Of a stretch of DNA of 64,000 nucleotides, positions 1-64,000 are shown in pieces. How positions within the stretch are numbered: the first letter of the stretch is position 1; every line of letters begins with the position of its first letter. The notes beneath the pieces are model-generated. The model was not told the origin of the DNA and did no database searches. It was given only the letters and a program-made list of their open reading frames with translations. A program made the position numbers and the translations under genes. The stretch is from Epiperipatus broadwayi (taxonomy: Eukaryota; Animalia; Onychophora), in NCBI GenBank assembly GCA_028023455.1, contig JAQFVV010000009.1, forward strand, positions 6,820,001 to 6,884,000, in the 5' to 3' direction.

Positions 1-1449
1 ACTGAAAAATAAATTATTTTCATTTACATTTTTAAACACAGATGGAACTTGTAAAGGTAATTTAAGTTATATATTTTAAATATTAATTAAAAAAAAAAAA
101 AAGAAACATTTTTTATTGACCTGTTTAAAGTATTCCATTTAATAAGCTTAAATTATTTGAACCTTTAAACTTAAATATACTGAAATTTTTTTTAATATTA
201 GGTTGGAAATTTGAAGGAGATAATCATTATGATAAAATAGATTTATGTACGTGGGTTTTATTTGAAAGAAAAAAAAAGGCATAATTAGAATTAAAAAAAA
301 TATGGATATCTATAAAGACACTTGTTATGCTGACAAATTTTATTGCATTTTAGATTTTATAATTTTAAAAATATTCTGAGGGAGCATAATTATGAAAAGG
401 TCTAAGAAAAAAATGAAAAGCATTCATTATTGCATCAGGAAGAAAATGTTCACAAACAAGCTCAAAGAAGCAGAATTATTTATTTACATCCATAAGTATT
501 ATCTAACTAATTGAATTTTTTTCCTACTGTCATTATTGTTTTTTAAGACTTGTTATTGTTTAATCACTGCATTAGGCTATTTTCTTTTCTTACTTAGATA
601 TTGTAAGTATAATTATAAAGTAGTTACTGTGTATTTTGGCTATTTGAAGTTGGTTAACCACTATTTTCTTTTGGACAATTTCTGTATTCTTTTTTTTAAA
701 GTTTTATAGAATAATAAAAAAAAAAAATTTAGAATTGAAGCATTGGATGTTATATTAAAACTACTAGTTGATTTGTACATGTTTATAGAGAACACTGTTA
801 AGTTCATTTGAAATATTAAATATCCAAATCTATAAATCAAATTCATCAATAATATCCAGGAAGTTAAGTTTCTAGTTATTATTATTATTTTTTAATTAAG
901 CAAAACTTATTTGCTTGCTGCTACTAAAAAATTAAAAGTATTCATATAATATTGATAGGTAAAATATAAATGTTTAATTTCAAGATTTTTATAATTATTT
1001 GTCACTTGTTAAGAAAGAAATTGCAACAATGCTCAACTAAACCAGTTTACTGTTTTGTTAAGCATATGTATTACCTTCATAATCACTTCAAGAATTGTAG
1101 ATTTACATTTGAAAAAAAAAACAACAATCTTTCTAGATAATATGTATAATAAATTAATTTACAATTGTATTCCATTATCATTAAAATTGCAGAAAATTAC
1201 TATGAATGAATTAACAAAAATGTGTGAATTAAATTAGCCAATTTGAAAATCTATTGAGAATAACTTTTATTAAAAGTTAAATAGTAAATAACATTTATGT
1301 AGCCATTGTAGAAAGTAGACATAGAATTAAATAATTGAATAATTATGTTTATTTAACTCATTTGGTACAGTTAAAGCAAATGGAATGCAAAAGATTGTAA
1401 AAGAAATGTTAGGAATAATAAACAGAAATAAAACTAGAACTGAATATAT

Positions 1450-2050
1450 TTAAACCTGAGCAGATAATATTACTATTATTTTTAAGAGCTAACTTATGAA
1501 TATTTTTATGATCGTCATTGAGTGTTAGAGTAAAAATGAAAAATATATCCTCCCAAAAATCTTAATCATTAATTACCAGCTCTCATAATTATTCAAAAAC
1601 AATTGGAAAATCTTAAAAAATGTATCCATATATTGTAACATTTTTATCACATCTCCAAAGAAAACATATTGGGCATGATATAAAGCAATGAAATCAATAT
1701 TTGACGGTTTAAGTCAGATATAAGAAATAATTGTCTCAGTAATCATATATGCACACAAAAAGATACTAGAGAAATATATTGAATATTGGATTCATGGAAG
1801 ATCTGAATTTAATCTCTGATGTAGATAAAAATAACTGATAATGTAAGGTATTAAATTATCATTTGAAGATACAATTAACAAATTATTTTAAATTGGATGT
1901 ATAAAGGGATTGTATTGGCAATCATAAAAAAAAAGAGACAAATTATATTGGACATTGAGTGAATCCATTCTCTGATGAAATTAAAGATAACTTTTTTATA
2001 TAATGTAAATAAAACAAAATTACTATTTGAAATATATTAACAAATTACTT
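1450..2050 (+). mobile_element. Heavily decayed non-LTR (CR1/L2-like) reverse transcriptase remnant
   Basis: Stop-riddled translation gives SIFDGLSQ..YAHKKILEKYIEYWIHGRS, resembling RT 'FLDLSKAFD.V.H.ILL.KL..YGIRG', and downstream ..KGIVLAII, resembling 'QGSVLGP'. Boundaries approximate. Confidence 0.3.
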
Positions 2051-2899
2051 TTAAGTCACATAATAGAAAATGGTTAGCTCATTAGCCAAAAGTATATGTA
2101 TATATATTGTGCATTGAACATTTAAATTATTGGTTAAATTTTCGCTGTTTTGACATAAAAGAGTTGTGTAATAGAGCAAACTATGTGGATTGCAAGTATA
2201 AATATAAGATGTACACTATATAAAACTACAGTTAAATTTAATTAAGTAGCAAGGCTATTGTTATTATTATTATTTTAATTCTGTGCTAGTAGAGATGGTT
2301 CATACATAATTAATTTTTAAATTTTTGAGAATAATTTAGAATTGCTATTTATGTTTACAATAAAGTTTAATATTTTTCAAAATTCATCTGTGACTTTAAA
2401 ATCATTTTAAAGAGTTTTGAGATTCTATCTAGTTATGATATACTTATTTTCAGTACATATTAATATATATATTTAAATGTAATGATTTTGCATCCATTAA
2501 CATACTTAGATATGTTAGGCAATAACATTGAACAATTACAATTTTCTAATTAGAGAAATTAAGAATAAACAAATAATAGCAAAATATAATTTGCCCAAAC
2601 TATTGTAGTATTTTTGTCAAACTCTTGTTCAGATTATATAAGGTTTATATTTTTGATGTCTAATATATATTTCATACTAATAACATTTAGATATTTTTTT
2701 CTTTTAAAAACTGAGTTATTTCTGCAAATTAAGGTCTATATTTACCTATTTATTTTTTGCATTAAGAGTAACTTGCAAAAAGGCTAAACTTATTCAAATA
2801 ACAGTAATTGCTGTAAAAAAAAAAAAAAAAAAGACCGAAAGTTCTGCTCCTAACATTTTGGTAAAAAAAATGATATGTGTTCTTCTAAAGCAAGATGTT

Positions 2900-4050
2900 A
2901 AACATTAAAATTTACAATTTGAATTTTCAAATGTATGTATTGTGGATATGAATAAATTTGTTCTTGGAGTTACTAAAAAAGGAAGTCTTGTTTGATTCTC
3001 TGAAAATAATTATATCGCAGTAGGACTACTACATTTAAGTCATTTGGTTCCAAGTCCCCCCCCCCCCCCCATAATAAGATCTGTAATTAAAAGCCTTTCT
3101 TACATAATTTGTTTTAACATGTTTGTAGTTAATACAGATGCTTTTAACATGTGTATATATATACCTGTGATATAGTTTTGATTTAATATTACATGAAGAT
3201 ATCAGCTAAAATAATTAACAAAAGATTAATTACTGTAAGCCAGTTATGGAAAATTTTATGTGCAGTAAATTGAGAGAGAACACACATTTATATATTTTAA
3301 GAGAATTGAACTGTATTTGACTCTAGATAAGCACACTTGAGAATTTGTTATTTTGATTACTTTCTCTAAAAAAAAGAAATAAAATTCTTATTCTTCATTC
3401 TTCTTATGATGAAATGCAGATGTATATATGTACAATACAAACATGTTGATATGAGCTTAGCAAGATGGTCATTGTGGATTAATATTAGACTGATGATCTG
3501 ACAAGGTCTTGAAACATTAAATGAAGCTGATGATGTAAATCTCTGGAGAACCTGGATACTGTTTGATACAGATAAAGTTGATGAAATTCTTTTACCGTTT
3601 TCTTCTTCTGATAGATTTTTGAAAAATATTCTCATAGAAATTGTTTCAATGCCTTTTAAATTGCATTTGTAATACTTTGGCAATCATTTGTAATTTTAAT
3701 TTGGTATTCCATCTACATAAAAGTGTTACCTAATTTTGTATTTTAGATTTCTTATTAGTCAAAGCAAATTTTTATAATGTCTACATTATTGATTGTTCTG
3801 CTGATGATTCAATAATGTATTAAAACTTCTTTATAATCTTTAATATGTTTTTAATTTCTTTTTAAAATTTCTCCATCACTCTTTTAAGCTCATTCATGAT
3901 TTCATTCCATATTGATTGTAGTGGGGATATAATCATGCCAAAAGAAATTATTAAAAAGGTCTTGCCCAGTATAGATAATTTCAATAATTTTTAAAGAATT
4001 ATGGAATTAAAAATTGAATTTGAAATAATAAAATTTTGTTGGTGTTTGAA
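2900..4050 (-). mobile_element. Degenerate Penelope-like retroelement RT remnant
   Basis: Minus-strand frames give, in the expected order, YPGSPEIY, RPCQIIS..HLAKLIS (cf. 'RPIIS..T..LAK.L'), L..ILADIFM (cf. 'GSPLSP.LANIFM') and ENQTRLPFL (cf. 'E.N..LPFLD'). Many stops and frameshifts; ORF 3366-3683 is part of it. Confidence 0.45.
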
Positions 4051-4904
4051 AAGAATTAAATTAATCTGAATTAACTTTAATCTATTCAATGATTTTTGTT
4101 TTGAAGGTTAGCATTAATTTATAATCTGGAGAAATTCATTGACTTAACAATAGATACTTAAAAGAATTTTGATTATAACTATTAATTGGATTGCTGTAAT
4201 GGAAACATTTATTTGAACAGTGAAAAGAATCAAAGAAAGAATCAAACTCTGGATAAAAATCAAATAAAATTATAAGAAAATAGTTATTCATTTTGTAAAT
4301 TCAAAAGGTAAAACTATAAGAAATGTCTTATGACAGATTTGATTTAAAGCTTTGGAAATATCCAAAATAAATTACACATGTTTATTTGATTTTTTTTTTT
4401 TTGTTGACTAGTTCTTTAAATGATATATATGCATAAGCTAAAAGATATTAGAATTTTAGAGCAAAAAAAAAAAAAAAATTATTAGATTACATGAAATTAA
4501 TTGGAGGGGGGGGGGTAGCCGTAGTGGGCAAAAGTGAGCTTGTGAAGTAAAAAATTGTTGGTAAATTCTAAAAAAAAAAAAAGATTTAAGAATTGTATAC
4601 TAAAATAAAAGCAAGGTCATGTTATATATGACTTGCTTTATTGATTATGATTATTAAAATAAATCAGATTGGATGTATGCATACACTACTTTTGAGATGG
4701 AAAAAAATATTAGTTTATAATACGAAAATGTAATATTACTAGAATGAATTGAGGATGAGAAAGATAAAAGCAAAAAGTATGCAAATTAAACTGAACACAG
4801 TTTAAATTGTAAGAAAGATTACAGATATTGCATAAGTAAGTGGAAAGATGATTAATTATATATATATTTTTAAAAATATAGTTGTAGCTATACATTTAGG
4901 AAAT

Positions 4905-5060
4905 GTTTGTGGCTTAGTGATTAATGCATCTGCCCGCCATGCTGTAATTGGGATTCAAAATCCTGTTAGGTAAATCTTAAAATTTTTTTAAGGTCACAAC
5001 TTCTTGCCATATACAAAGTGCATAGTTAACCCAGTAAGCCATCTAGTAGCAGGTGATAAA
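4905..5060 (+). mobile_element. Probable tRNA-derived SINE head (degenerate)
   Basis: Pol III A-box-like TGGCTTAGTGA (4910-4920) and B-box-like GGGATTCAAAATCC (4950-4963) at tRNA-like spacing. No clean cloverleaf, so not called a tRNA. Confidence 0.35.
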
Positions 5061-5652
5061 TGAAAATCTAGATTTTTTGGCTAAATTTTTCAAAATTCCA
5101 GATATATCTAAGTTGGCTAGTTGAATGTCAGTGTGATAATTGTGAAAATGAAGAATACACTTGTAATATAATGTGATCTTCATTACTGGTAAGGAAAGTG
5201 CCATATTTCTATGGTTCATGAACTTACCTTATCTATACATTATAAGATATATGTATATGGTTCTGAAAACTTGGACTACCTTACCAGCTACTGTGAATAA
5301 CATTTTACCTTAAAAAAAATTACCATAATAAATATTTGGGGTGTGGACATCTTCAATTTATGATCTAGTGATTATATCGATAAACTATTCAGATTGCTCA
5401 TTTTTAAATTTTTAATTACTAAAGGCCTGTGTATAATAATTTTAATGCTATGAAATTTGCTATTATTTTCTTTATATTTCATAACCAACTTGAGGATTCT
5501 TTTTTTTGCTATTTTGCCTTTTTTTAAAATGTCATATAATATGTTTTTGTCTATGCTAGAATAAATATAAATCTGAATGTACATTGATCAATAAAATTCC
5601 AAATTATACATGACTGTTCAGTGTTTTTTTCTCACCCCAGTTATGTTACCTA

Positions 5653-5775
5653 ATCCAAAGCTTTTTTCTGATGAAACTCATAAGCTAGAAACTAGACTGG
5701 AGATAGATATTGTATAGAACAGCAATTGAATAAGGATTTATTAAGCATTATTATCTGACATCTATTAGTTACTAA
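5653..5775 (+). mobile_element. Old diverged relic of hammerhead repeat family A
   Basis: ATCCAAAGCTTTTTT-CTGATGA-AACTCATAAGCTA-GAAACTAGAC-TGGAG aligns with the family A ribozyme (CTGATGA at 5668-5674). The following ~70 nt also align with the family A unit. The cleavage triplet GTC is mutated to GAC. Confidence 0.6.
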
Positions 5776-8145
5776 AGTTAATATTAGATGACATAGTTGT
5801 GATGAAAGTAAAAGAATGTACATTGATGTGATCTTTTATTTTTAAAAATTTAGGTTTTATTAACCCCCCCCTCCCCCCAAAAAAATGAAAACAAAACTGA
5901 GTAAATTTTATATTTAATAAGTAATTGCAGACCAGGTATTTTCAGGAGAAAAGTTGTGTAAAAATATCCAATATTCATAAAGTTGTGACTATTTTTAACT
6001 ATATATTAAGATATTAGTACCAGTAAAGAAAGCAGAAATAATGGGCTTCTTACATATCAATGATTTAGGAATTGAGTTCATTTCATAGGAAAAAAATATA
6101 GTGGCTGATCTATGAAACCATCATATTTAATAAGATTAGCAGCATAAGAAAAAATAAACAATGTTTACACTCTTAAGCCCTGTGCCAAAGAAGAAATGAT
6201 GACTATCTGCTAAAAGATAGTTATTAGTATTGAAGTAGTTTGTTAAATTGGATTTAAAATCATAGTTTGTCTTAATTTAGAAGTGTTAGGAATTCAAGTA
6301 TAGTTATTTCTTTGGTTAACTAAAAAACCAAATTATTTTGGTACTATATAGTGGAAACAGGTTTATTATATGCATAAATCCATGAAATTGTAGTTTAATA
6401 CCTGTTTTTATTTGGATACATTTTTATTTTGTCTTAATAAAGGAAAATTTTATAAGTTGTGCGTACGTGTACGTTAAAAAATTTATTTTATAAAGAAAAT
6501 TTTTTAATGATATTTCACAGGTAAGTAGCAAATTTTCTTTATTCTTTGCAGTCCCCCCCCCCCCCACACAATTATTGATGCTTTTTGTTAGCAAATATTT
6601 GTAGAATAATTTTATGCAATGATATTAGTAAATTTTTAATATGATTGAAAAACATAATCTAGTACTAAAACCTTAGAATAAGAAAAATGATACTGCTTTA
6701 CTAGTTTTTCTATGAAAAGCAATGGCTAACTATTATTATTTCTTGAAATCATCAAATCAATCTGATTATTTCTTATTAAAAGTCTGTTGACAAATAAAGA
6801 ATATTTTCTAATTAAAATAAAATTATTGATGAAAATTGTGATTTTTAGGAAGTAAAAATTATTTCATTTAACTAATTTCATTTTTTTATTTGTATTAGTG
6901 CAGTATTTTGAGAATATATTTACTGATCTTTCTGAAATAAAGTTTTATAACATTTTTTATTTTTTTTTTACTGAAAATTATAGATTTTATTTATATAATA
7001 AACAACTTACAAATAGATGCATAAAAACTTGACCTTTATAAAAGATAATAATCTTCAATATTTTAAGATAAACAATATTTATTATGTTTAATTTTATAAT
7101 AAAATATATTCATTTTTTAAAATAGGTTAATAAATTGTATGTGTATATAAAGTTAATTAAACAAAAATAATCTTCTGTAGGCAGATCAGTATTCTCTTAT
7201 GCTACCTAATAGTGGTCAGAATGTTATTTTGCTGGTTTTTTCAATTCAGTTTTTATACAGCAGATAACATATATACACTATTATATTCTGGTCTATAAAC
7301 AAACTCTTATCATTTTATCATTATTAATGGAGGGAAAAAGGTGGTTGTATCAAGAAATGCTGTAAAAATATTTTATATAATTATCTAAAATTGTATCATC
7401 ATACAATGATAATGTATTGAATAAATCAATAAATACTAGATGGCTATACACATTATTAGATTCTGGTTCTGGTTTTCTGGTATAAAGCACAATTTCAATG
7501 CCTTGAACTCATCGTCAGTTAAAGTTAATAGCCTGAAAATTTTTTGAAAGCAAGCTGGTGTAGCTAAATAAGTAATCAGCAATATTTTAGTGGTTTCACT
7601 TATAATCTAATTACAGGCATGCATGACTTTTTGGCAAAATGATGGCAAATACCAATTACAAAGCATCATATTAATTTTAAGCATTATATATAATGTATAA
7701 TGTATTTGCTAGAGATCTATAAATATTTTATATTTTATATTACATGACATTATAAGATACATATTAGTTTAATATTTGATATGACCATAGTTAATGACAT
7801 AGTTTGGAAAATTGCCAGTTATAAATACAAATTCTGTAAACACAATGCTTAATGGTACTCCATATTACTTAAAAGCACGTAAATGCAAAATCAAAAAGCA
7901 GCTTCAGTTCAGGAAAAGGGAGTGGGATAATTGCTACTATATGATTTAATGTTTTCACTATTATGCATTTCACTGTTTTGCACTTTTTTAGGCAATTTTA
8001 TTTTATTTCATTTCCAACTATTTCAGTTGTTCCTTTAAGTTTTAAGGTTTTTTTAGATTTTTAATTGTTGCAGAATATGTTCAATATCGGTGATTTCAAT
8101 AATCTGAGATTTGAAAAACAAATAATAAATAAATGAGAAATTATG

Positions 8146-8632
8146 TAATAATCAATAAATTTTATTAGTGCAGTGTTTAGATTGTAATTATATAGAAAGT
8201 AATCATCCCTTATTGCTAGTACTGTTAAACAGTGATGTTAAAACTGCATGGATACTCTTGCCCCAGTCACAAGAAAGAGACTTTGAGAAAATAAGAATGC
8301 CTCTTACTTTCAAACTCAAGGGCATTTATATGAGCCAGTCGTAAGTGTCTAAAAGTGAGAGCATGAATATATAAAATCATTCATTTAAAATCCTTTTCCT
8401 ATTTAATAATCTTATTAGCATTTACGAAATCTTATAATTTATTTTTATGCTAATATTAGATGATATTAAATTATATAATAATCAATAAATTTATTAGTGT
8501 AGTATTTAGATTGTAATTACATAGAAGGTAGTCATCCCTTCTCACTAGTGCCATTATAGAGACTTTGAGGAAATAAGAACGACCGTCATATTTTCAAACT
8601 CAAATGCACTTATATGAGCCAAACTTAAGTGT
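8146..8632 (+). repeat. Diverged partial direct repeat, ~330-bp period
   Basis: TAATAATCAATAAATTTATTAGTG...GAGACTTTGAG...TTCAAACTCAA...TATATGAGCC occurs at 8146-~8350 and again at 8476-~8632, with a deletion in copy 2. Confidence 0.75.
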
Positions 8633-11149
8633 TTTATAAAAATTGTTTTAATTTTCTAAATTTCAGTTTTTTAGTTCACAAAGCAACAGTTAATGCTGTG
8701 ATTTTAAAACATAAGCGAAGATTGCTGCTATCTTTATTAGGCAACTACAGAAACTTGAAATTTTATAAGTTTAACATTATTTAAGTATTATATTTTTTTT
8801 GCATTTTATCATAAAAGACACATAATGTAAATATTATATATATATTGTGAGGGAGAGTGATGTCAGTGTATACTAATTTTAACTAAATAGTATTATTGAT
8901 ATATATATATAGCATATATATTTTTATTATTATTTTTATTGATATATCAACACAATAGAAATAAATACCATTATTTTCATTTATTGCATTTATTATTGAT
9001 TAATTGATGTATCAATATTTTTTTGCTTGAATTTTTTTATTATTTAAACAACATATAAGTCCTGTCATTGTGTGTATTTTTATTTGTGATTATTAAATAC
9101 TGTTTTAGTAAATAAATTTTCATAAATTCTAATTATAAATAAAATTATATAAAATTTCACAATTTTATGATTTGTTTGTTAATAAAATTCAAATTTTTTT
9201 TACATCTAGGATATTTCACAGCAGCAATAGCCACTTATAAATGAATATGGCTATATTTCATTTTCAAGAAAAAAGAACAACAAAAAAAAAAGGCAATAGA
9301 ATTGAGTTTGTAGCAATCAATTCATGACCCAAAAATTCATCCACATTTAGAATGTGCTGTTCCATTATTCTTGTTAGACTTTCCCCTTACTCCAACTATA
9401 TCTTTTAAACATTTATATGCTAGTAAACCCACATTCAATAATCTATAATTTTGAAAGAATATTAAAAAGTAAAAACAATTTAGAAATTTGTAAATTTCAT
9501 CTGTACTTACCAAACAGAATTATAGTAACAATATTTGTACTCATGATACTGTATTGCTGCTGTTGATTTAAAATTAAAATGTCTTTTAAAATGGTGTCCC
9601 TAAGTGCAAAATTTATGATAATAGCCATTCCATCAATTCCAAAAAAAAAAAAAAAAAGCCATGAAATGCTTCATTTAGATGATAATATGAAAATAATTTA
9701 GTTTTGAAAGAAAAAAATGTATGCTGAAGCTGGTGAATATTCTGTAAAAATAAATTATCAACTTACAGGAAAATGAAAAAATGAAAAAAAAATTGTGCTA
9801 AATTAGTTTTGCATATCTTAATAAATATTTAGTGAATATTGAAAAAACATTGTAATTGCAATTGGAAAATTTGAATGTAGTGTTCAGATAAACAATAATG
9901 TGTTGTATTATCTGAAAGTATTAAAAATGTTGCAGTAAACATTAACATTAAAAAGTAATATGTTGTGCCATCACAAAACATTCCAGTAAACAGTATTATT
10001 AAAAAAGTAATGTATTTTGTCAAATAAAAAAAATTGAGTTTATAAAATTATTCTGGTTAACAGAATTTGCTATGAACTTATAAAAATTGTGTAGGCATGG
10101 TGTATTTTCTGCATCAGTTATTGTCATAAGAAGAATGATGAAAGATAGTTATTTTTTTATTATTTGGATTGAGGGGACACTGCATATGTATACACAGATT
10201 TGAAAATAGCACACAGTACATACATATGCAAATGTATTTTCTGTTTAATTTATTATTCTCATGTTTTTTTTATAATTGTATTATTTTATTCTTTATTTTT
10301 GTTGTTATAATGTGCACAAATTTAAAATTAAATGTTATCACATATATATTAAAATATCTGTATTGCATATATATATGTAAATGTTAAATATACAAATTGT
10401 ATGATCCTTCAGACTGTGATTTTTTACATTCTCATAGACATGGAATGAAATAGCATGAATATTCGATATTCATTGTATATGCCTTTATTTTTATATAATA
10501 AAAATAATTTGTTAATTAATTTTCTTTCTTTCTCTTTATAAAAATGTATTTAACAAAGTTATTAAAATTTCTATCATTAACTTTGTAAAATGTTTGTGAG
10601 AATTAAGTTTATTAATGTACAAGAAGTATTTTATAATTATTTTTTTTTAAAATTTATTTTAAAACTAATTAGTATTAATTTCTATACTATACTGTGTTTA
10701 TTTTTTAATGCATACATATTGAAGATTAAATATAAAAAAATGTAAATTATAACTCATGATAGTAAAAGTCTAAAGATCATGAAAATTGGATCTTTCAGAA
10801 TTTTGTCCAGATTTTAAAAGCTTGAGATTCTAGATAGTTTCATTAATATTATTGTATATTTAAGTCTTTTAATCAAAAACAATCATTTAACAAAAATTAT
10901 ATCCTTTTTTTTTCATCAGGATTGATTAGTTCTAGAAAAATAATATGAAGAACAATGTAAAGGAACCAGATTTTTGTAGAAGCGTAATAAAGATTAAGTA
11001 AGACCATAGCACAGTAAAACTATATTTTGACATATAATATATTTAGAAAAGTTATGAGTATTGATATTGTACTGCATTATATAAAAATTTTATTAAAAGT
11101 AATAAAATGTGGATTAAATAAGCACAAAAAATAAAGTTTATGTGAACAT

Positions 11150-11299
11150 AAATTAATTGTAATAAAAATAATTTGTGAATTAAAAAAAACAGCCCACAGT
11201 AGCAATGTTTTTTCCTCACGCCTTAAATTAATTGTAATAAAAATAATTTGTGAATTAAAAAAAACAGCCCACAGTAGCAATGTTTTTTCCTCACGCCTT
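11150..11299 (+). repeat. Perfect 75-bp tandem duplication
   Basis: AAATTAATTGTAATAAAAATAATTTG...CCTCACGCCTT at 11150-11224 and 11225-11299. Explains the internal repeat in ORF 11077-11304. Confidence 0.95.
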
Positions 11300-12599
11300 G
11301 TCATTCTAAATTTTAATTTAAAAAAAAAAAGTTTTTCATGTTGTTTTTTTCGTAAGTTGCAATTAGCAATTTAATCTTTATTTTGAAAGAATGCTTAGAT
11401 AGTGAATAATTTCCAATTAATGAAAGATTTTATGATTATTATTTTTTGACTTCATGTTTATTAAATTAGATTGAATACTTGTTACATTAAAAAACATTAA
11501 ATAATGATACGTATTCTAGTTAATTCTCATGCATATGTAAACAAAAAAATAAATATTACATGTTAATTATGAATTATATAAAGTCTAAGAGAAAATAGAA
11601 CCACATATAAATGTAATATAAGCAAAAATAATATTGGCATAAAAAAAAATCCATTATAACTTATTAGAGCAATTGATAATTATTCAATAGATATATTTAA
11701 TAAACCCCTTTCTCACTTTAGCCTGATAGCAATTATCCTATTAAGGAGATTAAATATCCAAGTGGTTTATAATTGTTAATAGTGCATAATCTTAGTGTTG
11801 AATAATTCGTTCAAGAAAAGATAAGGCATTTTCTGAGATGTTGAATTTAAAATAATATCTCTAAATTAAAAAATGAAGATTAGAAAGGTTGTCCTTATAG
11901 AAGGAGAAAGACCTCTGAATATATATTATCTAAGGAAGTCAAAGAATATATTAAGCTGTGGTAAGTTTGCAATGGAAAAAAATGTTGTTATAATGTTTCT
12001 CTGTATGACATGGTGAGTAGATATAATCTATATCTGACATTCTCTTAGCAAAGAAGAATGGCAGAGCACTTAAATATATTTTAATTGGATAGTCAAGATA
12101 TTTCAATTCCATGAACATAGTAGAAAAATTTAAAACAGATTGGAATATATTCTTACATTTTATTTTATTTTCTATTTTCAAATATTTAACTTTTCAGGAA
12201 AACTGATAAAATTGAAACACGAGATTTACCGAATAGTTAATTTTATAAAAAGATGTGAAATATTGAATCTGTACTTCTTATTAATAGTTCTTTGATAATA
12301 AAATTCCGAATAGACTGCCAAGCCAATAAGAGATCATTAAATTTGGAATATTTTTGCATATTTTTGATACTAATTGATGCAACTATTTTGTTCCATATCA
12401 ATTTGAAAGAAGAAAAAATTGTGAAGATGTTAGTAAATTTGATAATGGACATATAAAGCTGGGGGAGGGGGGTATTTAAAAGAGAAACTTTAGCATGAAA
12501 TGATAGGATTTGAAAATAGATTTAACTGTTATTTTTTTTTTTTTTAATTGCCATTAAAGATGTAATAATATGTTGGATTATTTCCATCCTGCATCATTA

Positions 12600-15050
12600 A
12601 ATGTGGGAACAGAATAGTTCAGTTGGTTAGAATGTTGCCATAAAATTCAATATTCAAGAATCTAAAGATATAGGTTGTCTCCTATGCTAATATTGACACT
12701 GGTCAGGCCAGCAATAGCTGAAGAAGAGTGAAGAATAATACTACTCAAAACATTGTGTAATTACTAACCTGTGTTGTCTATTTGTATGATATTACTAACA
12801 AGTTGTTTGTATTTGAAAAGTTTAACTAAAGTTTACAGTTTTCTAGACATTCAACATTTAATGATAGATGATGGAAATAATTCAACATATTATCACCATC
12901 TAATATACTAGCATCACAAACCTTCAGGCCATGAGGACTTTATTATATTAATAATGGGAGGAAATAGCCAGGGTTTAGAAGTATAATAAGAATAATTGCG
13001 TTAGCCAAAATAATTCTCTAAATTGCTAATAGTAATTTCTCCAGAATGGAAAACAATTGAAGATACTTCTTTGAAGAAGAAAGATTATCAGAAAAATACT
13101 TGATTAAGAAAATAAGTGAAGATACCTGGAAGTTTTTTCTCAATATCTGTAAATAGAGAAGTAATATAAGTAATGAAAAATAAGGCATTCAATAGAAGTC
13201 CTTATAGAATAGATTTTTGAAGGTGGAGATTGGAATTAGATTATATTTAACCATGCAGTGAGATGTCAATTTATCTATTTAAAAAAAGGTTTTGCAAGGA
13301 TATAAAGAAAATGTACTGAGATATTAAGTTGTTGAAGTAGTTCTAGAACTTTAGTCATAGAAATACAATCAAATGCAACTGCATTATTCATTTAAACTGT
13401 ACTGGCTATATACCAAAACTTTGTAAATGACAGTTTTAAAGTTACAAACACAGAAATAGGCATATCTTTTTTAGCAAATTGTAAATGATAGTAGGAAAAA
13501 TTATAGGTTGAATTTTTTATTTATTGAAGGATTGTATTAGTTAAATATGAGAAAGAGATATTGAAATATCTCAAATTATTTAATGAAGAGAAAAGAATGT
13601 CTCTTTTTTTTTAATGAAAAGAGATCACAGACTGGGTAAAAATGGAAGAATGTGCTTTTTAAGATAAGATACAGAGACTGTGTAAAGATTATTTTTGAAT
13701 AAATTAGTGAAGATGAATTGTCAGCTATATTGAGAATATTAGAAAAAATAAATTAACTGAAATGAGTTAGTAAGAATTTGAGAATGGTAGGATAACCTGA
13801 ATGAATACTTTATAATATGGAGTAATTTTTTTTAGCTATTTCATTTTCAATGATACTGCAACTTTTTTCACTCTGACCAAGGAATAGGGTATAGAAGGTT
13901 TGATTATAATTCAGATTTTAGATGGTAGTGTAGTAATACATTTTTTTGTGTCATCAATTTGGAATCTATGACAGAAGTAGAGAGCATAAGTTTTTTAAGT
14001 CTGTATCTAAAAACTTAATGAATATATTCTTTAGACATTCTTGTGCATTTAGATTTTTTTTTTTTGATTGATACTCGACAATTATAAGATATTTCCACTA
14101 TATTCTTCTATAAGCAGAATGACTAAGTTAATGGAAGAGACATCAGGGAAATGTTTTTTTAATTTAATGTATAGGGAGTCTTGTTATTTTAGATAACTAA
14201 TGCAGGATTTATTTCTACATGTGCAGTGCCGATTTGTGAGTATAATAATATTGATAAAAGAGAATCAGGTTTAGGATTAGCATATTGATTTTTGGAAATA
14301 GATATAAATTTCAGAGAAATGTTTCTGAAGTTATAAAACTTCTCAGAAATATTTAAATTATTATTATATATAAGAATTGAAAAATGTTTGAAAAATTAAA
14401 ATCCAAAATGACACTAAGAACATGATGCTCAGAGAAGCTTACAGGATGTAAAATGTGATTGATTATAAAATGAAATCAGGGGCATAGAATAGTGCTTTTC
14501 AATATAGAAATAGCATTCTTAGAGAAGAAATCTTTAGCACTCATAATTTTATTATTGATCATATAAAGATATTTTAAGATTAAATGCATGAAAAGCAGAT
14601 TAAAGTTATCAGTAAATACCACTGGATAAAAGTTTGTAAATAGAATTGCTTTAAAATGATTAAAATATTAAATTTGGTCTTTTGTACAAGTAGACTGAAA
14701 TAAATAATAGCTGAATGGTAGGTGATAATTGATATCTTAATTGAAAAGTTTGAAATGATTTAAGTGAATGAACATTTCAACAATTGCAGCTGGGTATTAC
14801 TACTTGAATGGCAAAATTTTTAAGATATACTAAGAATCTATTTTTCAATTTGTTTAGTATTTTATCTGTGAAAAGGAAGTGTGATGAAAATTTCTTAATT
14901 CAATTACTTAGAACAAAGACATGATATTTGGACTTAATATTACTCACATTTAAGGTCATGAGAGAAAATACTATTTCATTACAGAAAATACTATTTCATT
15001 ATAAGAAAGAATTGTATGCTTCCTTATAAAACTATTATCAATTAGTAATA
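12600..15050 (+). mobile_element. Decayed RTE-like LINE (APE endonuclease + RT remnants)
   Basis: Ordered degenerate motifs: FIILIMGGN (cf. LIIMGDFN), IANSNF (cf. IANTFF), SISFLSLYLK (cf. RPISLLS..YK), AGF..EYN, NQG..VLFNI (cf. RQGD.LS..LFN). Many stops; boundaries approximate. Confidence 0.5.
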
Positions 15051-16399
15051 AAATAACAATCTAATCCTTGGATTAAAAAGCCAAGACTAAAAAAAAAAAT
15101 ATTGATTTTTATATGATCTAGTACTCAATATTAGAGCATTTATAGTGCTCTATCTCATGGAGCTGGCATTTGTATTTAGCATTTGCTTCCATCAGTTGTG
15201 TATATCCCCCCTCCCCCAATTGTCTTTATTGTATCAAGTTTTTGCATAGATTCAGCATTTGCAATATCATTATTTATTAGAAATTTTAAGTATTTGAAAA
15301 GTGTTTTCCTTTACTCACTTGTTGATTATTATTTATGCAGACTTCCTGAAAGTACTAGAATTATTTTTTTGATTATCCCATAGCAATTTCAGATTTTTTA
15401 TTTTTTATCCTCATTTTTTTGACATTAATTGTCAAGAATTACTTGTCAATATTTGGTTTATCATAACAATTCTTATAAAATTATCTGAATCACTATATAA
15501 ATTAGAATTGTCAGTATATTACTGAAGGTAGTCCCCAGAACTTGAGAAAATAATATTAGTTATAATAGTAACTTTTTTTTGTAGAGATAGCTTGATTTTT
15601 TTAAAGGCAAAAAATTAGAGACATTAGATTTAGTTATTTTGTGAATATCCATTAATATATTTCTATTGTCTTCCATATTCTCAAAATTTATTAGAATTAC
15701 ATTAATAAATCTTTTTTTTTTTTAGAACTATATTTACTGCAAAATCTAGGGCAGTCTTTTGTTAGATGTGTTTCCATTTTACAGTGAAAATTTTATGCTC
15801 ATATTGACTTGAATGTGATTATATATGGCAAAACCTTAATTGCATGTAATATAGATTACACATTTTCAGTAACATGGTACAAAAAATGGGGATATTAGTA
15901 AAGACTGGATCTTTTAATGCTTTAAAGCAGGAAACACTTTTTTTAAAAAAAAATTAATGGATAGACCTTTTCATCTCTTTGTAATTGAAGTTTGTTAGAA
16001 GTCACTCCATTTTACTTCACCATAAGACCCAATTGTAGTTTCAAAAATAATTATATATTTCCATGTGATAAGTTATATCTAAATTTTGTTCATTTTTATA
16101 TTTAGAATGTAGATACAAAAGTTCAGAAGGTATTTATGGTGAACTTAGAGAAAAAAATATCATTAACAACAATCATGTACAATTACCAATGTTCATATAA
16201 TTGTACTATAATCAGCAATGTTAATCAAATTTATATATTAACCAATCATATTTAAAATTCCTTTATGACTGGCAAAATCCTTGTAAAACCTATGTAACAC
16301 ATCTTTTGGTCAATAAAGTATATTGTTGAAACATATTCATCACTATCATAATAATAATAACTACAACATAATATACTCTTAATAACTAATACATTATTT

Positions 16400-17795
16400 G
16401 CCTATTGTTAAATTTTTTCAAAATCATTTAATTCTGCCATCTCCTCCCTCTGCAACAAGCTACTGTAGGGCAGGAAGACAGTTTCAGTTTCAGCGAAGAG
16501 ACTTAGTTCCCAACCCATTAATAATGGTCTAGGCTTCCACAGTATGCAAGTGTTCTATATCCAAAAAAGCCATAAATTCTATTGCAATTGTTCAAAACTA
16601 CCGTCACTGTTACAAATAATCTCTATTGATAGACCTCTCCCTCTATCAGCTTTATTTTTCACCACATTTTACCAATCAATCCTATCAGCATCCAACCGAT
16701 CAACATTCCCTATGACTAATAAATACACATACTGGCAAACATATGACATACTATATTCGGAAGCCAAACAAAGATTTTCCTTCTCCCGGACTTGGTGTCT
16801 GTAACCGCCAGCTATTCTGTTCCTTCAAAAGATGATTCCTGGAGCCTAAATTTTTAAAGTTCCTAGTTTGTCTTAACCTACATGCATTGCCTACCTCTCT
16901 CTACATAAAAATATTATACTTTTTTTCAGCAGTATCGAGCCACTATCATTCTAAAATACATACAGACAAACAGTTGCATTTATACAACAGCTAATTCAAT
17001 CCTATCAGAAGATACCTTTCCCTCCAACAGCACATGCAACCACTTTCATCCTGTATGCCTTTTGTTGCATTCACCACATTTTCACCATTGGCAACAACAC
17101 TAGAAGACACCCAGCTATATTCATCAATAAGCTCCAATAAATCAAGACCTGGGACAATAATACTCCACCCAAAATATTTTTGCTGCCATGTGATCACTAC
17201 TAAAATAACCATCCAATTTATAAAAAGTCATAGTCCAACAATAATCACATTGAATAGCATTTAATGGCACCATTCATTACTCTCAATAGCTCACCTTCAC
17301 TAACTGAACTGCCTTCAATACCATCTACCACCAGACTTTAGAATTTACTCCCAATCTTTAGCAATGACAGTTCTTTGCACAGCACCAATAGCTTGATTTC
17401 ATACTACATGGATTATAATTAATCTTTATTGTCTTCCAAGATTAACAATTAAAAGAACAATAATCAAGATTAATTTAGTGATTGTAAATAAACTTCCAAT
17501 ATGATCCCAGATTTTACAATCTTAGGTCATATCCATACTATCTATGAAATTGAGTTCTTATTATTGAACTGTTTTTTTAAAGACTTTAATGATTAAACTT
17601 AATATTCATCTCCGTAGCAGCATTTGTTTAAAGTATATCTTGAAAAACCTGATTAATGTAACCCTTAAAATTAATCCATATAAAAATCTGTACTTGAATT
17701 GCATCTGTAACTTTTACAATCAAAAATTATGTAATGCTATATAACCCAAAGAATTAATACTATTATTATTGTTGAAATATGATGATGATGATGAT
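16400..17795 (+). mobile_element. Degenerate LINE 3' portion ending in a (GAT)n tail
   Basis: C-rich plus strand. The 3' region TGATTAATGTAACC..ATTATGTAAT..TTATTGTTGAAA aligns with the 3' end of the element at 19560-20517 and is followed by (GAT)n at 17779-17795. Confidence 0.5.
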
Positions 17796-18327
17796 CATCT
17801 TCTGACCTCAGCGCAATTCTATTGCTCAACTGCCAACCCTTGTACAACATTCTAGGCTTGCACAACATTTGGGTGTCCTATACACAAAGAGCCATTATCT
17901 TAATAGCAGCTATTACCAGCTGGTTCCAAACTCTTCAGTGCCTGCTGAAAGTAACTGAATAAATCCTCTCCCTGAATGTCATATCTTATAGCTTTCATTC
18001 GTTCAATCCTAGACCTTTGCACAGATTAACCTTTCCCACAATTCCAAGGACAATCACTAGCAAACACATGCTTGGCATTTATTCTCTGCCAATTTAAAAA
18101 ATGGCTCTAGAACTGGAAGTTTTTTGACTTCAAAATCAGACTCAACTTTTTTTTTTCTTGCAGTATTGTCGTCTGTACAAAAATATTGACCCATTCAGTG
18201 AGCTAGGTCACAAAGCCAAGGAAACTCAACAATACCCCCTCAACTGCCGAGCTTTAAATTCCTCGCGAAAAATTATGTTCAATGCATGCAGGTGGCCTGC
18301 TATTTCCATTCACCACATCCAAAGATA

Positions 18328-18792
18328 ACAAGCAAAACTCCATATAGTAGTGCCACTCAGTGCAAGCCAGAGTAATCCATGGATGCCAGAAGGCTTGTGC
18401 ATAAAATCCCTATCTAGTGCCTGCTCATTCAATATCCCCAGGCTAGTTTCTAACTTGTGGTTTTTGTCAGTGAGGAGCCTTGGATCTGAGAGCACTGCAC
18501 TTAGATCTTAGGTTCTAATGCAACCCTCCAGCAGCCACTTTTTTCTCTACTTAACTACAAAATTATGAGTTTAAAATTGAAAACATAATATTTTCAAACT
18601 CTGGTAATATTGGATGAGTAAGCAATATTGGATGAGTAAGCACTAGATAGGGATTTTATGCACAAGCCTTCTGGCATCCATTGATTACTCTGGCTTGTAC
18701 TGAGTGGCACTACTGTATGGAGAGTTTTGCCTGTTTTAACAACAGTGATGAGCAAGCATAAGAAATGGTGATCATGTGATGTTTTGTGGTTA
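18328..18792. mobile_element. Hammerhead family A insertion 1 (inverted arrangement, 11-bp TSD)
   Basis: TSD CATCCAAAGAT at 18317-18327 and 18793-18803. Antisense unit 18328-~18597 is joined to a sense fragment ~18603-18792. The minus-strand HHR at 18436-18475 is mutated (CTGACAA, GCC). Confidence 0.9.
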
Positions 18793-19559
18793 CATCCAAA
18801 GATCACACACTCCCGCAGCGCATGCAGCCACTTTTATCCTGTTTGCCTTCTGGTGCACAGGTTGCTTGTTCTCATTAGGCAAAAACACCAGGAGGAATCC
18901 ATCCCCATTTAAAAAAAGCATGAGATAACAGCCCCCCCCCCCACCTCAGATATTTTTGCAGCCATCTGGTCACTCCTTAGAGAGGAGTCCAACTCATAAA
19001 CTACCATAATCACAGTAAGCAGTACTAATGTTCTTGAATATCTCCTTTGCTTCATGGTACAACTATCTGCATGAAAGACTATGTCCCAGACATCCTAATA
19101 TTAGTCTAATACTATAAAAGGCTATCTAACGGACCAATCAAGCCTCGGGTAAATGAATTTTTATTCAAATGATATGAGCATTTTTTTAAAATATCCTTTG
19201 TTATTATGTACAAAACAGTATCATTAATTACAATCATTTATAATTACAAATGTTCACACTTATATGTCATGAAATAATTATATAAAATCTATGTTTGTAT
19301 AATTGTATTGCAATCAACTATGTTAACTAGAGTTATACAATAATCAACAATTGTTTAAACTTATTCCAGTATTACTGTAAGCCATATCATTCTAATTTAT
19401 ACTATGTTAGTTATATTTGAAATGCCTTTATAACTCTAGCTAAACATTGGTAAAACACAATTTTTGATCAATAAAGTATATTGTAGAAACATGTTAGTGG
19501 TGGTGGTGGTGATAGTTATGATGATGATGCAAACAGTTTAGTTAACTATCTATTCAAAA

Positions 19560-20517
19560 TGAATTGGGATTTCATAACATGGAAACCTTCAGAATTCAGG
19601 TACAATTAATCCACTTGCTTCTACTCTTAGTTGCTTTGGAACGCTTCAATGTCTAATGCCCATAACACCTACTAACAACATCCCACCAGCATCTGGATAC
19701 ATCACATTTCTCATTATATCAGTTCAAATACTTCTACACCGTTGGTAAATACAGCTACTGGCAAATCATAATTTGCTATACCTCCACACTCTTACATAAC
19801 TATTACATAAATTCCAACTATTACATAAATTCTAGAGATGGTCACTTAAAATTATTTAATGTTTTAATTTGACTTAATCTGCATGCCTTACCTATCTCAT
19901 ACTTTATCAGATATTAATGGCTGTTCAAACACATTGATCATTATGTGGACTGTGCCATGCAGCTGAAGAAATGCAGCAGCATATTTTCTACTTGTGTCAA
20001 GCCTTAAAATCAGCAATCTCATATTAAATCCATATAGGCAATCAAAATTCTCGATTCAGCAAATAACAAGCTCATATCAAAAGTCTACCATACCAACCGC
20101 CCAGGTTACATTTACACTATTTGCATTTTGGTGTACCTGATGTATGTTTATCTTAGGAAATAATACCAAGTAATATCCATCAACATTTATAAACAAATTT
20201 TAGATCTTGATTGCAGAATTGCACCTCCATACATTCTTGCTGCAACTTAGTCCCTTCTTAAGCCACCAGTGAGTCTTTAATACAAAATGGTTCATATAAC
20301 TGCACAACAGTTAGTATTGTCATTTCTTTTCTATATTAAACAGTGCTTTAGCAACCTGAAAATGGAACATAAGTTTTACTTAAATATAAATTACAAATGA
20401 TTGATGTAACTTTAAAAATTGAACTATTTAAACCCAAGGAAAAAAGATTGCCACTGTAAGCCTTGCAATCAAATTATGTAATTTTTATGAACAAAGTTTA
20501 ATAAAATTATTGTTGAA
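19560..20517 (+). mobile_element. L1/Tx1-like LINE 3' end with zf-RVT-type zinc knuckle
   Basis: CGLCHAAEEMQQHIFYLC at 19944-19997 (CxxC...H...C, typical of LINE ORF2 C-termini). 3' end AATAAAATTATTGTTGAAG. Confidence 0.6.
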
Positions 20518-20959
20518 GCCTAATGACCATGGCAATGGCAATGACACATTGGTTTTACACAAGAAGGTAAATATTTAGATTTTCATTGAATTAATAAATG
20601 GATTAGTTATATATCCACACCAAATATGGATATTTTTAAGTTTAGAAATTATGTATTCATTACAAAATTTTTACTGACTCTAGAATATATTTAAACCCAA
20701 GGAAAAAAAGATTGCCACTGTAAGCCTTGCAATCAAATTATGTAATTTTTGTGAACAAAGTTTAATAAAATTATTGTTGAAGCCTAATGACCATGGCAAT
20801 GGCAATGACACATTGGTTTTACACAAGAAGGTAAATATTAAGTTAGATTTTCATTGAAATTAATAAATGGATTAGTTATATATCCACACCAAATATGGAT
20901 ATTTTTAAGTTTAGAAATTATGTATTCATTACAAAATTTTTACTGACTCTAGAATATAT
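20425..20959 (+). repeat. Near-perfect ~263-bp tandem duplication spanning a LINE 3' junction
   Basis: TATTTAAACCCAAGG...CTCTAGAATA at 20425-20687 and 20688-20959, with TAT(T) microhomology at the junction. Confidence 0.92.
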
Positions 20960-21373
20960 TCCTCCAGTTCAGAATTCATTTAGGACATGTAAAATTTTAA
21001 GTTTTCAATTTATGACTAGTATCTACATATATTGTCATTCATCATGAATTTAATGATCTACAGATATCTTTTACGTCTTCATCATCATAAGGCCAACATA
21101 TTTGCTTATCATGATAGATATGTTTTCAAGATATGCACTTGTAAATCCTGTTTAGATCATTAACTACAATTTGCCATTAATTGGAAAATCTAAAAAGAAT
21201 TAATAGGCTAAGAAACTATTTTTAAATCACCAATCACACAAGTTATTCTCTACTTTCAATATTTAAACAAATTCTTTTGAAAAGTGATATAGGTATATAG
21301 ATAATTCAGAGTATATTAAATAGCCTCAATATTCATATAAATACGGATAAAATAAAAGTCAAATGATCCCCAA

Positions 21374-21405
21374 GATGCATTTTGTGCTGAACCAGCACTC
21401 ATCAG
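21374..21405 (-). ncRNA. Degenerate hammerhead ribozyme core (third family, relic)
   Basis: Minus strand CTGATGA-GTGCTG-GTT-CAGCAC-AAAA-TGCATC: perfect 6-bp stem II, with G12 changed to A as expected from CpG decay of CGAAA. A related copy lies at 41282-41327. Stem I pairing is poor. Confidence 0.4.
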
Positions 21406-22487
21406 CACTTATTGTTCAGGAATTTACAAGACATTTGAGCATCAAAATTGACATCTGAATTGTCATCCATGTATCTGGTAGTCCAGAGTCTGCCATCTAC
21501 GACCGCATTAAAGCTCATAATGCAGTAAGAATTATAATGTTATAGAGAGTTAAGCAAGTGATCCTGTATAAAAATTGGTCCAGGCAAGAGTCTATAGAAG
21601 TAACACCATTCCTATTACATTTTAGTTCTCAAAATTAAACTTAACTAACCTTACTAACAAATAATATGGTTTAAATAATTTAGTTGGGGGTAAAAAAAGC
21701 TGCTCTAATGCAAAATATATTAAGCCAAAGTTATACAAACTGTAAATAGGGGAACAAGAATTAATAATTTCCAATAATTGACCTGTGCAGATACAAATTT
21801 ACTGGTTGGAATTAATAAAAGGATATACAATATAGGAGTCATTAAACTGGATAGTATAATATTTTTGTTTTTATATATCAAATGTAAAGGGAAGAAATGA
21901 AGCAACATGTATGTTATTATTTTTTTCTTTTCATTAGAATTTTGAAATAAAATAAAAGGTACATATAATAAATAAGATATAATTGAAATATTTTTCTTAA
22001 TTTAGTAATAGTTTGTCTTTGAATGATCCTGTGTGGCTTATTTAATTAATAAAAAATTATTTAATAGATTAGAGAGGAAAAATACAAAATCTTAGTTTTA
22101 AAATTTATATCTTTGTCTTGAAAAGATAAATGTTTAATTGTATTTTACCAAAATTTGAAATAAAAGAACAAAAAAAAATTCATTATTTAATACTTATTTG
22201 GATTAGAATTTATATAGATCAAATGAGATAGCTAAAATGATTTATTTCTATTTACTGGAATTAAGAGGAAGAAAATTTAAAGAAAAACAGCTATATCAGT
22301 GTTATGTATTTGGTTTAGCTTTGTTAGCTGAATTTCTATTGGATATATATATTGTTACCGTCCGCTTTATATCTATATAATTTTTATCCGTACTTTCCTA
22401 AAAGAGATCGAGAGCTCCGAAACAAACATGACATAGCGTAAAGCTTTATTTATTTTCTTATATCGGTAATTGTTTACTATCAATACA

Positions 22488-22870
22488 AGGGGGCGCCAGA
22501 CACGATGGTTTAATTATTATTTAACTTCTCGCATCACCTTACGTCATGTCAAAACGATTTCGAAGTCTAATCCCGCCCACCAGCTCCGACTCCCAGCATG
22601 GACCAATAGGGTCACTCAGGGCCACGATGTAATTGTTTCAGTAATTACTCCTGACGTAAAAGACGCACTGTACACTAATGGGAAGGAAGTTTTGTTTACT
22701 AACTGAGTGATCCTGGTACTGGACTTAATTATTGGTTGTTTGCGACCAATACGACTGTTCGTTCATCCCTCAAAACGATTAGGCTTCTAAGATCATCCCC
22801 CCTATGAATTACTTTCATCATTAGCATTAGACATTTATTTATATTTTTATTATAGGCCCGCCCAATTCTT
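22488..22870. promoter_or_regulatory. CpG-rich promoter-like cluster (GC boxes, CCAAT boxes, CRE/ATF-like sites)
   Basis: CCCGCCC at 22572 and 22857; CCAAT at 22603, 22746 and 22862; ATTGG at 22731; TTACGTCA at 22539; TGACGTAA at 22652; TCCCAGCATG (ZNF143-like half-site) at 22591. Locally high CpG against a CpG-depleted background. Orientation unresolved. Confidence 0.55.
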
Positions 22871-23471
22871 AAACCTATCTTAACTAAGAGTAAATAAATA
22901 AACATCGTGACTTACGGCACGATGTTGGCAAATGACATTTTAAAAGAACAAATGGTTAAAAAAAAAACAAATCTAAATCTAAATTAGTGTAATTAAATGA
23001 CAACTTTATTAGTGATTAAAAGGAAATAAAATAAGAATTTAATTGTATGAAAAGATTTGAGAAATGCTCGACTTGTTTATATACTGAACAAATTTATTAA
23101 ATATAAAAAAGCAATATTAATTCAAAATTTATTTGCACACGCACACACACGCATTCACGCACTCGCCCAGAAAGAAACATATTATACATAATACAATGTG
23201 GAATACAAATTTCATTTTATATCTTGAAAATGATTGTGATGACTTATTGGATAATAATTAAGGTTAAAGTTCATGTTTTGGAAAAGTCCTAAGATTAAAT
23301 TTGATTTTATGAATGTTGAGGTTACACAAAGATAAGTTACAATAATAGGTTAAATATTACGGAATCTTTTATGATTTAATTTATGCAAGTGTAAGTTAGT
23401 TAACTATGAGATTGCCTTTAAGAGTTTACGAGTGGAGTGAATGAAAACATAAAGTAAAATAAATTGTTTAC

Positions 23472-23768
23472 CTAGGATTTGGATTTCGACTTCCGCTGCT
23501 TCGAATGAAATGAGGATTTGAACGTGGGAGATGGCATTTTCATAATGAAGTTATTCGTTTTATTTAAAGTTGAGCATAGCATGGTCTGGACGATTCTGGT
23601 ATTTCTCGGAACATTATTATTAAATCGGAGCATTAATTTTAAATGGAGATGTCGGTGAATATTCATAGCTTCGGAGATATTTGGTGGCGGAGCGGCGATC
23701 AATCACTGAAGGGTTTCCTAGCCCAGCATGATAATCGACGCTCTCAGTATTAATTTCACAGCGATCAT
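23472..23768 (-). other. Exon-like GC/CpG-richer island (possibly non-coding exon)
   Basis: 297 nt between an AAG| acceptor-like site and a strong CTAG|GTAAAC donor on the minus strand. No frame is open across the whole island in the standard code. Confidence 0.25.
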
Positions 23769-26173
23769 CTTGAATACGGATACGGCGAAACAAAAGTATA
23801 TTATTTTATATCAAGCTATATCAAGCACTATATTGAATATAACAAGCAAGTACGTTAAGCGAAAATATATAAGCAACACTATTAAGTCAGTTTAACCCCT
23901 AAAAAAACTATAGATTTTCCGTGATATTTATATGAGATGGATTTTATCTTAGGATCCAATCTCCCCCCAGAGTTCCATATTTTTAGAGTTGTCGTTAGGG
24001 TCCGCGTCTGATGTAAATGTTCACTCAATCCTTGTGCTCAAGGCAATTTTAGATCTAGGCAATCTCATGTTGCAATCTCAGTTAACAAACTTCTATTCAT
24101 TCACACTTTGAGTGCATACGTGTGTGCGTGTCTTACAAGAACAATACAATTTACATTAACTTAGAAGTCGAGCATTTAATCTTTTCTCAAAATCATTTCT
24201 ATAAGTTTTACTTTTACTATAATTATAATTCTAAAAGAAACCCTTTTTTTTAAATACCCCGTGGCGTATACAAGTGGAAATTATCTATTAATATTTATAA
24301 TGGCATATTATATTTTCTTTTATAATATTTTTTTAGAGAATGTTATTTTATTAATTTATACGAAAGCCTTGACTATTTAATTAGACACTTATTATCTTTA
24401 TTTTTACAAATGTATTTTAGAAAATGTGGGAAGAAAACTATTAAAGGTTACAAAATATAACGTTAAGAGTATTTTATAATGCTTGAGTGTGTGTGTGTTT
24501 ACAGATACCGACTTTGTCTCGTTATATAATTATTTCCCTTGGTTTAAACCCTATGTAACGCTATTCCGTTACAATATATATATATATAGTCCGCAGAGTC
24601 ATATTTTCAAATTTATATTTTTAGTCAACAGGATCAAAATATTGCATAAAAATCTCAACAGAGTTTAATATAAATTTCAGTACCAAAATGTATAAATAAA
24701 GATATGTATATGAAATAAGTGAAAATATCATAACCATAAAAGTTTAAAAAAATAAAATTATGTGGAACAAGTCTCTATGATCTAATTCAAAATAAAATAA
24801 AGTCTAGTATTCTTTAGAAAGTAAATACATTGTTGAAAGCTTTACTTATTTAACTTATTATCTATTTCACTTGTTAATTAATCCAAATATATTTGAAAAT
24901 CCTTTAGAGTTATATTAAAAGAATATTTGAAATTGCGAAAAGGAAACATGGCAGTTTTTTTTTTTATTAAAAAAAACAAACATTTATTTTTTGCGTTTAA
25001 TTATGTATAATTGTTTTATATCTATTTTATTAAGGATATTATGAGTCTTTTTGCCATCTATAATTAATGATATAATGCAAGATGAATATAAAATTGGCAA
25101 ACATGAATATATTAAAAAGAGTAGGATTTGAATATGCTGATAATATTAACATGATTCAAGAAAGTTGGTCTTGTTGAAATAATTGATGGAACGAATCCAT
25201 TTAACTATTTCTCTAATACTAATTATTATCATATTAACTAATAAATTGTTTTTCTCTTCATTAAATCTCGAAAGTGCTAAGCAGACCTATTACACATTAT
25301 AGTATAATTATAGCTTCACTAACGCATGTGAAAAATGTGAATATGAAAAATATGAAAAAAGTCGCATATTTATAATTACATATTAACTAATAATATAGAT
25401 TTGTTTTCAGAAAATTTTTAACTCTATTCTAGTGCAATATATATAATATTTGAAGAATTTCTGCTATACTTTGAATATTATTTATATATGGCAATTGGAG
25501 AGATTTTTATTCCCAATATATTTTCTAATATATATATATTAATAATAAGTAATAAAATTTAATATTCAATACCTTTTATTAACCATATAACATCCAAATG
25601 AACATTAACCCATTGTAACGATATATAAATATGCCGTTACATTAATTTGAAATAAAAACTTTTAAGTTCGCAAATAAAAATAAAATCTATTAAAAAAAAA
25701 CTAAACGCTAAATTTAAAATGTTTGTTAAACGTATATATTCGCACAGATGCTAAACTTTAAAAATATTTTTTTTATATAAATAAAAAAAGAGTATTTGAA
25801 CATACTTTTTTATAAAAAAAGTACAAGATTTAAAGATAAAATATTTTTGTAGATGGAAATGATTGTTTATTAATTATCCAAAAGCTGTGTAATTAAAAAG
25901 TCAGATGAAAAATAGATAAGAGAATAAAGAGATTTTAGCTTGACCAATGGAAGCAAATAAAGGCTCGGACCATAACGAAAAAAATGGAACAGTGACGTTT
26001 TTGTTCGTGGAATCCATAGGAGGACTATAAAAAGAAAAATATTGAGTTCCAGACAGTTCCAACTTGATTTGGTGAGACGAACGATGGGACGCACATATCG
26101 TTCTCTCTCACTTATTTTAAAAAGGAAAAGACTGTGATTCCAGAATGAACCAGCTAAGGCTACCTCCAGAATA

Positions 26174-26241
26174 TCAGAATGGTCTTCCATGAAAGTCTTC
26201 GGGGGAATTGCCAATAGGAACCTGGACTCTTCTACCGTAAG
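26174..26241 (-). CDS. Candidate terminal coding exon (..YGRRVQVPIGNSPEDFHGRPF*)
   Basis: Acceptor TTCATATAG| at 26242; the phase-1 frame is compatible with exon 27103-27216 and ends at TGA 26176-26174. No homology recognised, and alternative frames and donors exist. Confidence 0.22.
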
Positions 26242-27102
26242 CTATATGAACTAAACAATTTTTAAAATCATAAAAAAATAAAAAAAATAATTAAGAACTT
26301 TTGTCAGGGTTTGACAAATTTAATAAACAAACCAACTTAAATGTTAAAGTGGACTCTTATCTGATTTTTGTAAGTTTCAAATCAATTAATAATGTTTAAT
26401 TTTATATATTTTGCGTTTGATAAAAATCATTTCCATTTATTATTTTATTTGTATTAATATTTATTGTTTAAATTTTAAATGAGGAAATTTAAGTTGGGTA
26501 TAGACGTTGCATAGATTCGTTAGCGGTTAATTATGTTGCTGTTTCATAGTCGATTGGAATATATAAGTCATCAATGTCACTGCGGCATCTTACGATGAAT
26601 GCTATTGGGTTTTTTTGTATTCCCTATGCAATTGACATTATCGATGATTTTGTATTTTGATCGGTTGTGTTTATTTTGAAATGTTTTTGACCGTGGAATC
26701 TGTGCAGCCGATCTATACTCAACATTATAAAACAAATTGTATAAAATTCATCTGTGCGAACGTATCTAAAGGTTAAATTTAAGTCGGGCATGAATGGCTG
26801 TATAGATTTGTAAAGTTATATATATAGTTTAAGGGAGGGTAATCTTAGGTTATTTGTTTCGCAGTTAAATTGGGTCAATGGATTAGATGTATTGATGTAA
26901 TTAGTAAATGTAGCAGGAGATCCGCTACAGGCAGGATTGCATATTGACGCCACACACCTTCTGTTTGCCTATGGATGGGATTGTAAGTCGGCAAAAAGGA
27001 CCGCAGTCCATTCCTATGGAGTTTTTTGTTTATTGTTCTGCTTGCCAACAGATGTAGCATTCCTGTTGGTTGAGAGACAATGTCTTCTCTAACTCTACTT
27101 AC

Positions 27103-27216
27103 TGTTCAGATGAACATTCCTGACAGTATAGTATTTTGTGTTGTTGTATTCATGCTGCATTGAATACATCGATATATCCGATGGATTGACGTTGGTTTGT
27201 CTGCGAACTTTTTGGC
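27103..27216 (-). CDS. Candidate 114-nt symmetric phase-1 exon (GQKVRRQTNVNPSDISMYSMQHEYNNTKYYTVRNVHLN)
   Basis: CCTTAG| acceptor, ACA|GTAAGT donor, and a single stop-free frame. Protein not recognised. Confidence 0.3.
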
Positions 27217-27753
27217 CTAAGGTTAAATAAGGGATAGAACATTTTCTTTTCAAATACAATCTATATAGTCTATTCATACTCGACCCTCTAAATAAATATT
27301 AAACTCATTATTGCAAGCTATTTAAATGTAAAATTAAAAGTTAATATAAAAATCTAAAATGTTAAATTTATTCCTCAAAATTTAAAATGATTCAAAATTT
27401 ATATGTGCTTAAATAAATATTTGTTTGTTATTTACTGGCAGTGGCTTTTATTTTTTGTATATATATTTAAGATGCAATTAAACAAGTTATTTATTATCTC
27501 TGCATCTCCATGAGCTAGTGACAATGGGCTAACAATCTGAATATTTAAATAAAGTGGAATCTTAACAGCGCGTATCTGCCTACTTTATAAATTTTTCTAG
27601 GTTCAAATGCATAGATGGCGCCCTGTAGTGCAGATTGCGGTTAGATTCGATCTCCACTTTCTTTTGGATCATTATACCATAAAAACAGTTTAAATTTAAT
27701 AGCACAAATCTTATCTTAAATAATTCTCCACTATTATATGTAATTCTCTTTGA

Positions 27754-28064
27754 GCCAATAAACATCACATGATCACCATTTCGTATGCTTGCTTATAACT
27801 GTTATTAAAACAGGCAAAACTCTCTATACATATTGTCACTCTGTGCAAGCCAGAGTAATCAATGGATGCCAGAAGGCTTGTGCATAAAATCCCCATCTAG
27901 TGCCTACTCATCCAATATCCCCAGACTAGTTTCTGGCTGTGCGAAACTAGGGGATATTGGATGTGTAGGCACTAGATGGGGATTTTATGCACAAGCCTTC
28001 TGGCATCCATTGATTACTCTGGCTTGCACAGAGTGGCAATACGTATAGAGAGTTTTGCCTGTTT
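27754..28064. mobile_element. Hammerhead family A insertion 2 (fold-back, 13-bp TSD)
   Basis: TSD TAATTCT(C/T)TTTGA at 27741-27753 and 28065-28077. Inverted arms of ~125 bp (27808-~27931 vs ~27943-28064) plus a 54-nt unpaired tail (27754-27807). Only 3' halves of the ribozyme are present. Confidence 0.9.
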
Positions 28065-31000
28065 TAATTCTTTTTGAATCGGATGTAAATAAAAATATAT
28101 ATATATAGACATGTATTATTAACTGCCTTAATACAAACTAAAATATATGTAATAGGTACTATACATTTAAACTAATATAAACTATGTAAACTACATGCTT
28201 CATCAATAAAGATTTTTAAAGTAAAATTTAATTATATATATAAAAAATAATATCATTACTTTTAACATAACTATATGAACAACTTAAATCTTGTTGGTTG
28301 ATATTTATAGGTAAATTTAATTGTGAAACTTGTTATATATAGATATTCGAAATGAAAAAAACACCCTAGTATTTTCATTCTCACCTCTGGTTTCCTTCCT
28401 TTACTTTTACAATATATCTATATAATAGATTTATAAATGGCAAAAATTAAGAAATTTGTCTAACAGCAAGTCTTGACAGTTTACCAAAATTGCAATGATT
28501 TAACATGAATTTAAATATTATATTATAACTTGAAAAAAATGTATTTTTATATAACTATATATAACATATTTTGTGTAATAAATGTAGTGCAACTTATAAC
28601 ATCAAGATCATTACAATTGGTTTTGCATACTCTTGACAGTATTTTTTGTTGCTTGGTCAAAATGATCATTATCAGAAGTATTAAAATAATCTTTTTTGAT
28701 TATATATATAGACTTATTTTAAAATTAATTGTAAAAAAATTAATACAGTATTAAATTAATTTGTGTTAAGATTATTAAAAACATAATTATTAATAAAAAT
28801 GTTTAATTTATATATTTAAACATTTAGCACAAATAAAATATTTTTTCCATTTATAAATTTTTAAAATTTCATCATGCTTCTTTGTCCAGAAGAAAACATA
28901 TGCATAACAGGGCTCGACTTAGGCTGTAGACAATATCTAGGTAGTAGATAATAGAATGATCGGTTATAAGGATTGACTGAATAATCATGCCTGACCAAAA
29001 GTATCTTGTCTTCTATGATAACAAGTTGGTTCATCAAAGGCTAATTAATATTTATGATCCAAGTGATCTTTTCTTGGTATTCTTTATTGTTTTTGTTCTA
29101 TTATCTTTATTTTATTGTCTTGGTCAATTTGATTTGTTTAAGACCCAGTTGTCATAAGCTTATCATGCTAATTTTCAGCCCTGCACAGATAATGATGGAA
29201 TTACATGTGTAACCATATTTCTAATCTTAAATACATGCACAACAAATTATAATGCATACTTTGGTTTTATGTCCTTATTTTCTCCTTGCCAAAAGTTTTT
29301 AGTATTGAGAAATGTGATTTTGCACAAAGCAATGTAGTCAATTATGAGTCATTATGTAATTATATTTGAGGTAGAAGTGTTACCCAACAAATGATTGTAT
29401 GCTCAGGCTTTCTTATTTGATATTCAAGAAACCTTTCAGTTCTATTAGAAAGACTTTAAAAAAGAGTATATAAAAATAAACTCATATTATCTGATAAGTT
29501 TGCCATAGTTTGTTACCATCAATTCAAATATTTATTATGCAAACAATTTCAAAGAAAGTCTTTAAATTTTTACAATAAATAAATTGTTTGTATATATATT
29601 TTCAAATAAAAACATTTAGTAGGTACTTATAAATTAATAAATCAAATTGCATTGAACTTTTTTTTTTCTGTTCTAATTGCTTCTTGCTTCAGTATTTAAT
29701 CAAATAGTGCTTGGTATGCCTTTTATTGTTTACATTAGTGTTCCATGTGAATCTTCTATTTTCATTACTAGTTAATTGTCATTCATGAATTTTATCATAC
29801 AAACTACGTTTCTTAAGTTTTACATTTATTCAACAGACAGAGGTTTTAGTCAGAAAAAAAAGTCCTTGTTTGCACAGGTCTAAGGCCAAGTTTAAGAGTG
29901 AAAATAATTGACTTATATTAATTGTAAAGATTGCTATTACTACCAATTACATTACAAAAGAAATTAAAAAAATATTTTTTTGGGTTAGTATTTAATATTA
30001 TAAATAAATGAGTATTTTTTAAATATGTAATTTGAAGTGGTAAGCATGTAATTTATTTATATATAAACATAGTAATTTAAAGTATCTACTCACACTCTCT
30101 TCAACAGTTCTTCAGATTTGCTCATATAAAAGAATTTGAGTCATAGGAATAAGAGGGATTATTTTTATTCCTGCATAAATACTATATCTTGGATTGAAGA
30201 GGAGAGTATTCATTTATTTAACAATCTCAAAAGGCACATGCTCAATTAGCTTGAAAGGCTGATATTGGAATGAAATATCTATAATACTGTAAAAATGTAT
30301 TTTTTATTTTCAGTATTATAAAAATATGCTTTTTTATTTTTATTTTTGAAAGTATATAGATATATAAAAATGTGTTAAAATATTTTGATATATATATACT
30401 AAAAAATTATTTTACTGAAGACAATATATATTGCATCAGATGAGGGATGGGAGAATCATCTGTTATTAAGTATTAGAAGGAAAATAATGGCATTATGTGC
30501 TATTTTTCTGTTTAAACATAATAGAAAAAATTTAATTCATCCAGTATAATATTGATCATTAACTGATGTCATTGTTGATTTACATGGTTTAAATAATTAA
30601 AATATAATCTCAATAAAATAATAGATGAAATGATTAATATTAGTAGCATAAATCAGCTGTATTTATTTTGGGAGTAAGAATACTTCTATATCTTTTAGCA
30701 CTATCATCACATTTGAAGTACTAATTTTTCTTATTATTTCTTAAATATTTTCCTATATAATAATCTACATGCAGTCCAGTACAACGGAAGCATGCAGAAA
30801 CCTCCTGCTATATACCATTTATTTCACAACCACTTGTTAAAATGTATGCTGTGTGAGATTGATAATGGAATAAAAAAAAATGGATGTAATTAGTGCTTTC
30901 AATTTTTAAATAACACTTTTAATGAAATAAATTGTAAAAATGTCAAATACATAAAATCACCTTTATTTTAATATGCATATCTGTACATGTTTCTGGATTT

Positions 31001-32040
31001 TATAGCTTATTTATTTTCTCTCCCCCTTAACTTTTCAAAAATATATGCATATATCAAGTAAAAATTATTCATTAATTATCAACAATAATTTTATAAGATA
31101 GATTCGTAATGCAAAATTTACATTATTTAAGTATCTCCTATTTAAAAAAAAAAAAAAGAATTATAAAGAAAAGAAAAAAAGTAAATGTTGACTGGTTTAT
31201 AAATTATTTCTTATATTATTAAAAGAATGCTAGCATATTGAAATATTTTAAACTATTATTAAAGATTTTATAAAATATAATTGAATCAAGCTCTTACTAG
31301 TAACTTTACTGGAAACTGTAAATAAAATTTATTAAATTATTGTAATTATGTACAGACAATACATAAATAATTTTTTTCATTTCGATATTATCACTAAAGA
31401 AAGTTTATATGTGACACATATGCTGTTGAATATTATTAAAGATAATATATTCTAATGATATTAGATTATGCTGGAATGGACAAATATAGAACCCTGCAGT
31501 GGTCTAATCAAAGATTCAGCATAATTAATGGATGTATAGTCATCAGCAGAATGTGGTAGAAAAAATAATTGTCAGGAATCCTCATCTATACAACGTATTT
31601 AATATTCCTCTATGTATAAGAAACCACAGTTAATGACAACACACATAAACTCTGATTTAAATTCCAATGCATATGAAGAAATGAACTCACACAACTTTAA
31701 TATTATCATAGACTTTAGAGATGGAAAGTAATTTTTAATCATAATTTTTTTTATTATTTATATCTATTAATTTAGCAAATAAACTTGTTTGATGACTTTA
31801 ATTTGTATCTATATTATTTATAAAATTTATTGATGAGCTTGTGTAGTACATTAGCAGAACAACTTGTGTAAGCAATTAGAGCAGCACATTTGGCTATTGT
31901 AAAATCTGCATAATCAAGTAAAATGCTTTATTTAACAATAATATTCGCAAATTTGATATAAATAATACTTCGGCTTGGAAAATTTATGTTGAACATGTCA
32001 AAAGATACATGTTTATAAATAAAATTAACAATGACAAAGT

Positions 32041-32420
32041 TAAAGTGGCTATGCTTTTGTGGTTTTTTGGAAAAGTCATACTGGCAGTGGTAAATCAACT
32101 TTATAACTTAAACCCCTGGAGATGTTCCATATCAGTAGTATAAGTCATGCTTATTTTAAGCCTGCAGCAACTAAATGTATGTCACACCTAAGATTTAGGA
32201 ATAGAAAACAATTATCTCTTGAGAAATATCAAGATTATAATATATCATTGAGAACACTTGTGAAAGAATATAATTTTAATTTTGGGTTGGCTGACATTCT
32301 ATAGGTTCATTTATATGGAATGATGGATAAAAAATTCAGGAAATTTCTATTAAATGAATACATTAAGTCAAAAGTAACAATACATATTTTTCTAAAACAT
32401 AGATTTGCTTACTGAATTAT
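32041..32420 (+). mobile_element. Ty3/Gypsy gag remnant
   Basis: RFRNRKQLSLEKYQDYNISLRTLVKEYNFNFGLADIL*VHLYGMMDKKFRKFLL matches the Gypsy capsid pattern 'F..R.Q..GES..DY...LR.LA..C.F...L.D.L.D....G..D..I...LL'. In-frame stops. Confidence 0.55.
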
Positions 32421-33954
32421 GATGTATCTAATTTTTCAATTAGTCTTTATTAATCACTCATTTAATTAAAAAAATTGGAGACAAAAGAAAAATAATTTAA
32501 TTGCAATAATTTTTTTTTTCTAACTAAATAATATTCTGACTTCAAATACCATTAAAATTAAGCTTACACATTGACACTATCTTTACATCATTTATTAAAA
32601 AAAAAAAAAATTCTTTACCCAGAACAACAGCAAAATCATTTTATAATAACAAACTTTCCATTTATACACTCACTTAAATAACATTCAGTTACCAAACTTT
32701 CAAATATTTATTAAAAATAGATGAACATTAAAAAAAATTTATATTGTCATTGTTGAATTGCTCTCTATTTAAGTTCAATATGACTTCTTTATTTCGTGCA
32801 ATAAATATTAAACTTTGTTGTCATTGCATTATCATATTTGAAGCATCTTCAATCATTTTAATTATAGCAAAATTTTTTATTTAAATTCATCAACATATCC
32901 ATCCAGTTCTAGATTATTGAATTAGGTGTTTAAGTGATTTTTATATGTTATATAGACATCAGTATTGCAGTTTTCATTTTATAATACCACATAATCTATA
33001 TAAAATAATTCACAAAGGAAATGAATTTTTTACTGCATAATTCAGAGGAGACAGGTTTAAACAATTTAAAAACGAAAGATATCGGGGTTTTTTTTTTTTT
33101 TGTTGTCGACAAAAAAAAAACAAAACAAAAACAACAAAAATATATATTGTGCACTTTTTATTAGCCCAGTCTATTCTAAAATAAAATTTTGGTGTATAAT
33201 TTTAAATTTTACAAATCCAATAATATTCACTTATTAAAAGAGGACAATAATGACATATTAGATCATAGGGTTTGAACTCTGGTTTAGCTAATGGAAATTT
33301 ATAAATGATCTTAACTCAAGATACACATAAATAATAACCTATAGAGTTGTATATATGCAGGTGGATGGACAATTAATATATCATTTAGTATTTAAACCAG
33401 GGAAGTTTAAATTGTATTTTGTAAACATGATGCATTATAGAGACCAATAATTATTGTTAATGCGCAGTTGATTTACAAAAAAAAATGTTTATATTCAAAT
33501 CGTATTATATTTAAAAATGAGTAAATATTTATTAATTTTACCAAAATACTGATCTAAAATTAAAACAGTAAATTTCATCTTTATTTAATTTCTAAAAATA
33601 TTATATTTCAATATTTAAAAAAACAACGATAAATTGTCATTTTAAAATAATAAACCAAAAAACTTGCAAGGTAAATTTATGTTGTTATAAACAGAAAAAG
33701 TGGGAAATACCAACCAATCACAATGTGTCAAACAATCTTGTACTATCAAACTGAAGAAAAGAGAAAAGCTTCTTCTTGATCGTAAAGAATAAGTAACTAG
33801 GTTTTTTTTTTTCTTGTGATATATTTTAAAAAAAAGTTGGATTAAAAATTCCTAAAATCTTATTATTTGCAAGCAGAAAAAGTAATGAATTGTAACCGTA
33901 TCGATATATTGGATAATTATAAGCTTTATGTTTAAACTAATGGAATAAATTAAT

Positions 33955-34260
33955 CGTTTTCTACTGGGCAAATCAATGGTCAATAATTCCCAATAATCTC
34001 TTGAAAATTAATAAATATTGAGGAAATAATCAACAAGTATATTCACTGAAAGAGAACAATAACTGTGCCATGGGGAAAATGAATTGCAGTAATAAACCAA
34101 AGTAAATAAATAAACACCGCCAATATTCAGTAAGGATAAATAAAAGAACTGTAAATCTCTGGGAAACAGTTAAGTATTTATATTTAAGATTCGATAGAAC
34201 TAAATTAGGAATAGCTGAAAAGTGTTCATTATCATTCCGGCTACACATAAAATCCTAATG
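33955..34260 (+). mobile_element. Jockey-like LINE RT C-terminal remnant
   Basis: YWANQWSIIPN..K and RINKRTVNLWETVKYLYLRFDRTKL (cf. 'W...W.I.IN..K' and 'VKYLG...D.KL'). Confidence 0.5.
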
Positions 34261-35216
34261 ACAATAAGGGATAGGGGAAGTATTTAATCTGAGCCATACT
34301 GGCGGGAATGTCAGTTTTTATAAAGTTTTAATTGAAAATGTTGCATGACATATATATTTTGATTAAAATCATAAGTGTACCTTATAATATATAAGGAAAT
34401 ATATGTCATCTAGAATAAATAAGTAAGCCATAAATAAATTTTTTGGTATTACTAAACAAAGAACAAAAGGAAGGTTTATTATTGCAATAACCCAAATACC
34501 TCGCGAATCTTAGGATAAGCAGAATCTTCAGAGAAAGAAGGAGAAAATAAAAGTTATAATAAGTTTATGCAGTGTGGAACAATCCGGAACGCTAAGAAAT
34601 TTAAAGTTGTTATTATACTTGTAGTTGAGAATTTAAAAGAGAACTTGTTCCTAATGTTGGTATTTATACTTTTAATCTATGAGTTGTTAGTACGATGGGG
34701 GGGATGACTAAATCATTTAATAAGGAATTAATTCAAGTGTTATATTAATAGTTATTTCATAATTAGGTTGAGATTAAAGATTATTAATCATTTAAGTAAA
34801 CAAATATGCTCAATATCCTAGTATGAAAGGTATAATAGGGTATTTAACACGATATATATGCTGTCCAGAGGGCAGGGTGTGTTTACACATGCGAACGGAT
34901 AAAAAAAGAAAACAATATTTTCTTATGTGAAATATAAAAGTATTAATTTTGTTTTACTTATCAACCTCCAGAATTATAACTATCTTTTCTCCATTGTTTT
35001 TTGGTATTATTACTTATTCATCAAATATGTAACCTTAGTACTATTATTATTTTAGAGGTTGAAATAACAGACCATGAATTGAAAAAAAAAACAAGAGAAT
35101 GATTGTTTAATAAATAGGGGTAAATATCTTAACATACAATGGGGGATTGTTAATTTTGTTTAATTATAACACTCCGAAGATTAATTTTCTATTGTTGTTA
35201 TTATAATATATGTGTA

Positions 35217-36086
35217 CACCTGGGTCTCGTTTTACGCGATAGATAGGTTCCTCAGAAAATACGCGCAAATGAAATCGCGCAAAAATAGACGTAACTTACA
35301 TTGATAAAGGGGGGATGCGGTCTGTGATTTTTCAAAATTCGCGTAAAAGCAAAGCACCAACGTAAAATTACTTTAAAATTCGCGCAAAAAAAAAAAAAAA
35401 TAAGGAAATAAAATATGACTAATAAAAAATTTCAAATTTGAAAAAAATTGATACAAGACAAAACTTTTTTTAACTATAATATTTAATTTTATTCAAAATA
35501 ATATATTTTTTATGCATAATTTACAGTACAGTAATTTACATTTTTTTATACACGTTTTAATTATTATGATTTTCTGGTGACAATGTAATTAGTAACTAAT
35601 CTTAGAGACAATTTTATTAATTGTTTACGAAGCTCGCGATATCCAGACATACAACCATTTAGCTCTCATTGGAATTTAAGAGCATGTTAATGATTAGTGT
35701 CATTAATAAGAAAATAATAATTGATTACGTTCTTTTTTAAAAAGCAAAAACAGAATGTGATTTAAAATGCAAAATTAACACGCACAATGTTTGAACAAAT
35801 TTACATTATAATCTTGTAAAATTTAATATGTGTATACATAAAATGTGGAAATCATGATTTTAATTTCATTGCATAAAATCTTACTATTATAAAGCACTGA
35901 AAATATTGAAATTACTAAGATGAAAGTCGAATTCCAATAATGTGCTATTACTTTCAATATAACGTAATTGCATGAAATTTATTATTTAAAGTAATAGCGC
36001 ATTATCGGAAATCGACTTCCGGTGAAACACGAATCGCGTAACTTCAAAATCATGTTAAATAAGTCCGCGTAAAAAGAGACCCAGGT
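35217..36086. mobile_element. 870-bp non-autonomous Tc1/mariner (pogo-like) MITE
   Basis: TIRs CACCTGGGTCTC(G)TTTTACGCG / CGCGTAAAAGAGACCCAGGTG flanked by TA on both sides (35215-35216, 36087-36088). CpG-rich and therefore probably young; no transposase. Confidence 0.85.
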
Positions 36087-37699
36087 GTATATCATTTTGT
36101 TATAAGTTATTTTAAATTAGATGTTAATGGTAATGTTTATTGTAATCATTTGTAATGAATATTATTAAAATTATTGTTTTGAAAATTTTATCAAATTCTA
36201 AATGTTGCATTTCTTTTCTGGGCTCATTTTCACCACATCACATAACTCAAAATGTACAGGCGAAATTAATATGAAAGTCAATTCAGTTTAGAGCAAATCT
36301 AACAGTTTAATAAGCATAAATCTCTTAATAAAGATTTTTTACTTGTTACATGCTGCCTTGATCCCATAAGTCATTGATGACATTGCCAATTATTAAAGTG
36401 TATATTAATATGAAATTAATTAAATGATACATTAATTATTAGTGAAAGTATTAGTGTTAATCACAGTTTAGTTAATAATATTATTTTAATATTAAGTATT
36501 AAAGAACATAAATATAAAGCTTGATTATAGATTTAAATTATAAGCTTTTCTTAATTTGTGCACTATCCATGGAAATCTGTAAAATCCCTCTTGATATTCC
36601 AAAGTAGTATGAAGAATTAATAAATCAATGATTTTCCTGAGATCTCTTTATTATAAAGTTATTCTTGTGATTATTGCCAATCTTAATTATTAAAAATAAT
36701 AGGAATCATAGTTTATCTGTAATTATCTAACAGATTAACTTAATGAGTGATTGAATTAAAACTTAATAGTTATAAACATAATATAATATATTGGATATTA
36801 TTGTTAGCCATGAGAGTATGTAAATGCTTAATAAGGCAGAGTATCTGGGTATTCTTATGCCATTGAACAAATATTTTGTATTTGTTTAATGTTAAGGGGA
36901 TGTGATCTGTTTATAGGTAAACAAGTCTCACATTATTTATATTTAAAATGTCTTATCTTAGAAATGTTCAATCATGTAAAAGTAACTTGGGATGAATATT
37001 AGCCATATCTAAATTCAATTGTTATAGTTGAAGAAATGGTCAGGAAATAGTCAGTCTGTTAATAGTACCTAGCCAGAGTCCAAGTAGGGCCTAATGAAGG
37101 GACTTGGCAACTCTGCTTAGGTCGTACCACCTATAGACAGGTCACAATGTATATGCAATTTTGCATTAAATACTAAAATTTTCAATTTAAAATTTTAAGC
37201 TTATTATATTGAGGCTTGGAATATTTTTATGAAATATATTATAGATGTGAATTGACTGCATTATTAGTAATTGAAGAAAAGTGTGATATTTGACACAATA
37301 AAAATGAAAGAGTAGCTACTTAACAATATAGTATTTTAAAGGCATAAGTTATGCAGATAATAAACTATCTATCACCTTGACAGCATGGTAGCTGGTTTTA
37401 AAGGCATAAGTTCAACACTAACTAAAAGGCTTTTAAGAATGATTGATAGATTCAAATTTTTATAGACATAAATAGTTCATTAGCAGTTTTCTGGACAAAT
37501 TGAAAGTAATATATATTCTTATAAAATGATATAATTTTAAATCATTCAGCAATTCTTTATATGAGTGTTATATTTTGAACAATTAAAAATACTATTTGAA
37601 TCATTTTTTGAATACGTACTTGGATAAGAATTTGAATGACTTTTTTAAAATGAAATTTTGATTCAGCCTAATCATTTAAATTTTGACAAGATATCCTTA

Positions 37700-38650
37700 A
37701 TGAAATTAAAACAACTCTTTATATTTTTAAGTATGGATATGCTGCAGGTTTTGATGGAATATCTAAAGTTTTAAAATATACTGTTTATATGTTAGTTTCT
37801 AAACTCCTTTAGTGTTTTTAGAAATATGTGAACCCATTAAATTGTGTAACTGATGCTGCTATTGATTTAGTTGATTAAAAATAAAGGGGATAGAAAAGTA
37901 TCAGTAATTTTAGTATAATATTGTTCCAGACTGCAGCAAACATATTTTCAATACTTCAATAATTTTATTGAATAGATAGCTTCCAATCATAGATGAATGC
38001 TTACAAGAGACTTTTAGAATATCAAGAAATACTACAATAGTTTTTATTACCAGAGAAATTTGAACATAGTTTTATGGATGAAATTGATAGCACCATAGTT
38101 TATTCATATTATATAGCTTTTATATTAATATTTGTTAGAAAATATTACTGTTGATGGGAAATCTGAGTTACTTGAAATAAAAACTGTTGATAAATATGGA
38201 TATCTACTAAGTTGAAATTTGTTTTTCATTTTATGATAATGATATTGCGAATAGTTATAAGCAACTTGTGAAAATAAGATGCTATATTAATTTGCTAGGG
38301 AGTTTTAAACTTGAGCTAATTAAAAATAAACAATATCTTTTTTCTTTTGGATTCTTTATTATAAGATGTTGATGATTGTGCTATTTTTTTTTTTTTTTTT
38401 ACCAATTCAAAGGATTGGGGTTTTGCACAATTTTTAAAACATTCAAATGTTTTATTAGTTAGTAATAGAAGAAAAATCTTTTATAACTTATAGCTTGGAT
38501 TATTATCAGGTTGTAATAGTTAACCATTTAAATATTTTGGTTAGTTTTTAATAGAAAAATGTTTTAGATGTAGAGATGCAACACATTCTCAATATTCTTA
38601 ATGCTACATTTAGCAAGTTTAAACATAGGATATTTCATCATAATAATAGA
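37700..38650 (+). mobile_element. Decayed CR1/L2-like RT remnant
   Basis: GFDGISKVLK (37747) ... K*RG*KSISNFSIIL..ANIF (cf. 'GPDGIS..LLK', 'KKGD...SNYRPISL..SKIF'). Boundaries approximate. Confidence 0.5.
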
Positions 38651-38727
38651 TGGAGCACTTTTCTCTTAGTGATAAAACTATTTAAATCATATTAGTTAAT
38701 ATATTAAGATATTATTCTGCCAAATTT

Positions 38728-39267
38728 TTGAATAGAAACCCCCCCCCCCCCATATTTTTTAACCATAAAAAACTTAAGAAGATAATTTTATTAAGAAATG
38801 TAACAATCCCCTACATTCCTAAAATATCTAACAAACTAATGAAAGCATTAAACGATAAATTTAACATAGCAATTAGAACTCCACCTAATTCTAATAGATT
38901 GCTTAACAACTCTAAAGACCACATTGATCAATCGTTCACCCCACACGTGGTGTACTCTATTGCCTGCCCTCAGGCTGGATGCCATGCTATATATTATGGT
39001 GAAATGAAAGCTACAATCAATACTAGACTGGGTCAACATATTTACACATTTAACAGAGCTCAGAAAAATAGCAACACGTCCTCTGTATTCTTGGAGCATG
39101 CTAAACAATCTGGACACAACTTCACACCCGCCAATCCCATAATATTGTGCTCAGAATCAAATGATCACAAAAGAAAAATAAAGGAGGCATTTTACATCAA
39201 TGGAAACATCCATGCCATTAATAGAAAGGATACTTGCTTCGAGATCTCGAAGAAATGGGCTACGTAA
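38728..39267 (+). mobile_element. 5'-truncated Penelope-like element: GIY-YIG endonuclease ORF end
   Basis: Uninterrupted 179-aa frame with IPYIPKISNKL, VVYSIACPQAGCHAIYYGE..TRLGQH, EHAKQSGHNF, KRKIKEAFYI..AINR, which is the PLE GIY-YIG signature including the CCHH residues. No RT upstream. Confidence 0.9.
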
Positions 39268-39320
39268 TACTAGCTTATTTGAATATTTGTATTTGCATAT
39301 TTTATTATACATTTTATGAA

Positions 39321-39361
39321 GGCTATGAATATGAGGCATGGATCCTCGAAAACGTTAAGCC
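39321..39361 (+). ncRNA. Degenerate minimal type I hammerhead in the Penelope 3' UTR/pLTR
   Basis: Stem I GGCT/AGCC; core ATGAATA (2 changes from CTGANGA); extra T; stem II GAGG-CATGGAT-CCTC; GAAA; palindromic stem III AACGTT; triplet TTA. Probably inactive. Confidence 0.6.
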
Positions 39362-39516
39362 GATAAACTTTAATACTAATTAATATCTTCTCTAATTAAC
39401 AATTATATATTTTACATATAGTGAGAAGTAAAGCTATATTTATTACATAATAGTTCTGAAATATGAATGTGATGATAAGAGAAAATCTTTGTTGAATTGA
39501 CATATAAAACAAATAA

Positions 39517-39796
39517 ATGATTGATAACAGATTTTCTAGAGTATTTTATGCTAAACTTGAAAATAATTTTTGTAATAAGGGCAAATATAGTGTGCATTAT
39601 AGATTACTTCAAAAAATATTCTATAGAGGTGCAATATTGATTGTTTTTCATGAAAAATGATTGATAACAGATTTTCTAGAGTATTTTATGCTAAACTTGA
39701 AAATAATTTTTGTAATAAGGGCAAATATAGTGTGCATTATAGATTACTTCAAAAAATATTCTATAGAGGTGCAATATTGATTGTTTTTCATGAAAA
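39517..39796 (+). repeat. Perfect 140-bp tandem duplication
   Basis: ATGATTGATAACAG...CATGAAAA at 39517-39656 and 39657-39796. Confidence 0.95.
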
Positions 39797-40570
39797 ATAT
39801 ATGGCTGAGAATAAAATACAACGGAGAGCTATAATAAGGGGGATGTTGAAATCTTTCAAAAGGATAATTTATTGTGGAGGAAAGAGATTGATTTATATAG
39901 TTATTGCAAAACTGATCTTTGGTTTTCATCTTCTGAAGTTAGAATGACAGTTATTATATATAGCTGTATATAATAATGATGGATAATTATATATATATCT
40001 AAATGTTCCATTAAATATTAATTTGAGTAAATATAATTTGAAAATAAAATAATATTCAGATTTTCCAATCTTCGAAATATTTTGACTTTTGTAGTGGTGT
40101 TCAGCATAACAATTTCTGAATTTTTGCTGTCATAAAATAAAACAGTTTTCTGTTTCGATCATCAATATAATATCTTTTCATTGAATAAGTAAAAATGATT
40201 GAATCTCTAAGAGTTTCCAAATTATTTCTGAAATTTGAGATTGATAAATGAAAAAAAAAAAACCAAATGTTGTTAAAATCTAAAAATAAAAATTTATTCT
40301 GTTATGGGATCACTTGATATGGAATGATTCATTTGGTCTTTTTTTTTTTTATGTGTGTTATTTATTTTTGTGTTTGGATGCATTTCATTTAATTAAATCA
40401 TTTTTTTTTAATCAAAAGTTTCTATTAATTTTTTTTTTTTCTGCATTACAGTATGAAGTCAAAAATTAAAAGAAATTAATCTAAAGTTTTTTTAATAATT
40501 GAATAATAAAACATTTTTAAATTAACAGAAGTAGTGCTTAAAAAAAATTAACAATCTGTAGCAATTATTA

Positions 40571-41038
40571 GGGATCACTCCACTATACATGCACTATATA
40601 GATTTAAACACTTGAGGAATACTCCCCTTTCCAAATACAAGATAAATTCTTTTGAAAATATAGAATGAATCCACTCTATTTTTTTTAATCTAAATGTATA
40701 ACGTAAATTTTAAGTATTTGGAAATGAGAGCGTGAAGATATTAATCACTTTTAATTCCACTTACATGTTTTAATGATTAACATTTGCAAAATTTTTACAA
40801 TTTACAGTACATAAAATATTAGATATAATATTAAACATATATAAAAAGGTATTTTTTGTTTGTTCTACTTCACACGCGCTGTATAGATTATTCTAAATGC
40901 TTAAGATTTGCATATACATATAAGTTTAGGTTAAAAAGATAGAGTGGATTCATTTTATCTTTTCAAAAGACTATATTGAATTGGAAATGAGAGTATACTT
41001 AAGCATTTGAATCTATACAGCGTGTAGTAGAATGATCC
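40571..41038. mobile_element. Fold-back/MITE-like element with long imperfect TIRs
   Basis: Left arm GGATCACTCCACTA..TTTTGAAAA..ATGAATCCACTCTAT matches the reverse complement of ~40900-41038. A nested inverted repeat lies at ~40873-40905 / 40997-41025. Confidence 0.6.
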
Positions 41039-41281
41039 TAATGCTTGTTAAAAATCATTTTATTATTATATTGCCTCTGAATTGTTTAAATCTTTTACTC
41101 TTTTTATCATAAGTAAAAATGGTGTCTTGAAAATTTAATGAAATTAAATTACAATAAAGAATAATATTTTTGTAGTGCAATTTCACCACACCATTCCCAT
41201 GCAAGGCATGGAATGGTTTCTATTCACTTTTAACACCTTGTGGAGGTATGTAATCGGAAACGTGACCAAAGATGTATGATT

Positions 41282-41327
41282 CCCCGAAGGTGCACATTTC
41301 ATGCTAAATCAGCACTCATCACTTGGG
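41282..41327 (-). ncRNA. Degenerate hammerhead relic related to 21374-21405
   Basis: Minus strand CCCAAG-TGATGA-GTGCTG-ATT-TAGCAT-GAAA-TGTGCACCTTCGGGG. C3 is lost or changed. Confidence 0.35.
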
Positions 41328-41501
41328 CTACACCACAATCTCTACACATATCTTTATCATTGTTTAGTATATATATAAATATGTAGATAGCAAATTACTA
41401 CAATTTAATTGACACATGTCAAACGTGCTGCTCTTACAACTTTGACACAGATTATTTACTGAAAATATATTATTTTTTATTTGTCATTTATTAGTCTAGA
41501 G

Positions 41502-41902
41502 CAGGGGTCCCCAACCCTATGCCCGTATTTTACGTGTGTCCCGCCGCTATCCGAACACGATAAAAAATTATTTATCTGATACAAATAAATTTAATTTTTA
41601 AAATTTCTTATAAATTATTGTATTATATTGTAATCAAATTGTAGGGCATACTATACTTTTACAGCATAAAAATATAAACATTAATTATATGTTAATTATA
41701 TTATTAATTAATTATATTAAATTTTATTTTTGAAATAAATATTTCTTTGTACATTATGTGTATTATTAACAATATCCAACTATAAATTTACATTGAAAAA
41801 ATAAATGATGCCCACCATCTGGTTGAAAAAACTAAATGGTGCCCGCTACCTGGCCAGTATTATAGAATGTGCTCTTAAGTGCAAAAAGGTTGGGGACCCC
41901 TG
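41502..41902. mobile_element. 401-bp hAT-Charlie-type MITE
   Basis: 15-bp perfect TIRs CAGGGGTCCCCAACC / GGTTGGGGACCCCTG. 8-bp TSD GTCTAGAG (41494-41501) / GCCTAGAG (41903-41910) fits the NTCTAGAN Charlie target. Confidence 0.92.
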
Positions 41903-42293
41903 GCCTAGAGATTATCCAATAAAAAATAATATTTCTACAGTGTAATTTTCATTACATCATTGTCATGCAAGGTAGGGACTAGTTTCTATCCGCTTTTCAT
42001 AAACATATGACCAAAGATGTGAAAAAGATCTACGATAGCCAAGATGTATATTTATTGTATTTTCCATGAATTTGTACATTGGTTTTTATGGTGTTAAAAA
42101 AATTACACATTTATAAATGAAAATAATTTTTTCATATAACCTACAAATGAATAATTATTCTCTTCTATATATTATTATCCATTGATAAAAAATCAAGTCA
42201 TATGACCTAATTTTAATAAAGCTCCTATTTACAAATGTTATATATAGAGTAAGTTAACAACAAACTCTTATGAAGCTTCAAAAATACCCTCAA

Positions 42294-42333
42294 CCTCAGA
42301 CCGCGGTTTCTGCCTCTAGCGTCATCAGTGAGG
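42294..42333 (-). ncRNA. Type I hammerhead ribozyme, family B copy 1 (core intact)
   Basis: CCTCA-CTGATGA-CGCTAGAGGCA-GAAAC-CGCG-GTC-TGAGG: perfect 5-bp stem I, 8-nt palindrome ACCGCGGT in stem III, GUC cleavage triplet (cut after 42299 on the minus strand). Confidence 0.88.
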
Positions 42334-42662
42334 TGCTAGGGAATAAAAATACTAGAACTAGTCCAGCATTTTATCAATGCCTAACTATTGAGAAGAAAAT
42401 CTGAAACTTTCAGACATTTAAATGTCCAAAAATCCAGCTATCTAACTCAAATAGCAGTATGGGACTGAAGTAAGTTCAGATACACCATATATTAATAGCT
42501 CTAGCAATATAAAATCGCCAAAGCATTAATAGCAAAAAACTAAAATTAAATTGATAAAAAATCAAGTCATATGACCTAATTTTAATAAAGCTCCTATTTA
42601 CAAATGTTATATATAGAGTAAGTTAAAAACAAACTCTTATGAAGCTTCAAAAATACCCTCAA

Positions 42663-42702
42663 CCTCAGACCGCGGTTTCTGCCTCTAGCGTCATCAGTGA
42701 GG
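42663..42702 (-). ncRNA. Type I hammerhead ribozyme, family B copy 2 (core intact)
   Basis: Identical to copy 1 and 369 nt upstream on the same strand (cut after 42668). Confidence 0.88.
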
Positions 42703-42918
42703 TGCTAGGGAATAAAAATACTAGAACTAGTCCAGCATTTTATCAATGCCTAACTATTGATATATGGTGTATCTGAACTTACTTCAGTCCCATACTGCTA
42801 TTTGAGTTAGATAGCTGGATTTTTGGACATTTAAATGTCTGAAAGTTTCAGATTTTCTTCTCAATAGTTAGGCATTGATAAAATGCTGGACTAGTTCTAG
42901 TATTTTTATTCCCTAGCA

Positions 42919-42958
42919 CCTCACTGATGACACTAGAGGCAGAAACCGCGGTCTGAGG
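42919..42958 (+). ncRNA. Type I hammerhead ribozyme, family B copy 3 (core intact, stem II weakened)
   Basis: CCTCA-CTGATGA-CACTAGAGGCA-GAAACCGCGGTC-TGAGG. One CpG-type G>A change in stem II. Confidence 0.8.
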
Positions 42959-45512
42959 TTGAGGGTATTTTTGAAGCTTCATAAGAGTTTGTTTTTAACT
43001 TACTCTATATATAATATTATTATCCATAAAAGTGTTATTTCAAATAATGATTTTAATCCTACTTGGAAAAATTAAATTTAACTTTATTATTATATTTCTT
43101 ACATTAATGCATGTGATAGTGAATATAGATTTGACAAACATGAAATATTTTCATTTATTGATCATCTTCCCCCCCTGTGCCCATTTAAATTATTGAAATT
43201 ATTTTCTTCTCTAGTTTATCATATGGAGGTTGTATATATATTTTTATATATTTTTTATAATGTCATAATAATTTAATTGGGAATCAACAATATAAAATAA
43301 TTTAAACATTTAATCTTGATTGTAACAAGAACATAATATTTTAAAGTCAGCAGAATTAAGCAATCAAATTATTACTTTGTACTATGTTGAAAATTTTATT
43401 TATCCCATTCATATCATTATTAGGAATTGATGATAATGTGATGGCATTTAATAATAATAAACAGTACTTAAAATCACAATTTTGAAAACTAGCTTGTTGA
43501 ATTACAATATTTTACATTATTTAATCAAAGAGTTCAACATACATATCTACACTATATTATACTGGATTAACATAGTTTTCATTTAACATTGTGTTTCTGT
43601 AGGATTTAGTACTTGGGTTAAAAAGGATTTTATTTTTTTGTCATAGTAGTTGACCTTTATATATGAATTTTTGCCTTGATATTTTATTAATATATTATGA
43701 TCTTTGTTTATGTCAGAGTTTTATTGTGCAATTTTTTTTTTAAATTTATATTTATATTAAAATATTTTCATTATTATTTTTTATAATTACTCAGTTTCTC
43801 ATTATAACACTAAACGTTTTTCATTAAATTTGTCCCAATTCTATTATGATGAATAGTTGATGAATTAAATTTCATAAAGTCTTTTTTTGGAATAATTTTT
43901 AAAAGAATTAGCATATGTATATTAAAAGGATTAGAATATATTGTATACAGAATATATATATACTTACTAATATTATAATGAAATTACAATAATTATTCTA
44001 TAATTAACATTTGATTTTATTTACTAATATTAATATGGAATAAAAATGCAATTGCTAATGATATTCCAACATAGAAAAAGTTAATGTATTGTGTTTATTG
44101 ACTGTTTGCAAGGAAGGAGGTGCTTCTATTACAAATATTGTGTTTTATGTAAGTTTGCATTTTTTTTTAATATAACAGTAATATATTGTCTTTATATCTA
44201 TTTCTGCATCATTTTTTACAGAATTAAATTTTGCTTAGATATTTGAAACTAAATTTCCATAAAAATCTGGAATTGATTATAATGTAAAATAATTATAGAG
44301 ATCTTTAACTATATTGAATTAGCAATGTTTATTGTAAAAAAAATACTCATAAATTATGATTTGAAAATTTCTTTGTCATTAATGATATGTGCTGTACAGA
44401 GATACTTTATTGTTCACAATCACTTATTTTTGGAAATACACTGTGAATCTTGTATTTAACAATAATGTGTGTATATTTGCATAAGAATAAACACTAAAAT
44501 TGGTAATTGAGACTGCAGTGCAATAAAATTATAACACCTATTTAAACAGGCAAAACTCTCCATACAGTAGTGCCACTCAGTGCCAACCCAAGTAATCAAT
44601 GGATGCCAGAAGGCTTAAAAAAAAGCTCACTGACAAAGGCCATAAGCCAGAAACTAGTCTGGGGATTTTGGATGAGCTAGGTATTCCATAAGGATTTTAT
44701 GCACAAGCCTTCTGGCATCCATTGATTATTCTGGTTGGCACTGAGTGGCACTACTGTATGGAGAGTTGCCTGTTTTAATAACTAAGGTGATAGCAGAAGA
44801 AATAGTGATTATGTGATGTTTAGTGGTTTAACACCAATCCTGCCCAATAGGGTACTGGTGGCTATGGTTGTCAAAGAGCAAAAGACACCAAAATGTATGG
44901 GTACTGAACTGGGTTCAGACCATATGACTATAAGCTATTGAGTTTAGATTGAAAATATTGTGTTTTTCAATATTATTCTCATAGTTTTGTTGTTAAGTAG
45001 AGATAAAAAGTGGCTGCTGAAGGGTTGCATTAGATCCTAAGATCTAGGTGCAGTGCTCTCAGATCCAAAGCTCCTCACTGACAAAGGCCACAAGCCAGAA
45101 ACTAGTCTGGGGATATTGGATGAGTAGGCACTAGATAGGGATTTTATGCACAAGTCTTCTGAAATCCATTGATTACTCTGGTTGGCCCTGAGTGGCACTG
45201 CTGTATGGAGAGTTGCTTGTTTTAATAATGTGCTAGCATAAGAAATAGTGATCATGTGATGTTTAGTTGTCTAACACCAATCCTGCCTAATAGGATAGTG
45301 GTGGCTATGGTTGTTAAAGAGCCAAAGACACCAAAATGTATGGGTGCGGTGCTGGGCTCAGATCCATTGAGTATATAAGCTATTGACATTAGATTGAAAA
45401 TATTGTGTTTTCAATTTCTCATAGTTTTGTAGTTAAGTAGAGATAAAAAGTGGCTGCTAGAGGATTGCATTAGATCCTAAGATCTAGGTGCAGTGCTTTC
45501 AGATCCAAAGCT

Positions 45513-45552
45513 CCTCACTGATGAAGACCACAAGCCTGAAACTAGTCTAGGG
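45513..45552 (+). ncRNA. Type I hammerhead ribozyme, family A (core intact, single mismatches in stems I and II)
   Basis: CCTCA-CTGATGA-AGACCACAAGCCT-GAAAC-TA-GTC-TAGGG; palindromic ACTAGT stem III. Confidence 0.7.
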
Positions 45553-46371
45553 ATATTGGATGAGTAGGCACTAGATAGGAATTTTATGCACAAGCCTTCT
45601 GGCATCCATTGATTACCCTGTTTAGTATTAAGTAGCACTACTGTATGGAGATCTCGTTTTGCCTGTTTCAATAACAGTAATGTGGTAGCATAAGAAATAA
45701 TGGCATGTGATGTTTAGTGGTTAACACCAATCCTGCCTAATAGGATAGTGGTGACTATAGTTGTTAAAGAGCCAAAGACACCAAAATGTATGGGTACTGA
45801 ACTGGGTTCAGATCGAAATGACTGTATAAGCTGTTGCATTAGATCCTAAGGTCTAGGTGCAGTGCTCTCAGACCCAAAGCTTCTCACTGACAAAGGCCAC
45901 AAGCCAGAAACTAGTCTGGGGATATTGGATGAGTAAGCATTAGATAAGGATTTTATGCACAAGCCTTCTGGGATCCATTGATTACTCTGGTTAGCACTGA
46001 GTGGCACTACTGTATGGAGAGTTTTGCCTGTTTTAATAACACTACTGTATGGAGAGTTGCCTGTTTTAATAACAGTAATGAGCTAGCATAAGTTATAGTG
46101 ATCATGTGATGTTTAGTGGTTTAACATCAATCCTGCCTAATACGATAGTGGCGGCTATGGTTGTTAAAGAGCCAAAGGCACTAAAATGTATGGGTATTGA
46201 ACTGGGTTCAGACCCATATGACTATGTAAGCTATTGAGCTTAGATTGAAAATATTATTGTGTTTTCAAATTTTATTCTCATAGTTTTGTAGTTAAGTAGA
46301 GATAAAAAGTGGCTGCTGGATGCTTGCATTAGATTCTAAGATCTAGGTGCAGTGCTCTCAGATCCAAAGCT

Positions 46372-46411
46372 CCTCACTGACGAAGGCCACAAGCCAGAAA
46401 CTAGTCTCGAT
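46372..46411 (+). ncRNA. Type I hammerhead ribozyme, family A (core intact, 3' arm of stem I damaged)
   Basis: CCTCA-CTGACGA-AGGCCACAAGCCA-GAAACTAGTC-TCGAT. Sister motifs at 44625, 45073 and 45882 have CTGACAA; the one at 46832 has ATGACGA. Confidence 0.6.
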
Positions 46412-48003
46412 ATTGGATGAGTAAGCACTAGATAAGGATTTTATGCACAAGCCTTCTGGCATCCATTGATTACTCTGGTTATCGCTGTGTGGCACTACTG
46501 TATGGAGAGTTTTGCCTGTTTTAATAACACTATTGTATGGAGAGTTGCCTGTTTTAATAACAGTAATGTGCTAGCATAAGTTATAGTGATCATGTGATGT
46601 TTAGTGGATTAACACCAATCCTGCCTAATACGATAGTGGTGGCTATGGTTGTTAAAGAGCAAAAGGCACTAAAATGTATGACTAGATAAGCTGTTGAGCT
46701 TAGATTGAAAATATTATTGTGTTTTCAAATTTTATTCTCATAGTTTTGTAGTTAAGTAGAGATAAAAAGTGGCTGCTGGAGGGTTGCATTATATTCTAAG
46801 ATCTAGATGCAGTGCTCTCAGATCCAAAGCTCCTCAATGACGAAGGCCACAAGCCTGAAACTAGTCTAGGGATATTGGATGAGTAGGCACTAGATAGCGA
46901 TTTTATGCGCAAGCCTTCCAGCATCCATTGATTACTCTGGTTGGCACTGAGTGGCTCTACTGTATGGTGAGTTTTGTCTCTTTTAATAACAGTAATGTGC
47001 TAGCATAAGAAATAGTCGTCATGTGATGTTTAGTGGTTTAACACCTATTTAATTTATTAGTTGATATGTGCAGTAAATATAAAACTGACAGTGTGGCCAT
47101 TTAAATTTTTTGAATTATTAAAGAAACTGAACAGAGCAAACTTCTAATCTTTATAATCTTGTAATTGAAGCTAATATTATAATGTGATTGTTCAAATGGT
47201 AAATGGACTAGTATCATGAGTATTATTATATGTTTTAACTGTTTTTTTGTTTGTCTGTCTGTGACATCTTGCAACTCAATTTTCATCCTTCCCAAGTTCC
47301 AATAGTTGAAATTTTACATACATATGTATTCCTTATGATAGTACATTTTTAAAGAGTTTGCAAGCATTTTTAACAACAATAGAAAATTAGTGAAAAAGTG
47401 CCATTTTTAATTTTATATGGGCTCTAGTATTTTTTGTGGTATTGCCATCTAGCAACATTATTATAGTAAGAAGAAATAATAGCAAAAAAAAAAGAGGAAA
47501 AAAATCATTAAAACAGAATAATATTATTCACCATTCTACATTGCAAAGTTACAAAAACTGGAAATAAATTAAGAGAAAAAATAATAACTGTAACATGAAT
47601 TTTTTAATAAAGCCAACTTATGCTATGGTTTTCTCAGCTTAGACAATTACAAAGAATACTTTACAAAAAAAATTACATATCCTATATTATTTGTAAAATT
47701 ATACACTTTGTTGGAACTTCATTACATATCATTAAATGTAGCTGAATATATCTTAAATGGTTGCCAGGTAACCTAGAATTAAAAAGATCTCACTCTAAGT
47801 TTATAAACTATGAGATTTTTGATCCTTTAAATTGAACTAATTTTTGTTGATTTTCCTTATGTGAACAAAAGCTTTTATATTTGCTTATTTAATAAATCTA
47901 TTTAAAAAATTATTTTGGCATTAAAAAATAATTTTAAATTTGTCAATAAATTTTTATTTTCCAGTTTTAAAAAAGTTATAAAATGAAATAATATTATATA
48001 TAT

Positions 48004-51000
48004 TATAACAGGGCTGAGTTCAAACCCTGTTCTAAGTCAGACGGTAATATTACCGAGCATATATATCTAATTAAATCAAAAGTAATGTTAAGTAAATTAT
48101 TATTTTTCTTTTTCGTTGTGGTCTTGTATGTGAGCGCATACATATATATTTAAGTAATTAAATAAAAAAAAAAACAGATTGAAAACAAGAGGGATGGGGG
48201 ATTATATGGTTTGTGCTCTGATATTTGTTTATACGCGTGTTTATATTGCTGCATGAGTGAGTAAATGTAATAATTTGGTAAAAAGGAATAAAAGTTATTT
48301 TAATTTAAAAACAAATATTCCAAGATGGTCGACCTAAAGAAGAATGTTACAAATTATAAAAAAGAATAAATTAATTGCAAAGAAAGGACCCGAAAAATTG
48401 CAGATCGCTATCTTGAAACAAAGACATTTTAATTAATAAAATAAAATGTTAAAAATAAGAGACAATGAACGGTCGAGTGTACATCTCAAGGTAAATTGTA
48501 AATTCCTAAACTTAGATAAGAGAAACAAAGAAAAGTATTGAATAGATTTTCGTTTCGCAAACCACGTGGTTTAATGAAAGAAGAAAGAACAATAGCATGA
48601 TTAATGGGAGTCGAAAAGCTGAACTGAGAAGGACTTCTATAGCTGTGACTGCCACGAGCAGGATCGTAAGAAAAAGTTGGTAAAAAGAAAAAAAGTTTAT
48701 AATCGAAAAATCATGAACAGGCTGGTGTAGAAGAGCAGAATGGGCCAGGCTATGCCATCGATCCTGCGGAGAGACTACCGTCACTGTAAATGTAGGAGCG
48801 AAGCTCTTCTTCAAACTATGAAAAGAACAGCCTTCACCGGACGCCATTGATTGCCTTATGGAAATTGACCAAAGAAAGAAATCTTTTAATCGTGCAGCTA
48901 ATAATCTACACCCGGGTGAGATAAACCAAACATTTTTTCGTAAGTGATAATAACTATTTTGAATGAAAGCACGTCCTATTAAATAATGCGTAAAAGGGTT
49001 AAAGTAAATGAATAAAATGTTGAAATAATACCCTGTATGCGCCTTAATAGACAATACCTGATTGAAATAGCAAAACTTAAGTTTAAACTACGTAATAAAC
49101 GTATATCACATATATACGTGTTTACGCCGGAATAAACGGTTACAATGGTGCACCAACAAAGGATTTCGAAGAGCAGAAAGTAGGGGAGGGGGATAGAATA
49201 TAAGTTAGATAAGACAGTCTACTATGAAGTTGCTTTATATGTTTTTTTTTTTTTTTAAAAAGGAAAGAAATACTGTATAAGAGCTATAAAATATAGCATG
49301 TGTAGACGAATTATTGCTGGTAGTTTATTTTGTCTGTATGGAAATTAATTAGGTCAAAATCGCATTTGAATTAATATTTTAATATATATGTATGTATTGA
49401 ACAGTCCGTGAAAATTTTGTTGTTTGATTCGAAGAGAAATAATATTATATATGCGAGTTTTATTTTCTGTTTAAGAGTTTTCTTAGTGTGTTGAACATTT
49501 AACTGCTTTGACATTTACAAAAGTGAATAAATAAAAAACTTTCGTAACTTTTTATTTGATATAATTAAGAGTGATCAATTTTAGAAAGCAGTATATTGAC
49601 TACGTTATATATGAACTCGTATATATATACATCTAAACATTACATACAAATTTTTTTTTTTGGATCCGTTTTATATATGTGTATGCGATTGGGAGATTGA
49701 TATTTGCGGAACAGTTTTACCCATAAAAGGGCATATAAAATACTGCTAGTGCTAGAAATCTACGGATTCACTTGAACAATTTAATATTTTGGTTTGATAG
49801 GCAAAGTAGCAAGAAAATACTAATCGTCTCGGTGAAAAACAGAAAGAAAGAGATTAAGGAATAGGGTTGAAAAGGGCTAGATAGAAAAATTAGACAGAGG
49901 ACACAGTACTGCGGGGATGGAGAGCAGGTCTGGTGCGTCTGATATGAAATAGTAATACAAAATCATCGTAATTAGTCATTATTAGAAATAGTGATAAATA
50001 TCCAAAAAGAAAGTGAATGATAAGCAGATCAAAGAAAAAAATGAAAAAACAGAAGGAAGAAAAGTAAAGAGAATGGAGTATGATCGAAATGATTATGGAA
50101 AGAGTAGACCTGAGATTTCAGGAATTAGAGGAAAGGATTGAAAAAAGGTTTCAAGAGATAGAACGGAAATTAGACGGGAAAGCAGATAAGTGTATAACGA
50201 AATAGAGCAAGGAAGAGCCAATAGAGGGAGAAATTATAGATAATGACGAGGAGTCTAGTGAAAAGAGAGTAGAAGGAAATCAGAATGAGTGTGAAGAGAA
50301 AGAAAAACAGGGAGATAAGGTAAAGGTAGCAGGAACATGGGAAACTAATACAAAATACGCAACTGTGCAGGCCAACGCCAGCCAATTTATAAAGATTCGG
50401 CCATTCTCCGGTCAAATGGGAGAAGCTCCCGTAGAACACCTGCAGAACTTGAGGAGAAAAGCGTCGATTGGGGAAACGGTCGAGGTGCTAGAGGCACTAG
50501 ACCTGAGGGCTTATGATTATGACAGGCCGATGGATCGAGAAGAAGAGCCTCACGGAGCACGAGTCATCAGATTTGGTGAAAGAGAATGGGGGTCAGATTG
50601 GAACCCACCGGATCCCAAAAGAGAAGATAGTAGTACCCGACCAAAATGGCAGTACCTTTGTGAAGAGCGGAGACTGCCGAGCAAGTCAAATTATGGTCAA
50701 GGAAAGTATTCAAATTCACAAACGCCAAAGGAGGGTAAATAAACAAATCACTAAAACGGTCACTGATTTTGGAATATTTTTTTTATTATTATTACTAGGT
50801 GGTGGGTTAACATTTATAATATTATTATATGGGATTTTACATGAAATTAAGTAGAAGAGAAGAGTAGCATTTTTTTAAAAAATCTTTTGTTTCGTGTGGG
50901 TAAGCTTAGAGAGTTAGTAGAGCGGTCTCGTAATTCTGTCGGTGGATGGTGAGTTTGGCTGCTAGATCGATCACATTGTGTGTTGTGCGCTGTGTGTGGC

Positions 51001-53244
51001 TGCTGCTATTTCTGACATGGTCGACCTAACGTAGGATGCAGGCGCTACAAGTCTGTTTATTCAAGCCAACACGACTCCAAAGTGAGCATGGCAATTATGT
51101 ATAGTCCCACCTGTAAGACTCCAGAAGTGAGCAAGGTAGAGGGCAACCCATACAGAACCTGAAGGCTCAAAATAAGAGCCAGGTACTATTCCATCTATCT
51201 ACACTCATAAGACTCGGAAGCAGCAGAGTGTAGTTAGAAAAGTCCTTCTTTTAATAAAAAAAAAATAATCGTTTTTTTTTTTAAATAAAAAGTTTTTTTT
51301 TTCGGGGTCGTGTGAATACAGTCAGAATGGGGCAAGCTATATGTTGTGCATCGCAGGCAGTGTGCGCGTGAGTGGTGGTCGGATTCACTGTGTATTGCGG
51401 GGTTGCTAATCGTTTTACTCTTTGGTAAAGTTGCAGAAGAAAGAGAAAAAGAGGTAGGGCAAGTCGATTTAAGAAGATTTTTTTTTTTGAATAAGTAGAA
51501 TTATTTTTGGGGTTTTAGGAGTGAGCCATTTAAATACTAAAATGGTATTTAAAGGCTTTCGAAGGAGGGGGTATTATAACAGGGCTGAGTTCAAACCCTG
51601 TTCTAAGTCAGACGGTAATATTACCGAGCATATATATCTAATTAAATCAAAAGTAATGTTAAGTAAATTATTATTTTTCTTTTTCGTTGTGGTCTTGTAT
51701 GCGAGCGCATACATATATATTTAAGTAATTAAATAAAAAAAAACAGATTGAAATATAAGAGGGACGGGGGATTATATGGTTTGTGCTCTGATATTTATTT
51801 ATACGCGTGTTTATATTGCTGCATGAGTGAGTAAATGTAATAATTTCGTAAAAAGGAATAAAAGTTATTTTAATTTAAAAAGAAATATTCCAAGATGGTC
51901 GACCAAAAGAAGAATGTTACAAATTATAAAAAAAATAAATTAATTGCAAAGAAAGGACCCGAAAAGTTGCAGATCGCTATCTTGAAACAAAGACATTTTA
52001 ATTAATAAAATAAAATGTTAAAAATAAGAGACAATGAATGGTCGAGTGTAGATCGCAAGGTAAATTGGAAATTCCTAAGCTTAGATAAGAGAAACAAAGA
52101 AAAGAAAAGTATTGAAAAGATTTTCGTTTCGCAAACCACGTGGTTTAATGAAAGAAGAAAGAACAATAGCATGATTAATGAGAGTCAAGAAAGCTGAACT
52201 GAGAAGGACTTATATAGCTGTGACTGCCACGAGCAGGATCGTAAGAAAAAGTTGGTAAAAAGAAAAAAAGTTTATAATCGAAAAATCATGAACAGGCTGG
52301 GGTAGAAGAGCAGAATGGGCCAGGCTATGCCATCCATCCTGCGGAGAGACTACCATCACTGTAAATGTAGGAGCGAAGCCCTTCTTCAAACTATGAAAAG
52401 AACAGCCTTCACCGGACGCCATTGATTGCCTTATGGAAATTGACCAAAGAAAGAAATCTTTTAATCGTACAGCTAATAATCTACACCCGGGTGAGAAAAG
52501 GTAAACCAAACATTTTTCGTAAGTGATAATAACTATTTTGAATGAAAGCACGTCCTATTAAATAATGCGTAAAAGGGTTAAAGTAAATGAAGAAAATGTT
52601 GAAATAATACCCTGTATACGCCTTAATAGACAATGCCTGATTGAAATTGTTTTCAAGCTATGATCTGTATTTTTGTGTATTGCATTTATAAACTTGTGCG
52701 AGTGTATTTACATGCGGGTTATTTAATTATTCGGGCACAAACCAATATCCAATTCTGGGATTCTATGGGTTTTGTTTTATTATTTGTTTTATATTAATAA
52801 ATATTAATTAGTATTATAAATTTAATTGTGTGTGTTAGTGTTAATTTCTTAAAATAATATTAAAAAGCAAAAAGTAGGAAAGCAAACGAATCGTTCATGC
52901 GCTACATGCGCATTTTTATATGTTCCCTCCACCTCTTTCCCACGGTCACCGACTACTACCCCTGAGTGAGCTAGCCAGAGGTACAAGCTCTAACCACCAG
53001 AAATAGATACTCATTCTCTCCCAGCATAATTCTTATTTATTCGTAGGTAAGATTGGCGCGTGAGGTCATTATTGATGCTCATAAATATGCTGGGCGAGTA
53101 ATTAGAGGGCATCGCAAAAACAATCACACATATATGTGTTCATATTATAAATTTCTGTTAAATAAAACAGTAAAACTTAAGTTTAAAATACGTAATAAAC
53201 GTATATCACATATATACGTGTTTACGCCGGAATAAACGGTTACA
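48004..53244 (+). mobile_element. Non-autonomous Ty3/Gypsy-type LTR element (gag remnant only)
   Basis: LTRs 48004-49144 and 51575-53244 (TATAAC...GTTACA, highly similar; the 3' LTR has ~520 extra bp at 52648-53168). PBS-like TGGTGCACCAAC at 49146; PPT GAAGGAGGGGG at 51561-51571; ATAT TSD. No pol. Confidence 0.88.
50017..50742 (+). pseudogene. Truncated gag-like frame of the LTR element (2 internal stops)
   Basis: Coiled-coil-like N-terminus (RFQELEERIEKRFQEIERKL) followed by IKIRPFSGQMGEAPVEHLQNL (Gypsy capsid 'FSG...P.EF...' motif). Track ORF 50365-50742 is the 3' part. Confidence 0.6.
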
Positions 53245-56200
53245 ATATAAAAATTTGAAATAAACACTTATTCACGCAAATTTATTAAAAAATGAAAAAA
53301 ATAAATTTTCTTCAGCTGTTTACAGAGTTCATGATATGTGACAAAAAAATAAAAGTATGTAGTTGCCATGTTAGGAAATAATCTAAGAATATTTTTAAAT
53401 ATGAGTGCTATATGTTTTTATTTTGATTGTATAATACTAAGGATACTGTTAAAAATAAATATATATATATATTTAGTTTTTATTGCATTTATGTTATAAA
53501 AGTTTTTTTTTTTTTAGGAGTTTAAGACAAAAAATATCTAGTCTTGCTTATCAGAATCCTAATAGTTTGTGTAATAACTATTGGATTTTTTTGAGGATGT
53601 AAATTGGTATATTGCTATATTTGTTTCAATTTCTGGCATAGATAAAAATTAAATATACTCCTTAGTTTCTAGAGGCTATAAAATTCCCAGTCAAGACAAT
53701 AATTGGTGGTTGAAGACAGAAAATGCTGATCATCTACCAAAAAATAATTCAAAGATTTCATGGATTACATCAAACTTAAGTAGAAGATACAAAAATTAAG
53801 TAGGTTTATAAAGTTGTAATAGATCCTTTCCCCTCTTTTGTAGTTGAGAAAATTTCCAAATTATGTTAAAATCAAATTTAATTATATTTTGATTAAGAGG
53901 AAGTATATATTCTGAGATGGTTATCTGCTTTTAATAAAAGCAGTTTTAGATATAAGATATTGCATCTAATGTTAACTTCAATAGACATTAAAATTCAATA
54001 ATAATCTTTGATGGTTATAAACTTCAGAAATACTTATATGAATTTAATTAAATTTTCAAATTAATTAAAAATATTAATAGATATTGAAGATGGCTCTGAT
54101 TTAATGAAATCAATAAAAATTTAACATATAGCAATAATAAAATTGCATTTATTCACCAATACATTTTTACTTAGTTAAGTTAGTATTTGAAGGGAAGAAA
54201 AAATATAAAAATACTTAAAAATTGTTTTTTTCTTTTAGAACTGAATATATTGTATTGTAATCTAGAACCTAGTCTACATATATAAAAATAACTAGGCAAT
54301 CGTAATGTTCAAATTATTCTGATTTGTTAATATTTATTTTATCAATTTGTGTGTGTGTGTTTATATATGAACATTTTCACTAACTAGAAAATTGTTGGTT
54401 AACTAATTAAGAACGAAATTCTGTAAAAAAGAGAGAAAAAAAAATATGAACATGTAAAAAAAATTAAAAAAAATGAAATGACATTAATATTTTTGTAAAT
54501 ATTTCTGTAATTATTTGTTCAATGAAAGATAATATATGTGTGCAATTGCAAACAAATGTTAAATTAATATTGCTTTAATCATTTCTGTAATCAAATAAAG
54601 CAATTAAACAACATCACTGCTGGTTATGCAGGAAAAAAAAACATTATAACCTTGAGCTATATAATTAATTATCTTGGTGCATGTTAATTCACATATAGCC
54701 CTGGACTACAGGATTAGTTTGGTACTTGCCACAGAGAGGGAGGATTCAATTGCAGTAATTGTTTTTGAAAAGCACTGTCTTAGATATAAATAAGGTTGAA
54801 ATTTGTCAGTTGGTTCTCCAGTTATACAGCCAGTATTTCAGTTGTCAGTTCTCTAGTTGCTGTTGAGAAGTTGTTTGGACATTTTTTAAGAAGGGGTTAT
54901 CAAAGAGTACGGACTTTCAAACAAAACAACCCCATCAGAAATAGAGTGTTGATGCACACAGCATTGAATAATGGATATATATATATCACTTGTTTTAAAC
55001 ATGTGTGATGGCTATGGATAATTTAGAAGCAGTTTTTGATCAAATAGAAGGCTAAGGCAGCAGTCCTTGTTAGCTAGCACATTAGCTCTAAAATGTAGTA
55101 TGGTGTTTTTGTGATATCAAGTTGGAAAAGGAAGAATGGCTGAATTAATCTTTAAATGCATATTACTTATTTGGCTCTATCTTTTATGACATTAGCTATA
55201 CCTTTGAAGTAAGAAGAATTCAAACTGAAGTATGTATTATGTATAACAAATTACTAAAAGATTTTTAAAACTGTAAGATTTATAAGTGTAACAACAAACA
55301 AACTTTTCCTATGTCAAAAGAAATGGATTTAAAAAAAAAACAAAACAATTTCTCAAAATGATAATGATAACATTCCTCTTTTAAAAGTGAGATTACAAAT
55401 ATATGACTTAATGAATTTCAAAAGTGGATTTTAAGAAACGAAATTTTGGATTTATAAATGAGACAAATTATAACTTTCATGTTCCTAAAATAACATATTA
55501 GACTTTGTGTTCAGAAAAGTGAAAACTTTATGGACGGTTTAAACTGCCAGATTCATATTTCAAAAGAAATATAATCAATGAAGGACAACCGTTTCATGAA
55601 GTGAAAATGCATTCTACAAAGTTTTGCTTTTCTAAAAGAAAGAAGCATGGATTAAGAACTAAAACTCCTAAACAAACAAACAAATCAACAAATAACAAAA
55701 GAAAACAAAAGCACGACTCATGTAAGAATTATTTTATTTTTAGTTAATCATGATTCATCTATATGTCTCATAAAGAAGGAAATTTATTCGATGATTATAA
55801 ATAGTTAATGATTTGTATTTCATATAATAATATATATTTAATATAGTAATATTTAAATATAAATAAATTTCACTAAACTAATGCTTTATCAAGGGATATA
55901 TCATTTGCTTACTTGGTTTTTTTATGTTATTGTTATATTCTTATTGTTGACATACATCACATATTGTTGTGGTAAAATAAACTCTTATTGCTTCTATATG
56001 TTTCTATGCACATTTTTCTATTCATGTTAGTTGAGTAAAACTGACCTAATTTTCATTGCTTCCTGAGCTATGTTGGAGTTAACTGGCACTGTTTTGAGGC
56101 TTTAGCTATTCAAAATAAATAAATTTTCTAGTAGCCTCGGGTTTTATAAAAAGTGTATATCCTATGATGATCAAGAAATATTGCTGTATGGGTTAAACAT

Positions 56201-57261
56201 TTATATATAATAGTATTTATTCCTATAATGTCTTATAGTATGTTTATTATAAAAGGTATTAGTATATCGACCACTCTGATTGGTGAATGATCATACAGTT
56301 GATTATCCCATTATATTTGGCAGTCAGTGTGTGATTATCCCATTATATTTGCCAGTCAGTGTGGCACTAGTAGCTTTCATTCCTAGAATATGAGTGCAAT
56401 TCGGTATCCAGATACATTTGTTATAACCAAGGTGACATTAGTAAAAAAACACGGATCCTGAGAGGTTATTAATATTGCTCAAAATAAAAATGGATGCATA
56501 ATGAAAAATGTATAAACAATAGAGAGAGCAGTAAGGGAAATTAAAAATTGAGTAGTTCAGCCATCAAATAATAGTAATTGTGCTAGAAAAAAAAAAAAGT
56601 AAGGTTGGATATATATTCACAAAAGGGAAGTGAATTGTGTGTGGTTGAGAGTGGGGACTCAACAATTATTAAATATAAAGTGTGGGGAGAGAACATTTTG
56701 TATCATTGAATATAAAAGAAAAAAAAATAAATTTTTTTTTAGTGATAGTGTATTTTTTTGTAAATAATAAAAATGTAGCTGGAGAACAAACTGATAAAAT
56801 AGAACAAGTAATGGAAGAATAAAGTGATGAATAAAAAGATCAACCAATAATAGAAGGAACTCGAAGAAAAGGGAAATAGACTTAATTCCAGTTATTGCAA
56901 ATGTTTAAAGAAATGAAAGAAGAACGTCAGATGCTGTTAAACAAAGCAGAAGAAAAAGAAGTGATGATGCTAAAGAAAGTAGAAGAAAAGGTAGAAGTAA
57001 TCAGTAATGTCAGAAGATATTTTTAGAAGTAAAAGAAAATCAAAAAAGTGATGATAATCGAAAACTAACAAACAGAATAAATGTTGTTATGGAAAATGGA
57101 AGATGAAATGGCCGAAACACAATAAAAAAGTGGTTATTCAATTAGAAAATACTAATAAAAATGGATGAAATCGCTGAAAACTGTAAAAAAATGACTAACC
57201 AAATAGCTGACCAAATCAAATAAGTTAGAGAGGAAATTATGAATGAAATTAAACAAAACAA

Positions 57262-57498
57262 TGGAGAACAAGATGTTAAATAAACTAGGTGCAAGAAACG
57301 ATGGATGTTAAAATAAGCCAAGTATAAGAAGCGATAGAGTTAATGGGTAACCCAAATAAAAAAATCTGGTATCTGTACAGTGGAGAACAAGATGTTAAAT
57401 AAACTAGGTGCAAGAAACGATGGATGTTAAAATAAGCCAAGTATAAGAAGCGATGGAGTAATGGGTAACCAAAATAAAAAAATCTGGTATCTGTACAA
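57262..57498 (+). repeat. ~119-bp tandem duplication inside the LTR element
   Basis: TGGAGAACAAGATG...ATCTGTACA at 57262 and 57381. Confidence 0.9.
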
Positions 57499-57736
57499 TA
57501 GTGAATAGGGACCTTAGTAGGCAAAGTAAATCACTACCAATCAAGATGATGATACATAATATGACAGAAAAATTAGAGGATAACTACAAATAAGATGGCA
57601 AAACCGAAATAAAAAGAGTGATGTTAATGTCCAAATGGGAAGAACATGAAAAAATAAATATAGATACTGCAAAGATGAATATTCATTCCGATGAAATACA
57701 TGCTTAGGATTGTAAACCAGTCTTTTAAAATGAATT

Positions 57737-58110
57737 TTTTCAGGTAATGCTGGTGAGACACCCATCGAATTTATTAATAGTTTGGATATTTCAGCATTAA
57801 CACAATGATTGAAAAGGCTAAGTTAGCAGTAGCCTGTAGTCACCTGCAAGGTGTGTCACAAGTATGGTGGGATTCATTCTAATAACTTTGTTGAGATTAA
57901 ACAGGTACTCATGAATTGCTATTGGAGTGAGGATTACCAGGAGGGGATTAAACACAAAATATCCCAAGAGGAGTGTCCACTTGATGAGCCATACACTCTT
58001 TTTTTAGAAAGCAAGTGGCGAACTTAAGAGCTTTCACTGCAGATCCTCAGAATTTCTAATTGTTAGGATCTTAAGACACAGCTTCCCAAGCCATATTGAG
58101 AAAATTATGA
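57737..58110 (+). pseudogene. Frameshifted Gypsy gag (capsid) remnant
   Basis: FSGNAGETPIEFINSL / MIEKAKLAVACSHLQGVSQVWWDSF / FVEIKQVLMNCYWSEDYQEGIK..PYTLFLE across frameshifts. Confidence 0.75.
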
Positions 58111-60516
58111 TTGACGCAGTTGGTTGAACTGTTGAATGCACTTGACAGCAAATTTGCATCTGATGAAAAAAAGAGGAATTTAAATCTTCAACTAAAACAG
58201 CATACAGAGAGAACTATGACCTGCGTATGAATATCACCCAATATGGGAAGCACTAGGTCAGCCACTACCATGATATGAAGAAAGGCAAGAAGTGCCACTG
58301 TGAAAGAAGAGAAAATAGAGATCAACTGGTAAGATCCAACAGTCCTACCAAAATACGAATAGTTAGATGATCCGTAAGTGGATCACATCTCGTCAAAAGG
58401 AGTTGTTAGTATAGATCTGATCATTATCCTCAATCTCCCAAAGCAGGGTACAGTTATGCTTCTGATTAAAAAAAAAAAGCAAAATGATAAAGCAGAAATT
58501 GAGGAGAGGAAAGGGGGTAATTTTTACAAAATATGGTGACTTTGTTTTCAATAGTGATGATGAATGGGTGATTTTTTCATAGATGTAGGAATGCAGTGTG
58601 TTCATGATATTCCAAAAAATTATCTCAGCGCTGTACATATCTAAAGTTTAAAGTCAAGTAGTCCTTATAATATACACGAGCAAGGCTTTTCAATTTGCTT
58701 AACATTCCTTTCATTTTTTTTTAATGTGCCCTCTGGGTTGTAAATTGCATTTGTGCTTAAATGTTGCATTGCATACTTGTGTTGTGTGATGAAGTATGCC
58801 AATAATCACACCTATCTCAAAAAAGGAAATTTATGTCTGCAAACTCAGATAAATAGATGACAAATTAATGTGTGCAAAGTCAGATAATTTAGATTAGTTT
58901 ATAGCAAAATAAATGTCTAAAAAAAGTCAAATGATTACTGTATTTTATGACAGAACTTTACATGTCAAAGTCAGTATACTAAGGTATTTTGAGACAAAAA
59001 GTCTTATGATGAAATTTATATATGCAAAATCAGAAAGTAAAACTACTTTTAACTAAGTAGTCCAAAGTGGCCTAATGAATAGTAGTATTCTAGCTTGTAA
59101 ATCTGTGGAAATAGTAATATACAGCTGAGCTACTCAATTTCATTCCCCAAATTAGACAGGGAGAAGATAATGTAACCTAGTATCCTATTCTACATATATA
59201 AGGTAATTCAGCAATTGTAATGCTAAAATTATCCTAGTTTTGTCAAGATTTATTTTACCAGTTTGTGTGTGTGCATTAATATAGATATAATGAAAAGTTT
59301 TTATTCACTAGAAAATTCTTTGGTTAACTAATTAAATAAATTTTGGTTAACTAATTAAATAAATTTTGTAAAAAAAAAGAGAAATACAAAGTTGATAATT
59401 TTGCTATTTACACACAGTGTTTGAATTCATGCATATCTAAAAAAAAAAAAAGAAAGAAATGAAATGACAAATTAATATTTTTGCAAATATTTCTGTAATC
59501 ATTTGATCAATGAAAGAAACACTATCTTAGATATAAATATGGCTGAAAATTTAAGTCTATCAGTTTGACAATTATATAATCAGTGTTCCAGTCAGGTATC
59601 CAATTCTCCAGTTGCTGTCGAGAAGGGACTATCAAGGAGTATGGTTTTTCAAACAAAAAAGTATCGGAAATAGAGTGAATGTTGATGCACACAGCATTGA
59701 ATAGTGGATGTATATTATATTTGGTTTAAACATATACAATGCCTATGAGTAACTGAGAAGCAGTTTCGATCAAATGAAAAGCTAAGGCAGCTCATAACCC
59801 TCTGTTAACTAGTACAATTAGCTCTAAAATATAGTATAGCATATCAAGTCCGAAAACTAAGAATGGTTTGAATTAATCTTTAAATGCACATTGCTCATTT
59901 GGCTCTCTCTTTTCTGGCATTAACTATAACTTTGAAATAAGAAGGATTTAAACTGAAGTATGTATAAAAACAGGCAAAACTCTCTATACAGTAGTGCCAC
60001 TCAGTGCAAGCCAGAGTAATCAGTGGATGTCAGAAGGCTTGTGCATAAAATCCCTATCTAGTAGCTACTTATCTAATATACCCAGACTAATTTTTGGCTT
60101 GTAGCCTTCGTCAGTGAGAAGCCTTGGATTTGAAAGCACTGCATCTATATCTTAGGATCTAATGCAACCTTCCAGCAACCACCTTTTATCTCTACTTAAC
60201 TACAAAACTATGAAAACACAATATTTTCAATTTCAGCTCATTAGCTTATATAGTCATATAGGTCTGAACTCAGTTCAGTACTCATACATTTTGGTGTCTT
60301 TGGTTCTTTAATAACATAACCACCACTATCCTATTAGGCAGGATTGATATTAAACCACTAAACATTACATGATCACCATTTCTTATGCTTGCTTATAACT
60401 ATTAAAACAGGCAAAACTCTCCATACAGTAGTGCCACTTAGTGCAAGCCAAAGTAATCAATGGATGCCAGAAGGCTTGTGCATAAAATCTCTATCTAGTG
60501 CCAACTCATCCAATAT

Positions 60517-60556
60517 CCCCAGACTAGTTTCTGGCTTGTGGCCTTCATCAGTGAGG
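60517..60556 (-). ncRNA. Type I hammerhead ribozyme, family A (best-preserved copy)
   Basis: CCTCA-CTGATGA-AGGC-CACAA-GCCA-GAAAC-TA-GTC-TGGGG, with stem I extended by ATCCAA/TTGGAT past an internal loop. The sister copy at 60080-60119 has GAAA>AAAA. Confidence 0.85.
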
Positions 60557-61096
60557 AGCCTTGGATCTGAGAGCATTGCACCTAGATCTTAGAATCTAAT
60601 GCAACCCTCCAGCAGCCCTCTTTTATCTCTACTTAACTACAAACTATGAGAACAAAATTGAAAACACAATATTTTCAAACTAAGCTCATTAGCTTATATA
60701 GTCATATACATCTGAGTGAATTCAGTTCAGTACTCATACATTTTGGTGTCTTTGGTTCTTTAATAATCATTGCCACCACTATCCTATTATGGAGTTTTGC
60801 ATGTTTTAATAGCAGCTATGAGCAAGCATAAGAAATAGTGATTATGTGATATTTAGTGGTTTAATACCAATCCTTCCTAATAGGATAGTGTGGCTGTAGT
60901 ACAGAGAAGCCACTACTATCCTATTAGGCAGGAGTTCAGACCTATATGACTATAAGCTAATGAGCTTAGATTGAAAATATTATTGTGTTTTCAATTTTGT
61001 TCTCATAGTTTTGTAGTTAAGTAGAGATAAAAGGTGGCTGCTGGAGGGTTGAATTAGATCCTAAGATCTAGGTGCAGTGCTCTCAGATCCAAGGCT

Positions 61097-61136
61097 CCTC
61101 ACTGATGAAGGTCACAAGCCAGAAACTAGTCTGGGG
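61097..61136 (+). ncRNA. Type I hammerhead ribozyme, family A (core intact)
   Basis: CCTCA-CTGATGA-AGGT-CACAA-GCCA-GAAACTAGTC-TGGGG; cut after 61131. Confidence 0.82.
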
Positions 61137-62331
61137 ATATTGGATGAGTAGGCACTAGATAGGGATTTTATGCACAAGCCTCCTGGCATTCATTGAATAC
61201 TCTGGTTTGCAATGAGTGGCACTACTGTATGCAGAGTTTTGTCTGTTTTAATAACAGTTATAAGCAAGCATAAGAAATGGTGATCATGTGATAAAGTATG
61301 TATAATGTTTAACAAACTACAAAAGGAGTTTTAACACTAAGATTTATAAGTATAACAACAAACTATTTGTGGCAAAAAATAATGGCTTTAAAGAAAACAA
61401 AAAAACAATAGTCATAATTTATCCAATTAAAGATTTTATTTTCGCAAAATAGATTCTGTGAATTATAAACTGTAATTTTTATAATGATAATGAATTATAA
61501 ACTGTAATTTTTATAATTGTAATGAATGATTACATTTCTCTCTTTAAAGTGAGAGTGTAAATTTATGACAATGAATAGGGCAACTTTAAGAAATGAAAAT
61601 TTCATAATTACAGAATTTTGGATTTATAAATGTGACAAATTATTATCCTCATATTTCCTAAAGTATCATTTTAAATTTTGCATTCACAAAAGTAAAACTT
61701 TATGGATTTTGTAAACTGCTAAATTCATATTTCAAAAGAAATATGATCAATGAAAGATAACCATTTCATGAAGTGGAAATTTATAAAAATTAGAAATACA
61801 CTTTACAAATGGACCCTTACAAACATTATTTTCCTAAAAGAAACATGGATTAAGAACTAAAACACCCAAATCGATAAACAAATCAACAAGGAAGAAAAGA
61901 AAACAAAAGGAGGACACATAAGAATTATTATGGTTTATTTTTTAGTTAATCATCGTTAACCTAAGTAGCACTTAGTTTAAGAATGAAATTTATTCGATGA
62001 TTATAAACAGCTAGTGATTTGTATTTAATATAATCATATATGTCGGTATAATATAATTGGCATTCGCAACAAAGGGATATATTATTTAAGTATAAATAAA
62101 TTTTAATAAACTGTAGTTGGATATCAATTGCCTAACCAAGGGGTATATTATTTTCTTATTTTTATTTTATGTTATTGTCTTGTAGTTATACAATGTTGAC
62201 ATCCATCACGTATAGTTATTGTAAAATAAACCACTATTGCTAACTTTTTGTTTCTATGCACATTTTTTTATTCATGCTTTCCATTCAGCAATGTTAGTTG
62301 TTCAAATATTTCACATAATTTTCATTACTTC

Positions 62332-62428
62332 ACTCAGAAGCAAAATTCTCCATATAGTAGCAACACCAGTGCAAGCCAAAGTTATCAATGGATGCTAGAA
62401 AGTTTGTGCATAAAGATGTTTAGTAGTC
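62332..62428. mobile_element. 97-bp family A micro-insertion (10-bp TSD)
   Basis: TCATTACTTC (62322-62331) / TCATTATTTC (62429-62438). Antisense fragment plus sense GATGTTTAGTAGT. Absent from the 5' LTR (TTTTCATTGCTTCCTGAGC, ~56050). Confidence 0.75.
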
Positions 62429-62949
62429 TCATTATTTCCTGAGCTATGGTGGAGTTAACCAAATATTAACCATAAAAGGTTATAATTTAAACTTGGGTGC
62501 TAGTCCCAAGTTTTGGGGTTTTATCTACTCAACACAAATGATTTTTTTTAGTAATCTCAGGTTTTATAAAAAAATATTCTGTAATAAGCATGAAATATTG
62601 CTGCTGTATGGGCAAAGCATTACGTGTAATAGTATATTTGTTACTATAATGTTCTATAATATGCTCATTATTAAATACACTAATATATAGATTACGCTGA
62701 TTGGTAAATGGTCATACAATGGGTTATCCCGTTACAATATATATATATATGGAATCATGCAAATTGATAAAGAAAATGAGTTTAAGAAGTTAAGGAAATA
62801 CAACAAATAAGAAGTACTGAAAAAAATAAATTTAAAAGTGTAAAATATGTTATTGGAAATAAAGTTATTATACTGTTAAGAAGAAAAAATGGCATGGTTA
62901 CTAAACGTGTATTTGATTTTATGAGACATGAAACAGTTTGCAAAGAACT

Positions 62950-64000
62950 TCATAGCAATAAAATTTAACAAGAAAGCAATGTAAACTGAACAATGACATA
63001 TTTGAATTGCTACCCATTATAATTTAAGAGATGAGTGAGACAATTAAATCTTTTAGAAATAAAAAGAATCATTTTGGGTAGTTTAAAAGAAAATAAATGA
63101 AGAAATTGACAAATTGTTAGATAATCTATTTGTTATATTTCTAAATAATGATAAACTAAACATTGAGAATAAAGCAATAGTGATAATAATTTATTGTTCT
63201 TTTAATTCAGGATTTACATATCACTCTTCTCTTAATTCTCCATAAAATATTTTTTTAAAAATTATTGTAAATTATTTGAAGAAAACTTTGAACTTAAGCC
63301 GATCAAAAAATGAATTTGAAAATTACTATAATATAGTAGATAACATCAAAGATTGAAAGGTTATAGAAAGGACCAGTGAATAGGAATTGTAATTTTGTTT
63401 TGGTTTTGTATAGTATGAATGATCATTTGACTGTAAGCATTTCTGTTGTGATTAAAGTTTTGAAATATCAAAATATATTTATTTGTATAAGCATTCAGTA
63501 AAATCAGTATTGGTTAGGATGAAGTATAAGATGACTCCAGCTTTTAAAGCATTTTATATCACTTCTGTGGAGAATATTTTGTACAATACAATGGAAAGCA
63601 AAGGAATAAAGATCAATGATTATTTCTTAAATAATGCAAATTTTGCAGATGATATTGTTTAGCCAAAAATGCTTCACAGCCAAAGGAAATTTACAGGAAT
63701 TATTATCAGATGAAAGCAATAAAGTACAGTAAAGATAATTTCTAAAAGATTAGATTAATGATCAATAACTTTTTTAAAAAAGGAGAAAATTAACATTGAT
63801 TCAGTAACATATTTATTACATATGAAAAATTAAGAATATTTAAGATAAATTCTTAATGCAAATGGAAGTATAATAGATGAAATAATATAGAATTAAAGTT
63901 AATTGCAAGATTAATATTTTTAACATTAAAATTATTGGGGAGTGTGTGCAAATGTTATTTGTATAAATTTTAATATACATACATTTTGTTCTATTATATA
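62950..64000 (+). mobile_element. Decayed RTE-like LINE RT remnant
   Basis: GIKINDYFLNNANFADDIV (FADD at 63642-63653), preceded by a degenerate 'GVRQGD.LSP.LF...LE.IF' region. The 5' boundary is approximate. Confidence 0.6.

Follow-up and report, generated by a model that had tools for sequence, protein, structure and literature searches.

A young non-coding hammerhead-bearing repeat family in Epiperipatus broadwayi with the insertion layout of a Penelope-like element

The 831-bp sequence at positions 42183–43013 of the window (the whole 64,000-nt stretch analysed here, from contig JAQFVV010000009.1 of the onychophoran Epiperipatus broadwayi) is probably an insertion of a young, high-copy, non-autonomous retrozyme of the non-LTR retrozyme/Penelope-like class, copied by Penelope-like machinery; we put the probability of this reading at roughly 75%. 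It is the most likely one because the family to which the insertion belongs, family B, and PLE-1, an autonomous Penelope-like element of the same genome, have the same insertion layout. Elements of this kind are known; family B is a new family among them.

Architecture of the insertion

The insertion consists of 1.57 tandem 369-nt units and a 253-nt inverted partial copy (Table 1), as the preliminary description had it (about 1.6 units plus an inverted copy). A repeat search of the window returned both the direct repeat at 369-nt spacing (42181–42391 and 42550–42760) and the inverted repeat, in which 42234–42498 pairs with 42754–43018 at 98% complementarity. The tandem copies differ from each other at 1 of 209 positions; between unit 1 and the inverted copy there are 4 differences in 265 positions, one of these within the target-site duplication. 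Tandem Repeats Finder did not report the 369-nt period in the window, probably because fewer than two full copies are present. The perfect 14-bp target-site duplication ATATTATTATCCAT described earlier was confirmed exactly at both insertion edges. The final 2 nt of its left copy overlap the element end, and the first 5 nt of its right copy equal the next bases of the unit, both amounting to microhomology. A flank search found no empty allele of the insertion site in the assembly, in which the right flank is unique and the left flank begins inside another repeat.

Table 1. Features of the insertion, in window coordinates
Feature	Position	Strand	Remark
Left target-site duplication copy, ATATTATTATCCAT	42169..42182	.	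Perfect direct repeat
Arm 1, 1.57 tandem 369-nt units	42183..42760	-	Ribozyme (sense) strand is minus
One-sided tail, unit ~65–116	42183..42234	-	At one insertion end only
Hammerhead motif 1	42294..42333	-	Predicted cut between 42299 and 42298
Predicted monomer RNA, 369 nt	42299..42667	-	Interval between the two predicted cut sites
Hammerhead motif 2	42663..42702	-	Identical to motif 1; predicted cut between 42668 and 42667
Central arm junction	42754..42760	.	7 nt common to both arms (microhomology)
Arm 2, inverted 5'-truncated partial unit	42761..43013	+	Unit 170–369, then 1–60
Hammerhead motif 3	42919..42958	+	Stem II G-to-A at 42932
Right target-site duplication copy, ATATTATTATCCAT	43014..43027	.	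Perfect direct repeat

Arm 1 at this locus (L001) is composed of unit positions 1–118, 1–369 and 277–369, all on the minus strand, and its sense 3' end points outward at 42183, at unit position ~116–118. The sense 3' end of arm 2 points outward at 43013 and is without a tail. The rows of the two arms meet at 2078 (end) and 2072 (start), giving the 7-nt central overlap. A snap-back (hairpin) origin of the inverted arm was rejected, as the arms meet at unit position 277 on one side and 170 on the other. The inverted copy had been treated as incidental in the preliminary description; it is part of a fixed layout of twin arms with a one-sided tail.

This layout recurred in every complete family B insertion, each having two inverted arms with their sense 3' ends outward. 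All 15 complete insertions had one end at unit position 60–73 and the other at 117–130 after the ribozyme site, a pairing with a chance of ~3e-5 if the two end types were independent, and the one-sided tail in the family measures ~54 nt. The outer insertion ends carry 1–8 nt of microhomology, and the central junction varies among loci, with overlaps of 1–8 nt or fillers of 4–11 nt. In the genome-wide list of ribozyme cores, minus copies precede plus copies in clusters of mixed strand. The fixed twin-arm, one-sided-tail layout points to Penelope-like integration. Since the insertion termini differ from the cut site, simple copying of the cleaved linear family B monomer from its 3' end does not explain the insertions.

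We also considered the tail as a conserved hairpin recognized by the reverse transcriptase. This was rejected: the 11-bp hairpin in the family B tail had a z-score of only –1.1, and the tail of PLE-1 is without a stable fold. Pure rolling-circle copying of a single monomeric circle as the sole route was unsupported as well, given the differences sometimes seen at subfamily-diagnostic sites between units of a single arm (L004, L010 and L016).

Hammerhead motifs and the predicted monomer

The pattern CTGATGA-N-GAAAC-N-GTC had six matches in the window, compared to 0.00 expected from shuffled sequence, and three of the six lie within the element (minus 42299–42328, minus 42668–42697 and plus 42924–42953). 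All three element motifs have the core boxes CUGAUGA, GAAA and GUC, with the residues by which we defined a type-I core (C3-U4-G5-A6-N7-G8-A9, G12-A13-A14 and a cleavable U16.1-H17). Motif 1 is laid out as CCUCA / CUGAUGA / C-GCUAGAGGC-A / GAAA / CCGCGG / UC, cut, UGAGG; the substitution in motif 3 changes GACGC to GACAC and is of the CpG type. Stem I is open and has 6 bp (ACCUCA paired with UGAGGU), the corresponding stems of related families being UCCUCA/UGGGGA and ACCUCU/AGGGGU, which include a compensated A-U to U-A change. Helix III, ACCGCGGU, is a perfect 8-nt palindrome without a loop, bearing out the palindromic stem III of the earlier account. Cofolding of two copies predicted a double hammerhead with intermolecular helices III and I, at –30.3 kcal/mol versus 2 × –12.9 kcal/mol for the separate monomers.

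The claim of two intact ribozymes can be upheld at the level of the motif only. Stem II has just 2–3 bp (GC/GC plus a possible U-G pair), with C as its 5' flank and A as its 3' flank, and is off the published consensus. In that consensus for minimal Penelope-type hammerheads (PMC4209133), G10.1 pairs with C11.1 to close stem II after an extra base on the 5' side only, and positions 9 and 10.1 are separated by no more than one extra base. The C...A flanks of family B can be read either as a C-A mismatch at 10.1/11.1 or as one extra base per side. Family A, of which an older array lies nearby, has A...A, U...A or A...U there, and since it varies likewise, these positions appear to act as an often mismatched pair. 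The Infernal-type hammerhead search that had been proposed as a check came out negative: no Rfam hammerhead model matched in the window at its gathering score, nor in 42000–43200 at E ≤ 10, where nothing but chance snoRNA/sRNA matches with E > 2 came up. This result weighs little, since a motif lacking the helix III hairpin would not be expected to match.

The release of an exactly 369-nt monomer, also claimed in the preliminary description, was right arithmetically, the interval between the two predicted cut sites comprising 369 nt. The predicted monomer folded at –101.6 kcal/mol in the sense orientation (z = –5.2), compared to z = –2.2 for the antisense; the sense RNA of the unit is thus predicted to be far more structured than the antisense RNA.

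A looser version of the motif pattern matched 186,799 times genome-wide versus 10,995 times in the reversed control (~17-fold). Across families, helix III occurred as ACCGCGGU, ACUAGU, ACCAUGGU, AUGCAU or AUCAUGAU, always palindromic, so that a palindromic helix III has been kept with differing sequences in at least five families. Stem II occurred as GC/GC, GGC/GCC, AGC/GCU or UGC/GCA, and the innermost pair of stem I as A-U or U-A. In several families, then, the core boxes stay unchanged and the stems vary in a compensating manner.

Family B and autonomous Penelope-like elements in the genome

The exact 30-nt ribozyme core of family B was present in 2,397 copies in the 5.6-Gb genome and in none in the reversed control, and exact cores repeat at 369–370 bp spacing genome-wide. 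We counted at least 931 candidate family B copies. Among 69 non-redundant sampled units the mean pairwise identity was 98.4%, and the exact 40-nt motif was found in 49 of them (71%). Family B is young, because its units are ~98–99% identical, and mobile, because independent loci carry different target-site duplications: at 15 loci these were 7–19 bp long (mostly 10–15 bp) and mostly AT-rich, two of them sitting in (TA)n microsatellites. Each 369-nt unit has one hammerhead motif and no ORF. The earlier view of a recently mobile, non-coding element was therefore upheld by 15 independent insertions with their own duplications, and the further genomic copies with target-site duplications, whose lack would have spoken against it, do exist. 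Family B sequence was also present in contigs of four low-coverage runs of uncertain type from two differently labelled organisms, with no contig covering the right flank of the insertion.

PLE-1 encodes a reverse transcriptase with a C-terminal GIY-YIG nuclease. A Pfam scan of its entire 901-aa ORF gave no match, probably because of compositional bias; when scanned separately, the RVT_1 and GIY-YIG domains both scored above the Pfam cut-offs. PLE-1 insertions have the twin arms and one-sided tail of family B (L046, L048, L049, L051 and L052), with the short end 85–95 nt and the tail end 140–145 nt after the element's own hammerhead-like site. The genome holds more than 10,000 GIY-YIG candidates, including several open frames of 870–901 aa.

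In a BLAST comparison with 22 Penelope-like loci out of these more than 10,000 candidates, the family B unit had no convincing homology. Its matches to PLE-1 were AT-rich, of low complexity and ~60% identical, and there were none at the other loci among the 22; family B thus has no detectable sequence similarity to PLE-1, the sole intact autonomous family examined. The string '...TTTTATCAATTTAA' of family B resembles '...TTTTATCCATTTAA', which follows the stop codon of PLE-1; this likeness was discounted, as the latter is not at the PLE-1 terminus. Locus L007 holds an older, 78%-identical relative, and a search with it brought up at least 2,106 candidate copies of a related, older family with a shared post-ribozyme 3' module.

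Alternative readings, proposed mechanism and known systems

Family B could be mobilized by Penelope-like machinery although its motif does not cleave, the template being an uncleaved multimeric transcript with no 369-nt circle and the motif being kept for reverse-transcriptase recognition or for RNA dimerization through the palindrome, or persisting as a relic. We consider this unlikely, though the most substantial of the alternatives. The very short stem II with its non-canonical flanks, the missing Rfam match and the weak in vitro activity published for minimal Penelope-type hammerheads (PMC4209133) would all fit it, as would a cut site unrelated to the insertion termini, the heterogeneous units inside single arms and the nearby family A array, which is normal even though its cores are mutated (CTGACAA). 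Such a motif would, however, have to account for core boxes that stay constant across families while stems compensate and helix III is always palindromic, and for a CpG decay of 6% inside the family B motif versus 16% elsewhere in the unit, albeit in a small sample. Related retrozymes of mussel, coral and axolotl, moreover, give cleaved and circular RNAs (PMC7229834).

Another reading takes the 369-nt unit as the terminal pseudo-LTR of an autonomous Penelope-like element and the insertions as its extreme 5' truncations. Penelope-like elements do undergo strong 5' truncation, and their terminal repeats contain minimal hammerheads (PMC8557442, PMC4209133); the 22 loci examined are a small part of the GIY-YIG candidates. 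This is nevertheless quite improbable in view of arms with up to 6–9 or more successive 369-nt units and no ORF between them, the regular spacing of exact cores and the count of ORF-bearing segments inside arms, which was zero at 30 family B loci; the tandem period of a coding element is its full length, 3,135 bp in PLE-1. Least probable, in our judgment, is a satellite or other DNA-level repeat in which the motif would be fortuitous; it might have spread, for instance, as a foldback-type DNA transposon or through extrachromosomal circular DNA that reintegrates. Long pure arrays of at least nine units on small contigs (L005 and L013–L015) and the superficially foldback-like inverted arms are what it would explain. 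The ends of family B are not terminal inverted repeats, because they are systematically non-identical, and the inner junction is not a hairpin, because it is asymmetric. Duplications of variable length with microhomology at both ends, the genome-wide excess of the hammerhead motif over its control and the full agreement in layout with an element that encodes a reverse transcriptase argue further against it.

Under the favored reading, a retrozyme copied by Penelope-like machinery, a tandem copy would be transcribed on the ribozyme strand, and the palindromic helix III (ACCGCGGU) would bring neighboring motifs together as a double hammerhead, which would cut after GUC and free 369-nt monomers that a host RNA ligase could circularize. 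The reverse transcriptase/GIY-YIG nuclease of an autonomous Penelope-like element would nick AT-rich DNA in a staggered manner, and each nick would prime cDNA synthesis on multimeric or circular RNA at one of two preferred sites, ~64 and ~118 nt past the ribozyme site; a central junction would then unite the two cDNAs. As a general rule for the complex insertions and tails of Penelope-like elements this is tentative, and we regard it as a possibility rather than a likelihood: two cDNAs, one per staggered nick, would be joined by microhomology after priming on multimeric or circular RNA at two fixed sites ~54 nt apart. If the rule is true, the short, near-identical insertions of family B, which number well over a thousand, would offer a natural minimal substrate for working out and reconstituting Penelope-like integration and for testing circular RNA as its template.

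Family B resembles the metazoan non-LTR retrozymes (PMC7229834; 10.64898/2026.07.22.740005) in its short (170–400 nt in those elements), AT-rich, non-coding tandem units with one type-I hammerhead per unit on one strand, its duplications of more than 4 bp, the presence of autonomous Penelope-like elements in the same genome and a sense RNA predicted to be highly self-paired. The invertebrate retrozymes in PMC7229834 have a canonical type-I motif with loop-loop contacts, in contrast to the minimal Penelope-type motif of family B, which is without loop 1 and without a helix III hairpin and is presumably active only as a dimer. Cleavage and circular RNA are known from those retrozymes, whereas family B is known here from genome sequence and its cleavage is predicted. 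A term search of the two publications returned no mention of the twin-arm, one-sided-tail layout.

With EN+ Penelope-like elements family B has in common the partial tandem, an adjoining inverted 5'-truncated copy, a tail at one end and AT-rich or microsatellite targets. A one-sided tail, at 30–40 bp somewhat shorter than that of family B, and an inverted copy truncated at its 5' end have been given as Penelope-like hallmarks, together with a bias to microsatellites (PMC8557442). The repeat-borne minimal hammerhead with palindromic positions 15.2–16.2 is likewise found in EN+ Penelope-like elements (PMC4209133); family B departs from them in having no ORF and a unit of only 369 nt. The double hammerheads of newt and axolotl satellite-2 (cited in PMC7229834 and PMC4209133) have units of similar size (~330–350 nt). 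Their helix III is likewise weak and unable to close in one motif, and in both systems efficient cleavage is expected only from paired tandem motifs. The amphibian motifs have canonical looped helices I and II, and helix III of family B is a loopless palindrome. Plant LTR retrozymes (PMC4918200) are also non-autonomous, with an RNA that is cut by hammerheads and circularized, as is predicted for family B, but their type III hammerheads, LTRs, primer binding site, polypurine tract, 4-bp duplications and Gypsy helpers have no equivalent in family B.

The mobilization of animal retrozymes is generally attributed to Penelope-like elements, and the published support that we found consists of genomic co-occurrence and the similarity of retrozymes to Penelope-like terminal repeats. 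Family B adds evidence of a different sort, in that two elements of one genome, one a hammerhead carrier that encodes no protein and the other an autonomous Penelope-like element, have the same particular layout, with twin inverted arms, a tail of ~50–55 nt on one side and microhomology at both ends. Given its youth, its short unit and its thousands of copies, the family is a handy system for asking whether dimers of non-canonical minimal hammerheads cleave, whether circular RNA serves as template for reverse transcription and how the tandem and inverted insertions arise from the action of the Penelope-like nuclease and reverse transcriptase. As an item of genome annotation the finding is routine here, the excess of hammerhead-like motifs over the control being ~175,000.

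Window copy and genomic spread of family B

Family B, non-coding hammerhead elements with a 369-nt unit, is a real, young and mobile family. In the window copy, a repeat search recovered the arrangement given in the preliminary description, a near-identical unit repeated about 1.6 times with an inverted copy. Unit 1 differed from the partial unit 2 at 1 position and from the inverted copy at 4 positions, and the perfect 14-bp target-site duplication was present at both edges, flush with the repeated block. The hammerhead-type pattern occurred 6 times in the window (0 expected from shuffles), three of them inside this copy, two on the minus and one on the plus strand. The predicted minus-strand cut sites lay exactly 369 nt apart, as had been proposed. 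Both arms, the two opposite-orientation parts of the insertion, carried two subfamily-diagnostic variants (unit positions 198 and 212, numbered from the first base past the predicted cut); these aside, the copy had only three or four private changes in its 831 bp.

Features of the window and of the fetched loci (L numbers)
Feature	Coordinates	Strand	Details
369-nt period	42181-42391 with 42550-42760		
Inverted repeat	42234-42498 with 42754-43018		265 nt, 98% complementarity
Flanking duplication	42169-42182 and 43014-43027		ATATTATTATCCAT
Arm 1	42183-42760	minus sense	1.57 units, bears tail
Tail of arm 1	42183-42234		
Arm 2	42761-43013	plus sense	0.69 unit, stops at short site
Stretch bracketed by predicted cuts	42299-42667	minus	369 nt
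Inverted-repeat-bounded stretch	41502-41902		bounded by CAGGGGTCCCCAACC / GGTTGGGGACCCCTG
Left-flank dispersed repeat	41935-42055		first ~120 nt of left flank
Family A array	44539-47048		~440-490-nt units
Inverted family A fragment	44539-44616		78 nt, left edge of array
PLE-1 example	L043:1101-7418 (G000:C12394:20944300-20950617)		two tandem 901-aa ORFs, period 3,135 bp
Mosaic units	L026:1986-2693		two innermost units
Older relative	L007:340-485 (G000:C12411:12381998-12382143)		78% identity to unit positions 5-112

Searching the 5.6-Gb assembly (18,588 contigs) with the unit, a check suggested in the preliminary description, yielded at least 931 candidate places; full-length matches among those listed were 93-100% identical, mostly 97-99%. 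The exact 30-nt ribozyme core occurred 2,397 times across the listed contigs (reversed control, 0). Thirty fetched loci, which were the best matches and hence skewed upward in identity, supplied 69 full, non-redundant units; mean pairwise identity among these was 98.4%, divergence from the consensus was 1.1% of sites, and 49 units contained the exact 40-nt hammerhead motif. Fifteen insertions at different loci each had an AT-rich duplication of their own at the flanks, 7-19 bp long and in most cases 10-15 bp; two of these lay within (TA)n tracts. Family B sequence was also present in contigs of four small sequencing runs of uncertain type, under two differing organism labels; these contigs gave neither ends nor strand and left the right flank uncovered.

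Family B is a new family in a known class, the animal non-LTR retrozymes or non-autonomous Penelope-like elements (PMC7229834; PMC4209133; PMC8557442; 2026 preprint 10.64898/2026.07.22.740005). Experimentally studied retrozymes carry a canonical type-I hammerhead, whereas family B has the minimal Penelope-type motif.

Two related sequences were noted. The mosaic units at L026 (~86% identity overall) were nearly identical to family B over unit positions ~170-369, including the ribozyme, and strongly diverged over 1-170, a pattern suggestive of modules being exchanged, or templates switched, between subfamilies. The older relative at L007 terminates at the same tail terminus as family B, and its candidate copies number at least 2,106, with identities of 91-95%. 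A larger, older family therefore shares the post-ribozyme 3' module.

Hammerhead motif and RNA fold

The sense-strand sequence of the motif is ACCUCA, CUGAUGA, C, GCUAGAGGC, A, GAAA, CCGCGG, UC and UGAGGU, with the predicted cut before the last element. Its earlier description as a minimal type I hammerhead held for the core boxes, all present, the 6-bp stem I and helix III (A15.1...U16.1), ACCGCGGU, a perfect palindrome that does not close on itself and pairs between two copies. Stem II deviates: it has only 2-3 pairs, and its flanking C and A can be taken as a mismatched 10.1/11.1 pair (C-A) or as a single additional base per side. In the published consensus for minimal hammerheads the additional base is confined to the 5' side and precedes a conserved G10.1-C11.1 pair (PMC4209133). 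The Infernal-type search that had also been suggested found no match to any Rfam hammerhead model. Cofolding of two 51-nt segments predicted a double hammerhead at -30.3 kcal/mol, compared to 2 x -12.9 as separate monomers. Minimal hammerheads described in the literature have low cleavage activity in vitro (PMC4209133).

Genome-wide, a loose minimal-hammerhead pattern gave 186,799 matches versus 10,995 in the reversed control, representing several families with differing palindromic helix III. Across related families the core is fixed and the stems vary in a compensating way: helix III is ACCGCGGU, ACUAGU, ACCAUGGU, AUGCAU or AUCAUGAU, all palindromic; stem II is GC/GC, GGC/GCC, AGC/GCU or UGC/GCA, flanked by C...A, A...A, U...A or G...U; and the innermost stem I pair is A-U or U-A. 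At the level of sequence comparison, these families lend evolutionary support to a constrained fold; variation within family B alone was too low for a covariation test. CpG decay was 6% within the motif versus 16% elsewhere in the unit, over five CpGs only. Old loose-pattern copies showed CpG decay in their palindromes, such as CCGG to CCAG.

The 369-nt sense monomer had a predicted folding energy of -101.6 kcal/mol (z = -5.2, 0/100 shuffles equally stable), compared to -63.6 kcal/mol (z = -2.2) for the antisense. This predicted asymmetry is consistent with a structured RNA on the sense strand, which is what has been reported for retrozymes (PMC7229834).

Insertion anatomy and the Penelope-like layout

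All complete family B insertions had two oppositely oriented arms whose sense 3' ends faced outward. In 15/15 insertions the two outer ends differed, one falling within unit positions 60-73 and the other within 117-130, and therefore one end carries an extra ~54-nt tail, on the longer arm in 13/15. Clustered exact cores of differing strand in the genome-wide list had the same head-to-head layout, minus ahead of plus. The duplication overlapped the element by 1-8 nt at each outer end, microhomology that annealing of the target DNA end to the template would be expected to leave. At the center, the arms met with a 1-8-nt overlap or short filler at variable, non-symmetric unit positions (277 versus 170 in the window copy). 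This excludes a snap-back hairpin as the origin of the inverted arm; two copies primed separately and joined later fit better.

The genome search found more than 10,000 GIY-YIG candidates, some within open frames of 870-901 aa. The family PLE-1 (L043, L044, L046, L048, L049, L051, L052) is an apparently intact, young autonomous Penelope-like family. A Pfam scan of its whole protein returned no domain match; scanned separately, RVT_1 and the C-terminal GIY-YIG that follows it each scored above the Pfam cut-off. Its inter-ORF region has a hammerhead-like motif with U3-A8 core covariation (UUGAAAA ... GAAACGUU), a variant known from schistosome Penelope-like elements (PMC4209133). Intact Penelope-like elements coexist with family B in this genome.

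Five PLE-1 insertions (L046, L048, L049, L051, L052) had two inverted arms with 3' ends outward, their outer ends lying 85-95 nt versus 140-145 nt past the predicted cut, with a one-sided tail of ~50-55 nt. Craig et al. (PMC8557442) list as Penelope-like hallmarks partial tandem copies, a neighboring inverted copy truncated at its 5' end, and a 30-40 bp tail at one end, and they report a microsatellite insertion bias as well. Since the family B layout matches both PLE-1 and these hallmarks, the integration signature of family B is that of Penelope-like machinery. This common layout of twin arms and a one-sided tail is evidence for mobilization by Penelope-like elements, an argument that we did not find in PMC7229834, PMC4209133, PMC8557442 or 10.64898/2026.07.22.740005. 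PLE-1 and family B showed no convincing sequence similarity, so PLE-1 is not established as the specific helper.

Proposed route of mobility and neighboring repeats

We propose that tandem copies would be transcribed and that neighboring motifs would pair as a double hammerhead, cleaving the RNA into 369-nt monomers, which a host ligase may circularize, as shown for other retrozymes (PMC7229834). A Penelope-like nuclease would nick AT-rich DNA in a staggered manner, both nicks would prime on multimeric or circular RNA near positions 118 and 64, and the two cDNAs would then be joined. Only a multimeric or circular template could yield an arm exceeding one unit. In some cases units inside one arm differ at diagnostic sites, which requires a contribution from multimeric array transcripts or from template switching; a single circle is insufficient as the whole template.

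Other repeats lie nearby in the window. A perfect 15-bp inverted repeat bounds one stretch (41502-41902), where contig depth was very high across the four runs and many contigs diverge at the right edge; it probably represents a high-copy MITE- or SINE-like repeat. For the left-flank dispersed repeat there were 2,240 candidate places, with identities of 75-94%; adjacent inverted pairs occurred among its copies. Family A is another hammerhead family, with a ~450-nt unit; the cores of its array are mostly mutated (CTGACAA or CTGACGA instead of CTGATGA), and the inverted fragment at its left edge shows the inverted-copy layout in an older insertion.
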